The translations under genes and the position numbers were made by a program. Under the pieces are notes generated by a model that was not told the DNA's origin, made no database searches, and saw nothing but the letters and a program-made list of their open reading frames with translations. DNA of 64,000 nucleotides from an uncultured Chloroflexia bacterium (lineage in GTDB: Bacteria; Chloroflexota; Chloroflexia; QHBQ01; JADMIH01). Position 1 is the first letter of the stretch. The number at the start of each line of letters is the position of its first letter. The DNA lies in assembly GCA_963797095.1 (NCBI GenBank), contig CAWCNY010000003.1, positions 256,001 to 320,000 of the forward strand. The letters run 5' to 3'. Shown here piece after piece: positions 1-64,000 of the stretch.

Positions 1-1481
1 CTTCTCACCCTTCTCTCACCTACTACTTTTCCCGTCGAACTTGTTACTTCATCCCCAACCCCGCTCGTTTCCTTAATACCGTCCAATCCATGCTGGCGCT
101 CCTGCCCCTGCTCTTGATGAATAAAGACTTGCGAGATTTCCATTAGTGGAGCCACTTCTTGAGATGGCAGGTTCCCAAGGCCGAGAGCGTGTCGATATTC
201 GGCAACCACCGTCTTGTCGGAAACTCGGGTGTAGCGGCGGGTAGAGTCGAGAGAAGCATGTCCCAACCGCTTTTGAAGGGTAAGCTCACGCATGCCTTGC
301 TCCCACATCTTTGTAGCGTGGGTGTGACGTAGGGCGTGCGGGGTCGTCCAGTACTCGCGTATATTCAGCCGCTCACAATGACGCTGAAACATCTTGACGA
401 GTGCGGCATACCCAAGCGGTTCTCCTCGCCGCCTGCCTTTGCCTCCCACCAAGAACACGTATGGGCTTTGGAAATCGAGAGGCCGCTCCTGCATAACGTA
501 AGTAGCAACAGCGTGCAGCGCTTCCGGCTCGTGCAGGTCCACCACGCGCTCACGCCGAGACTTGGTACGCACGCCCTTCGGATGGTCAGTGTGGTACCGG
601 ACGATCACCCGACGGTGACCGTACTCTATGTCATCGAGATGGAGGCTGAGGACCTCGCCCGGGCGTAATCCCCCCTGCAACATGAGCAGCAACATTGCCT
701 TGTCTCGCCATCGTGAGAAGGAGAGGAGGAGTTGCTCTACTTGCCCATCAGACATGGGGCGCGGCAGATATTGAGCTGTCTTGACCGTCAGAGTGCGCCT
801 GATAGGCTTTCGCCAACCCCAGGAATCGTGACCTGCTTGGTCATGCACCCCACTCACGTCCCGCAGCTGCCATGACGATTGGCGGGCGGGTCGCGTTCCT
901 TGGTATTGTGGGTATTGCGGATATGGTGGAGAACCGGAAATATCGTCCGCCACACGAGCGAGTGCTGGATCATACTGTTTCGCTATGGGATTCTGCCTGG
1001 TCTGTAGCCATGCTGAGACTATCAGGTAATCATAGAAGGATGAAACAGCTGCGATAGCACGATTGATCGTGGCCGGCGCTAGGCGAGTGCTCGAGCTCCG
1101 ACCACTTCCTCTAGTTGCGGCAACTCCGGCAGTTTCGGCATTTCCACCGGTACACAGCACAAGACTGTATCTGTGAGTGGATCTAGCATTGGAGACCGAG
1201 CGCAGGTACTCCAGGAACAGGATTGACTCTGCGGGACCAAAGCTTCCGAAGTCTAGACCACGCCCAACGAAGAACTGGGCGAAATGGAGCAGATCGTAAG
1301 CATAAGCAGCTAGGGTATTGGGGGAACAACCGCGAGCACTCAGAAAGTGCATAAACCAGGAAACCTCAGGTAGAGGCTGGCCACTATCATCGAGTAGCTC
1401 GAAAGACACTTGGCCTTGCCCTTGGCCTTGGCTTGGGCTCAGTACTTGGCCTTCTGAGCTTGACACACGCCGGACTTTCAT
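1..1481 (-). CDS. Tyrosine recombinase/integrase, Tn554 TnpA-like (3' end beyond window edge; not in ORF track)
   Basis: Manual minus-strand translation from ATG 1481 (SD AGGAGG upstream) stays open to the edge: MKVRRVSSSEG...SPNTLAAYAYDL...LAPATINRAIAAVSSFYDYL...RDKAMLLLMLQGGLRPGEVL...TPHALRHTHAT...LGHASLDSTRRY. All catalytic R, HxxR, H and Y motifs are present. Confidence 0.9.
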   Translation of the reverse strand, partial: MKVRRVSSSEGQVLSPSQGQGQGQVSFELLDDSGQPLPEVSWFMHFLSARGCSPNTLAAYAYDLLHFAQFFVGRGLDFGSFGPAESILFLEYLRSVSNARSTHRYSLVLCTGGNAETAGVAATRGSGRSSSTRLAPATINRAIAAVSSFYDYLIVSAWLQTRQNPIAKQYDPALARVADDISGSPPYPQYPQYQGTRPARQSSWQLRDVSGVHDQAGHDSWGWRKPIRRTLTVKTAQYLPRPMSDGQVEQLLLSFSRWRDKAMLLLMLQGGLRPGEVLSLHLDDIEYGHRRVIVRYHTDHPKGVRTKSRRERVVDLHEPEALHAVATYVMQERPLDFQSPYVFLVGGKGRRRGEPLGYAALVKMFQRHCERLNIREYWTTPHALRHTHATKMWEQGMRELTLQKRLGHASLDSTRRYTRVSDKTVVAEYRHALGLGNLPSQEVAPLMEISQVFIHQEQGQERQHGLDGIKETSGVGDEVTSSTGKVVGERRVR

Positions 1482-1515
1482 AATATGACCTCCTAAGGTG
1501 TGATTTGACGCATAG

Positions 1516-1560
1516 TGTCAGGGGATTGACACAGCCAAAGGCGCTGTCATGATCCTGACA
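1516..1560. promoter_or_regulatory. Two TGTCA-N6-TGACA palindromes, candidate recombinase or regulator binding sites
   Basis: TGTCA-ggggat-TGACA (1516-1531) and TGTCA-tgatcc-TGACA (1545-1560) lie immediately upstream of the integrase start. Confidence 0.5.
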
Positions 1561-1619
1561 CACGATTCGCTTCGTCACAACCGTGAGGCTATACTATTTC
1601 CGCGAAGTGTCTACATAAT

Positions 1620-1752
1620 TCTCTATCTTCTCAACTTAGTGCCCGAACTGCCTGAGCCACTCACCAGTAGCCTGCCTACAATTGAGGACTTCGAGGGACT
1701 GGATGCCGAAATCGGAAACGAGGAAGAAGGTGAAGAAGAGGGCGAAGAGTAG
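1620..1752 (+). pseudogene. 3' remnant of a YhcG/DUF1016 (PDDEXK nuclease) family gene
   Basis: The peptide LVPELPEPLTSSLPTIEDFEGLDAE resembles the characteristic YhcG C-terminus (LPxxLxSSLPTIEEIE). The upstream part is absent. Confidence 0.45.
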
Positions 1753-2069
1753 TACCAAAACTCTGCGGTCAGTCGCATATTTGGCACTCTGAATCTGAAA
1801 CGGGACTTTGGGACCCATGCCAATGGGCTTCCAAGCGCCACTCGCATCCGCAGGCGAGCGGATCAGTTCGATCGTCCAAATCGGACGTCTTTGGCATCTC
1901 CAATGACTGACTGTATGTAAGCCAAAGTCTGCACGATGATTATGGCTATGGCATTTACCTTGCCCCTACCCGCTTTCGCCTGACTGCAGCCCGATTTCTC
2001 TGATTGCCTACAGGGCTGGGGCGATGCTTGAAGTTTGGGTAGGTGAATATAGAGGTATATAATCGGTCC

Positions 2070-4793
2070 ATGGTTACCCCAATCCTAGCGACCAAGCTCT
2101 ATATCCCGCCACCTCCTGCTAAGGTTGTAGTCCGTCCCCGCCTAGTCGAGAGGCTGAACGAGGAACTGCACCGCAAGCTAACCCTCATCTCTGCCCCCGC
2201 TGGCTTTGGAAAGACCACTCTGGTTAGCGAGTGGGTCGCCAGCCGCAAGCAACGCGAACCTTGGATTCGGGTAGCGTGGCTGTCATTGGACGAAGGAGAT
2301 AACGACCCAACACGCTCTTTGACTTACCTGGTCACTGCGTTACAGGGTATTGGCCCGGATAGCGACACAGGTTTGTTATCTGTGCTGCAATCTTCCAATA
2401 CCCCGCACCCGCCAACCGAAGCGGTTCTAACGACCCTGCTCAATGAAATCATCGCTATCTCAGAACATTTCGTCCTCGTCCTGGATGACTATCACTTAAC
2501 TGATGCCAAACCGATCGATGACACCCTCACCTTTTTACTCGAGCACCTTCCACCACAGATGCACCTGGTCCTCACCACCCGTGAGGACCCACAAATACCC
2601 CTGGCCCGCCTCCGCGCCCGCGGTCAATTATGCGAACTGCGCGCAAGTGACTTGCGTTTTACACCTTCTGAAGCCGCTGAATTTCTGAACCAGGTAATGA
2701 GTTTAAACCTCACGGCTGAAGATGTCGCTCTTCTGGAAACCCATACCGAAGGCTGGATTGCCGGCCTGCAACTAGCCGCCCTTTCCATGCAGGGACATGA
2801 GGATGTTACTGGATTCATCAAATCCTTCGCCGGAGACAACCGGTACATAGTGGACTATCTGGTCGAAGAAGTCCTTGAGCGCCAGCCCGAAAGTGTCCGC
2901 AGCTTCTTGCTCCAGACCTCGATTCTCGAGCAGTTGAGTGGCCCCCTAAGCGATGCTGTCACTGGGCAGCAGGAAGGCAGTGGCCAGGCGCGGTTGGAGG
3001 CCCTTGAGCGAGGCAACTTCTTTGTCGTTCCGCTGGATGACAAGCGCCAATGGTATCGCTATCACCACCTCTTTGCTGAAGTTCTCCACGCGCATTTACT
3101 GGCGGAGACCGCTGGTCAACCCGACCAGGTATCAGCTCTGCACCGGCTCGCCAGCAAGTGGTACGAGCGTAACCATTCGGCGCCCGATGCGATTCCCCAG
3201 GCGATCCGTCATGCTCTGGCTGCCCATGATTTCGAGAGAGCCGCAGACCTTGTGGAGCGGGCAGTGCCAGCAGCACGCAGGAGCAGACAGGAAGCCTTAT
3301 TGCTTGGCTGGCTCAAGGCGCTACCGGATGAAGTTGTCGATCACAGGCCCGCTCTCAGCGTCTGGTATGCGCACTTCCTATTCGCCAGTGGCGAGCTAGA
3401 GAGCGTCGAGGACCGCCTCCGGAGGGCCGAAAAGGGGATCGAGACGCTGGATAGTCTCCATACTCTGACTAGCGGGGATACGGCGAACGCCCCGGATAAC
3501 CGGGATGGTCAAGCAGCGGCGGGTGAGCAACCCGGACAAGGAGTCCTGGCTGCTCCAGCGACTGGGGATGCAGCCAGTATAATCGTAGTAGACCAGGAGG
3601 CGGCGCGCAGTCTCCCAGGTGCGATCGCCCTTGCCCGTGCTGGAATGGCTATGGCCGTGGGCGATGTGACCGGCACCGTTAACTATGCTCGGCAAGTGCT
3701 CGACCTCGCACCCGAAGACGACCATATGTCGCGTGGAGGTGCAGAGGCGTACCTGGGACTCGCATCATGGCTAAGCGGAGATCTCGAGGCAGCGTACAAC
3801 TCTTTTTCAAACGGTATGGCTCATTTGCAGTTGGCCGGATTTGTCGCCGACGCCGTCAACGGCGCGATCACACTGGCTGATATACGTGTTGCGCAAGGTC
3901 GGCTTCACGATGCAATACGTGTTTATGAGGGCGGATTGCATCTCGCCCGGGAGCGGGGAGACCCTGGAATGCGGGGAACGGCAGATATACTTGTTGGCAT
4001 GAGTGAGCTCCTTCTTGAGCGTAACGATCTGGCTGGGGCAACGCAGCACCTGCTGAAAAGCAAGGAGCAGGGCGAGCACACCGGCTTCCCGCAGAACCGG
4101 TATCGCTGGTATGTCGCAATGGCTCGAATACGGGAGGCGCATGGGGATCTGGAGGTCGCGTTAGACATGCTTGAGGAGGCGGAGCGCGTGTACATGAGCG
4201 GCCTTCTCCAAGACGTGCGACCTATGGCCGCACTGCGGGCACGCGTGTGGGTGGCACAGGGTACGCCGGAGAGGCTAGACAAAGCGCTGGCCTGGGCACA
4301 GGAGCGAGGCCTATCTGCCGAGGATAGCCTAGACAGGCTGAGCTACCTGCGTGAGTTCGAGCACATCACGCTCGCCAGAGCGCTGATGGCCAGGTATATG
4401 CGCGAGAAGCACGACGGGGCCGACCATTTGGCGAGCGGCACCATTGATGAAGCAGTGGGGTCATTAGAGCGCCTCTTGCAAGCAGCAGACGAAGGCGGCA
4501 GGACAGGCAGCGTCATCGAAATCCTGGTGCTGCTCTCCCTCGCCCATCATGCGCATGGTGACACCCCAACGCAACAAACCCAACGTTTTCCACAACCAAC
4601 CATCCTGCTAAATCAAGCGCGCAAACAATCCACAAACGCAGGCATCACACACACGAACGAAATCCAACCCCAAAAACCATCTCCGTCCTCTGCGCCTCTG
4701 CGGTGCAACAATCCACTCCGCACAAAAATTCACCCAAATGGCTACTTGCATAAGCAGAACACCTGTGCTAAGATCAGATCAAACAACACCTAG
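2070..4793 (+). pseudogene. MalT-like STAND ATPase/LuxR regulator truncated near 4568 (no LuxR HTH)
   Basis: Has TKLYIP, the P-loop APAGFGKTT, LVLDDYH, TEGWIAGLQL and YRYHHLF motifs. Homology ends at HAHGDTP, and the final ~75 codons are C/A-rich sequence that includes the next gene's promoter. Confidence 0.8.
4746..4774 (+). promoter_or_regulatory. Sigma70-type promoter
   Basis: TTGCAT-17 bp-TAAGAT with extended -10 TG, upstream of the ATG at 4826. Confidence 0.5.
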
Positions 4794-4825
4794 CCACCAA
4801 CCACAGCCCGAAGGATCAACCTACA

Positions 4826-6583
4826 ATGCATGCCACACTAGCCAATAAGCCAACTATCTGGCACATCACACCCAAAACAAAGCTTCTGGCGGCCGTCATG
4901 ACCCTCTTCCTACCCGCGTCCCTCGCAGCCGCCCCCCTCCACCAGACCGGCCCCTCTCCCTCCGCCCCCGCCATCCTCGCGGGCGATGGCACCGTCAACC
5001 GTCTGGCCCCCAGCGTGGCAGGCAACACCCTCGTCTACAGCGATTGCTCCTCCGGCAACTGCAACATCTCCACGCTCAACCTCCTCACCCATCAGGCCTC
5101 CCCCATCACCCACGCCAACTACGACCAGCTAAACCCCGTCACCGACGGCACCTGGGTGGTCTGGCAAGATGGCCGCAACGCCTCCACCGACGACGCCACC
5201 AGCATCACCAACAACTACGACCTCTACGCCGCCAACCTCTCCGATAAAAAAGAATTCCTCGTATCCGACGCTTCCAACCTCCAGGGCAAGCCCTCCATCT
5301 CCGGCAACCTCATAGTCTGGGCCGACTACCGCGACGCCAAAGACTCCGGCGACCCCGACGCGGGCGACATCTACATGTTCGACCTCACCACCCGCCAGGA
5401 AACCCGCGTCACCGACTCGCCCGCCGCCCAGTCCCGCCCCGTCACCAACGGCCAAACCATAGTCTGGATCGACTTCCGCAACGAACCCAACCCCGAGGGC
5501 TTCAACGGCGACATCTACGCCTACGACCTCTCCTCTCGCCAGGAATACCCCATCACCAAAGCGCCCGACCTCCAGACCGACCCCGCCATCTACGGCAACA
5601 TTGTCGTCTGGCAAGACTACCGCAACGCCACAAGCGACACCGACTACAACGCCGACATCTACGCCTACAATCTCTCCACCAAACAGGAGTTCCCAATCAC
5701 AACCTCAGCAGGCAGGCAGGCCCGCCCCACCATCGCGGGCAACCTCGTCGCCTGGGAAGATTACCGCGACGACCCAAACCCGGCCAACACAGCCAACCCC
5801 ACCGACGGCAACATCTACGGCTACGACCTCTCCACCAAGCGCGAGTTCCCCGTTTCCCTTGAACCGGGCGAGCAGGAAGCCCCCACCGCAGGCGGCACTA
5901 CAGTAGCCTACCAGACCAACCCCAACGTCAACGACCCCACTTCCCGTTGGAGCATAAGCGCAGTCACAATAAATGGCGTGCAGGGCGGCACCATCCAACC
6001 CCTGCCCCCTCCCTCCCCTCTCCCCGGCGACGACACCCGCATCTTCCCCGAAACAGGCAAAACGGTCACGGGCATCTTCCTCGACTACTGGAACGATCAT
6101 GGCGGCCTCACCCAGCAAGGCTACCCCATCTCCGAAGTAATAGGCGAAGCCAGCGACCTCAACGGCCAACCCTACACAGTCCAGTATTTCGAGCGCGCCG
6201 TCTTCGAGCTACACCCCGAAAACGACGCCCCCTACAACGTGCTCCTATCTCAGCTAGGCACCTACCAGTACAAACGCAAATACCCCACCGGAGCGCCAGG
6301 CCAGACCCCCAACCAACAAGACGCCCATTACTTCCCCGAAACAGACCACTGGATAGGCGGCAAATTCCTCCAATACTGGCAAACCCACGGCGGCCTCGCC
6401 CAGCAAGGCTACCCCATCTCCGAAGAATTCACCGAAGTATCCGACCTCAACGGCCAACCCTACACAGTCCAGTATTTCGAGCGCGCCGTCTTCGAGCTAC
6501 ACCCCGAAAACACCCCACCTAACGACGTACTACTATCCCAACTAGGCACCTTCCAACACAGGTCCAAATACGGCAACAACTAA
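4826..6583 (+). CDS. Secreted beta-propeller repeat protein with two C-terminal Chloroflexota FPETG modules
   Basis: Signal-like N-terminus, repeated 'IVWxDxRN...DIYxYDL' units, and two FPET(G/D)...GGLxQQGYPISE...QYFERAVFELHPEN repeats. Confidence 0.85.
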   Translation: MHATLANKPTIWHITPKTKLLAAVMTLFLPASLAAAPLHQTGPSPSAPAILAGDGTVNRLAPSVAGNTLVYSDCSSGNCNISTLNLLTHQASPITHANYDQLNPVTDGTWVVWQDGRNASTDDATSITNNYDLYAANLSDKKEFLVSDASNLQGKPSISGNLIVWADYRDAKDSGDPDAGDIYMFDLTTRQETRVTDSPAAQSRPVTNGQTIVWIDFRNEPNPEGFNGDIYAYDLSSRQEYPITKAPDLQTDPAIYGNIVVWQDYRNATSDTDYNADIYAYNLSTKQEFPITTSAGRQARPTIAGNLVAWEDYRDDPNPANTANPTDGNIYGYDLSTKREFPVSLEPGEQEAPTAGGTTVAYQTNPNVNDPTSRWSISAVTINGVQGGTIQPLPPPSPLPGDDTRIFPETGKTVTGIFLDYWNDHGGLTQQGYPISEVIGEASDLNGQPYTVQYFERAVFELHPENDAPYNVLLSQLGTYQYKRKYPTGAPGQTPNQQDAHYFPETDHWIGGKFLQYWQTHGGLAQQGYPISEEFTEVSDLNGQPYTVQYFERAVFELHPENTPPNDVLLSQLGTFQHRSKYGNN

Positions 6584-6659
6584 CACCCCTTACAAGAAGG
6601 CGCAAGCAGAACTGCCCGCCCAGGGCCCTCAAAGTGTCTCTATCTCTCACTGCCCGAGC

Positions 6660-6790
6660 GCAAAAGGGAGTGCAGGCGGAACTGCCTGCCGGGGGGTTCG
6701 GGGGGTATACCCCCAACTCTCATCTCTATAGAAAGCCCCCTCTTCCCTGGCAGGGAAGAGAGGGTTGGGGGTGATGGGTCGTACCCCCAA
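6660..6790. repeat. Cluster of REP-like palindromes
   Basis: gggggtataccccc and ctcttccctggcagggaagagag hairpins in intergenic DNA. Confidence 0.6.
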
Positions 6791-6888
6791 AAGGGGAAAA
6801 CACGGAACACCCCGTTGGACAACACACCCCCCGCATGGTAGACTCTCATGTGCCCCACGGCTAGGGGAAACTAACCAAGGAGGAAATT

Positions 6889-7443
6889 TTGAAAAGGTTC
6901 TTCGTGAGCATAGCCTTGCTCGCACTCGGAGCGGTCACCCTCGTCGGTTGCGGCGAGCCCGCGACACCCACAACACCGCCACCACCACCCACCCCCATCA
7001 ACGGCGACCCATCAGCAGGGAGCAGCACAGTGAACACAGCAGGCCAACCGGACCACGTAACCGTCCAGCACATACTGATAGGATTCAAAGACGCAATCGG
7101 CTTCCAGGGCAATCCCCCTCCCGGTGCCACTAACCGCACCGAGGAGCAGGCCAAGACCCTCGCCTATGACATCTTCAACAGAGCCAAGAACGGCGAAGAC
7201 TTCGACCAGCTAGTCAGCCAGTACACCGACAACTCGCCTCCCGGCATCTACAGCATGTCCAACATCGGCATACAGCCCACCTCCGCCGACGAATACCCCC
7301 GCGAAGGCATGGTAGCAGCGTTCGGCAATATAGGCTTCGCCTTGCAGGTGGGAGAGATCGGCATTGCCGACTACGACCCCGGCGACCTCAACACCGTCGG
7401 CACCAGCCCCTTCGGCTGGCACATCATCAAGCGCATCAAGTAG
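6889..7443 (+). CDS. Parvulin-type peptidyl-prolyl isomerase lipoprotein
   Basis: Lipobox LVGC, VQHILI, GEDFDQLV, MVAAF and SPFGWHIIKR motifs. SD AGGAGG with a TTG start. Confidence 0.85.
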   Translation: MKRFFVSIALLALGAVTLVGCGEPATPTTPPPPPTPINGDPSAGSSTVNTAGQPDHVTVQHILIGFKDAIGFQGNPPPGATNRTEEQAKTLAYDIFNRAKNGEDFDQLVSQYTDNSPPGIYSMSNIGIQPTSADEYPREGMVAAFGNIGFALQVGEIGIADYDPGDLNTVGTSPFGWHIIKRIK

Positions 7444-7449
7444 CCAGGG

Positions 7450-8097
7450 TTAGGCTACGTGCCCCCGGCGCACCGCTATGCGCTGGAGGTAAGCCAGCCC
7501 AACCTCCGCCATCAGCGCCAGGATCGCCACCGGGATCGCCCCCACCAACAGTATATAGTTGCGGCCAAGCGTCAGCCCAGCTGTAATGAAATCTCCCAGC
7601 CCTCCCCCGCCAATAAGGGAGGCAAGCGTCGCGCTTGAGATCACCTCAATGGTGGCGATCCGCACCCCCGCCAGGATCACAGGCAGAGCCAGCGGCAGTT
7701 GCACCCTCATAATGAGGTCCAGCGGCGTCATCCCCATGCCCCGCCCCGCCTCAAGCACCGCCTTGTTCACCCCCCTCATCCCCGCCTCCGTATTAATAAG
7801 AAGCGGCGGCACCGCCAGCACACTGAGCGCCGCCAGCGAGGGCGCGAACCCCGTATGCAGCACCGGGATCAGGAGAAACAGCAGCGCCAGGCTAGGCACC
7901 ACGCGCACAATCCCCGCCACATTCACCATCACCCTCGAAAGCGCTTCGTAGCGACTCACAAGCACGCCCAGTGGCAGCCCCACCAGCGCTCCCACAAGCA
8001 GCGCCAGCAAGCTCAACTGCAAATGCGCTCCCAGTGCTCCCAGAAAGTTCTTAGAAGGATCGAGCGCGTATTCAATTGCCTGCCCTAACGTATCCAT
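7450..8097 (-). CDS. Osmoprotectant (OpuC/ProU-like) ABC permease
   Basis: EAGRGMGM EAA loop, LPLALPVILAGVR, GGGGLGDFI. Confidence 0.9.
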   Translation of the reverse strand: MDTLGQAIEYALDPSKNFLGALGAHLQLSLLALLVGALVGLPLGVLVSRYEALSRVMVNVAGIVRVVPSLALLFLLIPVLHTGFAPSLAALSVLAVPPLLINTEAGMRGVNKAVLEAGRGMGMTPLDLIMRVQLPLALPVILAGVRIATIEVISSATLASLIGGGGLGDFITAGLTLGRNYILLVGAIPVAILALMAEVGLAYLQRIAVRRGHVA

Positions 8098-8106
8098 AGC
8101 TCCGCC

Positions 8107-8715
8107 TCAAGGCACGCGCACCAGCCGCCCCACCAACCGGAAGCCGATATCGGTCACAATAGCGATAGCCGCCACGCATATCAGCCCAGCATAGAGCTTC
8201 GATTCGTTGTTGATCCCATCCTTCAGCAGTTGCCCCAGGCCCAACCCACCAACCCACGCCGCGATAGTAGCAAGCCCGATTGTAGAAAGAGCAGCAATCC
8301 GCAATCCCGCCACGATCACAGGCAGCGCAAGGGGCAACTCAATTCTCCACAACACCTGCCCGCCGTCCATCCCCATACCGACTGCGGCCTCTTTCACCCC
8401 CCTATCTACCCCGTTGAACGCCACCATCGTGTTGCGCACCAGCACCACCAGCGCGTAAGCGGTCAGCGCGATTATGGCCGGCTGCGACCCTATCCCAGTG
8501 AAAGGCACTAGAAAGGCAAACATGGCAAAGCTGGGTATCGTATACACGATCCCAAGCACCGTCAGCACAGGTGTCGCCAGACCTGCCCGGCGGCTCAGCA
8601 GCAACCCTAGCGGTAGCGCGATCAGCGCCGCGATCCCCAACGACAGACCACTAAGATACAGATGCTCGACAAACCGGGGCCACACTCGGTCAAAGTTGTT
8701 GATCAGGTAATCCAT
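8107..8715 (-). CDS. Osmoprotectant ABC permease
   Basis: TIPS, EAAVGMGM, ELPLALPVIVAGLR. Confidence 0.9.
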   Translation of the reverse strand: MDYLINNFDRVWPRFVEHLYLSGLSLGIAALIALPLGLLLSRRAGLATPVLTVLGIVYTIPSFAMFAFLVPFTGIGSQPAIIALTAYALVVLVRNTMVAFNGVDRGVKEAAVGMGMDGGQVLWRIELPLALPVIVAGLRIAALSTIGLATIAAWVGGLGLGQLLKDGINNESKLYAGLICVAAIAIVTDIGFRLVGRLVRVP

Positions 8716-8735
8716 CGATGCGCTACAAAGACAGC

Positions 8736-9791
8736 CTAGACCTCCTGCCCGACATCCATCTCGCGATGGGTAGCTCGCTTGATAGCTTGCAGATTGAGCG
8801 TGCCCACAGGCCTCCCTGCCTCATCGACAACGGTCAAACTGTTGGTGTCAGCCCCCAGCAAGATACCAAGCCCCTCGCGCAGACTGGCGCTAATCGGAAG
8901 CGTGGGAGCGGCCGGACTAAGAGCGGTCTCGGACAGAGGCAGCATCACCGTTTGCACGCCCAGCAGCGACAACCTCCGCAATACATCCTCCGACCCCACC
9001 AGGTCGGCCACGAAGGCATCCGCCGGGTCGGACAATATCTGCAAAGGCGTGTCGTACTGCACCAGTTTGCCCTGGCGCATGACGGCGATCTTATCCGCCA
9101 GCCTGATCGCCTCCTCTATGTCGTGCGTGACAAACAGGATCGTCTTGCGAACCACGCTCTGTATCCGTAGCAATTCGTCCTGCAAACGCCTGCGCGTGAT
9201 ATTATCTATGGCCGCGAACGGCTCGTCCATGAGCATGATCGACGGGTCGGCGGCCATCGCGCGGGCCAATCCCACCCTCTGCTGCTGCCCGCCCGAAAGC
9301 TGAGCCGGGTAGCGGCCACGGTACTCGCCGGGCGGCATGCCAATCAACTCAAGCAGATCGTCTATGCGATGATCGGTGCGGTCCTTATCCCACCCCAGCA
9401 AGCGTGGCACAGTCGCTATGTTCTCGGCCACCGTCATATGAGGAAAGAGGCCCGTGCTCTGGATCACATACCCAATGCGGCGGCGCAGGTCCGTCTCCTT
9501 GAAGCTGCGTGCCTCGCGTCCCTCCACCAGCACACGCCCCGAATCGTGCTCGTACAGGCGATTCACCATCTTCATCAGGGTGGTCTTTCCGCACCCCGAC
9601 GGCCCGAACAGCACGACAAAGCTCCCGGGCGCTACCTCCAGATAGACATCGTCTATAGCCGGAAATGTGGCTCCCGGGAAGCGTTTGCTTACGTGCTCGA
9701 AAACGATAGCAGGAGCGGTCGAATTCGGAGTGCGAAGTTCGGAGTTCGGAACATCCTTATCAACTGCTTGATCTTGGTCGATACTGGCCAT
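8736..9791 (-). CDS. Osmoprotectant ABC ATP-binding protein with C-terminal CBS domain
   Basis: GPSGCGKTT, LSGGQQQRV, LMDEPF, then a CBS-like tail. Confidence 0.92.
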   Translation of the reverse strand: MASIDQDQAVDKDVPNSELRTPNSTAPAIVFEHVSKRFPGATFPAIDDVYLEVAPGSFVVLFGPSGCGKTTLMKMVNRLYEHDSGRVLVEGREARSFKETDLRRRIGYVIQSTGLFPHMTVAENIATVPRLLGWDKDRTDHRIDDLLELIGMPPGEYRGRYPAQLSGGQQQRVGLARAMAADPSIMLMDEPFAAIDNITRRRLQDELLRIQSVVRKTILFVTHDIEEAIRLADKIAVMRQGKLVQYDTPLQILSDPADAFVADLVGSEDVLRRLSLLGVQTVMLPLSETALSPAAPTLPISASLREGLGILLGADTNSLTVVDEAGRPVGTLNLQAIKRATHREMDVGQEV

Positions 9792-9837
9792 TACAAACTA
9801 CTTGGGAACCTACTAACGCCGCACTCCGAATTCCGCC

Positions 9838-10740
9838 CTACTTGATCAATCCTTGCTGCTGCATCCATTCCTTTGCCACGTCCGCGTATTCTCGCTTCTT
9901 GCCGTCAACCTCCCAGTTGAGGGCCGAGATCACGTCGTTGGTCAGCTTGGGTGCGAGCGCGTTCAGCGCATCAGCGATTTGCGGGTACAAAGCAAGCACA
10001 TCGTCGCGCACAACCGGAGCCACATTGTACGGAAGGCCGTAGTTCTTGGGATCGCTCAGCAGCACTAACCCGTTGCCTGCTATCGGTCCATCCGTGCTGA
10101 AAGCCTGCGTCACTTCCACGTCGCCATTCATGAGCGTCGTGTAGAAGAGACTGGGATCAATAGACTTGATCTCTTTGAAATCGCACGCACCGTAAACCTC
10201 GGTCAGGCGTGGGTACGCATCGGGCCGGTCCTTGAACTCTGCGGTGGCCGACAGCCGTATGTCACCTGCCTTCGCGCACATAGCCGCCAGGCTTGTAATT
10301 CCCAGCAAATCGGCGTTCGCCTTGGTGGTCACAAACGCCTGGGTGTCGTTCATAGGAGAAGCATCCAGCCAGGTCATCTTGTACTGGTCCTCGTACCCCT
10401 GCTTGACCGCATCGTACACCGCCGGCGGATCGAATATGGGGTCCTGCTTCAGGATAACCGTAAGGCCGGTGCTGGTGTACTCAGGATACAGGTCGATCCC
10501 ATCATTGGCACCGCCCTTCTCCATAGCAGCCTGAGCTATATCCGACGCACCTATGTTCAGTTTGCGCTCGACAGGCACACCAGCGTTTTCAAGAGCCAAT
10601 GCATACATCTCGCCAAGCAAAAACTCCTCGGTAAAATTCTTTGAGCTAACAACCACGCTCCGTTTGTCATCGCCGCCACAGGCCGACAGCAGTAGGCTAA
10701 TGACAGTAAGCAGAGATAAGGCCAACATCCTCTTCTTCAC
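9838..10740 (-). CDS. Glycine betaine/choline-type ABC substrate-binding lipoprotein
   Basis: Lipobox LSAC, SKNFTEE, IDLYPEYTST, FSTDG. GTG start with SD AAGGAGG. Confidence 0.9.
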   Translation of the reverse strand: MKKRMLALSLLTVISLLLSACGGDDKRSVVVSSKNFTEEFLLGEMYALALENAGVPVERKLNIGASDIAQAAMEKGGANDGIDLYPEYTSTGLTVILKQDPIFDPPAVYDAVKQGYEDQYKMTWLDASPMNDTQAFVTTKANADLLGITSLAAMCAKAGDIRLSATAEFKDRPDAYPRLTEVYGACDFKEIKSIDPSLFYTTLMNGDVEVTQAFSTDGPIAGNGLVLLSDPKNYGLPYNVAPVVRDDVLALYPQIADALNALAPKLTNDVISALNWEVDGKKREYADVAKEWMQQQGLIK

Positions 10741-10967
10741 GGGTTCCCTCCTTGGGATGGGGGTATACGGGATATTACCGGTGCTACTCTCCGTCGAGCG
10801 GGCGGGAATACATCAGTATGGGCGCAATAGGGTATACGCTCGAAATGCAACCTGGGATTTACAGGAGAATGCGTCGCAGCACTGCGCCGGTGCCCCTGTA
10901 TCCCGGCTTTGCAGCCAATGGCCGGGATGGGATTGAGCAGCTAATGTGCAATCCCGGTCACAAAGTG

Positions 10968-10996
10968 ATTATAAATAGCACGGCATGAATGGTCAA
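10968..10996 (-). promoter_or_regulatory. Sigma70 promoter of the osmoprotectant ABC operon
   Basis: TTGACC-17 bp-TATAAT on the minus strand, ~220 nt upstream of the start codon. Confidence 0.7.
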
Positions 10997-11026
10997 GAAC
11001 ACTTGTTGCAAAGTACTTAACAAACC

Positions 11027-11058
11027 GGAAGGCCATCACCCCATGATGATGGCCTTCC
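11027..11058 (-). terminator. Hairpin after the ECF sigma gene, possible terminator
   Basis: ggaaggccatca / tgatggccttcc 12-bp stem with only a weak U tail. Confidence 0.5.
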
Positions 11059-11086
11059 AACCGAAAGGGGAGAAGAAGGAAGGAGA

Positions 11087-11728
11087 CTATATCAGTTCAG
11101 CGCCCACCTTGAGCGCCTTTTGTATGGCCCGGTGCTGAATGACCTTGGCGTTGGCCTCTGTAATCCGCAGGGCGGCGGCGGTCTCTTTCAGGCTGCAACC
11201 TTGCAGAAAGCGAAGCTCCAGCACCCGGCGATAGTTTTCGGGCAAAAGTGCAAGCACCGCATGCACCCTCTCGACAGCCAGGTCAATATCTGCATCTTGA
11301 AGAGTACCCAGAACAATCGGCCCGGCGGCCAGGTGTAGCGGAGCATTCTCTTCCAGTTCTTCAAGGCTGGCGCTGACGCCCCGGTAGTATCCACGCCAGT
11401 GGTCCGTGATAGTGGTGCGGGTCACCTGGTAGAGCCACGCAAGCCGGGTTTGCTCCGTCTGGTCAACGTCTATCGAGTTAGCGGCCTTCATAAAGACCTG
11501 GGATGCAATATCCTCCGCGTCTTCGCGGTTGCCCACTTTGAAGAAGATGAACCTGTAAATCTGCTCGACATGAGCATCATAAATAGCCTCAAGAGCAGCT
11601 TTGCGAGAGTTGGCAGAGTCAGCGGCGCGACCGTGAGCCGTAACGCCTTTTGTTTTACCGGCGTCCTCGGTCCCTGATATATTGCTTGGAACCCTATCTT
11701 GTGTAATGGAGATGCCGAGAGCGTTCAT
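11087..11728 (-). CDS. ECF RNA polymerase sigma factor
   Basis: Region 2 (DAEDIASQVF...AWLYQVTR) and region 4 (LPENYRRVLELRFLQGCSLKETA). Confidence 0.9.
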   Translation of the reverse strand: MNALGISITQDRVPSNISGTEDAGKTKGVTAHGRAADSANSRKAALEAIYDAHVEQIYRFIFFKVGNREDAEDIASQVFMKAANSIDVDQTEQTRLAWLYQVTRTTITDHWRGYYRGVSASLEELEENAPLHLAAGPIVLGTLQDADIDLAVERVHAVLALLPENYRRVLELRFLQGCSLKETAAALRITEANAKVIQHRAIQKALKVGAELI

Positions 11729-11804
11729 TAGCCTGCCTTCCAGGGTCTGGTCTCCTATGCCCGGTCGCGGCCCGCACCGCTTCTTCTGCCTTTGTTCTGG
11801 CGCA

Positions 11805-11870
11805 ATGATAAGCGCACGCGCCTGAGAATCCCCTGAAAGGCATCAAGAGCCTCCTTAAGATGGCCTTAAA
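11805..11870 (-). promoter_or_regulatory. 11-bp-periodic direct repeats over the -35 region plus -10 TATCAT (OmpR/PhoB-type activator boxes)
   Basis: cctgag (11821), cctgaa (11832), tcaaga (11843), cttaag (11854), cttaaa (11865). Minus-strand TATCAT at 11810-11805. Confidence 0.55.
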
Positions 11871-12124
11871 GTGGTGGAGTGATCAGAAACATGAAACATC
11901 GCGAGTTCTGGGTGCGAGTTCGCAGATGTACAACTTGTTTCTAAAATTCGGGGAAGGGGCTGGGGTGAGACCTCCGCTGGCATCCCTCATCCGTTTTGCA
12001 CACGAATCCCGAAAGCTCGCGATGATCCAAGTCGAGACGCCAGCACAAATATGTCCTTAAGTACTTTTGACCTGTGTTACCCTACAGAGTATTATTAACC
12101 AAGCTCAATCGAAGATAGGAACCA

Positions 12125-12841
12125 ATGCAGGTCAAACAAAGCATCCTGGTAGTAGATGATGATCCCCGCCTTCTGAGGCTGGTGCGCGTGAACCTGGAGA
12201 AAGCCGGGTTCGTGGTGAACACGGCTGCCGGCGGCACAGCAGCCCTTGAGCAATTCGATCTGGAACTGCCCGATGCCATGGTGGTAGACGTTACCATGCC
12301 CGGCATGGACGGATTCACCCTCACACAGCGAATACGCGAAGTATCCAACGTTCCGATCATCATATTGACGGCTATGGGAGAGCAGTCGCAGAAAGTGCGC
12401 GGCCTTGAGCTGGGAGCCGACGACTACATAACCAAACCGTTCGACCCGGAAGAGCTTGTGGCGCGTGTGCGCGCTCTCCTCCGCAGGAGCCAGTCAGCAA
12501 GCAGCGACAGTCAGGCCGGTCACGTAATTCAAGCAGGCGGTCTCACAATAGATTTCCTGAAGCGCAAAGTGGAATACGACGGCAAGCCCGTCAAGCTGAC
12601 GCCGACCGAATACAAATTGCTCCAGCAGTTGGCCCAACAAGCCGGCAAGGTGATTCCCCATACCGATCTGCTATCCAAAGTGTGGGGGCCCGAGTATCGA
12701 GACGAAACAGGCTACCTGTGGGTCTACATCCGCTCCCTACGACAAAAGTTGGAGCCTGACCCCTCCAACCCCCAATTCATCATGTCCGAACCGGGCTTCG
12801 GATATCGGTTCCAGATTCCGAGGCCTACAGGTGAGGACTAA
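12125..12841 (+). CDS. OmpR/KdpE-family response regulator
   Basis: VVDDD, DVTMPGMDG, GADDYITKPF receiver domain. LTPTEYKLL...GFGYRF winged helix. Confidence 0.93.
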   Translation: MQVKQSILVVDDDPRLLRLVRVNLEKAGFVVNTAAGGTAALEQFDLELPDAMVVDVTMPGMDGFTLTQRIREVSNVPIIILTAMGEQSQKVRGLELGADDYITKPFDPEELVARVRALLRRSQSASSDSQAGHVIQAGGLTIDFLKRKVEYDGKPVKLTPTEYKLLQQLAQQAGKVIPHTDLLSKVWGPEYRDETGYLWVYIRSLRQKLEPDPSNPQFIMSEPGFGYRFQIPRPTGED

Positions 12842-12874
12842 CCGCTACCACCGGTCTCGCTTCACGAGAGTTGG

Positions 12875-14854
12875 ATGGCAATGAAGCACATCACTCTGCT
12901 ATCGCAATTCTCGATCATTAGCCTCGTCCTTATGGTAGGCATTGGCCTGATGCTCGGTTTCAGCCTGACCCACTATTTTGAGCAGACGGCGATAGCCCAG
13001 CAGCGAGACGCAGTGCGCGACCTCGTGCCCCCACTCATCGGAGACCACATCACCGACGATGTACTCCAACACGGCGCGCAGGGCGATAGCTACATAGACA
13101 TAGAGCGCATGCTGGCGAATCTGGGCGGGTCGGGGCTGGTGCGCGTCAAGATATGGAACCGCCAGGGCGACATTGTCTATTCGGACGACAAGAACCTCCT
13201 AGGCCAGCAGTACGATATAGATGAGTCTCTAGCCCAGGCGCTGGATGGCCTGACGGTCGCCGATATATCCGAGCTATCAAAGGCCGAAAACGTAGAGGAA
13301 AGTGGGTTCGGCGAATTGCTCGAAGTCTATACGCCTCTCAGGCAAGGCGGCAAGAGCGAAATCGTAGGCGCGTTCGAGGGATATTACGACATCACAGATC
13401 TCAGGGACAGAATGAACGCCACCAACCAATTCCTCTGGATCAGCATCGCCTTCGGCTTTTCGTTCCTCTATGTGTCCCTCTTTACCCTGGTGAGGTCGGC
13501 CTCTCAGAGGATCACAAGGCAGGCGCGCGAAAACGAGGTTCTCCTCGAAGACACAGAGCGAAAGGCAGCCCGTCTCGCGGTCGTGAACGAACTGGCCCGC
13601 TCGATAAACCAGTCGGCCCTCGATCTTGAGGAGGTATTCCAGACCGCCCTGCGCGGTATCGACCGCATCGTGCCGAACAATGGAGCAAACATCAGCCTGC
13701 TCGATGAGCAAAACGGCGACCTACTCGATACCGTATATACGAACAACGCGGAGGGCAGCGCCCAAAGACTCAAGCGCGAAGAACTCGACATAGAGTGCGC
13801 GCGCCGGTTATTGAACGGCGGCGATACCTTTGTCAGCAGCGACATCACCGGGATCGAGGACCCGTCGATGCAGTTGCTGGCCGAGAGCGGCACACGATCC
13901 CTGCTCCTCGTCTCTATAAGCCTGGGGCCGCGCAGGTTGGGCCTGATCACCCTCACCGCCGCAGACAAGTATGCCTTTGGGCACGATGATGCCCAGATCC
14001 TCAAGAGCGTAGCCGATCAGCTGGCGGTGGCTATCGAGAATTCGTGGCTGATAGCAGAAACAGCCGAGACCACCGCCCTGCGCGAAGCCAACAAACTCAA
14101 GGACGACTTTATGTCGATGGTATCCCACGAGCTACGAACGCCGCTTGCGTCCATCAAAGGTTATTCGCGCACGCTCCTTGCCGACGACGGCCACTGGGAC
14201 GACGAAACGCGCTCCGAGTTCCTGAACATCATCTCCGACGAAAGCGATAAGCTGGCTGAACTGGTGGAGAACCTGCTGGAGATGACCCGCATAGACGGCG
14301 ACAGGCTGAGGATCATGCCTGAGCCGGTGCTCCTGGGGCGATATTGCCGGGATGTGGTGGCGCGGGTCAGCAACCAGTACCGAGATATCAAGTTCGAGTG
14401 CGAGGTGAGCGACAAACTTCCTCTTGTAGAGGCCGACCCGCGCCGGTTGGAACAGGTGCTTGTGAACCTCCTTCAGAACGCCGCCAAATACTCGCATGCG
14501 GAAGTGATCAAGGTGAAGGCCGACTACGATGGCGATTGGAGCGTGGTCATCTGCGTAGAAGATGATGGCATCGGGATCGCGCCTGAGCACCTCCCGCACC
14601 TCTTCGACAAGTTCTACAGGGTAGAGGCCAAAGGCGAGAGCGGCGTAGGCATAAGCGCTGGCACGGGCCTCGGCCTGACCATCTCAAAGGCGCTGGTAGA
14701 AGCCCAGCGTGGGCGCATTTGGGTAACAAGCACCCCCGGCAAGGGGACGACCTTCTATTTCACGGTGCCAACACTACGTATGCACGACTATGGTGAGCAC
14801 AACGACAAGGCGGAGCCGGGAGTGACTCAAACAACATCCATATCCGCCCGCTAG
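12875..14854 (+). CDS. Membrane sensor histidine kinase with GAF domain
   Basis: Two TM segments, GAF-like region, SHELRTPL, NLLQNAAKY, DDGIG, GTGLGL. Confidence 0.93.
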   Translation: MAMKHITLLSQFSIISLVLMVGIGLMLGFSLTHYFEQTAIAQQRDAVRDLVPPLIGDHITDDVLQHGAQGDSYIDIERMLANLGGSGLVRVKIWNRQGDIVYSDDKNLLGQQYDIDESLAQALDGLTVADISELSKAENVEESGFGELLEVYTPLRQGGKSEIVGAFEGYYDITDLRDRMNATNQFLWISIAFGFSFLYVSLFTLVRSASQRITRQARENEVLLEDTERKAARLAVVNELARSINQSALDLEEVFQTALRGIDRIVPNNGANISLLDEQNGDLLDTVYTNNAEGSAQRLKREELDIECARRLLNGGDTFVSSDITGIEDPSMQLLAESGTRSLLLVSISLGPRRLGLITLTAADKYAFGHDDAQILKSVADQLAVAIENSWLIAETAETTALREANKLKDDFMSMVSHELRTPLASIKGYSRTLLADDGHWDDETRSEFLNIISDESDKLAELVENLLEMTRIDGDRLRIMPEPVLLGRYCRDVVARVSNQYRDIKFECEVSDKLPLVEADPRRLEQVLVNLLQNAAKYSHAEVIKVKADYDGDWSVVICVEDDGIGIAPEHLPHLFDKFYRVEAKGESGVGISAGTGLGLTISKALVEAQRGRIWVTSTPGKGTTFYFTVPTLRMHDYGEHNDKAEPGVTQTTSISAR

Positions 14855-14870
14855 CCGGGACGCACTAGCC

Positions 14871-15839
14871 CTACCCGCCCAGCACCCGAATATAAACATC
14901 CACATCCACGTTGCCACCGCTCACCACGCAGCATACGCGCTTCCCCCCGAACAAATCAGGCTCGGTTAGCAAAGCTCCTGTTGTGAGCGCGCCCGTCGGC
15001 TCAACCTTGAGGTTGGCTGCCGAATAGAGAGTTCGCAACCCCTCGGCGATCTTGTCTTCCGGCACCTCCACTATCCGCCGGAGGCCACCGCTTATTATCT
15101 CCCAGTTCAACTTGCCCACGCTTGGAGTGCGCGTACCATCGGCTATGGTCGCAGGTTCAGAATCCAACGTCACCAGTTCGCCCGACCGCAACGAGCGGGC
15201 GGCATCATTCCCCAGGAGCGGTTCCGCGCCGATCACTTCCACATCGGGAGCAAGGAGATCGCGGGCCACAATAATCCCTGAAATGAGGCCGCCGCCACCC
15301 ACGGGGCATACCACGCAATCAAGCCCTCCCGGCCCGAATCGCTCGAAAATCTCCCTTCCCAGTGTGGAGTTGCCCGCCACCACCCGATAGTGGTCGAACG
15401 GCGGCGCGTAGAAAGCGTCCGGGTGCACGCTCATCATCTCCGTCGTGTACAATTGCCTGCTCTTGGTGGTGGTATCGATCAGGCGCACCTCGCCCCCGTA
15501 GGCCCTGATGTTGGCCTGCTTCGTCCTGGACGAATTGGCGGGCATAAGCACCGTGCAGTGCTTACCGAGCAACATGCAGGCATAGGCCACCGCCTGCCCG
15601 AAGTTGCCCGACGAAGTGGTAATAACCTCTTTGCTCTCGACCTCGCGCAAGAGGTTAAAAGCAGCGCGGAACTTGAAGCTGCCCGTTATCTGCAATGTCT
15701 CACTGGCGAGGGCAACATCGGCTCCCAGGGCATCGCTCAAGAGCTTCGTGCTGTGAAATGTGGTTGGCCGGACATGAGGGGCCAGCTCGGACCACACACG
15801 GCGTATATATTCCTCTGTCAATTGTTCGCGCATCGTCAC
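14871..15839 (-). CDS. Threonine/serine dehydratase (PLP fold II)
   Basis: TGSFKFRAA, SSGNFGQA, PVGGGGLISG, VSGGNVD. Confidence 0.88.
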   Translation of the reverse strand: MTMREQLTEEYIRRVWSELAPHVRPTTFHSTKLLSDALGADVALASETLQITGSFKFRAAFNLLREVESKEVITTSSGNFGQAVAYACMLLGKHCTVLMPANSSRTKQANIRAYGGEVRLIDTTTKSRQLYTTEMMSVHPDAFYAPPFDHYRVVAGNSTLGREIFERFGPGGLDCVVCPVGGGGLISGIIVARDLLAPDVEVIGAEPLLGNDAARSLRSGELVTLDSEPATIADGTRTPSVGKLNWEIISGGLRRIVEVPEDKIAEGLRTLYSAANLKVEPTGALTTGALLTEPDLFGGKRVCCVVSGGNVDVDVYIRVLGG

Positions 15840-16078
15840 TCCCGTAATAAATAGCTCAGGCCATGCTCATCGCTCCCCAGGGACCCTCTCCAGTATAAAA
15901 CAACACCGTAATCACGCCCACCAGTCGCACCCACGAGGCATTCCCTCCTCAGCAACAACCCCATTGTCCCAGGAGGGCACACCCTCAATCTCGACATTCC
16001 ACCCGGGCAAAGTCCCGGAGGGATCGTAGACAATAGCCCACGACACAACTCCTGTGGTCAGAACACCCCCAGGCCAAC

Positions 16079-16162
16079 TCCCGAAGGGACGCGCAAGAAC
16101 ATAGCCCAGGGCGTAAGCCCTGTGGTAAGCCAAGGAAGATGCCATAGCCCCGTAGGGGCGTA
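16079..16162. repeat. REP-like element (cccgaagggac / agcccagggcgtaagccctgtgg / gccccgtaggggcg), copy 1
   Basis: The same motif order recurs at ~39190-39275 and ~57797-57878. Confidence 0.75.
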
Positions 16163-16226
16163 ATAGCTCTGCGATCCGCTGTGATGCAATACCCCTAAAC
16201 CTCCCTTCACGAACACCCCACCAAAA

Positions 16227-16359
16227 ACCACCCGAAAGTACACCCCAAAACCTGCCCCGTTTTGCCCCACCAATGCCATTAAGTTAGCGAGGGAAGATCC
16301 AACCACCAACTCAAGAACCTGACAGATCCCGGATCGCCGGCTATACCAAAGTACACATT
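16227..16359. repeat. ~135-bp dispersed module, copy 1
   Basis: accacccgaaagtacaccccaaaacctg...tgccattaagtta...ccggatc...ataccaaagtac matches 58053-58186, with a partial copy at 39413-39485. Confidence 0.75.
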
Positions 16360-16395
16360 CTCACCACCATCGCCCACGTGTGGCGTCCACTCAAG

Positions 16396-16424
16396 TTGGC
16401 AAACATCCAAGTAAATCGTACAAT
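16396..16424 (+). promoter_or_regulatory. Sigma70 promoter
   Basis: TTGGCA-17 bp-TACAAT upstream of the ATG at 16479. Confidence 0.55.
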
Positions 16425-16478
16425 GTGATGTTACGGCAAAGAAGTTACCATCCATTCGTTACGCAAGGGTACAACACT

Positions 16479-17348
16479 ATGAGCTACAAACTTAGAATCG
16501 ACATCAAGGCAGCACAACATGATAGAGGTTGGGACAGCATATTGGCATACGCCCGGGACACCGATGCTCTTGAGACATTCGGCGGGTTCTGGCTCTTCGA
16601 CCACTTTGTTCCCATAAACGGGCACGTCGAAGGGCCATGCATGGATGGCTGGACCCTGCTTGGGGCGCTCGCATCAGCCACAAAACGCGTGCGACTGGGG
16701 TTGATGGTCGGCTGCAACGGCTACCGCTACCCGGCTGTGCTCGCCAAGATCGCCACGACCGTAGACCGAGTGAGCGGCGGCAGGCTCGATATGGGGCTTG
16801 GTGCCGGGTGGTTCGAGCTTGAGTACAACATGTACGGCATACCGTTCCCCCCACCCGCCCAACGCATACACGAACTGGACGAAGCATGCGAGGTGCTAAA
16901 AAGGCTCTGGACCCAGGAGCTGGCCGACTTCGAAGGCAAATACTATAACCTGAAGGCGGCGCGCCACGAACCCAAGCCCGTGCAGAAGCCTTACCCACCT
17001 ATCGTGCTCGGCGGGGGCGGCGAAAAGCTGACCCTGCGGGTGGTGGCAAAGCACGCCGACATGTGGAACTTCGGAGGTGGATCACCCGAAGAAGGTGTTC
17101 GCAAGTTCCGTATACTTGACGAGCATTGCGAGGCCGTCGGGCGCGATCCATCAGCCATCAGGCGCTCGGCCCAGTTCTACATGCGAAGCGCAGACGAGAT
17201 AGATGGAGTGCGGGCGCGAGTAGAACAGTATGCAGAGGTTGGTTTCGACCACGTGTGCGTGGGGCTACCAACAGCGTATGTACCCGGCCTAGTAGAAGAG
17301 ATCGGCAAGCGGATCGAGCCGCTGCTGGGCCAGCTCGTTGCAATGTAG
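16479..17348 (+). CDS. LLM-class (probably F420-dependent) oxidoreductase
   Basis: WLFDHF, YRYPAVLAKIATTVD, GLGAGW, PKPVQKPYPPI, GGGEKLTL. Start moved to the ATG after the promoter. Confidence 0.88.
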   Translation: MSYKLRIDIKAAQHDRGWDSILAYARDTDALETFGGFWLFDHFVPINGHVEGPCMDGWTLLGALASATKRVRLGLMVGCNGYRYPAVLAKIATTVDRVSGGRLDMGLGAGWFELEYNMYGIPFPPPAQRIHELDEACEVLKRLWTQELADFEGKYYNLKAARHEPKPVQKPYPPIVLGGGGEKLTLRVVAKHADMWNFGGGSPEEGVRKFRILDEHCEAVGRDPSAIRRSAQFYMRSADEIDGVRARVEQYAEVGFDHVCVGLPTAYVPGLVEEIGKRIEPLLGQLVAM

Positions 17349-17364
17349 GAGGAACTCGCAGAAG

Positions 17365-18090
17365 GTGAAAGGCTTCAAATACTTTGATGTAGTAATGGTC
17401 GCGTTCGTGGCAGTGCTCCTGATCAGCAACATCGCCTCCAACAAGTTCGTGGACCTCGGCATATTCCAATTCGACGGGGGCACCATCCTGTTCCCTCTCA
17501 GCTACATCTTCGGAGATGTGCTTACCGAGGTCTACGGCTACAAGCGCTCGCGACGCGTGATCTGGATGGGGTTCGGAGCAGCGGCGCTGATGGCGCTCGT
17601 AATCTGGATCGTGACCATCCTCCCCATCCCCTCCAACCAGGGGCCGCAGCCCCAATCTGAAGCGTTCAACATGGCCCTCGCCGGAACTCCCTACATAGTG
17701 CTCGGCAGCCTCGTTGCCTACTTCGCTGGCGAGTTCTCCAACTCCTTCATCCTCGCCAAGATGAAAATAGTTACCAAAGGTAGGTGGCTCTGGTCCCGCA
17801 CTATCGGTTCAACCATAGTAGGTGAGGGGGTCGATACTCTCCTGTTCGCGTCCATTGCCTTTGCGCTCGGAGGCGCGCTTCTGGGCACGCCCTGGGAAAC
17901 AGGCGCTCTCTGGACCCTCATTGTCTCCAACTATGTATTCAAAGTGGGCGTCGAAGCCATATTTACACCGGTCACCTATGCGGTAGTAAGTTTCCTCAAG
18001 CGCACCGAGCACGAGGACTATTACGACGTAGGAACAGATTTCAACCCCTTCACCCTATCCTCAGCCGAACCCCAGGGCGCGACACAATAG
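17365..18090 (+). CDS. Queuosine precursor transporter (YhhQ/VUT family)
   Basis: ISNIASNK, GDVLTEVYGY, RTIGSTIVGEGVDT. Confidence 0.88.
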   Translation: MKGFKYFDVVMVAFVAVLLISNIASNKFVDLGIFQFDGGTILFPLSYIFGDVLTEVYGYKRSRRVIWMGFGAAALMALVIWIVTILPIPSNQGPQPQSEAFNMALAGTPYIVLGSLVAYFAGEFSNSFILAKMKIVTKGRWLWSRTIGSTIVGEGVDTLLFASIAFALGGALLGTPWETGALWTLIVSNYVFKVGVEAIFTPVTYAVVSFLKRTEHEDYYDVGTDFNPFTLSSAEPQGATQ

Positions 18091-18116
18091 GCACAGGCAC
18101 GCGTTCGCGTATCTGC

Positions 18117-20489
18117 CTACGTGTCAGGGGTCACCCGCAACACCGACCGGGGCTTAGGCACGCGATCCTTTACGCCCGGTGGCTGGTTGAACATATAGAA
18201 GTCGATCCCGGCTTCGCCGGGCCCACAATTGGCCTGCTCGGCAACCGTCTCCTTATGCTCTGGGACCGCTTTGCCCGACTCGACAAATTGCCTCAGATCA
18301 AGGTCGTGGTTATCGGGGTCCGGGAATTGCCCTCGGCTGTATGCTTCCCACGCGTCGAGTAGCCTGATCAGCGAATCTGCAAAGTGGTAAGCTTTATGCC
18401 TGCGATCGTCGTTCGCATAGTACTTGTATGGAAAATCCTCCACCGAGGTCGCAGGCTGGCCGGGGTCCTCCACCAGCAAGCTTGCGTAGTCGCGCTTCTT
18501 GAAGGCATATTTGAATTTCTGAAGCTGAATCTCAAGCTGAGACATAAGCGTGAGGAAGCGTGTCCAGCGGTGGTGGTCAAAATCGAATTCCCCGAAAGTC
18601 TCACCTGCCCACTCCCCCTTCAATTGCATGGCGCGTATGATGTTTGGGTCCATATCGAGGTTCATGCCGCCTTCCTCCGGCGTTAGGCGCACCGTCACGA
18701 TACGCTCCCGGTAGCCGGGTAAGGCAGCTTGCAGGTTGTCATGGTTCTCTCGTGCCGTATCCACCACCCGCATCAGGAAGGCAAAAGGGCTGCCGTCTAC
18801 ATCTCGCCAATCGGTGGCAGGCAGAGCTTTGGGATCCCCAATCGTCACCTCTCCGGCTGTGCTTTCGCTTGCGGGGGGCGGATTAGAGGCCAGGTCATCT
18901 ACATCCTCGCCACCTTCCGAGCCTGCGATAAGACTCACCGCATTGGCGAACACCTTCTGGTCGCCCACCGAGCTAGGCTCATCCTGCATGTATGAAAGAT
19001 CGATCCCGAAGGTTGGGCGCGTGGGCAGCCACTTATCGAAGCTGTGGATCGGGAAGTTGCTGGTCGTGCCGCCGTCGCTGAAGAAATGCTTTTGCAGATC
19101 GTCGGTGTCTATGAGCGGTTCGTGCTGGCTTGCCTTCCTGAAGGACGATGGCTTGATGGTATAGAAAGGCACGGCGCTGAAGAAGACCGGGATGGCAAGG
19201 CTCATCCGCATAGCCACCACCACCGGGAAGTCCTCGGGGTCGGGCAGAAAGTAATAGCCGGGCGGCAGGGTGCACCATCTCTTGGGCCTGGCTGCGTCGG
19301 CGAGAGGTTCGGCAAGTTCGTCTACAAAGGTGTCCGACTTATATCTGTGTGCCACCATGTGAGCAACCACCGGCGCTGGGAAGAGGCGTTCCATATCCTC
19401 CTTCCTGAAAAGGAATATGCGCGACTTGAACGGAAGCCTGTAGGGGATGCCCTGGCTGACGTTGGTGGTGATCATTTGCAGGGTGATGCTCTTTGATACA
19501 GGCTTACCACTTTTGTCCGGCACGGTGCGCCCGCAAAGTTGCCCGAATGTGAGCGGCGCAGGCTCCCATTTCATTCCCGCCACATCGTTCAACTTCTCGT
19601 AGAGATAATCGGTGAGAAGCACCGGCTGCCCGCGCTTATAGTCGGGGTCGTGGCCGTTAACGATGCCCATATCGTTGCGCGGGACTTCCTCGGTGAACAC
19701 TCTAAGCCCCAGGTCGGCCACGCCACCCAATACTCCACCGAGCGTGCCCAACAGGATGGTAAAGAACGCGGCCAGCAGCAAAGCCCAGTTACCTGGGCCG
19801 AGCCAGGCGTCGAGCGCCCACCCAATCCCCAGGAGCAACAAACCACCCGCCACCCCCACGAACGCGTTGAGCAGGCGGCCCAGGAGGTTCTTCAACAGGT
19901 ACCCGGCCACAAAACCGAGCACCACCGGAATAGCTGCCAGCACCCAGCCTCCCCAACCGGAGTTCAAACTGGAAACCCAATCGGTTGGCAATATTGAAGC
20001 CAGCCATCCCCACACACCCGCTACCGCATAGGAGAGTGACGCGCCAAGAATGATCCCGATCAGCGCGCCCATTCCGAACCCAAAAGTGTCGAATCGAGCC
20101 AGAGAGCGGATCGTATTCGTCACTTTGCCTGAGGCGGTACGTCGCTTATTGCGTCCCCCGAATGCACCCGTGGCATGGAGTAATTCGAGGATTGGACGGG
20201 TGCCTTTGGGCGCTCCAAACCGCGTGAACAGTTGGGCGCTGAAGTCGTCGGCCAGGGCGCGCATGCGCTCAAAGCCGTCGCTGCCCTCCTCGTCAATGCT
20301 CAGGCGGCCATATTCGGCTGCCGCCACCACGGCGGCCGCAACCGCCCCGGCCGATGTGCCACCTATGGAGGCAAATGTGTAACTATCCTTCAGCTTGGTA
20401 ATCGCATATGGGTAGACGATGCCGCTTGTCACGCCACCCTTCATTACCAGGTCACATTCGTTTGCGGGCAACTTACTATCTGTGGGCAT
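18117..20489 (-). CDS. Membrane-embedded patatin-like phospholipase (SuhR-like)
   Basis: MKGGVTSG, GTSAG and SDGG motifs, with 4 hydrophobic helices inside the domain. ATG 20489 has SD GAGGAG. Confidence 0.85.
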   Translation of the reverse strand: MPTDSKLPANECDLVMKGGVTSGIVYPYAITKLKDSYTFASIGGTSAGAVAAAVVAAAEYGRLSIDEEGSDGFERMRALADDFSAQLFTRFGAPKGTRPILELLHATGAFGGRNKRRTASGKVTNTIRSLARFDTFGFGMGALIGIILGASLSYAVAGVWGWLASILPTDWVSSLNSGWGGWVLAAIPVVLGFVAGYLLKNLLGRLLNAFVGVAGGLLLLGIGWALDAWLGPGNWALLLAAFFTILLGTLGGVLGGVADLGLRVFTEEVPRNDMGIVNGHDPDYKRGQPVLLTDYLYEKLNDVAGMKWEPAPLTFGQLCGRTVPDKSGKPVSKSITLQMITTNVSQGIPYRLPFKSRIFLFRKEDMERLFPAPVVAHMVAHRYKSDTFVDELAEPLADAARPKRWCTLPPGYYFLPDPEDFPVVVAMRMSLAIPVFFSAVPFYTIKPSSFRKASQHEPLIDTDDLQKHFFSDGGTTSNFPIHSFDKWLPTRPTFGIDLSYMQDEPSSVGDQKVFANAVSLIAGSEGGEDVDDLASNPPPASESTAGEVTIGDPKALPATDWRDVDGSPFAFLMRVVDTARENHDNLQAALPGYRERIVTVRLTPEEGGMNLDMDPNIIRAMQLKGEWAGETFGEFDFDHHRWTRFLTLMSQLEIQLQKFKYAFKKRDYASLLVEDPGQPATSVEDFPYKYYANDDRRHKAYHFADSLIRLLDAWEAYSRGQFPDPDNHDLDLRQFVESGKAVPEHKETVAEQANCGPGEAGIDFYMFNQPPGVKDRVPKPRSVLRVTPDT

Positions 20490-20710
20490 TGCTGTTCGTC
20501 TCCTCGTTCTGTGGCGACACTCCCTGGAAACAAATCGTTCCAAGGCTCAATCCTGAAAGCGGGCGACAGTGAAAACCCGCTTCCAGACTTACAAGCCCAT
20601 CTTAGCACTCTCAAACGGGAGACACATCAGACATTAAGATTAATCTGGAGGAAAGTACTTCGTGTGCGGACCTGCAATCGGGTGATAACATGAGACACCC
20701 CCCGATTATT

Positions 20711-20787
20711 GGTGCAGCTTCGCAGGCGTGCAATCTGGTTCTAAAAAGCCCCTCCCCAAGATTTGGGGAGGGTTGGGGTGGGGTCTT
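20711..20787. repeat. REP-like composite (ggtgcagcttcgcagg + gcccctcccc...ggggagggg)
   Basis: Matches 63701-63822. The second half also occurs at 30051 and 35173. Confidence 0.7.
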
Positions 20788-20854
20788 TGGGCGTTCCCAA
20801 TCCATATTGCTCATGAATCTGATGTTCGGATGTCTCACATTGGCACTTTCTTCT

Positions 20855-23717
<2,863 letters not shown>

Positions 23718-23725
<8 letters not shown>

Positions 23726-24881
23726 GGGCTACCTCTGTGGAAAGGGCTGCCGCCCTGTTTGGGTCCGCCCTATTGGAGGCAACCTGGGCAAGGAAGCGGT
23801 CAAATAGCCCATACGAATCTGTGGGGCCGGGGCTGGCCTCAGGGTGCCACTGTACGCCCCACACCGGCAGCGACATATGTGCCAACCCTTCCACGGTATC
23901 ATCGTTCAAGTTGACATGGGTAACGCGGTGGTCGGCAGGCAATGAGGACGCGTCCACCACATATCCGTGGTTCTGGGTGGTGAGGTAGAGGCGGCCCGTG
24001 TCGCGCTCAAGCACAGGTTGGTTGGCTCCCCTGTGCCCAAAGCGCATCTTGTGGGTGCTCCCTCCCGCGGCCAGCGCCAGCAGTTGGTGTCCCAGGCAGA
24101 TACCGAAGATCGGCACCCCGCTGCCCTCGACAAGGTCCTTCACGGTGTCGATAGCGTAATCCAACCTGGCGGGGTCGCCCGGCCCGTTCGCGAGAAATAT
24201 CCCATCGGGCTGAAGCCCCGATATCTCATCCGCGCTCATATGCGCCGGCACCACCCACACGCCCGCGCCGCGCTCCAGCAGGCGGTCCAACATACTCTGT
24301 TTCGCCCCGTAATCCAGCAATGCGATGCGTGGTCCTTCCGGCGTAGCGGGTGGGTGCCAGGCAAGCTCGGTAGCGGAGCATTCAGACACGAAATCGATCG
24401 AGTCGTAGTCCAGGCTGCGGGCCATCGAAAGGAGCAATTCCTCCGAAGGCAGTTCTGCCTCCAGGCAAACGGCCAGGGCCACCGGAAGCACCCCATGCGT
24501 GCGCACCTTCCGCACAAGAGAGCGCGTGTCTACCCCCGACATAGCAGGTATACCCTGCGAGCGCAATAGCGTATCCAGGTCATCGTTGCTGTCGCGGTGC
24601 CCACCGCTTGGCATTAGATCGCGCACGATCGCCGCCTGTACGTGAATGCGCGCGCTTTGGTCGGCGGTTGGCCCGGCGCCGTAATTGCCCACCAGCGGAT
24701 ATGTGAAAATCAGAATTTGCCCTGCGTAAGAGGGGTCGGTCAACGCCTCCTGGTAGCCGGTCATGCCGGTTTGGAAGACCAGCTCGCCTGTTACCAGCCC
24801 TGGCGCTCCCGCTCCCCGGCCACGTACCACGGTGCCATCGGCGGCCACCAGCAGAGCCTCCAGCCTTTCACCCGGCATCAT
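23718..24881 (-). CDS. carA: Carbamoyl-phosphate synthase small subunit
   Basis: TGMTGYQEALTDPSY, NGPGDP, GICLGHQ, QWHPEASPGP. Confidence 0.95.
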
Positions 24882-25072
24882 GGCACCTCCATCCAGCCTG
24901 GGGCAACTCATCCGCGGGCCATCTGATCCCTTTGTATATGTACATCAGCTTGTTATCTCTATATGAATCGGACACTGTAGCATCGGCGGCTGCAATGTCC
25001 CTAAACGGTTATAGTATGCAACAGATGAAGATTGCGAATCGCTAAATCCACCAAAATGATTAAGACAAATAG

Positions 25073-25963
25073 TCATTCCCTTCCACTTACGACCAGGGTA
25101 CCCACCCTGCCCGTCGATTCTCCTTGTAAGCTCTCAATAAGCAGTGGCCTCTCCACCGTGCCATCTATCAACTGGACCGAGCGCACACCGGCCTCCAGGG
25201 CCTCTATGCAGTTGCGAACTTTCGGGAGCATCCCCCCCGATATTGCCCCCGACTGCACCAGCGCTTCCAGGTCTGCGGCGGTGCACACCGGCAAACGCGT
25301 CGCAGGATCGGCGGGGTCGCGCAGGATACCCGGCACGTTGGTCAGCATCATCAGCCTGCCCACGCCCAGGGCACAAGCCAAAGTTTGAGCTACCGTATCG
25401 GCATTGACATTGTACACGTTTCCCTCGGTATCGGCAGCCAGAGAGGCAACTGCCGGCGTATACCCCTTCTCAAGCAGTAGAGCTAGCAGGGATATGTCTG
25501 CCGAAATTACGTCGCCAACATGACCAAAATCGACCCATTCCTCCTCCATAAACACGGGCGGGCGGCGGGTAACTCTTACCAGACCGCCATCCACGCCCGA
25601 CAAACCAACCCCGCGAGCGCCATGCTTCCGCAGAGCAGCCAGCAGGTCCACGTTGATCGAGCCTCCGTACACCATCTTGGCTACCTCAAGCGCATCATCG
25701 TCGGTCACCCGCCTCCCCGCCACCTTCCTGACGGTATGCTTCAGCTTCGCAGCCAGAGCATCCGCCTGAGGCCCGCCCCCGTGCACCAGCACCACACCCA
25801 CTCCATTCGCAGACAAAATAGCGATCTGCGACGCAAGCGAGTCGAGCGTGCGGGGGTTCAGCACCACCTCACCACCCACCTTAACCAGCAAGCGCTCCCC
25901 CCTCCAGGCGTTCAGCACGTCCCGGGGCAGGCTTGCAGGATCAGCGTTGGCGGAAAGGGTCAT
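25073..25963 (-). CDS. argB: Acetylglutamate kinase
   Basis: VKVGG, VHGGGPQ, GRRVTD, NVNAD, GGMLPK. Confidence 0.92.
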   Translation of the reverse strand: MTLSANADPASLPRDVLNAWRGERLLVKVGGEVVLNPRTLDSLASQIAILSANGVGVVLVHGGGPQADALAAKLKHTVRKVAGRRVTDDDALEVAKMVYGGSINVDLLAALRKHGARGVGLSGVDGGLVRVTRRPPVFMEEEWVDFGHVGDVISADISLLALLLEKGYTPAVASLAADTEGNVYNVNADTVAQTLACALGVGRLMMLTNVPGILRDPADPATRLPVCTAADLEALVQSGAISGGMLPKVRNCIEALEAGVRSVQLIDGTVERPLLIESLQGESTGRVGTLVVSGRE

Positions 25964-27165
25964 ACCTGCGCAGGCTCCTTGATACTCGTAAGCACACCTT
26001 CAAGCACCGAAACCAGGTGCTCGATATCCTCAGTAGTCACTACCATAGGCGGCATGAGCCGCAACACATTCGGGTCCGCCGAAGTGCCCAATATGATCCC
26101 CCGCTCAAGCATAGCCATCTGCACGGCCTTGGCCGGCACATCCAGGTTGAGTCCCAGCAGCAGGCCCATCCCCCGCACCTCCCGTACATGGGGCAGTTTC
26201 GCCACCCCAGATTTGATCATGCCGCCCATAGCTGCCGCATGAGAGCATAAGTCCTCTTCCAGGATAATCTCAAGCGTGGCAAGCGCAGCAGCACACACCA
26301 GCGGCCCGCCCCCGAAAGTCGAGCCATGCTCGTCCTGCTTCACGGTCTCGGCCACGCGAGTGGAGATCAGGGTCGCACCCATAGGCACGCCGCTTGCGAT
26401 CCCTTTGGCGAGAGTGATGATGTCGGGCACCACGTCCCACTGCTCGCCACACCACAGCTTCCCCGTGCGCCCAAGCCCCGTCTGGATCTCGTCAAAAATC
26501 AGCAGCGCTCCCCGCTTGTCGCACAACTCGCGTAGCCCTCGGTAATACGCAGCCTCCGCCACGCGCACCCCCGCGATACTCTGCACCGGCTCCAGGATCA
26601 CCGCAGCCACATCGTCACCCAATGTCGCCTCGATTGCCCCCAGGTCGCCAAACGCAACGAACTCTACATCCGGCACCAGTGGCTCAAATCCCTGCCTGTA
26701 CTTGGGATAATCGGTCATCGAGAGCGCGCCCATCGTCCGCCCATGAAACGCCCCCTGCAAGGCCAGTATGCGCGGCCGCCCGGTGAACTTACGCGCCAAT
26801 TTTAGGGCCGTCTCGTTGGCCTCCGCCCCCGAATTGCAGAAGAACACCTGCCCATAACCCTCCGGCGCAGCCGAGACAAGCGCCAGGGCATAAGTGGCGC
26901 GCACGTCGTTGTATACGATATTGGAATAAAAGATCAGGCGTGAGGCCTGCTCTTGTATGGCCCGCACCACGCGTGGGTGGCAATGGCCCAGCATCGTCAC
27001 CGCGTGCCCGCAATAAAAGTCGTAGTAAGCGCGACCATCGGCGTCGTAAAGCATTATCCCTTCACCGCGCACCGCCACAATCGGAAGCTTGGCGTACGTG
27101 CCAAGCTGTGATCCCGTTTCCTCTTCGATTACAGATGCGCGCTCTATATCTGTCGTAACTGTCAT
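25960..27165 (-). CDS. argD: Acetylornithine aminotransferase
   Basis: NSGAEANE, FHGRT, DEIQTGLGRTG, AKGIASG, HGSTFGG. Confidence 0.88.
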   Translation of the reverse strand: MTVTTDIERASVIEEETGSQLGTYAKLPIVAVRGEGIMLYDADGRAYYDFYCGHAVTMLGHCHPRVVRAIQEQASRLIFYSNIVYNDVRATYALALVSAAPEGYGQVFFCNSGAEANETALKLARKFTGRPRILALQGAFHGRTMGALSMTDYPKYRQGFEPLVPDVEFVAFGDLGAIEATLGDDVAAVILEPVQSIAGVRVAEAAYYRGLRELCDKRGALLIFDEIQTGLGRTGKLWCGEQWDVVPDIITLAKGIASGVPMGATLISTRVAETVKQDEHGSTFGGGPLVCAAALATLEIILEEDLCSHAAAMGGMIKSGVAKLPHVREVRGMGLLLGLNLDVPAKAVQMAMLERGIILGTSADPNVLRLMPPMVVTTEDIEHLVSVLEGVLTSIKEPAQV

Positions 27166-27226
27166 GCTAACTCCTTGCAAGCAGTTGACGCTTGCAGCTT
27201 TCATGCTAACTATCTTTCCCTTTAAT

Positions 27227-28333
27227 CTAAGGTAACGTGCCCGGAAACTCCAACCCCAGGTGCTCAGGCCAGCCAAACGCTACATTGAGGTTCTGCACGG
27301 CCTGGCCCGCGCCCCCCTTCACCAGGTTATCTATGGCACTCGTGACAATAATCGCACCTTCGCCATCGGTAGCGGCATTCAGGTCGCAGAAGTTGGAGTG
27401 CGACACCACCGCCACTCGCGGCGTATCGACCAATCTCACGAAATACTCCTGCCCGTACGCTTCCTCGTAGATACTCTGCAATTCTGCGTTGCTCACCTGC
27501 CTCCTCGGAAAAGCGTAAGCGGTGGTAAAGATCCCCCTAACCATCGGCGCGGAATGAGGCGTGAACACCACTCGCAAATGATCATTCTCTGTTGATAGCC
27601 ACTTGTTCAACTCCTGCGCTATCTCAGGGCGGTGTCTGTGCTTGAACAGGCCATAAGCGCGAAAGTCGGCGGCGCGGGTGGGGTGGTGCGTCCCCTCCCC
27701 CGGTTCCTTCCCCGATCCCGACGACCCCGTCTTAGAGTCTATCACAACAGACCCGTCGAGCAAACCCGCCCGCGCCAGCGGCGTCAGCGCCAGCAGCGCC
27801 CCCGTCGGGAAGCACCCCGGACAGGCCACCAGCCGCGCCTCCTTAACAGCGTCCCGGTTCCACTCCGTAAGCCCGTAAGCCGCACGAGCGGCCCATTCAG
27901 GCGCGGTGTGCTCCAGGCGATAATACTCCTGAAACGTCCCAGGGTCCATGATCCGAAAATCGCCGCTCATATCGAACACCACCGGCCCCTCCCCACGAGG
28001 GCCGCTCTTACCCCCTACCGCCAGTATTCCCGGCACGCGCTTGATAGCCTGCCCGTGCGGCAGCGCCAGGAACACGGCGGCGTACTCGCTAGCTTCCTCG
28101 TCCGAGATCGAAGCCACAAACTCCAGGTCCGTGAGCCTCGCGAGATGCGGGTGCACTGAACTCACCTTCCGCCCTGCATTGGACCCCGACGTGACGGCAG
28201 CCACCTGCACACTTGGGTGCCCCAGCAAGAGCCGCAACGCCTCGCCCCCGATGTACCCCGATGCGCCCAGGATCGCCACCCGAACAGGTGCCGGCCGGGA
28301 ACTCTGAGGCATAGGGGTATCAGCCACGCTCAC
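27227..28333 (-). CDS. argC: N-acetyl-gamma-glutamyl-phosphate reductase
   Basis: GASGYIG, LALPHG, PGCFPTG, HRHRPEI, IDNLVKGGAGQAVQN. The GTG start overlaps the upstream stop (GTGA). Confidence 0.93.
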   Translation of the reverse strand: MSVADTPMPQSSRPAPVRVAILGASGYIGGEALRLLLGHPSVQVAAVTSGSNAGRKVSSVHPHLARLTDLEFVASISDEEASEYAAVFLALPHGQAIKRVPGILAVGGKSGPRGEGPVVFDMSGDFRIMDPGTFQEYYRLEHTAPEWAARAAYGLTEWNRDAVKEARLVACPGCFPTGALLALTPLARAGLLDGSVVIDSKTGSSGSGKEPGEGTHHPTRAADFRAYGLFKHRHRPEIAQELNKWLSTENDHLRVVFTPHSAPMVRGIFTTAYAFPRRQVSNAELQSIYEEAYGQEYFVRLVDTPRVAVVSHSNFCDLNAATDGEGAIIVTSAIDNLVKGGAGQAVQNLNVAFGWPEHLGLEFPGTLP

Positions 28334-29397
28334 GACGCCACGACCTCCCTCGGCGCGACCTCCGGCAACAGCTGCCTGCCGCAAATCTTGTGCTCAACGA
28401 TATCCGCCAGCGCATCAGGGTGCCAGCGCCCGTTGACCGCCGCCCTGCCAAAACGCTGCTGAATATAGTCTACTCCTGCGCTGTTGTCGGTGGCTGGCCC
28501 CGAAATGCAATCCACCTGCAAACCGAACTGCCCCAGGAAAAGCAGACCACCCCAGGCCGCCACCAGGTCGTTAGCGCACAGCACGTGCGCCTTCACGTGC
28601 CCCATCAACTCGCCATCCTGAAGCAGCAGATCAACCCCGTAGTGCCCCATGATCCCATCCCCAAACTCCACAATAATGGCGTCAGGGTTGCTTTCGTTGA
28701 GGGCCGCAATTATGCCCTTCGCCGCTGGCACCAGGCAATCGTCGGTGTGTGTAGTCGAAGGCAGACCCGCATCGCTGAACGATAACGCATGTACCGCTCC
28801 TCTCGCCCGCATATTGAGCAGGTCGCGCTGAGTTGCTACCCCGGCCAGCTTGGCCGCCGCCACTCGGTAGCCCTTATCCCCTAAGATCCTGATGATCTCG
28901 CAGGCCGCAGTGGTCTTGCCTGCGTTCATACAGGTGCCGGAAACGAGGATAATAGGCGCGGAGCGAGAAAGGTGGCTCCGCCAGGGGAGCGCATAGTGGG
29001 CGATATTTGCGGGCTTGCCATCGACCACCGCCGCGCCAAGCACTCGCACAGGCAAAGGCAAACCGAAATCGGTGTTTATCGAGGAGCAAAGCCCTACCAC
29101 CCCACCCATATTGAGGATATGTAACACGTCGCCCTCGGAGACGCGGTCAGGGATCGCGCCGACGTATCCTTTCAGTGCCTGACGCTCCCCCAGTACCCCC
29201 GCGATTCGGTCGCCCTTGACAATCGGGGCCATTACCCCGCCAACCGTCTCAAGCTCTCCGTAGACATCTTTCTCTTCCAGGGCTTCGACTATCACTACCA
29301 TGCCCCGTTCGGCAGGAATCGTGCGGGTGATCTCAACCTCGCGAGGTAGCCCTACCCTCGTGGCGACCGAGGCGATCTTATCCAGCGTAATGCGCAT
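28330..29397 (-). CDS. DUF1611/DgcN-like P-loop protein, first gene of the arg operon
   Basis: GTCMNAGKTT P-loop, AAAKLAG, DAGLPST, IVEFGDG. Strong SD AGGAGG. Coupled to argC. Confidence 0.7.
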   Translation of the reverse strand: MRITLDKIASVATRVGLPREVEITRTIPAERGMVVIVEALEEKDVYGELETVGGVMAPIVKGDRIAGVLGERQALKGYVGAIPDRVSEGDVLHILNMGGVVGLCSSINTDFGLPLPVRVLGAAVVDGKPANIAHYALPWRSHLSRSAPIILVSGTCMNAGKTTAACEIIRILGDKGYRVAAAKLAGVATQRDLLNMRARGAVHALSFSDAGLPSTTHTDDCLVPAAKGIIAALNESNPDAIIVEFGDGIMGHYGVDLLLQDGELMGHVKAHVLCANDLVAAWGGLLFLGQFGLQVDCISGPATDNSAGVDYIQQRFGRAAVNGRWHPDALADIVEHKICGRQLLPEVAPREVVAS

Positions 29398-29577
29398 ATC
29401 TCCTCCTTCTCCCGCAACTCACATCGGCAAAAACCGGAGTGCGGTAGACGGCTCTGATGCCTATTGCGCGCAACGCTGGACGCAGGAAGGACGACGCTGT
29501 CATCGAGTGCCGGATTGAACCGGCGGTTTTCCCAGGGCTGGGGAACCTTGCTTACTTTCTCATACCAGGGTAAGGCA

Positions 29578-29850
29578 TACAAAAGCTCCCGCCCCCTGCA
29601 AGGGACGAGAGCCACATTACTCCCGCGGTGCCACCCTCATTGTCACATCAATCTTCTGTGACCGCTCATCGGTTGTTTGCTACGTGGTAACCATCCACCC
29701 CTCCTACTTGCACGCACCGGGGCGCGTACTTTCTTCGGCGGGCCGCTCTGTGGCGGGTTCCTTGCCGCAGGTACTTCGGGCTTCCACTCCCCCCGATTCG
29801 CTGAGCGTCCTTACAGCAATTACTATTCCACATCATCGCGGGCGTGCGGC
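29578..29850 (-). ncRNA. T-box riboswitch, probable Arg (CGC) specifier, with intrinsic terminator
   Basis: Minus strand shows GCGATGA...AGTA...CAGCGAATCGGGG..GGAAGCCCGA (stem I), GAACC-CGC-C (specifier), AATGAGGGTGGCACCGCGGG...CTCGTCCC (T-box antiterminator), and a CTCGTCCCTTGCAGGGGGCGGGAGCTTTT terminator. Confidence 0.9.
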
Positions 29851-29880
29851 CAAAATGCCGCTATTCGCTTGTTGGGGAGT

Positions 29881-29909
29881 AGTTTACCACACGCCCCCAC
29901 ACGTGTCAA
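29881..29909 (-). promoter_or_regulatory. Sigma70 promoter of the T-box/arg operon
   Basis: TTGACA-17 bp-TAAACT with extended -10 TG. Confidence 0.8.
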
Positions 29910-29997
29910 GCACCGATTCGGCATTCAGCGTGATTGTTTACACGACGAACTGGGGTATCCCGCGTTCTAGATTCAAGTTCGCTAACATACAACCTTT

Positions 29998-30091
29998 CTC
30001 TAAATAGCCAAAAATGGCGGCGACGCCGCCATTTTTGGCTATTTAGAAGTGCCCCTCCCCAAAATTTCGGGAGGGGTTGGGGTGGGGTCTT
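29998..30091. repeat. Bipartite hairpin element: ~50-bp perfect inverted repeat plus gcccctcccc hairpin
   Basis: tctaaatagccaaaaatggcggcg-a-cgccgccatttttggctatttaga followed by gcccctccccaaaatttcgggaggggttggggtggggtct. Confidence 0.8.
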
Positions 30092-30129
30092 CGCGCTCTC
30101 AATCTCTGACAGGATTATTAGCCATCCGC

Positions 30130-30158
30130 TTGCCACTTTCCCCCTGATAGGATATAAT
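30130..30158 (+). promoter_or_regulatory. Sigma70 promoter of the cysteine operon
   Basis: TTGCCA-17 bp-TATAAT. Confidence 0.8.
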
Positions 30159-30206
30159 GGTAAGACTTGCACCGATCCCTCTAATTCAACAAGCAAGTCA
30201 AGCAAA

Positions 30207-30386
30207 ATGCAAAATCCGGACCGAAGAATTGTAGAGTTGCTAGCGGCGAGCACCAGCAAAGATTGTGGCTGTTGCTGCCGCTTCACCATGGCACGCGCAC
30301 CTCGGGGCGCTGCCCACTCCGACCGGTCCGATCCCTCGTTGTCTTGTCATAATCCGGTGGCGATGAAGCTACCTGATGGTGCGTAG
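30207..30386 (+). CDS. Putative Cys-rich leader peptide (59 aa)
   Basis: MQNPDRRIVELLAASTSKDCGCCCRFTMARAPRGAAHSDRSDPSLSCHNPVAMKLPDGA lies between the promoter and a terminator ahead of the cysteine synthase gene. No clear SD. Confidence 0.5.
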   Translation: MQNPDRRIVELLAASTSKDCGCCCRFTMARAPRGAAHSDRSDPSLSCHNPVAMKLPDGA

Positions 30387-30410
30387 AGGCACAGCAATAC
30401 CTGAACCAGG

Positions 30411-30445
30411 AAAGGGCCGACCGGCATGGTTGGTCTTTTTTGTTT
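30411..30445 (+). terminator. Intrinsic terminator (attenuator) in the leader
   Basis: aaagggccgacc-ggcat-ggttggtcttt followed by tttgttt, just before the SD of 30467. Confidence 0.7.
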
Positions 30446-30466
30446 CCCTCTCAGGAGGCAGGTTTG

Positions 30467-31498
30467 ATGCATCAGGCACACGCCACAATACCAGGCATCC
30501 CCTCACTCTATCGCGAGCGTAGGGCCGATGTAACAGAATACATAGGCAACACCCCTCTCCTCAGGCTGGCCCACATCGAGCAACAGTACGGCCTACCCGC
30601 AGGCGTAGAACTCCATGCCAAGGCAGAGTTCTTCAACCCCGGCGGCTCCGTAAAAGACCGCGCGGCCCTCTACATGATCCGCGACGGCGAGCAGCGCGGC
30701 CTCCTCTCCCCAGGCAAAACCATTCTCGACGCCAGTTCGGGCAACACAGGCATAGCCTACGCCATGATCGGCGCTTCCCTCGGCTACAAAGTCGAGATCT
30801 GCCTCCCCGAATTTGCCAGCCCTGAGCGTAAGCGCCTGCTCAAGCTCTACGGAGCCAACATCATCTACACCCCCGCTGCCGACGGCACCGACGGCGCGAT
30901 CCTCGAAGCCCGACGCCGCCACAACGAACATCCCGATCTCTACTTCTATCCCGACCAGTACAACAACCCCGCCAACTGGTGGGCCCACTACTACGGTACC
31001 GGACCCGAGGTATGGCAGCAAACCCAGGGCAAGATCACCCACTTCGTAGCTGTGGTCGGCACCTCTGGCACCTTCACAGGCACCTCCCGCCGCCTCAAAT
31101 CCTACAACTCGCAAATCGAAATAGCCGAAGTCCAACCCGAATCCGCCTTCCACGGCCTCGAAGGCGTGAAGCACATGCCAACCGCCATAGTGCCCGGCAT
31201 CTACGACCCCAACCTCGCCGACCGCCACCTCACCGTCAGCACCGAGCAAGCCCAGCAAATGACCCGCGCCCTCGCGCGTCACGAAGGCATCCTGGCAGGT
31301 CCATCGGGCGGCGCGGGCGTGCTGGCCGCCGTCCAGGTGGCCCGTTCCCTCACCAAGGGTGTTGTAGTAACCGTCCTCCCCGACGGAGGCAGCCGCTACC
31401 TCGGCGACGCCTTCTGGGAGGAAGATGAGCGCACTGGAACCAGCAGGTGTAGGGGCGAGGCATGCCTCGCCCCCATTGGGGGCGAATACTCTCCATAA
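30467..31498 (+). CDS. Cysteine synthase, CysM-like (PLP)
   Basis: IGNTPL, NPGGSVKDR, ASSGNTG, DQYNNPAN, GTSGT. The C-terminal tail is extended by a REP palindrome. Confidence 0.9.
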   Translation: MHQAHATIPGIPSLYRERRADVTEYIGNTPLLRLAHIEQQYGLPAGVELHAKAEFFNPGGSVKDRAALYMIRDGEQRGLLSPGKTILDASSGNTGIAYAMIGASLGYKVEICLPEFASPERKRLLKLYGANIIYTPAADGTDGAILEARRRHNEHPDLYFYPDQYNNPANWWAHYYGTGPEVWQQTQGKITHFVAVVGTSGTFTGTSRRLKSYNSQIEIAEVQPESAFHGLEGVKHMPTAIVPGIYDPNLADRHLTVSTEQAQQMTRALARHEGILAGPSGGAGVLAAVQVARSLTKGVVVTVLPDGGSRYLGDAFWEEDERTGTSRCRGEACLAPIGGEYSP

Positions 31499-31550
31499 TC
31501 AACAACAAACTTCTCTTGGGCATGACATGAGGAATCAGGAGGACCAACGA

Positions 31551-31988
31551 ATGAATGTACACATGGAGGAATGTGCCCGCGATTCGATCACGCGGCACGC
31601 CGAATCGGGGTATCCGAACGAGATCTGCGGGATCCTGCTCGGCAAAGAGGTTGACGGCAGGCGTGTGATAATGAACTCCATGCCAATCGAAAACTCCTTC
31701 GAGACCGATGAGCAATACCACCGCTTCCGCATTACCCCCCAGGCTATGCTGGCCGCCGAAAGACTCGCCGGCCGCGACCGCATGGATGTGCTCGGCGTCT
31801 ACCACTCCCACCCCAATTCCCCCGCCCGCCCCTCCGAATACGACCGCGATCACGCCGCCTGGACCGCCTGGACCTACGTTATCATATCCGTCATAGACGG
31901 CAACCCCGCCGACTTGCGCGCCTGGAAGCTCGAAGACGACCGCAGCGCCTTCAGCGAGATAGAACTGGCGGTAGAAGTCGCAAGCTAA
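31551..31988 (+). CDS. JAMM/MPN+ (M67, Mec-like) metallopeptidase
   Basis: PNEICG...YHSHPNSPARPSEYD JAMM motif. SD AGGAGG before ATG 31551. Confidence 0.9.
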   Translation: MNVHMEECARDSITRHAESGYPNEICGILLGKEVDGRRVIMNSMPIENSFETDEQYHRFRITPQAMLAAERLAGRDRMDVLGVYHSHPNSPARPSEYDRDHAAWTAWTYVIISVIDGNPADLRAWKLEDDRSAFSEIELAVEVAS

Positions 31989-32070
31989 ATCACCTCCGTA
32001 GGGTAGCCCCTACGCCCGATCCGCCCCTGCGCAATATCATGCATAATCAACAAATGAGAGGTAACAACAT

Positions 32071-33546
32071 ATGGCAACAATACTGATCCCGACTGCCCTC
32101 CGCCAGTACGCCGGGCAGCAGAACGAAGTGGCCGTCACAGGCACTACCGTAGACGAGGCGCTGGGTGCCCTCACCGAGTCCTACCCTGACCTTCGCAAAC
32201 AGCTTTACAGCGAGGCCGGCAAGCTGCGCAACTTCGTCAACGTCTACCTGAACGAAGAAGACGTGCGCTATCTGCAAAAAGGCAACACCCCGGTCTCCGG
32301 CGACGACACCATATCGATCATCCCGGCCATCGCGGGCGGAAGCCTCCGAACCACCCTGTTCGGCGCTCGGCCCGCGCCTCAACCAGCAAATGGCAGCAGC
32401 GACGAACCGGAGCTATCCCACGAGGAGATCCGCCGCTACAGCCGCCACCTGATCGTCCCCGAAGTGGGTCTCGAAGGCCAGAAAAAGCTCAAGGCCAGTA
32501 GCGTTCTCCTCATAGGCGCGGGCGGTCTCGGCTCTCCCCTGGCCCTCTATCTCGCCGCCGCGGGCGTGGGCCGCATGGGCATCGTCGATTTCGATGTGGT
32601 TGACGAAAGCAACCTGCAGCGCCAGGTGATCCACGGCACCTCATCCGTCGGCACCTCCAAGCTCGAAAGCGCCAAACAGCGCATCCTCGACATCAACCCC
32701 TTCGTGCAGGTCGACACCTACCCCGTCCCCCTCTCCTCCGAGAACGCCCTCGACCTGCTCCGCCCCTACGATGTGATCGTAGACGGCACCGACAACTTCC
32801 CCACCCGCTACCTCGTAAATGACGCCTGTGTGCTCCTCGGCAAGCCCAACGTCTACGGCTCCATCTTCCGCTTCGAGGGGCAGGCCTCCGTCTTCTGGGC
32901 CGAGCAAGGCCCGTGCTACCGCTGCCTCTACCCCGAGCCGCCTCCCCCCGGCCTTGTCCCTTCCTGCGCTGAGGGCGGCGTGCTCGGCATTCTCCCAGGC
33001 ACCGTCGGCACCATCCAGGCCACCGAGACGATCAAGCTCCTCCTCGGCATCGGCAAGCCCCTCATCGGCAGACTCCTCCTCTACAACGCCCTCAACATGG
33101 AGTTCCGTGAGCTAAAGCTGCGCAAAGACCCCGATTGCCCCATCTGCGGCGAGCACCCCACCGTCACCGAGCTAATCGACTACCAGCAGTTCTGCGGCAT
33201 CGACCCCCGCACCGAGCGCGGCGAGACCGACCGCGACATCACCCCTCCCGAGCTTCACGAGCGCCTGGAGCGCGGCGATAACCTCGTCCTCCTCGACGTG
33301 CGCGAGCCAAACGAATGGAACATCGCGCATCTCGAAGGTGCCAGGCTGATCCCGGTAAACACCATCACCCAGCACGTACACGAGCTAAGCACCGCCGACG
33401 AAATCGTCCTCTACTGCAAAGCTGGCACCCGCAGCGCTCGCGCCCTCGGCCAGCTACGCGAGATGGGTTTCCGCAAGCTCTGGAACCTCAGCGGCGGCAT
33501 CAACGCCTGGGCCGAGCAGGTTGACCCATCCATCCCGCGCTACTAG
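32071..33546 (+). CDS. Fusion of ubiquitin-like sulfur carrier (CysO/MoaD-like), MoeB/ThiF E1 and rhodanese (MoeZ-like)
   Basis: N-terminal IPTALR...VNVYLN...IPAIAGG, then RYSRHL, GAGGLG, PCYRC, CPIC, and a C-terminal DVREPNEW...YCKAGTRS. Confidence 0.9.
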   Translation: MATILIPTALRQYAGQQNEVAVTGTTVDEALGALTESYPDLRKQLYSEAGKLRNFVNVYLNEEDVRYLQKGNTPVSGDDTISIIPAIAGGSLRTTLFGARPAPQPANGSSDEPELSHEEIRRYSRHLIVPEVGLEGQKKLKASSVLLIGAGGLGSPLALYLAAAGVGRMGIVDFDVVDESNLQRQVIHGTSSVGTSKLESAKQRILDINPFVQVDTYPVPLSSENALDLLRPYDVIVDGTDNFPTRYLVNDACVLLGKPNVYGSIFRFEGQASVFWAEQGPCYRCLYPEPPPPGLVPSCAEGGVLGILPGTVGTIQATETIKLLLGIGKPLIGRLLLYNALNMEFRELKLRKDPDCPICGEHPTVTELIDYQQFCGIDPRTERGETDRDITPPELHERLERGDNLVLLDVREPNEWNIAHLEGARLIPVNTITQHVHELSTADEIVLYCKAGTRSARALGQLREMGFRKLWNLSGGINAWAEQVDPSIPRY

Positions 33547-33556
33547 GAGCCACACC

Positions 33557-34012
33557 ATGAGCAAGTCAACATCAACGGAGACCGAGCTTTGCAGCGACAT
33601 CCCGTTGCCCATCGTCAAGCTCAACCGCTGGACCCTCCTGGCCGGAATCCTGGGTGGCCTCCTCCTGCAGCAGCCCCTCATAACCACCTTCCTCTTCGTG
33701 ATCCTGCTCGGAGCGGTCCTCTACGGCCAGCGCGGCAGCCTCATCTTCCAGGTGGGCAAGCGCCTTCTCGCCTCCCGCATCGCCGGTGCCGAAGGCGAGG
33801 ATCGCCGCCTCATGCGCTTCAACAATACCATCGCCGTGGTGCTCCTTGGCTTCGCGCAGGTCGCCTTTCTCGCAGGTCTGCCCATACTCGGCTGGGCCTT
33901 CGCTCTCATGGTAGCCGCTGCCGCTGCCGTCGCCCTCGCGGGCTTCTGCTTCGGCTGCTTCCTCTTCCTGCGCTTCAAGCTTTACCGCTACAGGCTGCTC
34001 GGTTCCAGATAA
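33557..34012 (+). CDS. DUF4395 family membrane protein
   Basis: Hydrophobic, with ED..MRFNN..A and GFCFGC motifs. Confidence 0.75.
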   Translation: MSKSTSTETELCSDIPLPIVKLNRWTLLAGILGGLLLQQPLITTFLFVILLGAVLYGQRGSLIFQVGKRLLASRIAGAEGEDRRLMRFNNTIAVVLLGFAQVAFLAGLPILGWAFALMVAAAAAVALAGFCFGCFLFLRFKLYRYRLLGSR

Positions 34013-34169
34013 GGTATCCTGATGCACACGAACCCCAACCTATGCTTGTGTAAGAGGCTGGCCGAGCGTGCGTGTAGCCCGACCAGCCACAATTACTAGC
34101 CCAATCGCGATGCACGCTCGCGACCAATCATCGACCATCATCCAAACCAAATACCGGAGGACAAACACA

Positions 34170-35090
34170 GTGGGAACAGCAATCTCAAATAAGAACACGA
34201 GCGAAAACGTCGAATTCCCTGAATACGCCAGGCCCAACTCCCTCGTATCCACCCAGTGGGTGCAGGATCACCTCGACGACCCCAACATCAGGATCGTAGA
34301 GTCCGACGAAGACGTGCTCCTCTACGAGCAGGGCCACATCCCCGGCGCGGTCAAGCTCGACTGGCACACCGACCTCCAGGATCAGGTCAGGCGCGACTAT
34401 GTCAACCGCTCCCGCTTCGAAGAGCTTCTCTCCGAGCGCGGCATAGGCAACCACACCACCGTCATCTTCTACGGCGACAAGAACAACTGGTGGGCCACCT
34501 ATGCCCTCTGGGCCTTCCAGCTATTCGGCCACACCAACGCCAAGATCATGAACGGGGGCCGCCAGAAGTGGCTCGCCGAGGAGCGCCCCATCACCACCGA
34601 GGTGCCAACTTACCCAGCCACCGACTACAAAGCCCCTGAGCGCAACGACGCCGAGATCCGCGCCTTCCGCGATGAAGTGATCGCCCTCCTCGACCAGGAC
34701 CGCAACGGCCTCAAGGAAGGCATCGCTCTGGTAGATGTCCGCTCCAACCCGGAATACACAGGCGAGACCATCCACATGGTCAACTATCCCCAGGAAGGCG
34801 CACAGCGCGGCGGCCACATCCCCGGCGCGCGCAACATCCCCTGGGCCACCGCAGTCCGCGAAGACGGCACCTTCAAAAGCCCCGAAGAGCTACAGCAGAT
34901 CTACGGCAACCAGGGCGTAACCCCCGACAAGGATGTAGTAGCCTACTGCCGCATAGGCGAGCGCTCCTCCCACACCTGGTTCGTCCTAACCTACCTGCTT
35001 GGCTACCCCAAAGTCCGCAACTACGACGGCAGTTGGACCGAATGGGGCAACCTCGTAGACGTCCCAATAGAAAAAGGCCAACCAGCGTAA
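34170..35090 (+). CDS. Tandem-rhodanese thiosulfate sulfurtransferase (SseA/CysA-like)
   Basis: GHIPGA twice, [19 protein letters not shown]. Confidence 0.93.
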
Positions 35091-35117
35091 AGGGGGTGCA
35101 GGAGCGCCAACCCCTAA

Positions 35118-35206
35118 TCTGAAAAGGCTGAAAAATGGCGGCTCCGCCGCCATTTTTCAGCCTTTTCAGATCGCCCCTCCCCAATCGGGAGGGGTTGGGG
35201 AGGGTC
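35118..35206. repeat. Bipartite hairpin element between convergent genes
   Basis: tctgaaaaggctgaaaaatggcggc-tcc-gccgccatttttcagccttttcaga followed by gcccctccccaatcgggaggggttgggg. Confidence 0.8.
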
Positions 35207-36616
35207 CTAAAAGGGCACCTTATCCCCTAGCCCAAACTCCCCATGAATCGCCCGAATAGCCCGCTCCGCATCCCCGGCGGACAGCACAAACGACAGGTTC
35301 AACTCCGACGACCCCTGCGCGATAGCCAGCACCTCCATCCCCTCCCTCCCCAGCAGTGAAAACACCCGCCCCGCCACCTCAGGCTTCCCCCTCATCCCCG
35401 ACCCGATCACCGCCACAATCGACACCCCACCTCGCACATCTATCCCCTCGATCAGCCCGTGATCGATCTCCACAGCGAACGCCTCGCCCAGCGCCCGTGA
35501 TGCCCTCGTCCCCAACCTCTCCTCAATAACCAGACAAATATTATACTCAGACGACGACTGCGAGATCATCAACACGTTGATCTTCTCATGCGCCACCGTA
35601 GAAAACACCCGCGCCGCCACCCCCGGCAGCCCGATCATCCCCTTCCCCTGCACGGTCAGCAACGCTAACAAAGAAATAGCCGTGATAGCCCGCACCGGAC
35701 GATCCACCTCAGGAGCGCTCGCCACGATGCAGGTCCCTGGGTGCTCAGGCTCGAAGCTATTGCGAATATACACCGGGATCCCCTGCTCCACAGCCGGCGC
35801 AATCGTCCGGGGGTGCAGCACCTTCGCCCCAAAATACGAAAGCTCCGCCGCCTCCAGATAAGATATCTGAGGCAGCGTGCGCGCCTCCGCCACCACCCGT
35901 GGGTTAGCCGTCATCATCCCGTTCACATCCGTCCAGATGATGATCTCACGCGCCCCCAGCAAGCTCCCCACAATCGAAGCCGAATAGTCCGACCCCCCGC
36001 GCCCCAGCGTCGTAGTGATCCCTTCCTCCGTAGCCCCGATGAACCCCGTCACCACCGGCACCACTCCACTCTCCAGCAATGGCCCAAGCACACCCCTAAT
36101 CTTCTCCCCCGACTTCTCCAGCAAAGGATACGCACTCCCGAACGCCCCATCCGTCACCAGGAACCGCGTTGCCTCCACCGCCTCCGACTTCAACCCCGCC
36201 CCCCGGATGGCCGCCGCCACCAACCTGCACGACAGCCTCTCCCCTATCGCCGCCACATAATCAAGCGTGCGCGGCGTGACCTCACCCAGTATCCCGATGC
36301 TCTGGACGAAGCTCTGAAACTCCCCCACCAGCGCCTGCACCTCCCCATGCAGCGCCGCCTTCTCGGCACCCAGCCCCAACCCCTCCACCATCTCGAAGTG
36401 CAGCTTCTGCACGTTCAACACCAGTTGCAGCGCGTCAAAGCTCTGCCGGGCCGCTGCCTTCCGGGCCGCTTCCAGCAGCGTGTCAGTCACCCCCGATACC
36501 GCCGACACCACCACCACCACACCCTCAGACCCCGCCTGCGCCGCTACGATCCGCGCCGCCCCCATGATCCTCTCCGCGCTCCCCACCGAGGTCCCGCCGA
36601 ACTTCATCACAATCAA
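35207..36616 (-). CDS. Aspartate kinase with two ACT domains
   Basis: MKFGGTSV, TTLGRGGSDYSA, WTDVNG, GAKVLHP. Confidence 0.93.
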   Translation of the reverse strand: MIVMKFGGTSVGSAERIMGAARIVAAQAGSEGVVVVVSAVSGVTDTLLEAARKAAARQSFDALQLVLNVQKLHFEMVEGLGLGAEKAALHGEVQALVGEFQSFVQSIGILGEVTPRTLDYVAAIGERLSCRLVAAAIRGAGLKSEAVEATRFLVTDGAFGSAYPLLEKSGEKIRGVLGPLLESGVVPVVTGFIGATEEGITTTLGRGGSDYSASIVGSLLGAREIIIWTDVNGMMTANPRVVAEARTLPQISYLEAAELSYFGAKVLHPRTIAPAVEQGIPVYIRNSFEPEHPGTCIVASAPEVDRPVRAITAISLLALLTVQGKGMIGLPGVAARVFSTVAHEKINVLMISQSSSEYNICLVIEERLGTRASRALGEAFAVEIDHGLIEGIDVRGGVSIVAVIGSGMRGKPEVAGRVFSLLGREGMEVLAIAQGSSELNLSFVLSAGDAERAIRAIHGEFGLGDKVPF

Positions 36617-37728
36617 AGCGCGCTCCCCCTCGGCTCCAGCGTAAGAATATCCGCAAGCACCCCCGCTGCCGTCACCTCCGCCCCCGCCCCGCGTCCCCTC
36701 ACCGCCAGCGGCTGCTCCCCGTAAAACCGGGTGTGGAACACAAACAGACTCTCCGTGCCGGTCAAACTCCCAGCCAAACTCTGCGCCCCCACCTCCTGCA
36801 AAGCCACCCGCGCCCCGGTCCCATCTATCCGCGCCAAAAACCTCAATACCCCTCCCCGCTCCTTCGCCTCCCTCACCCTCTCCCCATATTCGCCATCCGC
36901 CTCCGGCAACCTCTCCCAGAACTCATCCAGCGTCACCCCCTCCAACCCCGCAGGCACCAGCGTCTCCACCTCAATATCCCCCATATCCAGCCGCATACCC
37001 AATTTCCTTGCCAGGATCAGAGCCTTGCGCCGCGCATCCACCCCCGCCAGGTCGTCCCGCGGGTCAGGCTCCGTATACCCCATCCTCTGTGCCTTCCGCA
37101 ACGCCTCGCTGAACGCCACCCCGTTCTGTATCTCCGTACACACAAACTCAAGCGTGCCGCTGATCGCCGCCTCGATAGCCGTCACCTCATCCCCTGCCGA
37201 CAACAACCTATCCAATGTCACGATCACGGGCAGCGCCGCCCCCACCGTGGTCTCATACAGCACCCGCCCCCGCCCATCACCCATAAGCGCGTCATACCGC
37301 GCCTGCGGCTCGGCCAGCGCCCACTTATTGCAAAGCACGACATGCCAACCCCGCTCCCGCGCCTCCAGCATAGTCTCATACGCCCCGCGCTCTGCCGTCA
37401 CGTCCACCACCGCTTGCTCGGCCTCCACACCCTCCTCAAATACCGCGCTCAGCGATGGGAGCCCTCCACCCTCCGACGCCACAAATCGAGCCTCCGGCCA
37501 CTTCCCCGCCATCTCCCTCAACGATTGCCCGCCCCGCTTCCCATCCAGCACCGCCACAAGCGCCTCACGCGGCCAGGCCCCCGGCAACACGACCATCCCC
37601 GACCTATCCGCCAACGCCCGGTACCCAAGCCACGGATACCGATCGGCCACGCGCAAATAACGTCCAAGCAGCGCCTGCCCCACGCCTCCAAGCCCCAACT
37701 GAATCAATAGCAGCTTCTCTCCGCCCAT
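36613..37728 (-). CDS. Homoserine dehydrogenase
   Basis: GLGGVG, YETTVGAALP, GYTEPDPRDDL, GRGAGAEVTA. Confidence 0.88.
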   Translation of the reverse strand: MGGEKLLLIQLGLGGVGQALLGRYLRVADRYPWLGYRALADRSGMVVLPGAWPREALVAVLDGKRGGQSLREMAGKWPEARFVASEGGGLPSLSAVFEEGVEAEQAVVDVTAERGAYETMLEARERGWHVVLCNKWALAEPQARYDALMGDGRGRVLYETTVGAALPVIVTLDRLLSAGDEVTAIEAAISGTLEFVCTEIQNGVAFSEALRKAQRMGYTEPDPRDDLAGVDARRKALILARKLGMRLDMGDIEVETLVPAGLEGVTLDEFWERLPEADGEYGERVREAKERGGVLRFLARIDGTGARVALQEVGAQSLAGSLTGTESLFVFHTRFYGEQPLAVRGRGAGAEVTAAGVLADILTLEPRGSAL

Positions 37729-37729
37729 A

Positions 37730-38800
37730 TCAGTCCAGCATCCCCCTGGCCCGCAGCAACTCCGCGATCAGCACCACGCCGCCCGCCGCCCCGCGCACCA
37801 AATTATGCCCAAGCAGCGCGAACTTGTAATCCAACAGCGGGCAAGGCCGCAATCTCCCCACCACCGTAGCCATCCCGCCTCCCGTATCCCGGTCAAATCG
37901 AGGCTGCGGGCGATTCGGCTCCGGCCTGAAAACCACAGGCTGCGCGGGCGCGCTCGGCAGCCCTATCTCCTGAGGCCATCCCCGCCATTCCGCCCAACAG
38001 TCAACCACATCCTGCTCTCTCACCTTCGTCCCCAATTCCACCGACACCATCTCCAGGTGCCCATCGGTGGTGGGCACCCGCGTGCACTGCGCGCTGATCT
38101 TCATGCCAGCAGGAGGCTCAAGCCTCCCCTCACCCTCCACCAACCTGCTCAACAATTTAAGCGGCTCGGTCTCCATCTTATCTTCCTCACCGCCGATATA
38201 GGGCACCACGTTATCCAGAATATCCAGCGCCGACACCCCGTTATATCCCGCCCCCGAAAGCGCCTGAAGCGTAGTCACAAACACCCGCTTCACCCCGAAC
38301 GCCCGGTGCAAAGGCGCGAGCGCCAGCGTCATACCGATAGTCGAGCAATTGGGGTTCGTCACAATATACCCCCGCCACCCACGGTTCTCTTGCTGCTTCT
38401 CCACCAGCACCACATGCTCAGGGTTGACCTCAGGCACGATCAACGGCACGTCCTCATCCATCCTGTGCGCGCTCGCGTTCGACACCACCACAAGCCCCGC
38501 CTCAGCCAACCTCGGCTCCAACTCGCGGGCCGCATCCGCCGGAAGCGCGCTGAATATCACCCGGCACCCCTCGAACGACCCCGGCTCCGACTCCACCAGC
38601 ACGCTATCCACCAACCGCGCCTCCAGCGCTCCCCATGCAGCGGGCGCGGGCCGCAGCGCATCCCCATACCGCTGCCCCACCGTGCGCGCCGACCCCGACA
38701 TAGCCGCCACCTCAAACCACGGGTGATCATTGAGCAAGCGCACAATCCGCTGCCCCACCATCCCCGTAGCACCCAGCACACCAACCGCGATCTTCCCCAT
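37730..38800 (-). CDS. asd: Aspartate-semialdehyde dehydrogenase
   Basis: LGATGMVGQR, NPNCST, QALSGAG, HNLVRGAAG. Confidence 0.93.
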   Translation of the reverse strand: MGKIAVGVLGATGMVGQRIVRLLNDHPWFEVAAMSGSARTVGQRYGDALRPAPAAWGALEARLVDSVLVESEPGSFEGCRVIFSALPADAARELEPRLAEAGLVVVSNASAHRMDEDVPLIVPEVNPEHVVLVEKQQENRGWRGYIVTNPNCSTIGMTLALAPLHRAFGVKRVFVTTLQALSGAGYNGVSALDILDNVVPYIGGEEDKMETEPLKLLSRLVEGEGRLEPPAGMKISAQCTRVPTTDGHLEMVSVELGTKVREQDVVDCWAEWRGWPQEIGLPSAPAQPVVFRPEPNRPQPRFDRDTGGGMATVVGRLRPCPLLDYKFALLGHNLVRGAAGGVVLIAELLRARGMLD

Positions 38801-38904
38801 ATTGCCATCCCCATTTCCAGATTAAAGGCGCACAAGCACCCGACGCGAGAAGAGCTTCCACAACGAAGGCCGCCATGCCAGTGCTTCCTCGCACCAAGTC
38901 GTTA

Positions 38905-38913
38905 ATTATAGCA
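38905..38913 (-). promoter_or_regulatory. Extended -10 promoter for asd-hom-ask
   Basis: TGcTATAAT on the minus strand, ~100 nt upstream of asd. Confidence 0.6.
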
Positions 38914-38998
38914 CATGCCGCTGATCGATCACCTCCCTCCACAAGCCCTCAACCAGAGCAAGTGCAAGGTCGGTGCTCAGCACACCAAGCTCGGGTTT

Positions 38999-39085
38999 GT
39001 CATTCCGAGATTGGATGCGTCATTCCGAGATTGGATGCGTCATTCCGAGATTGGATGCGTCATTCTGAACGAAGTGAAGGATCTA
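38999..39085. repeat. 20-bp tandem repeat x3 running into a REP-like gtcattctgaacgaagtgaaggatct
   Basis: (gtcattccgagattggatgc)3, perfect copies with no spacers. Confidence 0.9.
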
Positions 39086-39189
39086 AAATGCCAGGCAGGA
39101 CACCCATTGTGGGGAATATCATCGCATAAAGATAAAGCCTGTAGGGGCATCCACCAGCGATACCCCAATGGATTGCCAACAAAGCCAAA

Positions 39190-39275
39190 GTCCCGTAGGG
39201 ACTCTAGAGAGTAGCCCAGGGCGTAAGCCCTGTGGATGATATGCCACCCAAGCAAGTAGTCCCGTAGGGACGTAA
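39190..39275. repeat. REP-like element, copy 2
   Basis: gtcccgtagggac...agcccagggcgtaagccctgtgg...gtcccgtagggacg. Confidence 0.75.
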
Positions 39276-39581
39276 GAGCATCGCATCACACATCACCGGA
39301 ATGCCTAAGCAGAGGAAGAACAAACAACAAACAATCTTGGCGCCCTTCGCCCAACTTCGCATCTTCGTGTTCCAAAGACCCATTCCCCACTCGATACTAA
39401 AAAACCATACTTAAGTACACCCCAATATGTGTCCAATTCTCCCCATCTATTGCCATATAGTTAATGAAGGGCAGAAATAACCAAAAATCCTACAGAGGAT
39501 GACGAAACCACAACAGAAGCGTAAACTATTGGGAAAGCAAAACCTCGCATACACAACCCGCCCCACAAAAAGAGAGCACTC

Positions 39582-42383
39582 ATGACACCACAGACCCAAC
39601 AATCAAGCACCACCAACTCCAACATAGAACCCTCCCCATCCCGCGCCGAGCCAATCGACCGCCTGAGAGACGACGTGCGACTCCTCGGAGGTCTCGTTGG
39701 CGAAGTCCTCCGTGAGCAAGGCGGAGAAGAGCTATTTCGAGACGTAGAGTATCTGCGAACAGGTGCCATCGAGATACGTAGCGGCACCGGTCCCAGCAAG
39801 GACAAAGAAGCCGCCCTCCTAGCATGGGTCCAATCCCAATCCACCGAGCAACTGCAGCGCCTGGTGCGCGCTTTCAGCGTCTACTTCCATCTCATCAACG
39901 TCGCCGAGCAACACCACCGCGCCCGCACCCTCCTCGAACGCGAGCAGACCGAAAGGCCCCTCCGTGAATCGATAGCCGCAGGCGTGCAAGCTGTTCGCAG
40001 CAAAGGGATCCCCAAAGAGACCCTGGCCGACGACCTGGGCAAGCTCGATGTCCACCCCGTCTTCACCGCCCACCCCTCCGAATCCCGGCGCCGCACGATG
40101 CTCCTTCATCTGGAGCGCGCCACGATCCTGATCTACAGGCTCGAAAACCTCCCTCCCGGCCCAAGCCGCGAAGCCCTGCTCGACGAGCTACGCACCTGCA
40201 TAACGATCATCTGGCAGACAGCCGAAACCCGCGCCGAGCGCCCTTCCGTGCTCGATGAGGTGCGCAGCGTCCTCTACTTCTTGGCGGGCAACGGCTACAA
40301 AGTAGCCCCCCGCGTCCAGCGCGCCGTCGAAAACGCTTATGGTGAAGAAGTGCACCCTGGCAGGCTCCCTGTCTGCCTCCAGTTCGGCTCCTGGGTCGGC
40401 GGCGACCGCGACGGCAATCCCAACGTCACCCCCGATGTAACCCGTGCAGCCGCCCGCATGTCGCGCGCCGCCGTGCTCATGCGCTACCGAGAAGAGGTAC
40501 GCACCCTTGGCCGCACCTTCAGCATCTCCGCCCGCCTGGCAGGATGCTCCCCCGAACTGATGGCCTCCGTCGAAAAAGACCGCGTGGAGATGGGCCAGCT
40601 CCCCGTGCAAGAGTGGGCCGACGAGCCTTACAGGCGCAAATTCGGCCTGATCGGCGAGCGTCTCCGCCGCACCGAAGCAGGCGAGCGCGGCGGCTACACC
40701 GACCCCTCCCAACTTCTCACCGACCTCGAAATGGTCCGCGCCAGCCTCGAATCACATGGCGGCCACCGCATAGCCCACGGCCCCTTGCTCGACCTCATCA
40801 GGCGCGTGCAGATATTCGGCTTCCACCTCGCCGAGCTTGAGATCCGCCAGCACGCCGGCCGCCACACCTCCGCCGTCGCCGAGCTACTCGGTCTCTCCGG
40901 CTTCTCCGGCTACGAAGCCCTCGGCTACGACCAACGCCGAGCTATCCTTGAGGAGCGATTGGTTGGCCCCCCGCTCTCCCCAGCCGCTAACGCCCTCTCC
41001 CAACCCACCCGCGAGGTGCTCGACTCCTTCAAGGCCATTGTCGACATCCAGCAAATGGGCGGCGAGCGCGCCTGCCGCACCTGCATAGTCTCGATGGCCC
41101 GCGCCGCCAGCGATGTCCTCTCCGTCCTCTTCCTCGCTCGCGAGGCAGGGCTTTACAGGTGGGACAGCGCCCGATCCCGGCCACACGTGAAGCTCGACGT
41201 AGTCCCCCTCTTCGAGCAGATCCACGAGTTGGCGACCTGCGGCGAGATAATGCGTGAGTTGTATGCAAGCCCTGCCTACAGGGCCGCTCTCAAGGCCAGG
41301 GGCAACCGCCAGCAGATCATGATTGGCTATTCCGACAGCAACAAAGACGGCGGCTATCTCGCTGCCACCTGGGGCGTCTACAACGCTCAGCAGATGCTCG
41401 CTCAAGCTTCAAAGGACGCAGGTATCGAGCCTATCATCTTCCACGGCAGGGGCGGAGCCGTAGGCCGTGGAGGTGGGCCAACCGGGCGCGCCATCATGGC
41501 CCGACCGCCCGCCGCCCGCAACCCCAGCTTCAAAGTAACCGAGCAGGGCGAGATGATCTTCGCCCGCTACGGCAACCTCACCCTGGCCGAGCGCCACTTC
41601 GAACAGGTAATCCACGCCCTCCTGATCTCCTCCTTCGGCCCCTACACCCAGGACGGTAAGCGCGAGCCGCCACAAGCGTGGCTGCAAACCATGCAGCGCA
41701 TGGCCGATCTCGCCAAAAGCAAATACGAAGCTCTCATAAAAGGCTCCCCCAACTGCCTCCGCTTCTTCAGGCAGGCCACGCCCTTCCCTGAGCTTGGCAC
41801 GCTCAACCTAGCCTCCCGCCCGGTAAGCCGCGTCGGCATCGACACCCAGGACATCGAGCTTGAGAACCTGCGGGCCATCCCCTGGGTCTTTAGCTGGACC
41901 CAGGCCCGCCTCACCGTGCCCGGCTGGTTCGGCCTCGGCACCGCCCTCACCGCCGAGATCCGGAGGAGCGGCCTTGAAGTCCTGCAAACTATGTACCGCG
42001 AGTGGGCGTTCTTCGGCTCCGCCATCGACAACGCCCAGTACAGCCTCGCCACCGCCGACATGGCTACCGGCAGGCGCTACTCAACCTTGTCCAACGATGG
42101 CGGCGACACCTTCCCACAGATCGAGGAGGAGTACAACCGCACAGTGCAAGCAGTGTTACAGGTAACCGGCCAGAAAGAGCTACTATACAAATCGCCCATC
42201 CTCGCCCGCTCGATCAAGCTCCGCAACCCCTACGTCGACGCCCTCCACCTCGCCCAGATAGCCCTCCTCAGGCGCTATCGCGACCTAACCGCAGGCGCCC
42301 CCAAAGAGGAACGCGAAACCCTGCTCGACGCCGTCCATCACAGCATCAACGGCATAGCGGCGGGCCTGCAAACCACCGGCTGA
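39582..42383 (+). CDS. ppc: Phosphoenolpyruvate carboxylase
   Basis: VFTAHPSE, GGDRDGNP, GYSDSNKDGG, FHGRGGAVGRGG, LRAIPW, GIAAGLQTTG. Confidence 0.96.
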   Translation: MTPQTQQSSTTNSNIEPSPSRAEPIDRLRDDVRLLGGLVGEVLREQGGEELFRDVEYLRTGAIEIRSGTGPSKDKEAALLAWVQSQSTEQLQRLVRAFSVYFHLINVAEQHHRARTLLEREQTERPLRESIAAGVQAVRSKGIPKETLADDLGKLDVHPVFTAHPSESRRRTMLLHLERATILIYRLENLPPGPSREALLDELRTCITIIWQTAETRAERPSVLDEVRSVLYFLAGNGYKVAPRVQRAVENAYGEEVHPGRLPVCLQFGSWVGGDRDGNPNVTPDVTRAAARMSRAAVLMRYREEVRTLGRTFSISARLAGCSPELMASVEKDRVEMGQLPVQEWADEPYRRKFGLIGERLRRTEAGERGGYTDPSQLLTDLEMVRASLESHGGHRIAHGPLLDLIRRVQIFGFHLAELEIRQHAGRHTSAVAELLGLSGFSGYEALGYDQRRAILEERLVGPPLSPAANALSQPTREVLDSFKAIVDIQQMGGERACRTCIVSMARAASDVLSVLFLAREAGLYRWDSARSRPHVKLDVVPLFEQIHELATCGEIMRELYASPAYRAALKARGNRQQIMIGYSDSNKDGGYLAATWGVYNAQQMLAQASKDAGIEPIIFHGRGGAVGRGGGPTGRAIMARPPAARNPSFKVTEQGEMIFARYGNLTLAERHFEQVIHALLISSFGPYTQDGKREPPQAWLQTMQRMADLAKSKYEALIKGSPNCLRFFRQATPFPELGTLNLASRPVSRVGIDTQDIELENLRAIPWVFSWTQARLTVPGWFGLGTALTAEIRRSGLEVLQTMYREWAFFGSAIDNAQYSLATADMATGRRYSTLSNDGGDTFPQIEEEYNRTVQAVLQVTGQKELLYKSPILARSIKLRNPYVDALHLAQIALLRRYRDLTAGAPKEERETLLDAVHHSINGIAAGLQTTG

Positions 42384-42567
42384 TACGCTACAGGCAAGAC
42401 CCACGCTGATCACCGTCCCCACTTCGTGCTAGAATAGGGTGGCTTTGACCAAAAATGTTTTGAGGCAGTGCCAATGACGAACTTCGAGCGGGTGCGGGCG
42501 TCATAGGCGCGATCCACCTGGCTCTGGACCATCTTTTCGTGGTTGAAGGCACAAGGAGAGTAACTGC

Positions 42568-43275
42568 ATGACCTCTGCGCAGGCGCTAAACAGCAACACC
42601 ATTACCTACGAACAACTCGCGAAAACGATAGACCACTCACTACTCAAGCCCGAGCTAACCGAAGCAGATGTGATCGCGGGCTGCGAGTTGGCGATGAAAT
42701 ACCACGTGGCGTCGGTGTGCGTGAAGCCCTGCCACGTACAACTGGCAACTCAACTACTGGCAGGGTCCGATGTGGCGGTTGGCACCGTGGTCGGTTTCCC
42801 CCACGGCAACTCCAGGATCGCCACTAAAGTCTTCGAGACCGAGCTTGCCCGCGCCGATGGCGCGACCGAGATAGACATGGTACTGAACATCGGCGAATTG
42901 CGGTCGGGCCACGCCAACTACATCCGTGACGAAATACGCGCGGTCGTACATGCGGCCCACCCCAGGGCAATCGTGAAGGTCATATTCGAGAACGCCTACC
43001 TCACCGACGAAGAAAAGGTGCTCGCCTGCACGCTCAGCGAAGAAGCGGGCGCAGACTTCGTGAAAACCTCCACCGGCTTCGCCCCCACCGGGGCAACAGT
43101 GGAGGACATTAAGTTGATGCGCGCATCGGCCGGCCCCCATATACAGGTGAAGGCGGCCCACGGAGTGCGCACTCTTGACCAGCTATTGGCGGTGATCGAT
43201 GCCGGTGCCACCCGGTCGGGCGCGACGGCCACAGCCGACATCCTCGATGAGTTCAAACAACGACACGGAGGTTAG
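42568..43275 (+). CDS. deoC: Deoxyribose-phosphate aldolase
   Basis: IDHSLLKP, VVGFPHG, EIDMV, KVIFE, FVKTSTGF. Confidence 0.92.
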   Translation: MTSAQALNSNTITYEQLAKTIDHSLLKPELTEADVIAGCELAMKYHVASVCVKPCHVQLATQLLAGSDVAVGTVVGFPHGNSRIATKVFETELARADGATEIDMVLNIGELRSGHANYIRDEIRAVVHAAHPRAIVKVIFENAYLTDEEKVLACTLSEEAGADFVKTSTGFAPTGATVEDIKLMRASAGPHIQVKAAHGVRTLDQLLAVIDAGATRSGATATADILDEFKQRHGG

Positions 43276-43277
43276 CC

Positions 43278-44442
43278 ATGACAAATTCAAGGTGGCGAGT
43301 AGGTGTCATAGGTACGTTGAGGCATCGGGCCCGCCCACGTTGAGGCATTGCGACGCCTGGGCATTGAAGTTGTGGCGCTGGCCGGGCACGGTCCCGAACG
43401 AACCGCCGAAAAAGCCCGACAGTTCCACATCACCCGCTCATACGGCTCAGCCGAGGAGATGATAGCCGATCTCGATATAAACGTCGTACACATCACCTCG
43501 CCCAACCATCTCCACTTCCCGCACGCCAAGGCTGCCCTTCTGGCGGGCAAGCACGTGATCTGCGAAAAGCCTCTCGCGATGAACTCTCAGGAATCCGGCG
43601 AGCTAGTGAGACTGGCGAAAGAGAAGAAGCTGGTAAAGGTCGTCAACTTCAACATCCGCTATTATCCCCTCTCCCACCAGGCGCGGGCGATGGTGCAGAA
43701 CGGCGACCTCGGCGATGTCTATATCGTTCAAGGCTCCTATCTCCAGAACTGGCTGCTGCTGCCAACCGATTGGAACTGGCGTCTGGAGCCTGAGTTGGGC
43801 GGCGACGTGCGGGTGGTCGGCGACATAGGCTCGCACTGGATCGATCTCACCACCTTCATCACCGGCCTCACAATCGAATCCGTTTGCGCCGACTTCGGCA
43901 CCTTCCCACCCATCCGCAAGAAACCCACCCGCTCCGTCTAAACCCTCGGCAGCAAAATGCAACCCCCCTCCCATTACATCGAACAACCCATCCACACCGA
44001 GGATTACGCCGGCGTCCTGATCAGATACGAAAATGGAGCGCGCGGCGTAATGACGGTATCTCAGGTGAGCGCCGGGCGCAAGAACCGTCTGCACTACCAG
44101 ATCGACGGCGCAAAGGCATCCGTCGCCTGGGATGGAGAAAAGCCTAACGAGCTAGGGGTGGGCCACCGCGAGCGCTCCAATGAGATCCTCCTGAAAGACC
44201 CCGCCCTGCTGGCACCCGAAGCCCAACGAATAGCCTCCTACCCAGGCGGCCAGGCCGAAGGCTTCCCCGACACCTTCAAGAGCCTCTACAAAGCGGTGTA
44301 CGGCTACCTCGAAGCAGGAGATCCTGAAGCCAAGCCCCACTTCCCAGCCTTCCAGGACGGCCATCGCGGCCTGCAAGTAAGCGAAGCGATCCTGCAAGGC
44401 GCACAAGAAAACCGCTGGGTAAAAGTAAAACGTGATGAGTGA
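43278..44442 (+). pseudogene. Gfo/Idh/MocA oxidoreductase with frameshift and nonsense codon
   Basis: MTNSRWRVGVIGT shifts frame before [12 protein letters not shown] (~43317). CEKPLA and DIGSHW are present. An in-frame TAA at 43939-43941 is followed by homology that continues in the same frame. Confidence 0.8.
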
Positions 44443-44474
44443 TACGTGACAACGCAGGACGAACGACGGAAAAT

Positions 44475-44628
44475 ACGCAGTACGCAACACGCAGTACGCA
44501 ACACGCAGTACGCAACACGCAGTACGCAACACGCAGTACGCAGTACGCAACACGCAGTACGCAACACGCAGTACGCAACACGCAGTACGCAGTACGCAGT
44601 ACGCAGTACGCAGTACGCAGTACGCAGT
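44475..44628. repeat. Heptamer tandem repeat, 22 units of ACGCAGT/ACGCAAC
   Basis: Counted directly. Intergenic, just before the SD/ATG at 44674. Confidence 0.95.
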
Positions 44629-44673
44629 ACCCCACGATTCACGTCCGTCCTTCGCCCCCCAGAAAGGAGCACC

Positions 44674-45588
44674 ATGAAACTAGGTCTGATGAGCGCTGCC
44701 TTCCCGAATATGTCTTTGGAGCAATTGGCAGAGTGGACCTCAGGCAACGACTTCCAGATGCTGGAGCTTGCTTGCTGGCCGCCGGGCAAGGCCGAGCGCC
44801 GCTACGCAGGGGTCACTCATATCGACGTAACAGATATGTCGGCAAGCAAAGCATCCGGTATCCTGGACTTGCTGGAACGGCACGATCTGCAAATCTCCTC
44901 GCTGGCCTACTACCCCAACCCCCTTCACCCCGATCTCGACCACCGAAAGACAGTGATCGACCACCTCAAAAAGGTCATCGTAGCCGCCGAGCAACTGAAA
45001 GTGCCAATCGTAGGCACCTTCGTAGGGCGCGACCAGCACAAAACCATCGAGGCCAACTTCGACGAATACGAAAAGGTATGGCCTCCAATAGTGAAATTCG
45101 CCAACGATCACGGCGTAAAGATAGCCATCGAGAACTGCCCTATGCTCTTCACCAACGATGAATGGCCGGGCGGCAACAACCTGGCTACCACACCCGCTAT
45201 CTGGCGCGAGATGTGGGAGATCATCCCCGACGCCAACTTCGGCCTCAACCTCGACCCATCGCACCTCCTCTGGCAGATGATCGACTACTTGCGTGTGGTT
45301 TACGATTTCGGCCCGCGCATCTTCCACGTCCACGCCAAGGACATGCGCATCGATCACGAGCAGTTGTACCAGCGCGGTATACTATCATTAGGCATGGGCT
45401 GGGAGATCCCGCGCCTCCCCGGCCTGGGCGAGGTCAAATGGGACCAGTTCATAAGCGCGCTCTACGCGGTGGGCTATGATTACGTGGTAAGTATCGAGCA
45501 CGAAGACCGTGCCTTCGAGAAAACCGAAGATCTGGTCAAGCGTGGCCTACTGATTGGCCGCGACGCCCTGAAGCCCTATATCCACTAG
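44674..45588 (+). CDS. Sugar phosphate isomerase/epimerase (xylose isomerase-like TIM barrel)
   Basis: IENCP, NLDPSHL, HVHAKD, SIEHED. SD AAAGGAG. Confidence 0.88.
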   Translation: MKLGLMSAAFPNMSLEQLAEWTSGNDFQMLELACWPPGKAERRYAGVTHIDVTDMSASKASGILDLLERHDLQISSLAYYPNPLHPDLDHRKTVIDHLKKVIVAAEQLKVPIVGTFVGRDQHKTIEANFDEYEKVWPPIVKFANDHGVKIAIENCPMLFTNDEWPGGNNLATTPAIWREMWEIIPDANFGLNLDPSHLLWQMIDYLRVVYDFGPRIFHVHAKDMRIDHEQLYQRGILSLGMGWEIPRLPGLGEVKWDQFISALYAVGYDYVVSIEHEDRAFEKTEDLVKRGLLIGRDALKPYIH

Positions 45589-45709
45589 GAAGACGGTAGT
45601 CCGCAGTCGGGAGTCGGTAGTTAGAACCAAAAACCAGGAACTTGGAACTTGGAGCTATAACCGTCCTCCGACTACCGACTACCGACTGCGGACTACCACC
45701 ACCAAAATC

Positions 45710-48700
45710 ATGTTCTCCAGCTCGACACCGAGGTACGAGCTACTGCTCCGTACCAAGCTTGCACCACCCCAGTTGCACAGTCGCGTGCTGGGGCGACCTG
45801 CCCTGGGCGCTTTACTGCGCGAATCCCTGCATTACCGCCTGACCATAGTCCACGCGGGCACCGGCTACAGCAAGACCACGGCCCTTGCTTCTCTCGATAC
45901 AGGCCACCCTCCTCTCTTCTGGTACAGCCTCGGTGATACCGACGCCGACCCCCAACGCTTCCTCTCCTATTTAATAGCAGCCTTCAGCGTGCGCCTGCCC
46001 AACCTATCCGACCTGCCACTCGCAGTTCTGCAAGAGCGCGGCAGCGAGGGCACTATGGATGCCTGGAATCAGGCGTTGGACGCCCTCATCAACACCCTCT
46101 CCGACATCCTGGAGGAACCTTCCCTGCTCGTGCTCGACGACTACCACTTCGTGGCAGCCTCACCCGAAATCAACAGCCTCGTCGAGCACCTCCTTGATTA
46201 CCTGCCCCCCAACCTGCGCATCATAATTTCATCCAGGCACATGCCGCCAATGGACAGATTGGTAGCGTGGCGGGTGCGCGGCGAGGTGCTCGATATCAAT
46301 CGCGATGCCCTCGGCTTCAATATAGAAGAAGTGAAGGCCCTCTTCCGCGACGTATACGGCATGCAACTGGACGAGCAAGCCTGCGCGGCCCTCCTCCAGA
46401 AGACCGAGGGTTGGCCTATCGCTCTGCAACTCGCCTGGCAGGGCCTTCGCGGCAGCGCCGCACGAGGTACCTCACAACTCCTTGAACAAGGCTCCACATC
46501 CCTGAACGCACTGTTCGATTATCTCGCCTCCGAAGTACTGAGCGCCCAGCCAGACGACATCGCCACTTTCCTCCGCGAGACCTCGATCCTGCGCCAGCTT
46601 ACACCCGCCGCCTGCGACGCGGTCAGAGAGCGCACCGGCAGCGCCGCCATGCTCGACAGGCTCATGGAGCTAGACCTTTTCGTAGTCGCCCTCGGTAACG
46701 CATCCGGAAGGCACTACCGCTACCACCACCTCTTCCACGATTTCCTGCGCCAGCAAGCCTCCCGCGACCCAGCTACTGCCCGCACCCTGCACGAGCGAGC
46801 CGCCGGATACTTCGCCTCGATAGGCGACTACGAAGAGGCCATCTACCACCGTCTCGCAAGCGGCGACCTGCAAAGGGTGGCATCCGCCATCGAGCAGGCA
46901 GGCGATACAGCCCTGCGCGCCGGTTGGCTCGACACAGTAGCCACCTGGATCGATGCACTCCCACCTGCCGTGCTCGAAAGCCACCCCCTGCTACAAGCCT
47001 ACCTGGGCGACATCTATCGCATGCGCAGCCGGTTTGAGGAAGCCCTCGGTTGGTACACACAGGCAGAGAGCATGTGGCGAGCACGCAACGATCCCGCAGG
47101 CGTCAGCCGCGCCCTCAGGGGGCAGGCCCTCGTCTATCTCGACACTGTTCGTCCCGCCAAGGCCGAGAGCCTGCTTGAAGAAGCCCTCAGGCTGATCGAG
47201 GGCCTGGAGGATCGCGAGAGCCGCGCCCGCTTGCTGGAGCTACTGGCCGAAAACAAGCTCAATATGGGCAAGCCCGCCGAAGCTGAGACCCTGCGAGCCG
47301 AGGCAAGGGCTTTGCGCGAGGAAGGCCCCGGCGAGGACGCCCTCAGCGTGCGCGTCAAGCTCCGCACGGGCAGGCTCGACGAAGCTCAGCGCATTCTTGA
47401 GCGTTGGGTAGAGACTGAGCGTGAGGAAGTAGCGCAGGGCCAGGTCCACCCGCCACGCTCTCACCGCGAGACCCTGCTGATTCTATCCCTGATCCAATCC
47501 TTCCGAGGTCAGAAGGAGCGCGCATTCGAGCTTGCCCAGGAAGGGATCACAATAGGATCTGTCCTCAACTCACCTTTCGTCACCGCCGTTGGGCACGCCC
47601 GCCTCGGCCACGCCTGGCAATTGCGCGGTCTCGCAGGCACCGAGGAAGCGATAGCCTGCTACAACCGGGGCGTTGCCCTCGGCGACCAACTCGCCGTAAA
47701 GAGGATACGCGCCGAGGCAATGTGGGGCCTCACTCGCGCCTACGGCTTCTCCGGCGACCTCGTATCGGCGGAAAAAGCAGCCGCCGAGGGCGTGGAGATC
47801 GGCAAGTGGGCCGGCGACGCCTGGATCGTCGCCCTCATCGAGCTGGCGCTTGGCTCCAGCTATGTGCTTGCAGAGCAGGCAACCCAGGCGCTCGATCTCC
47901 TTTCAAGGGTGGTGGTTGCCTTCCGCGAGTGCGGCGATGGCTTCGGCAGGGCCGCCACCCGCATCTGGCTCGCCCTCGCTTACGACGCGCTGGGCCAGAG
48001 CGAACTTTGCAACGCCTCTATCGACGATGCCCTGACGCTGTGCGAGACGCACAAATACGGCTTCCTCTTCACAGCCCCCAGCTTGCTCGGCCCGCCCGAC
48101 GTGCGGCGGTTGGTGCCCCTGTTAGAAAGGGCAAGAGATGGCCGCCGCAACCGGGCCTACGCCACCCATCTGCTCGGCGAGCTTGGGTTAGCAGAGGTTC
48201 ACGCCCACCCAGGCTACCAGCTACGCGTTCACACACTCGGCACATTCCACGTGTTCAGGGGCGAAGCCGAAGTTGAGACGCGCGATTGGCAGCGCGACAA
48301 GGCGCGTCAGCTTTTCCAGTTGCTCCTCACCCAGCGTGGAGGCTGGCTCCAGCGCGACGAGATCGTAGAGCGCCTCTGGCCCAACCTTTCGCCCGAAGCA
48401 GCCTTGCGCGACTTCAAAGTCGCCCTCAACGCCCTCAACCGCGCCCTCGAACCCGGACGCACTACCGACTCGCCTTTCGCGTTCATCGTGCGCGACGGCG
48501 TCTCCTATCGCTTGCGCCCCGAAGCCGACCTCTGGCTAAATTCGGCCCAGTTCGAGGCAGAGTCTCAGGCTGGCCTGCGCTCGGCGAACCAGGACGAACG
48601 CGACCAAGCCATAGCACACTTGCAGGACGCCCTCGATCTTTATAGCGGCAACTACCTGCCCGATGCCCTCTATGACGATTGGGCCAGCGGCGAGCGCGAG

Positions 48701-49006
48701 CGCCTCCTCTCTCTTTTCCTGCGCGCAGCCGACAAACTGGCGGGCATGCTCGTGGAGAGCGGTCACTATACGCAAGCGCTCGATATTTGCGGCAGAATCC
48801 TCGGCTACGACCCCTGCTGGGAGCGCGCCTACCGCTGGCTCATGCTCGCCTACGCCCGCCAGGGAGATCGCACCCTCGCTCTGCGCACCTACAGGCGATG
48901 CGCCACCACCCTTCAGGCCGAGCTTGGCGTCGAACCTGCCCCCGCCACCATGGCCCTCTACGACCGCATCCTCCAATCCGAGGAACTTCCGGTAACTATC
49001 GGCTGA
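45710..49006 (+). CDS. Large transcriptional activator: MalT-like ATPase, TPRs, C-terminal wHTH and BTAD
   Basis: RTKLAPP, AGTGYSKTT, TEGWPIAL, YRYHHLF, WQRDKARQLFQLL, DPCWERAYR...ELGVEP. Confidence 0.88.
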   Translation: MFSSSTPRYELLLRTKLAPPQLHSRVLGRPALGALLRESLHYRLTIVHAGTGYSKTTALASLDTGHPPLFWYSLGDTDADPQRFLSYLIAAFSVRLPNLSDLPLAVLQERGSEGTMDAWNQALDALINTLSDILEEPSLLVLDDYHFVAASPEINSLVEHLLDYLPPNLRIIISSRHMPPMDRLVAWRVRGEVLDINRDALGFNIEEVKALFRDVYGMQLDEQACAALLQKTEGWPIALQLAWQGLRGSAARGTSQLLEQGSTSLNALFDYLASEVLSAQPDDIATFLRETSILRQLTPAACDAVRERTGSAAMLDRLMELDLFVVALGNASGRHYRYHHLFHDFLRQQASRDPATARTLHERAAGYFASIGDYEEAIYHRLASGDLQRVASAIEQAGDTALRAGWLDTVATWIDALPPAVLESHPLLQAYLGDIYRMRSRFEEALGWYTQAESMWRARNDPAGVSRALRGQALVYLDTVRPAKAESLLEEALRLIEGLEDRESRARLLELLAENKLNMGKPAEAETLRAEARALREEGPGEDALSVRVKLRTGRLDEAQRILERWVETEREEVAQGQVHPPRSHRETLLILSLIQSFRGQKERAFELAQEGITIGSVLNSPFVTAVGHARLGHAWQLRGLAGTEEAIACYNRGVALGDQLAVKRIRAEAMWGLTRAYGFSGDLVSAEKAAAEGVEIGKWAGDAWIVALIELALGSSYVLAEQATQALDLLSRVVVAFRECGDGFGRAATRIWLALAYDALGQSELCNASIDDALTLCETHKYGFLFTAPSLLGPPDVRRLVPLLERARDGRRNRAYATHLLGELGLAEVHAHPGYQLRVHTLGTFHVFRGEAEVETRDWQRDKARQLFQLLLTQRGGWLQRDEIVERLWPNLSPEAALRDFKVALNALNRALEPGRTTDSPFAFIVRDGVSYRLRPEADLWLNSAQFEAESQAGLRSANQDERDQAIAHLQDALDLYSGNYLPDALYDDWASGERERLLSLFLRAADKLAGMLVESGHYTQALDICGRILGYDPCWERAYRWLMLAYARQGDRTLALRTYRRCATTLQAELGVEPAPATMALYDRILQSEELPVTIG

Positions 49007-49020
49007 GCCGCTCATACTGT

Positions 49021-49064
49021 TGTAACCGATTTGTAACCGGCGTGTGACCCCCCTCTGTTAAGCT
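49021..49064 (+). promoter_or_regulatory. SARP/BTAD-type operator-promoter
   Basis: TGTAACC (49021), TGTAACC (49032) and TGTGACC (49043) at an 11-bp period, then TG-t-TAAGCT -10 (49056-49064). Confidence 0.7.
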
Positions 49065-49155
49065 CACCTGGCTGGAATCGCCGTACCATACTGTGCGGCC
49101 CTGTTTGGTTTGGCCGGCTCCCTCAGTCGGCCAAACCACTAGCCTGGAGACGCGA

Positions 49156-49362
49156 GTGGACCAGGAGGCAAAAGTTACTTCGTTCGTTGTGCGCTTCGTT
49201 TACGAGGAGCCTCATGACCAACCCAACGAAGGAGCAGGCCATTGGTATAGCGTCGTCCGGCATGTGCAGTCTGACACCGAGCGGCGCTTCACGCGCTGGG
49301 AAGATGTCGTACTTTTCCTCCAGCAATACGTTGACCTGAGCAAAGGCGCGAAGGATGAATGA
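49156..49362 (+). CDS. Small hypothetical protein (SFVVRF...W..VVRHVQ...F..W motif)
   Basis: GGAG SD with a GTG start. The stop overlaps the next start. Confidence 0.65.
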   Translation: MDQEAKVTSFVVRFVYEEPHDQPNEGAGHWYSVVRHVQSDTERRFTRWEDVVLFLQQYVDLSKGAKDE

Positions 49363-50380
49363 TACGTCAGTCGGCATCGTTGCCGCAGGCGCATACATAC
49401 CCAAAAATCGCATCACCGCCGCAGAGATAGCCGAACGCACGGGCATCCCTGAAGGGATCATCGTGACCAAGTTCGGCCTGAACGGCAAGCCCCTTCCCGG
49501 CCCCGACGACCACCCGAACGCTATGGCCGTGTGGGCAGCCCAGGATGCCCTCTCTCAGTCCGGCATAAACCCCCAGGATATAGACGTGGTGCTCTGCACC
49601 ACCGAGGAGTACAAAGAGTACCCTCTCTGGACCGCCGGCATCAAACTCGCCTACGACATCGGCGCGCACCGTGCCTGGGCCGTTGACGTGCAGATGCGCT
49701 GCGGCACCACAGTGGCCGCCCTGCGCATGGCTAAAGCCCTCATGATAGCCGAACCGAACGTGCGCACCGTCCTGATCGCAGGCGGCTATCGCAACGGCGA
49801 CCTCGTCGACTACTCCAACCCGCGCTCCCGCTTCCTGATCAACCTGAGCGCGGGCGCGGGAGCCCTCCTCCTCCAGCGCGATTACCCTCGCAATCATCTC
49901 CTCGGCAGCGCGGTAATAGTAGATGGCTCATTCTCCCTCGACGTAATAGTGCCCGCCGGGGGCACTGTCGAGCCGCTAACGCCGGAGGGGATAGCCTCAC
50001 ATCGCAACCTGCTGGAGGTGCCCGATCCTGAGGGCATGAAAGAGCGCCTGGACAAGCCCTCTATGGAGAACTTCCTGCGCGTGATAGATATGGCCCTGGC
50101 CGAGAGCGGCTACACCCGCAAAGACGTAGGCTACCTCAACATCCTTCACATGAAACGGTCGGCACACGACTTCGTGCTCAACGAGCTTGGCCTGCGCCAG
50201 GACCGGACCTACTACTTATCCGATTTCGGACATATAGGCCAGCAGGATGCGATGGTCTCGATCAAGAGGGGTCTGGAGTCCGGCAGGCTCAAAGATGGCG
50301 ACATTATGGTAATAGTGGCAGCCGGTATCGGCTATGCCTGGGGAGCGAGCGTGATCAAATGGGGACCAGATTCTCACTAG
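49355..50380 (+). CDS. 3-oxoacyl-ACP synthase III (FabH-like)
   Basis: Catalytic MRCG, GAGA, LHMK, GHIGQ, AGIGYAWG. Confidence 0.85.
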   Translation: MNDTSVGIVAAGAYIPKNRITAAEIAERTGIPEGIIVTKFGLNGKPLPGPDDHPNAMAVWAAQDALSQSGINPQDIDVVLCTTEEYKEYPLWTAGIKLAYDIGAHRAWAVDVQMRCGTTVAALRMAKALMIAEPNVRTVLIAGGYRNGDLVDYSNPRSRFLINLSAGAGALLLQRDYPRNHLLGSAVIVDGSFSLDVIVPAGGTVEPLTPEGIASHRNLLEVPDPEGMKERLDKPSMENFLRVIDMALAESGYTRKDVGYLNILHMKRSAHDFVLNELGLRQDRTYYLSDFGHIGQQDAMVSIKRGLESGRLKDGDIMVIVAAGIGYAWGASVIKWGPDSH

Positions 50381-51144
50381 AAGATAGGGTGGCTATCATA
50401 ACAGGCGGAGCAAACGGCATCGGTCGCCAGACCGCCCTCCTTTTTGCCGAGGTGGGCGCTGCCGTGGTCGTCTGGGATATGGCAGAAGAAGCAGGCGAGG
50501 CACTGGTACAAGAAATAGGCGGTAGAGAGGGCAAAGCAGCCTTCTTCCGCACAAACGTCACCTCGCAAGAGGATGTAGAGAAGTCAGTGCAGGCCACCCT
50601 CGAACGCTTCGGCAAGATCGACATCCTGATCAACAACGCCGGCATCACCCGCGATGCCCAGCTACTGCGAGTGAAGGACGGTCAAATAGCGGGCAAGATG
50701 AGCGAAGCCGAATTCGATGCCGTAATAGCGGTCAACCTCAAGGGTGTCTTCAACTGCACGCAAGCGGTTGTGCCCCACATGATCGAGAAGGGCTATGGCC
50801 GCATCGTAAGCGCCTCGTCCGTAGTCGGCATCTACGGCAACTTCGGCCAGACCAACTACGTGGCAAGCAAAGCAGGCGTGATCGGCATGACCAGGGTGTG
50901 GGCCAGGGAGCTAGGCAAGCGCGGCATCACCGCCAACGCCGTGGCCCCCGGCTTCATCGGCACCGATATGGTGCAGGCCATGCCTGAGCAGGTGCTAGAG
51001 GGCATGGTCCAGCACACCCCCGTAGGCAGGCTCGGTATTCCCGAAGACGTTGCATACGCATACCTCTTCCTCTCCTCCACAGAGGCAGGCTTCATAAACG
51101 GAGCAGTAATAAGCGTGGATGGCGGCCTGGTAGTCGGCACATGA
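50359..51144 (+). CDS. 3-oxoacyl-ACP/acetoacetyl-CoA reductase (SDR, FabG/PhaB-like)
   Basis: TGGANGIG, NNAGITRD, YVASK, GNFGQTNY. Confidence 0.9.
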   Translation: MGTRFSLEDRVAIITGGANGIGRQTALLFAEVGAAVVVWDMAEEAGEALVQEIGGREGKAAFFRTNVTSQEDVEKSVQATLERFGKIDILINNAGITRDAQLLRVKDGQIAGKMSEAEFDAVIAVNLKGVFNCTQAVVPHMIEKGYGRIVSASSVVGIYGNFGQTNYVASKAGVIGMTRVWARELGKRGITANAVAPGFIGTDMVQAMPEQVLEGMVQHTPVGRLGIPEDVAYAYLFLSSTEAGFINGAVISVDGGLVVGT

Positions 51145-51186
51145 TCTCAACTCCTTGAGATAGGAAGCAACCAGAGAAGAAACCAG

Positions 51187-52722
51187 ATGTACATCGGAGA
51201 TTGGCTAGCACGGCGAGAGATGCTTTCGCCCAATAAGGTAGCTCTGCTGGACGCCCAGCACGACTACAAGCCCATTACCTTCCGCGAGTGGAACCGGTCG
51301 GCCAACCGCACCGCCAACTGGCTCGCCGCCCTCGGCGTCAAGCAGGGCGACCTCGTCGCCGTCCTCTCCATGAACTGCGTCGAATACCTCGATATCTGGT
51401 TCGCGTGCGGCAAGCTTGGCGCGATCATGCAAACCCTCAACTGGCGTCTGTCGGTAAGGGAGTTAGCGGCTCTGCTGAATGACGTTACCCCCAAATTGCT
51501 CCTCTACGGCCCCGATTTTGCCGCAACCATCGAAACCGTCCGCGCCGAGGTACCTGGCATAGCTACCTATGCCGCCATTGACAACGATACCCTGGCCTCT
51601 GATCGTGATTACAGTCTGGCAGAGCGTGAGAGTTGCCCTGACAACGCTCCACCCCCCGTTGAGCTAACCTGGGACTCGCCGTGGGCTTTGTGCTACACAG
51701 GAGGCACCACCGGCCTGCCCAAAGGCGCTATCCTCACGCACGGCAATATCGCCTGGAACTCCATTAACACCATCGTTAGCTGGGGCGTCTTCCCGACAGA
51801 TCGCACCATCCTCAACGCTCCCCTCTTCCACACCGGCGGCCTCAACGTGCTCACCGCGCCCCTGGTACACGTAGGCGGTACATCTATCGTCTGCCGCGAG
51901 GTCGACATCGAGCAGATGTTCAACCTGATCGAGCAGATGGACGTCACTATCTATTTCGGCGTCCCCACCATGTTCATCGCCCAGCAGGCCCACCCCAGGT
52001 GGGCCAACGCCGACTTCTCCCGATTGAGATGGGTTATCAGCGGTGGCGCGCCCTGCCCGCCCCCCATCTTCGAGAGGTGGTGGGAGCGAGGCGTCGATTT
52101 CAAGATGGGCTACGGCCTCACCGAATCGGGCCCCAACACCTTCTGGATGAGCGCAGAGAACGCCCGCCGCAAACCCGGCTCGGTGGGCATACCGATGTTC
52201 TACTCAGACGTGAAAGTGGTGCGCACCAGCGGCGAGACCTGTGACCCCGACGAGTTAGGCGAGCTACTGATCCGCGGTCCCCATGTAGTCCCCGGCTACT
52301 GGAACCACCCTGAGGAGACCGCCAAAGCCTTCGAGGGAGGCTGGCTGCACACGGGCGACCTCGCCCGCTACGACTCAGAGGGCTTCTACTACATAGTAGG
52401 CCGCTCCAAAGAGATGATCATATCCGGCGGCGAGAACATCTACCCTGCCGAGGTAGAGGCGGTGCTATCGGGCCATCCCGACGTAGAATCTGTCGCCGTA
52501 ATAGGCGTGCCCGACGCCCACTGGGGCGAGGTAGGCCGCGCAATCGTGGTGCTGAAACCGGGCACCGAACAAGCCGGTGGCCCCCTGCTGGACTACTGCC
52601 GCCAGCGCCTCGCCCGCTACAAAGTGCCCAAGAGCATCATCTACGCGGACGCCCTACCCACCACAGGAGCGGGCAAAGTAGACAAACTACTCTTACAGGA
52701 GCGGTACGGAGGAGAAACGTGA
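51187..52722 (+). CDS. Acyl-CoA synthetase
   Basis: YTGGTTGLPKG, GYGLTE, HTGDL, SGGENIYPAEVE. Confidence 0.92.
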   Translation: MYIGDWLARREMLSPNKVALLDAQHDYKPITFREWNRSANRTANWLAALGVKQGDLVAVLSMNCVEYLDIWFACGKLGAIMQTLNWRLSVRELAALLNDVTPKLLLYGPDFAATIETVRAEVPGIATYAAIDNDTLASDRDYSLAERESCPDNAPPPVELTWDSPWALCYTGGTTGLPKGAILTHGNIAWNSINTIVSWGVFPTDRTILNAPLFHTGGLNVLTAPLVHVGGTSIVCREVDIEQMFNLIEQMDVTIYFGVPTMFIAQQAHPRWANADFSRLRWVISGGAPCPPPIFERWWERGVDFKMGYGLTESGPNTFWMSAENARRKPGSVGIPMFYSDVKVVRTSGETCDPDELGELLIRGPHVVPGYWNHPEETAKAFEGGWLHTGDLARYDSEGFYYIVGRSKEMIISGGENIYPAEVEAVLSGHPDVESVAVIGVPDAHWGEVGRAIVVLKPGTEQAGGPLLDYCRQRLARYKVPKSIIYADALPTTGAGKVDKLLLQERYGGET

Positions 52723-52779
52723 AATGCCATATCCTGCATACTAGGTACTTCGTACAACATATTCACTAATCACTAACCC

Positions 52780-52850
52780 ACCAACTACCAACTACCAACT
52801 ACCAGCAACTTGGAGCTTGGAGCTTGGAGCTTGGAGCTTGGAGCTTGGAA
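52780..52850. repeat. Heptamer tandem repeats (ACCAACT)3 and (CTTGGAG)5
   Basis: Visible in intergenic DNA. Confidence 0.9.
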
Positions 52851-52884
52851 CTATCGTCCACCCACCTTCGTCCGCACAAAAACC

Positions 52885-53688
52885 ATGCCAAAGATAACAG
52901 TCAACAACATAGAAATCTACTACGAGTTCAAGGGCAACCCTGACGGGCCCACCATTGTCTTCGTCAACGGCCTGCTCACCGATACCGCCAGTTGGAACGG
53001 GCATCTCCCCTTCTTCGAGGCGAAATATCGCTGCCTCGTCTATGACTGCCGGGGCCAGGGCCAATCGAGCAAGCCCGACCACATCTACGAAACCTCAATG
53101 CACGCCTCCGACCTCGCCTCCCTCGTAGACGCATTAGGGATCAACAAAGCGCACTTAATCGGCCTCTCCAACGGTGGGGCGGCTGTCCTCGACTACGCTT
53201 CCACCCACCCCGAACAGGTTACCGCCACAGTAGTATCGGGCGCATACCCATACGTTGACACGATCCTCAAGGTCAAGCTCACCTCATGGGTCAAAGCCAT
53301 GGAGTACGGCGGCAGCCCCCTCCGCTTCGACGTTGCCACTCCCTGGGTGTGGGGCGGTCGCTTCCTCGAAGAGAACTACGAAGGCCTCCTCCCCTACAGG
53401 GAAAAAGGCGCGAACATGCCCATCGAGTGGGCTATGAACCTGGTCAAAGGCGCGATGGTACACGACATCCGCGACAAACTGGCACAGGTATCAGCCCCAA
53501 CCCTGGTAATCGTCGGCGAGGAAGACGTGCTGACACCACCAGCTCTGGCGCGGTACATTACAGAACGCGTCCCCAACAGCGAGCTTTACATCCACCAGGG
53601 CCGTGGACACGCCTCCGCCCTCGAAGACCCCACCGGTTGGAGCGCCAAAGCACTCGAGTTCTTCACTCGTATAGAAGAGGCAGGCTAA
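52885..53688 (+). CDS. Alpha/beta hydrolase
   Basis: YDCRGQG, GLSNG nucleophile elbow, GEEDV, GH. Confidence 0.88.
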   Translation: MPKITVNNIEIYYEFKGNPDGPTIVFVNGLLTDTASWNGHLPFFEAKYRCLVYDCRGQGQSSKPDHIYETSMHASDLASLVDALGINKAHLIGLSNGGAAVLDYASTHPEQVTATVVSGAYPYVDTILKVKLTSWVKAMEYGGSPLRFDVATPWVWGGRFLEENYEGLLPYREKGANMPIEWAMNLVKGAMVHDIRDKLAQVSAPTLVIVGEEDVLTPPALARYITERVPNSELYIHQGRGHASALEDPTGWSAKALEFFTRIEEAG

Positions 53689-53690
53689 AG

Positions 53691-54485
53691 ATGCCATTCA
53701 TAAACGCAAACGACCTGAAAGTCTACTACACCGAGCGCGGGCAGGGCGAGCCTATCCTGTTCGTGCACGGCAACTGGAGCACCGCCCTATCCTGGCAGCG
53801 GGTGCTCGACCTGTTGCCGGACGGCTACCGAGGTATCGCCTACGACGTGCGCGGGCGCGGAGCCACCGGTGGCCCCGACAACGGCTACACTATGGCTGAG
53901 TTGGCGGCAGACCTCCTCGCCTTCGCCAACGCGCTAAACCTGCATAAATTCCACCTCGTCGGCCACTCGCTCGGCAGCGCCATTGCCATCCAATTCGCCC
54001 TCGAACACCCTGAGCGGCTCAACTCCCTGGTAATAGTTGCCCCAGCCTGGGTAGACGGCATGCCCGACGCCTACAATGTGCCCTCCGCCCAGCAGATGCT
54101 GAAGGACAACAAAACCTTCTTCGCCCAGGCATACAAGGCCATGATGCCCACCCTGGACGACGATGAATATTTCGAGCAGCTAGCCGATGAAGGGCACCGC
54201 CAGCGCATCGAAGCTACCATGCGCAACCTCCCCGCCCTCCTCGACTGGCGGCCTGGCGACAACCTGAAGGCAATTGGCGTCCCCTCAATCGTCATCAGTG
54301 GAGCGCTCGATGCCATGACAGGCGGGGCAAACGCCGAGCGCGCCGCCGAAGCCCTCGGCACCATTTCGGTAGTCATACCCAACGTTGGACACTCACCCAA
54401 CATAGAAGCGCCGCGAGACTTCGTGGCCCTCATGATCGATTTCATCTCCCAACTATCACCGGCATCCGGCGCGGCTTCCGGGTAA
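53691..54485 (+). CDS. Alpha/beta hydrolase
   Basis: VHGN, GHSLG, GHSPNIEAP. Confidence 0.88.
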   Translation: MPFINANDLKVYYTERGQGEPILFVHGNWSTALSWQRVLDLLPDGYRGIAYDVRGRGATGGPDNGYTMAELAADLLAFANALNLHKFHLVGHSLGSAIAIQFALEHPERLNSLVIVAPAWVDGMPDAYNVPSAQQMLKDNKTFFAQAYKAMMPTLDDDEYFEQLADEGHRQRIEATMRNLPALLDWRPGDNLKAIGVPSIVISGALDAMTGGANAERAAEALGTISVVIPNVGHSPNIEAPRDFVALMIDFISQLSPASGAASG

Positions 54486-54510
54486 GCATAACCAAGGAGG
54501 TAACGAACAT

Positions 54511-55581
54511 ATGAACACCCAGACTGAGCTTGCAGGAATAGCATCCTCAACCGCCGATACTGAACGTCTCAAGGTCCACTACTTCTCTGCCGGGCCTGAA
54601 AACGGAACGCCCGTCGTCCTGCTCCACGGCAACGTGTCGTCCGCCCTCTTCTGGGACGAAACGATCCCCGCCTTAGCAGGACAATACCGCGTTATAGCAC
54701 CCGACCTGCGCGGCTACGGCGATACCGAGGCCCTCCCCATAGACGCCACTCGCGGCCTGCGCGACTGGTCCGACGATCTGAAGGCCTTTGCAAACGCCCT
54801 GAACCTCGGGCGCTTCCACATAGTCGGCTGGTCAATGGGCGCGGGCGTCGCCATGCAATACGCCATGGATCACCCCGGCGATGTGCTCTCCCTAACCCTG
54901 ATAAGCCCCCTCGCACCCTACGGCTTCGGCGGCACCAAAGACATCCAGGGTACGCCCACATACCCCGATTTCGCGGGCTCCGGCGGCGGTACCGCCAACC
55001 CCGACTTCGTCAGGCTCCTCTCCGAAGGCGACCGCAGCGACAGCAGCCCCGTCACACCTCTCAACACCATGAACGCCTTCTACTTCAAGCCTCCTTTCCG
55101 CGTCCCCTCCGAGCGAGAGCAGCTATATATCACCTCGATGCTAAGCACCAAAATCGGAGATGGCTTCTATCCTGGCGATATGACCCCATCAGCCAACTGG
55201 CCCGCAGTAGCCCCGGGCACCAGGGGCATCAATAACTCCATGGCCCCCAACCACTGCAACCTCAGCGCCTTCTCAGGTATAGATCCCAGGCCCCCGGCGC
55301 TGTGGGTGCGCGGGGCCGAAGACCAGATCGTATCCGACACTTCATTCTTCGACTTCGGCTTCCTTGGTCAAATAGGCGCTGTGCCCGGCTGGCCCGGCGC
55401 GGAAGAGTACCCGCCACAGCCGATGGTGAGCCAGATGCGCGACGTAATGGACACTTACAAGAACGCGGGCGGCGAATACACCGAAGTGGTCGTTGCCGAC
55501 TGCGGCCACTCCCCGCACATCGAAAAACCGCAAGAGTTTCAGGCTGCTCTACTCAAGCACTTACAAGCGGCAGCTAAATAG
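54511..55581 (+). CDS. Alpha/beta hydrolase
   Basis: LHGN, DLRGYG, GWSMG, GHSPHIE. Confidence 0.88.
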   Translation: MNTQTELAGIASSTADTERLKVHYFSAGPENGTPVVLLHGNVSSALFWDETIPALAGQYRVIAPDLRGYGDTEALPIDATRGLRDWSDDLKAFANALNLGRFHIVGWSMGAGVAMQYAMDHPGDVLSLTLISPLAPYGFGGTKDIQGTPTYPDFAGSGGGTANPDFVRLLSEGDRSDSSPVTPLNTMNAFYFKPPFRVPSEREQLYITSMLSTKIGDGFYPGDMTPSANWPAVAPGTRGINNSMAPNHCNLSAFSGIDPRPPALWVRGAEDQIVSDTSFFDFGFLGQIGAVPGWPGAEEYPPQPMVSQMRDVMDTYKNAGGEYTEVVVADCGHSPHIEKPQEFQAALLKHLQAAAK

Positions 55582-55759
55582 TATTGCACGGTGGCATGCG
55601 GCAACTCAACCAATGCCCATGCCTGAATAAGAGGAGGAAAGCCTATCGCAAGAGCATAAAAAGGCGAGCAAAGACTGTAGGTCTGATCCGGCGAGCGGTG
55701 AGGGAAACGCCGTATCCGACTCGCAACAAACAATCACTTCCACAAGGAGGAGAAAGCTA

Positions 55760-57568
55760 ATGTTCAAGAACAGAAAACGGGACTTCTCGATCGTGGCTAC
55801 GCTGATGCTCATGCTCAGCATCTTGCCCACAGCGGGAGCAACCTTCGCGCAGGGCGACTCTCGCACATTCCCTGAAACCGGGCATACCGTATCGGGGAAG
55901 TTCCTCGATTATTGGACCAACCACGGCGGTCTGGCCCAGCAGGGCTACCCCATCACCGATGAATTGCAGGATGTTTCGCCCACCGACGGCAAAACATACA
56001 CCATGCAATACTTCGAGCGCGCAGTGTTCGAGTTGCACCCTGAAAACTCCGCTCCCAACGATGTGCTCCTTTCGCTCCTGGGCGTCTTCCAATACAAGGC
56101 GAAATATGGCGTAGAAGGCGTCTTGAACCAGACAGCAAGCACAGAGGCAGGCGCACAGAAGTTCTCGGAAACGGGGCACACAGTGGGTGGCGCGTTCCTC
56201 GACTACTGGAACAAGAACGGTGGATTGGCCCAGCAGGGCTACCCCATCACCGACGAGTTCCAGGAGAAATCGGACCTCGACGGCAAGACCTATACGGTCC
56301 AGTACTTCGAGCGCGCAGTGTTCGAGTCGCACCCTGAGAACCAGGCTCCCTACAACGTGCTCCTGTCTCAGCTTGGCACCTTCTCCTGGAAGGAGAAGCA
56401 GGCAGCCGCCGATGGGCCTATCACCGTCGGCCTGTTGACCGACGACTCTGGCGCGCTCGCTATCTATGGCCCCATGCTTGAGCGTGGCTTCGCGCTTGGT
56501 CTGCAATACGCGACCAACGGCACCAACATGGTGGCGGGCCGCGAGATCAATGTAGTAACCAAAGACACCGCCAGCAACGTCGATACAGCTACCAACCTGG
56601 CTCGCGAGGCAATCGAGAAGGACGGAGCCGATATTCTTGTCGGTGTCCCAAGCTCCGCTGCGGCGCTCGCCGTGTCGAGCGTGGCCGCACAGAACAAGGT
56701 CGTCTACCTGGCCGGGCCTGCTGCCTCCCCCGACCTGACCGGCAAGAGCTTCAACGAATACACCTTCCGCGCAGGCCGCAGCAGCATACACGATGCGCTG
56801 ACGATGGGCTCGGCTCTCCTGGGCCTCGGCAAGACCTTTGTGCAGATCGCGCCCGACTACGCCTTTGGCCGTGGCTCGGCCCAGGCGTTCTACAACGTGA
56901 TCAAGTCCAAGGGCGGCACCTTCCCGGTGAGCGATAACGACACCGACTTCGGCACCATCTTCGCTCCCCAGGATACCACCAACTTCGGCCCCTACCTGAA
57001 CAAGGTGCTCGACTCCGGGGCTGATGTCCTGATCGTAACGTGGGCAGGCACAGGCTTCGTGCCTCTCTTCCAGCAAATGCAGCAGCTTGGCGTGTTCGAC
57101 AGCATGACTGTAGCCACCGGCATGGGCGACAACCAGACTATGGCGAAGGGCTACGCCGACGCTATCGGTTCGGTGGGCGTCAGCGTCTACCACTACACCC
57201 TCTACGACAACCCCATCAACAACTGGCTGGTCGAGCAGCACAAAGCCAAGTATAATACGCCTCCCGACCTCTTTACCGAGGGCGGCTTCGATGCAGCCAT
57301 TATGATGGTGCGGTCGATATACGCTAACTTCGGTAGCACCGACTCGGCAGGTCTGATAAAATCGTTGGAGGGCATGCAGTTCGACGGGCCGAAGGGCAGC
57401 TATACTGTGCGCGCTTCGGACCACGACCTGCTACAGCCAATGTCGCTGGTGAAGTTGGTCAACACCACCGACCCCGACTACAAGTTCTTCCAGCTAGTGA
57501 AGACGTTCGCTCCTGAAGAGACAGCGCCTCCCTGCTCTGTCCCCGCCGAGTTGAACAGATGTAAATAA
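55760..57568 (+). CDS. Branched-chain-type ABC substrate-binding protein with two N-terminal FPETGH modules
   Basis: Signal peptide, two FPETGH/FSETGH repeats, then a LivJ-like domain (PDYAFG, FDGPKG). Confidence 0.88.
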   Translation: MFKNRKRDFSIVATLMLMLSILPTAGATFAQGDSRTFPETGHTVSGKFLDYWTNHGGLAQQGYPITDELQDVSPTDGKTYTMQYFERAVFELHPENSAPNDVLLSLLGVFQYKAKYGVEGVLNQTASTEAGAQKFSETGHTVGGAFLDYWNKNGGLAQQGYPITDEFQEKSDLDGKTYTVQYFERAVFESHPENQAPYNVLLSQLGTFSWKEKQAAADGPITVGLLTDDSGALAIYGPMLERGFALGLQYATNGTNMVAGREINVVTKDTASNVDTATNLAREAIEKDGADILVGVPSSAAALAVSSVAAQNKVVYLAGPAASPDLTGKSFNEYTFRAGRSSIHDALTMGSALLGLGKTFVQIAPDYAFGRGSAQAFYNVIKSKGGTFPVSDNDTDFGTIFAPQDTTNFGPYLNKVLDSGADVLIVTWAGTGFVPLFQQMQQLGVFDSMTVATGMGDNQTMAKGYADAIGSVGVSVYHYTLYDNPINNWLVEQHKAKYNTPPDLFTEGGFDAAIMMVRSIYANFGSTDSAGLIKSLEGMQFDGPKGSYTVRASDHDLLQPMSLVKLVNTTDPDYKFFQLVKTFAPEETAPPCSVPAELNRCK

Positions 57569-57796
57569 ACTACACGTTTTACGGGGGCGGGTCTCCGTGC
57601 CCGCCCCAGGGTCACAAGGGCTACCCGTGTGGCAATGCAACCCACAAAGGTGGCCCAGGTACGAGCGATGGCATACAGGCCCTGCTAGCCCGCGCCCTAC
57701 CCATATGCCACTGCCCGCACGCCACTCATATGTACCGAAGGAGGTCGAACACGGCCCAGAGCGCAGCCCCTATAGATGGCCTACCGACCAAGCCAA

Positions 57797-57878
57797 GTCC
57801 CGAAGGGACGCAAGAGAGTAGCCCTGCGGTAAGCCCTGCGGTAAGCCCAAAATGATGCCATGGCCCCGTAGGGGCGTA
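57797..57878. repeat. REP-like element, copy 3
   Basis: gtcccgaagggacg...agccctgcggtaagccctgcgg...gccccgtaggggcg. Confidence 0.7.
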
Positions 57879-58052
57879 AGAACATTCACTCCAGCCATGT
57901 ATGATCCAACCCTCTACCATCCCGACGGGACCATAGTAGAACCAAAGCAAGGAGTGAATGCTAAACAACATACAACCCAAACGCTATCTAGCCCCACCAC
58001 CAACCCACACGCCAAACTTCAAACTTCAAACCTCGAACTTCAACCTATAATG

Positions 58053-58186
58053 ACCACCCGAAAGTACACCCCAAAACCTGTCCAGTTTTCCCCCACCATT
58101 GCCATTAAGTTAACGGAGGGCAGATCTAACAACCTTTCCATCAAACAACCAGTTTCCGGATCATCGACCATACCAAAGTACGCATC
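58053..58186. repeat. ~135-bp dispersed module, second full copy
   Basis: Aligns with 16227-16359, and the first 28 nt are identical. Confidence 0.75.
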
Positions 58187-58242
58187 CATGCCCGATCTCA
58201 CAGGCCCCTGAGAATAAAGAAATAAACCACAGCACAAATCCT

Positions 58243-59073
58243 ATGACCAACCCACCCATAATCGAGACAAGCGAACTTTCCAGGCACTTCGGCGGCTTGC
58301 GCGCCGTAGACCGCGTGAGCCTGCGCGTGCAGGAAGGCACACTCCACTCGATCATAGGGCCAAACGGAGCGGGAAAGACCACCCTCTTCAACCTGATCAG
58401 CGGCACGCTCAAGCCAACCGGTGGTCGCGTCTTCCTGAGAGGGCACGACATAACGGGCACCTCCTTGCACCGCATGGCGCATCTCGGCATCGGGCGCTCG
58501 TTCCAGATCACCAACGTCTTCCCCAGCCTGACCGTATTGGAAAACGCAAGGCTGGCTGCCCAGGCCCTTGGGCACGACAATCTCAACGTATGGTCGCGAG
58601 CCGTCCGCTTCCGGCGCTACGAAGACAAGGCTATAGAGGCCCTGCAAACCGTAGGCCTTGTAGACAAAGCATTTCAGCCTTCTTCCGTCTTGCCCCACGG
58701 CGACAAACGCAAGCTGGAGCTTGCCATTCTCCTGGCTGCCGAACCTAAAGTGCTCCTCCTTGACGAGCCGACCGCCGGCATGGCCTCAGAGCAAGTGCCG
58801 GTGCTACTGGAGATAATACGAGGTATCATGCAGGGCGGCGACAGGACGATCCTGCTGGTCGAGCACAACATGGACATCGTAATGAACGTATCGGACCGCA
58901 TTACCGTCATGCACCAGGGCAGCGTGCTTGCCGAAGGCACGCCCGACGAGATACGCAACAGCCCCGCCGTGCAGCACGCCTATCTGGGCGAGAGCCTGAA
59001 CGAGCCGAGCACCAAGGTCGCGGGGGCAGTCACGCAGCCGGCGAAAGTGGAAGGTGACAAAAATGGCCGGTAG
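58243..59073 (+). CDS. Branched-chain ABC ATPase (LivG-like)
   Basis: GPNGAGKTT, LLDEPTAG, VEHNM, AYLG. Confidence 0.92.
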   Translation: MTNPPIIETSELSRHFGGLRAVDRVSLRVQEGTLHSIIGPNGAGKTTLFNLISGTLKPTGGRVFLRGHDITGTSLHRMAHLGIGRSFQITNVFPSLTVLENARLAAQALGHDNLNVWSRAVRFRRYEDKAIEALQTVGLVDKAFQPSSVLPHGDKRKLELAILLAAEPKVLLLDEPTAGMASEQVPVLLEIIRGIMQGGDRTILLVEHNMDIVMNVSDRITVMHQGSVLAEGTPDEIRNSPAVQHAYLGESLNEPSTKVAGAVTQPAKVEGDKNGR

Positions 59074-59770
59074 CCTGCTCACCGTCGAGAATATCGACAC
59101 CTTCATCGGCCAGTACCACATCCTCGAAGGCGTATCCCTTGAGGTGCCCCAGGGAAGCATCACCGCTTTGCTGGGGCGTAATGGCGCTGGCAAAACCACC
59201 ACCCTCAAATCGATCATGGGCCTCCTGTCTCCCCGCACCGGCAAGATAGTGTTCGGCGGCGAGGAGATACAGGGCTGGCCCCCCTACACCGTGGCCGCGC
59301 GCGGGGTTGGATATGTGCCTGAGCACCGGGCCGTCTTCCGCGACCTGACCGTGGAGCAGAACCTCAAAATAGCCGAGCGACGCAAAGGCGACCTCGCCAA
59401 GCGCACCGATCTCATCTTCGACCTCTTCCCCGACCTGAAGCGGTTCTATAAACTGTCGGGCGGGCAGCTATCGGGCGGGCAACAGCAGATGCTGTCTATA
59501 GCCCGCGCGCTGGTAGCCGACAACCGCCTGCTGCTGATTGACGAGCCGAGTGAGGGCCTCGCGCCCATCATCATCGAGCACATAGTAGAGGCCCTGCGCC
59601 GCCTGTCCGAGCATATAACCGTGATGCTCGTCGAGCAGAACTTCCGCATGGCCTCGCAACTGGCCGACCGCTATTATATCCTGGACGACGGCCACACCGT
59701 CAGCGAAGGCCAAATGTCCGACCTTGTTAGCAACCAGCCTCTGATTACTCGCTACCTGGGAGCAGCATGA
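59063..59770 (+). CDS. Branched-chain ABC ATPase (LivF-like)
   Basis: GRNGAGKTT, LSGGQQQM, DEPSEGLAP, VEQN. Confidence 0.92.
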   Translation: MAGSLLTVENIDTFIGQYHILEGVSLEVPQGSITALLGRNGAGKTTTLKSIMGLLSPRTGKIVFGGEEIQGWPPYTVAARGVGYVPEHRAVFRDLTVEQNLKIAERRKGDLAKRTDLIFDLFPDLKRFYKLSGGQLSGGQQQMLSIARALVADNRLLLIDEPSEGLAPIIIEHIVEALRRLSEHITVMLVEQNFRMASQLADRYYILDDGHTVSEGQMSDLVSNQPLITRYLGAA

Positions 59771-61281
59771 CCGCAACACTGAGCAGATACAGGCCCTTCA
59801 TCATCACAGTGCTTGTGATCGCGCTGTTGCTGGCCTTTATGTTGCAGCAATACGCGCCCACCATCACCGCCAATATCGTGCTATCCGGTCTGACGCTTGG
59901 TGCGCTCTATTTCCTGGTGACCTCCGGCCTCTCCCTGATCTTCGGCCTGATGGATGTGCTCAACTTCGCACACGGCATCTTCTTCATGCTTGGGGCCTAC
60001 CTGGGCTACACCATGTACGCCAACCCACGCATGATCCTGAACACCCTGCCTTTCGTGCTTGCATTACTGGGGGCGGTGGCGGTCGGCGTGTGGCTCGCTA
60101 CCCTCCTCCCAAGAGGCTCATTCTCACGACAGTTCGACCGCGCTATAGCCATAGGACTTGGGGTAGTGGGCGGAGGACTGACCTTATGGGCCGTGTGGGG
60201 CTTCGATCTGCTCAAGCTGGCAGCCAACGACGCCACCTCCGCCGGGGGCGCGGTCCCAACCGATCAGGCGCAAGAGCCTGCCGACCAGTACATAACCCGG
60301 CTCTTGATACTGGGAGTGGCAGGGCTGCTGCTGGGCCTTGCGCTCACCCGCAACACCGTGGCCGAAGGGCGCGCAGGGAGGGCAAACCTGCTCGGCCTCG
60401 CAGGTGGCCTTGTTTCTATCGCCCTGGCGCTTCTGCTCGTCGGCTGGCGCACCCCCGGCGAAACATTCCTGCTCGGCCTGTCGTCCGACCTGCGCTTCTT
60501 GCTGGCGCTGGTGGCGGGTGCGGCAGGCGGGGCCATCGTGGGGGCGCTGGTCGAGACCAGCATGATACGCCCTCTGTACGCCCGTCCCATCTATCAGGTC
60601 CTCCTCACGCTTGGTCTCGTCTTCGTGGGCACCGAGGCGGTCAAGGCGATATGGGGGCCCGTTGGCTACTACATGGACATCCCGGCCTTCTTCAGCACCA
60701 GAGGCGACAACTGCCCGGCCCCCGACATCCTATCGTGGTTCAGCAGCCACTGCGCTTCCATCGACGTGCTCGGCAGGCCCTTCCCAAGCTATCGCATCTT
60801 CATTATCGCGCTGGGCATAATAGTGTTCGTGGGGGTGCTGCTGCTGCTCCAGCGCACAAGGTTGGGCATGATCATACGCGCCGGCGTGCAGGACCGCGAT
60901 ATGGTGCAGGCGCTCGGCATCAACGTGCGCAGAGTCTTCACCCTGGTGTTTGCCCTCGGCTGCGGCCTGGCCGCATTGGGCGGGGTGGCTGCCGCTCCCT
61001 TCCTTGGGGTCAACCTGGGCCTGGCGCAAGACTTCCTGCTGCTGGCGTTCATCGCCATAGTGATCGGAGGCATGGGGAGCTACACCGGCGCGGCAATAGG
61101 CGCTCTCCTGGTGGGGCTGGCGCGCTCCTTCGGAGACCAGCTTGTGCTGTCGGGCATTACTCTCCCCGGTATGACCGAAGCCATGACCTTCTCGCCCTCG
61201 ATAGCCCGCGCGTCGACGGTGCTACTGATGGCGATAGTGCTGCTGATAAGGCCCGCCGGCCTCTTCGGGAGGAAAGAGTGA
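59767..61281 (+). CDS. Branched-chain ABC permease (LivH-like, with long internal insertion)
   Basis: GLSLIFGLMDVLNFAHG, TRLGMIIRAG, IGGMGS, RPAGLFG. Confidence 0.88.
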   Translation: MTATLSRYRPFIITVLVIALLLAFMLQQYAPTITANIVLSGLTLGALYFLVTSGLSLIFGLMDVLNFAHGIFFMLGAYLGYTMYANPRMILNTLPFVLALLGAVAVGVWLATLLPRGSFSRQFDRAIAIGLGVVGGGLTLWAVWGFDLLKLAANDATSAGGAVPTDQAQEPADQYITRLLILGVAGLLLGLALTRNTVAEGRAGRANLLGLAGGLVSIALALLLVGWRTPGETFLLGLSSDLRFLLALVAGAAGGAIVGALVETSMIRPLYARPIYQVLLTLGLVFVGTEAVKAIWGPVGYYMDIPAFFSTRGDNCPAPDILSWFSSHCASIDVLGRPFPSYRIFIIALGIIVFVGVLLLLQRTRLGMIIRAGVQDRDMVQALGINVRRVFTLVFALGCGLAALGGVAAAPFLGVNLGLAQDFLLLAFIAIVIGGMGSYTGAAIGALLVGLARSFGDQLVLSGITLPGMTEAMTFSPSIARASTVLLMAIVLLIRPAGLFGRKE

Positions 61282-62372
61282 TGGAGACCGCCCAGGCAAC
61301 TGCAACACGCTCATCTCAGGGGGTGAGGCGCACCGGCGGGCTATCTCGCATCATCACGCTGCTGGTTGTGGTGGCGGCGCTGGCGGCCTTTCCGTTCATC
61401 CTGTCGGCCCTCACCGGGCAACCCGTCGACTCAGGCACTCCCAAGTTCTGGGAGGGCATGATCATACAGGTCTTCATCCTCGCCGTTTACGCCGTCAGCT
61501 ACGACCTGCTGATGGGCTACACAGGCATCCTCTCGTTCGGGCACGCCATGTTCTACGGAACAGGCTCGTATGTCACAGCCATACTGCTCTTGCATGCCAG
61601 TTGGGACCTGTGGGCCGTGGCTCTGGTCGTCCTGGGTGTGGCTCTGCTGCAATCGCTCCTGATCGGGGTGATATCGTTGCGCGTGCATGGGGTCTACCTG
61701 GCGATGGTCACTCTCGCCTTCGCCCAGATGTTCTTCATCCTGGCCGAGGCCACCGACTTCCGTGATTGGACCGGGGCCGAGGACGGGCTACACGGTGTGC
61801 CCGTTCCCGAATGGCTCGACCCCACCAACGAGCGGCTGCGCTTCTATTACATCGCGCTCGCTTTCGCTGTCGTCATGTACCTGGTTGCGCGCCGGGTAGT
61901 CGAGTCGCCGGTCGGCCATGTAATGGTAGCCATCCGCGAGAACGAGGCCCGCGCCCAGATGATAGGGTACAACACCTTCGTGTTCAAGCTGATCGCCCTT
62001 ACGCTGTCGGGCATGCTCGCGGCGCTGGCCGGGCTGATGTACGCTCTTTGGAACCAGGGGGCCAACTCCGCAACACTGAGCGTAAATACTACCGTGAACG
62101 CCCTGCTCATGACCATCATCGGCGGCGTCGGCACCCTCATTGGGCCGATGCTGGGGGCAGGTCTGCTCCAATTACTCGGCTATTGGCTCAACGACATCTT
62201 CGGCCCGCGCTGGCCCCTCATCTTCGGCATTATCTACATCCTGATAGTCCTGTTCTTCCCCTATGGTCTGGTGGGCACATGGAAACTGCGCACCGGAGCA
62301 TGGCGAGAGGCGTGGGGCGGGCGTCTGCAACGGCTCGCCAACTGGCGGCCAAGCGGCTCTGAGCAAGGCTAA
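61281..62372 (+). CDS. Branched-chain ABC permease (LivM-like)
   Basis: GYTGILSFGH, YLAMVTLAF, AIRENE, GGVGTLIGP. The true start is at 61278/61281. Confidence 0.9.
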   Translation: METAQATATRSSQGVRRTGGLSRIITLLVVVAALAAFPFILSALTGQPVDSGTPKFWEGMIIQVFILAVYAVSYDLLMGYTGILSFGHAMFYGTGSYVTAILLLHASWDLWAVALVVLGVALLQSLLIGVISLRVHGVYLAMVTLAFAQMFFILAEATDFRDWTGAEDGLHGVPVPEWLDPTNERLRFYYIALAFAVVMYLVARRVVESPVGHVMVAIRENEARAQMIGYNTFVFKLIALTLSGMLAALAGLMYALWNQGANSATLSVNTTVNALLMTIIGGVGTLIGPMLGAGLLQLLGYWLNDIFGPRWPLIFGIIYILIVLFFPYGLVGTWKLRTGAWREAWGGRLQRLANWRPSGSEQG

Positions 62373-62439
62373 GTTTCACCTCTACATAGTGCGTAAGCGC
62401 CTCCAAGAGAGATTGATCCCTCAATTTTGCCGAATGCCC

Positions 62440-62495
62440 TTGACAAATCGCGCAAAATGGTTTATATATAAACTATATAGTTTAAGTGTAAACTA
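62440..62495 (+). promoter_or_regulatory. Promoter with overlapping MarR-type palindromic operators
   Basis: TTGACA at 62440, palindromes TAAACTATATAGTTTA (62469-62484) and TAGTTTA-agtg-TAAACTA (62478-62495). Confidence 0.7.
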
Positions 62496-62536
62496 ATTCG
62501 GAAACGGCAGAGGAGAAACAAAAGGCAGGGATAACG

Positions 62537-62974
62537 ATGGCGAAGCTCAAGGATGCAAGAGTGCTGGCGTGGCTTTATATGATGCGGGTCTTCAACAAAA
62601 TGGAGCGCCTGGGCGGTGAGCATATACAGGGGCTAGGTTTGACTGCCGCACAGTTCGATCTACTGTCTCAGCTCAGCGTAAACGAGGGTATCAGCCAGCA
62701 GGGGTTGTCCGACAAGCTATTCGTCACCAAGGGCAACGTTTGCGGACTGCTCGACCGCATGGAGCAAAAAGGGTGGGTAGAGCGCAAAAGCGACCCCGAC
62801 GACCGGCGAGCACATCGCCTCTTCCTCACCGAGGAAGGGCGCAAGCTAGCTGAATGCATAATGCCTGCTCACGAGCAGTTCATAGCCCGGCAGATGGAAG
62901 CGCTAACTGACGAGGAGCAAGCTACACTCCGCTCGCTGCTCAGGCAACTGGACAAATCCCTAACCACAAAATAG
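62537..62974 (+). CDS. MarR family regulator
   Basis: GLTAAQFDLL, SQQGLS, DDRR...LTEEG. Confidence 0.92.
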   Translation: MAKLKDARVLAWLYMMRVFNKMERLGGEHIQGLGLTAAQFDLLSQLSVNEGISQQGLSDKLFVTKGNVCGLLDRMEQKGWVERKSDPDDRRAHRLFLTEEGRKLAECIMPAHEQFIARQMEALTDEEQATLRSLLRQLDKSLTTK

Positions 62975-63063
62975 GTTCCTCTTTTTGACCAAACCCGATC
63001 GGTTTACACAACAAACGGTAAAAAAGAAACTCAATTCACATAAAGAACAGGAGCATAACTAAA

Positions 63064-63630
63064 ATGACTAGCACAACGTCGAACATACAGGAGCAGACAA
63101 CCACAAGGAACACATGGACCCTCGATCCGGCCCACACAGCCGTGAACTTCTCGGCCAAGCACATGATGGTCACTACCGTGCGCGGCAACCTTGGCCCCGT
63201 CAGCGGAGCTATCGAATTGGACGAGAACGACTTCACCAACAGCGAGATCGAGGTCGTGATCGACGTGGCTAACCTCCACAGCCGCGACGAGAGGCGTGAC
63301 ACTCACCTCAAGTCGGGCGACTTCTTCGATGTGGAGAACTTCCCTTCAGCCACGTTCAAGAGCAAGAAGATCGAGCGCACAGGCGACGATACATACAAGG
63401 TTTTCGGCGACCTGACCGTTCGCGCCACTACACGCGAAGTAACGCTCGATACTCAGTTCGAGGGTTTCACCAAATCCCCCTGGGGTACGCAGGTAGCGGC
63501 TTTCAGCGCCACAACCAAGCTGAACCGCAAGGACTGGAACCTGAACTGGAACGTCGCGCTGGAGGCCGGTGGCGTGCTCGTGGGCGAGAGCGTCAAGCTG
63601 GAGATAGATGTAGAGGCTATCAAGCAGTAA
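63064..63630 (+). CDS. YceI family protein
   Basis: WTLDPAHT, RDTHLKSGDFF, GDLTVR, WNVALE. Confidence 0.92.
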   Translation: MTSTTSNIQEQTTTRNTWTLDPAHTAVNFSAKHMMVTTVRGNLGPVSGAIELDENDFTNSEIEVVIDVANLHSRDERRDTHLKSGDFFDVENFPSATFKSKKIERTGDDTYKVFGDLTVRATTREVTLDTQFEGFTKSPWGTQVAAFSATTKLNRKDWNLNWNVALEAGGVLVGESVKLEIDVEAIKQ

Positions 63631-63700
63631 TTGCGCGATAAATTACGTGATAAACGATCTGTTTCTAAGTAGAGTGAAACATGAAACTTAGCGAATTTTA

Positions 63701-63822
63701 GGTGCAGCTTCGCAGGTGCGCAAGCTGCACCTAAAAAGAGCGAAATTGGCGGCAAAGCCGCCAATTTCGCTCTTTTTAGAAAGCCCCTCCCCAAAATATG
63801 GGGGGGGGTTGGGGGGGGGTCT
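63701..63822. repeat. Composite hairpin element (ggtgcagctt...aagctgcacc, 49-bp inverted repeat, gcccctcccc hairpin)
   Basis: ctaaaaagagcgaaattggcggc-aaa-gccgccaatttcgctctttttag at 63731-63779. Confidence 0.8.
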
Positions 63823-63892
63823 CTGGGCTCGCCCGATCTGTTTTACGCACGAATCGTAAATTTGGGACGACCTAAATGACCCTTCGTGCCCA

Positions 63893-64000
63893 TCACTCAT
63901 ACATCATGATCAGGTCGGTGATGGGGCGGCGAGGGCGGCGTGGCGGGTCTTGCGCGCCCCAGCCTAGCTGTATGAGGGCGTGCGGGATCAGGTCAGGTTG
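63893..64000 (-). CDS. 3' end of a probable nitroreductase-family gene (partial)
   Basis: QPDLIPHALIQLGWGAQDPPRRPRRPITDLIMMYE* resembles a nitroreductase C-terminus. Confidence 0.5.
   Translation of the reverse strand, partial: QPDLIPHALIQLGWGAQDPPRRPRRPITDLIMMYE

Follow-up and report, generated by a model that had tools for sequence, protein, structure and literature searches.

The first gene of an arginine operon in an uncultured Chloroflexia bacterium encodes a P-loop protein, named here X1, and we consider it probable that X1, together with X2, a paralogue of 75% identity, is the missing first enzyme of the N-acyl-protected arginine pathway. The first arginine enzyme is unrecognisable in many bacteria which grow without arginine, and the genomes that carry X would otherwise lack an acylating first step. 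If the assignment is true, the GNAT enzymes and ArgJ would be joined by the P-loop protein X as a third, unrelated means of N-acylating glutamate, and a gap would be closed in the metabolic reconstructions of Planctomycetota, Acidobacteriota, Elusimicrobiota, some Chloroflexia and others.

The reaction and the acyl donor are predicted as follows. X1 and X2 would acylate L-glutamate on its amino group, and the N-acylglutamate produced would then be processed by ArgB, ArgC and ArgD, with an N-acylornithine carbamoyltransferase (ArgF'), a deacylase, ArgG and ArgH responsible for the later steps. X would stand in for ArgA or ArgJ in a non-orthologous manner. The DUF1611 enzyme DgcN provides the analogy for the donor, which would most likely be an acyl-CoA with its phosphates in the P-loop.

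The arginine operons of the source genome and their leaders

The genes lie on the minus strand of the window, the whole stretch of 64,000 nucleotides that was analysed, in the order promoter-like site, T-box leader, terminator, X1, argC, argD, argB, carA and carB. The 355-aa P-loop ORF with the motif GTCMNAGKTT, described in the initial annotation, was recovered at 28330..29397 (-), and its product has an N-terminal domain of about 145 aa followed by a BioD/CobQ/MobB-like NTP-binding domain. The genes that had been read downstream of it were also confirmed on the same strand, the first three with scores above the TIGR cut-offs: argC (27227..28333 (-); TIGR01850, 378.9 bits, cut-off 233.6), argD, encoding the N-acylornithine aminotransferase (25960..27276 (-); TIGR00707, 420.7 bits, cut-off 410.05, and Aminotran_3; the coordinates are those of the longest ORF, and the real start is probably more 3'), and argB, encoding the N-acylglutamate kinase (25073..25963 (-); TIGR00761, 212.3 bits, cut-off 151.3). 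The small and large subunits of carbamoyl-phosphate synthase are encoded by carA (23718..24911 (-)), with CPSase_sm_chain and GATase domains, and by carB (20855..23725 (-)), which was assigned by eye from its translation and served as a tblastn query in the locus survey. A pathway using a LysW-type carrier was rejected, as ArgB, ArgC and ArgD score best as acetylglutamate-type enzymes.

The coupling of X1 to argC by a GTGA overlap, claimed earlier, is one of two equal possibilities: the tetranucleotide formed by the X1 stop and a possible GTG start of argC at 28333 is present (28333..28330 (-)), but argC could equally well start at the ATG at 28312. No GNAT or ArgJ domain was found in the operon proteins by domain search, in agreement with the earlier statement that the operon is without an argA, argJ or GNAT gene. 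The second copy, X2, is located on contig C5 of the source genome in the operon argG-X2-argF'-argH.

The promoter proposed ahead of the leader could be confirmed as a consensus match only: a sigma-70-like site with a TG extension, TTGACA-17-TAAACT (29881..29909 (-)), has 10/12 consensus matches, and one such site was found compared to a mean of 0.3 in shuffles. The T-box leader (29598..29845 (-)) was matched by cmscan to RF00230 over its full length (1-219) with E 1.6e-16, which supports the T-box claim, but the 75.8 bits do not reach the Rfam gathering score of 93, and for this reason the leader is absent from a gathering-threshold Rfam scan. Scores below 93 bits were likewise obtained for 9 of the 13 T-box matches in the source genome. 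The T-box sequence AGGGUGGCACCGCG could be aligned to the RF00230 model, and both the UGGN bulge and a competing terminator are present. This intrinsic terminator of the expression platform (29584..29613 (-)), with a 13-pair stem, 8 GC pairs and a TTTGT tail, overlaps the 3' end of the T-box match. Homologous leaders occur upstream of X or argG in the relatives.

A CGC specifier had been proposed for the X1 leader. The rule for T-boxes is that the specifier codon is followed by an unpaired purine adjoining the lower helix (PMC2879506). According to cmscan and the leader alignments, the sequence GAA-CCC-G of the stem I specifier loop lies directly 5' of the lower helix CCAC, so that the canonical specifier is CCC (Pro); the CGC triplet exists, but it is offset by 2 nt from this register and has its last base inside the helix. 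The UGGC bulge of the leader fits G73 of the tRNA-Arg(GCG) of the source genome and not A73 of its tRNA-Pro. Judged from these sequence features, the identity of the specifier, proline or arginine, is ambiguous.

Leaders before X-argC-argD-argB have CCC or CCG at the canonical position in 17/20 cases, and those before argG have CGC in 7/7. The genes proB, proA and proC were not found in the source genome, and proA was found in none of its 41 relatives (0/37 without the unpublished genomes G216, G221, G222 and G232). A gene of the ornithine-cyclodeaminase family is present in the clade (24/37 without the same genomes). A joint reading for this Chloroflexia clade, which we regard as possible but doubtful, is that the acyl-protected arginine pathway would be the sole proline route, that the X-argC-argD-argB leader would sense proline and the argG leader arginine, that X would have been duplicated when the operon was split, giving one copy per regulon, and that X would perform a new, non-GNAT P-loop type of glutamate acylation.

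Genomic context and distribution of X

The link of X homologues to arginine operons was borne out by synteny profiling. In a contig search covering about 10 phyla, with loci from Chloroflexia, Planctomycetota, Acidobacteriota, Elusimicrobiota, Gemmatimonadota, Bdellovibrionota, Myxococcota and others, arg or car genes were found at 78 of 80 X loci; the other two (L012 and L042) had no arg neighbour. Directly beside X, argC is downstream in 63/80 loci and argG upstream in 62/80, and the typical order is argR-argG-X-argC-argD-argF'-argB-(M20 deacylase)-argH. X is fused to an ArgB-like kinase in one cluster representative (P0177), and X-ArgC fusions were seen in two cluster representatives. The idea that X1 and X2 differ in job was rejected, since X copies do not group in the tree according to operon type, and L012 and L013, two copies from one genome, form a sister pair supported at 100/100.

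The expected anti-correlation of X with argA and argJ was seen as well. ArgJ was not found in the source genome, in any of the 41 relatives, or in any of 50 genomes from other phyla that carry X, for which no completeness was given, and ArgA (TIGR01890 above cut-off) was found neither in these 50 genomes nor in the source genome. ArgJ is present in 142 of the 201 genomes of the phylum sample (140/199 without the unpublished G173 and G038), including all 19 genomes of two families of the same class, f2 and f3, which are without X. X itself was not found in 17 of the 41 relatives, which also lack ArgJ and many of which are incomplete genomes; without the unpublished relatives named above, X was found in 20/37 and ArgJ in 0/37.

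These patterns bear on a reading we judge quite improbable, in which X is an accessory NTPase, acting in metal insertion, assembly or regulation, and an unrecognised acyltransferase elsewhere makes the N-acylglutamate. Uncharacterised GNAT genes are many in any genome, and the real synthase could be a GNAT encoded elsewhere in the source genome, where one weak GNAT match was seen (C3:439920). The weak matches of X to MobB and to NTPases of the CobW type, proteins that frequently have accessory functions, and the M20 metallo-deacylases in the same operons would also suit such a role. However, the exclusion of ArgJ and ArgA is predicted for a replacement and unexpected for an accessory factor, X operons occur both with and without the M20 gene, and no other conserved unknown gene travels with X, as the next commonest neighbour cluster after ArgR (32 loci) and M20 (13 loci) was found at 8 loci.

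The presence of an M20 gene of the ArgE/DapE type in the X operon at 13/80 loci makes acetyl recycling, offered as an alternative in the initial annotation, unlikely. It also argues against the very improbable case that X acts on the acyl group at a late step, removing or transferring it in the manner of ArgE or ArgJ. Such a late role would be consistent with the lack of a deacylase gene in either arg operon of the source genome, where the best M20 match shares only 31% identity with the deacylase of the operon type and is located outside these operons, and with the position of X2 adjoining argF'. But besides the co-occurrence with the deacylase, the within-genome copies are recent duplicates and not old specialised paralogues, the P-loop fold is not known as a hydrolase of that kind, and the synthase step would remain missing.

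The carbamoyltransferase adjoining X is of the N-acylornithine type (ArgF'), and its sequence bears on the acyl group. At the position of E92 of the X. campestris enzyme, anchored by PDB 3KZC (wild type) versus 3L05 (mutant), the 48 alignable of 50 loci with an ArgF-like gene have Thr in 26, Ala in 14, Gln in 4, Ser in 2, Val in 1, Pro in 1 and Glu in none. Since the adjoining ArgF' never carries Glu92, the residue that specifies acetyl, the acyl group on glutamate is probably not acetyl. By this residue, succinyl is favoured in most lineages, and the source genome, with Gln at position 92 of its ArgF', is undecided. The earlier proposal of a non-orthologous L-glutamate N-acetyltransferase is thus in keeping with the arginine linkage and the lack of ArgA and ArgJ, but not with the type of ArgF' as regards acetyl.

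Sequence relations and possible chemistry of X

The P-loop of X is intact. In 59 X homologues the Walker A positions G160 and K161, the lysine K183 and the acidic Walker-B-like E244 are invariant, and conservation reaches at least 90% at T162 and D239; conserved residues of the N-terminal domain are S10, G32, E50, G70, R72, G80 and P83.

The assignment of X1 to DUF1611, made by eye, did not stand. The match of X1 to PF07755 (DUF1611) reached 16.4 bits (cut-off 25) and was a 36-residue P-loop match covering residues 146-181 only. A weak DUF1611 match was obtained for 14/59 members of the X family (best E 1.3e-05), fewer than matched MobB (25/59) and CbiA (23/59). Alignment of the 59 X homologues with 9 bona fide DUF1611 proteins by hhalign gave 36 P-loop columns at a probability of 17.5%. 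When the X profile was run against the PDB, the structures 2OBN, 7XRJ and 2G0T were all missing from the 30 matches at E up to 10, while the DUF1611 profile, used as a positive control, recovered the three with E of 9.5e-104, 5.3e-85 and 2.1e-68, which confirmed 7XRJ as a DUF1611 protein. By every sequence test run (HMM, profile-profile and PDB profile) X is therefore outside the DUF1611 family, with a match in the P-loop only, and kinship of X with DgcN would be a remote superfamily or fold relation at most.

Likeness of X to any acyltransferase was not found by sequence methods. Searches of PDB sequences with X gave P-loop matches only, to FtsY, BioD and MobB, and NCBIfam gave CobQ, MobB and BioD matches for X1, all sub-threshold; the P-loop alone matches MobB, CbiA, BioD, FtsY and DUF1611. 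The Atlas model of homologue P0048 has a pTM of 0.89, and the Atlas structural neighbours of P0037 and P0048 were X-family clusters only, in which 11-18% of members carry weak DUF1611, MobB or CbiA tags.

Most P-loop enzymes of this clade are ligases that depend on ATP, and the chemistry of X may differ for this reason. X could be an ATP-dependent amide ligase, by which a free acid (acetate, succinate or other) is converted to an acyl phosphate and joined to glutamate with no acyl-CoA. BioD, CobB/CobQ and CTP synthase activate their substrates as acyl phosphates, the P-loop domain of X best matches BioD, CbiA/CobQ and MobB, and X keeps the Walker A Lys/Thr, K183 after strand 2 and an E-x-G-D-G Walker-B-like motif, an arrangement which we take to be the BioD-type layout. 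We nevertheless rate a ligase as unlikely, because these matches span only about 35-50 residues and the only relative in print that acylates glutamate, DgcN, has been described as an acetyltransferase. Acylation of glutamate by X from an acyl-CoA is the reading that we prefer.

Relation to a published prediction and to known systems

The idea of an N-acylglutamate synthase of this kind, put forward in the initial annotation as a candidate new one, is not new. An alternative ArgA was already proposed, as a prediction only, in Appendix 2 of a preprint (GapMind 2026; bioRxiv 10.1101/2024.10.14.618325) for the ACG33_RS14135 family (UniProt A0A127FCT3). As described there, the preprint protein, like X, is nearly always in arg operons (argR, argG, argC, argD, argF', argB, argE, argH), is never together with ArgA, and adjoins an ArgF' without Glu92. 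A remote match to 7XRJ, the structure of a D-glutamate acetyltransferase, was reported for it (Foldseek E 1.4e-7, rmsd 5.6 A; bioRxiv 10.1101/2024.10.14.618325); this fold relation to DgcN was not reproduced for X by sequence. The X family appears to be the preprint family, the two being likened on genomic traits rather than on aligned sequences, and no named Steroidobacter protein was among the 120 matches listed in a search from a proteobacterial X member. The X genes described here differ in that they are Chloroflexia genes, duplicated into two split operons and controlled by T-boxes, and in that the adjoining ArgF' has Gln92, for which the preprint mentions 2 Gln cases in 70. Added to the printed prediction are an independent confirmation from a different, larger genome set, a clear negative on DUF1611 family membership, the two copies under different leaders, the Gln92 ArgF', the fusions of X to ArgB and ArgC, and, in a clade lacking proBAC, what may be a T-box of the proline type ahead of arginine genes.

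Among the known systems, DgcN (7XRJ) resembles X in having two domains, a length of about 340-355 aa, a GxxxxGK[TM]T P-loop and an hhhE-G-x-G motif in the consensus lines, and its substrate is glutamate, acylated on nitrogen, as in the role predicted for X. DgcN acts in D-glutamate catabolism and not in arginine synthesis, the N-terminal domains are unrelated by sequence, and family-level similarity is not detectable between the two. BioD, CobQ/CbiA and MobB are the best matches for X residues ~145-245, comprising Walker A, the next helix and the strand-2 Lys, but all of these matches are under the curated cut-offs, and X has an extra conserved N-terminal domain and another genomic role. Classical ArgA and ArgJ provide N-acetylglutamate to ArgB; ArgA is an AAK+GNAT protein and ArgJ is of the Ntn type, both differ in fold from X, and neither was found in X-bearing genomes. 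A further system is ArgA2 (BT3761), described as a GNAT-type N-succinylglutamate synthase of Bacteroidetes with genetic support (PMC9026213). ArgA2 has the GNAT fold, whereas X, the role of which is predicted, is without a GNAT match; ArgA2 shares with X the proposed reaction and the niche, namely arg operons with an N-acylornithine carbamoyltransferase and without ArgA or ArgJ.

The X1 operon and its leader

The gene under study, X1, is real, and the initial annotation of its surroundings was largely right. X1 is an open reading frame of 355 amino acids with an ATG start (28330..29397, reverse strand) that carries the P-loop motif GTCMNAGKTT and lies ahead of argC-argD-argB-carA-carB. A promoter-like site at the upstream end of the operon (29909..29881, reverse strand) is followed, as described, by a T-box leader, here matched over its full length (29598..29845, reverse strand; E 1.6e-16). 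The analysis adds a terminator whose stem has 13 pairs and is trailed by a run of T (29613..29584, reverse strand), and X1 begins about 190 nt further on. The leader scored 75.8 bits against an Rfam gathering score of 93 and is therefore absent from a scan at the gathering threshold. The coupling of X1 to argC through GTGA (28333..28330, reverse strand) was confirmed as an overlap of the X1 stop with a possible argC GTG start, but an ATG 18 nt beyond the GTG is an equally possible start. Scores over NCBIfam cut-offs identified argC, argD and argB, a Pfam match identified carA, and carB was recognized from reading of its translation. No GNAT or ArgJ domain was found in the operon proteins by Pfam, in agreement with the reported lack of such genes. 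Immediately upstream of the promoter there is a near-perfect 49-nt palindrome (29999-30047), which was scored as a hairpin resembling a terminator in both orientations and also yields spurious microRNA matches. The sole Rfam match in the window at the gathering threshold is an Acido-Lenti-1 small RNA motif (39189-39234, reverse strand; 38.5 bits, gathering score 37). In the window's genome (G000), 9 of 13 T-box matches were under the gathering score, so that scans at this threshold under-report T-boxes in the lineage.

The leader had been described as an Arg T-box with a CGC specifier. Under the specifier rule (PMC2879506), an unpaired purine comes after the codon and stacks on the lower helix. 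The rule was calibrated on other T-boxes of G000, whose genes were named from reading N-termini: TGG before trpE and trpS, ACC before thrS, GTC before valS, TTC before pheS, GGC before glyS and GAC before aspS. The window leader reads GAA-CCC-G-CCAC, and its codon by the rule is therefore CCC (proline); CGC is readable only when shifted downstream, and the arginine label is unproven. The argG leader of G000 reads CGC-G. Comparison of 27 related leaders revealed two homologous classes in the clade (leader of the window; L003 11446-11687, reverse strand; loci L006-L012 and L122-L139). Those before argG read CGC in 7/7 cases, and the 20 directly before X read CCC in 7, CCG in 10 and CGC in 3 (proline codons in 17/20). 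Both kinds occur in tandem in one genome, CCG then CGC (L008).

For the window's leader, proline and arginine are about equally probable, and over the whole leader class the evidence leans somewhat towards proline. The geometry of the CCC/CCG position is canonical, the change between the two codons is synonymous, and no register of leader L012 yields an Arg codon. Proline is also favoured by gene content: searches of G000 found no proB, proA or proC, proA was found in 0/41 relatives, and an ornithine-cyclodeaminase family gene is present in G000 (contig C3:1069736-1070641) and in 27/41 relatives, so that ornithine may be the source of proline. On the side of arginine, a shift of the reading position by one or two bases downstream gives CGC, CGT or CGG in 19/20 X leaders. 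The window's T-box bulge, UGGC, pairs with G73 of the G000 tRNA-Arg(GCG) and not with A73 of tRNA-Pro, and the other ten G000 leaders checked keep this bulge/discriminator pairing rule, one via a G-U pair. Also favouring arginine, tRNA-Pro(GGG) was not found, and a proline gate before argF' (the N-acylornithine-type carbamoyltransferase gene) and argH in unsplit operons would make poor regulatory sense. A dense tRNA gene array elsewhere in G000 (C2:1272500-1283400) is distinct from the core tRNA set. Its acceptor stems and discriminators are unusual (tRNA-Arg(GCG) has A73 and tRNA-Trp has C73, for instance), and the array may belong to a mobile element.

Neighbourhood, duplication and distribution of X

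A search of 1.84 billion proteins at E up to 1e-10 gave 842 cluster representatives of the X family, and nearly all named homologues are labelled 'hypothetical'. Neighbourhoods were compared at the best 80 loci of 587 relatives, from a scan in which each species was represented by a single genome, and neighbours were located by tblastn with the arg proteins of G000. The arg-operon synteny suggested for the homologues held, with arg or car genes at 78 of these 80 loci, argG immediately upstream of X at 62 and argC immediately downstream at 63; arg neighbours were absent at two (L012 and L042). The usual order is argG-X-argC-argD-argF-argB-(gap)-argH. Clustering of the remaining neighbours gave an ArgR-like repressor at 32/80 loci and an M20 ArgE/DapE-type deacylase, occupying the gap ahead of argH, at 13/80; the next cluster was found at only 8/80.

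A second copy in G000, X2 (C5:277062-278087), is 75% identical to X1 and belongs to an operon, argG-X2-argF'-argH, preceded by a T-box of its own. In the tree, X of the Chloroflexia is monophyletic (100/99 support), and two copies from the same genome, L012 and L013, are sisters (100/100). Copies that share a genome are young duplicates, so X1 and X2 probably share the same chemistry. Two relatives, G226 and G237 (L142 and L143 with L122 and L123), have a single X copy in an unsplit operon, T-box(CGC)-argG-T-box(CCC)-X-argC-argD-argB-argF'-argH, which looks like the state preceding the split and duplication in the window's genus. Beside the second arg operon of G000, a SAM riboswitch (L003 2090-2192, forward strand, about C5:270090; 80.7 bits) precedes genes for an aspartokinase-like protein (AA_kinase and ACT domains), an alpha/beta hydrolase and a Cys/Met PLP enzyme, a set that looks like a methionine-branch operon.

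The expected anti-correlation with argA and argJ was also observed. ArgJ was not found in G000 (93% complete, 8 contigs), where classical ArgA likewise gave no match over cut-off and its matches span the kinase half only and represent ArgB. ArgJ was also found in 0/41 relatives; X was present in 24 of these, including 10 of the 12 rated high-quality. Fifty genomes of unstated completeness that carry X in other phyla, selected from 72 non-Chloroflexia loci, gave ArgJ in 0/50 and classical ArgA over cut-off in 0/50 (matches again to the kinase half alone, which is ArgB). In the phylum sample, ArgJ was present in 142/201 genomes, among them 19/19 sampled from two other families of the same class (f2 and f3), and X in one, G000. 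Because the surveyed genomes are mutually related, the counts make the evidence look more independent than it is; the distribution of ArgJ, ArgA and X is nevertheless the pattern that replacement would predict.

The predicted step and its acyl group

X1 had been proposed to start arginine synthesis as an L-glutamate N-acetyltransferase, or else to recycle acetyl groups. The second proposal fares poorly, since an M20 deacylase in the same operon as X at 13 loci makes a deacylase role unlikely. Rare fusions, one of X with an ArgB-like amino-acid kinase (P0177, 626 aa) and two of X with ArgC (P0390 and P0391, 731 and 721 aa), would connect X to early pathway steps; each is a cluster with one member sequence and may be a real fusion or a frame error, and for those with ArgC a frame error where stop and start overlap could be the explanation.

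The carbamoyltransferase adjoining X, ArgF', is of the N-acylornithine type: the G000 protein scores 396 bits with NF003384 (cut-off 288) and two others score similarly. The position of Glu92 in the X. campestris AOTCase was set by alignment to PDB 3KZC, with the site identified from the mutant entry 3L05. ArgF' of G000 has Gln there, and the 48 of 50 ArgF-like genes that could be aligned (the other two are low-identity Bdellovibrionota genes) have T in 26, A in 14, Q in 4, S in 2, V in 1, P in 1 and E in 0. Shi et al., as cited in the GapMind 2026 preprint, reportedly observed in 2007 that the enzyme changes to N-succinylornithine as substrate when Glu92 is A, P, S or V. This makes acetyl an unlikely acyl group in most lineages, Thr and Gln at position 92 lying outside the A/P/S/V set tied to succinyl. 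The first-step role stands as the best available reading, with X the predicted enzyme of glutamate acylation, but the acyl group is probably not the acetyl first proposed. G000 also contains a canonical ornithine carbamoyltransferase (412 bits) directly after a carbamate-kinase-like gene of the amino-acid-kinase family (C3:355587-357687; L140 4087-6187). This pair looks catabolic and suggests a catabolic citrulline/arginine route alongside the biosynthetic ArgF'.

Relation to DUF1611 and to published systems

Assignment of X1 to DUF1611, the family of the D-glutamate N-acetyltransferase DgcN, was wrong at the family level by HMM, profile-profile and profile-structure comparisons. Pfam matches of X1 were sub-threshold and covered the P-loop only (CbiA 20.6 bits, MobB 18.3, DUF1611 16.4 with its cut-off at 25), and the weak contacts among 59 diverse homologues were with MobB in 25, CbiA in 23 and DUF1611 in 14. 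The X and DUF1611 profiles were aligned by hhalign over 36 columns around the P-loop with a probability of 17.5%. As a positive control, the DUF1611 profile (control alignment of nine genuine proteins from Chloroflexota genomes) recovered the structures 2OBN, 7XRJ and 2G0T at E 1e-68 to 1e-104; the X profile missed all three, even at E up to 10. The consensus lines of both families have the layout G-[ST]-x-x-x-x-G-K-[TM]-T, strand, then hhhE-G-x-G, so a superfamily relation is plausible.

In Bacteroidetes, according to PMC9026213, the same niche is filled by ArgA2, a GNAT enzyme, in contrast to X1, which has no GNAT domain. The functional idea is already in print, as a prediction without experiment, in the GapMind 2026 preprint (bioRxiv 10.1101/2024.10.14.618325), for an alternative ArgA of the ACG33_RS14135 family. 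The grounds given there are that the protein is 'virtually always' in arg operons, is never together with ArgA, resembles 7XRJ remotely by Foldseek and neighbours an ArgF' without Glu92. All measurements of X fit this published description, Pseudomonadota are a common source of its Atlas neighbour clusters, and the two would appear to be one family; the function proposed here for X has thus been independently published as a prediction.
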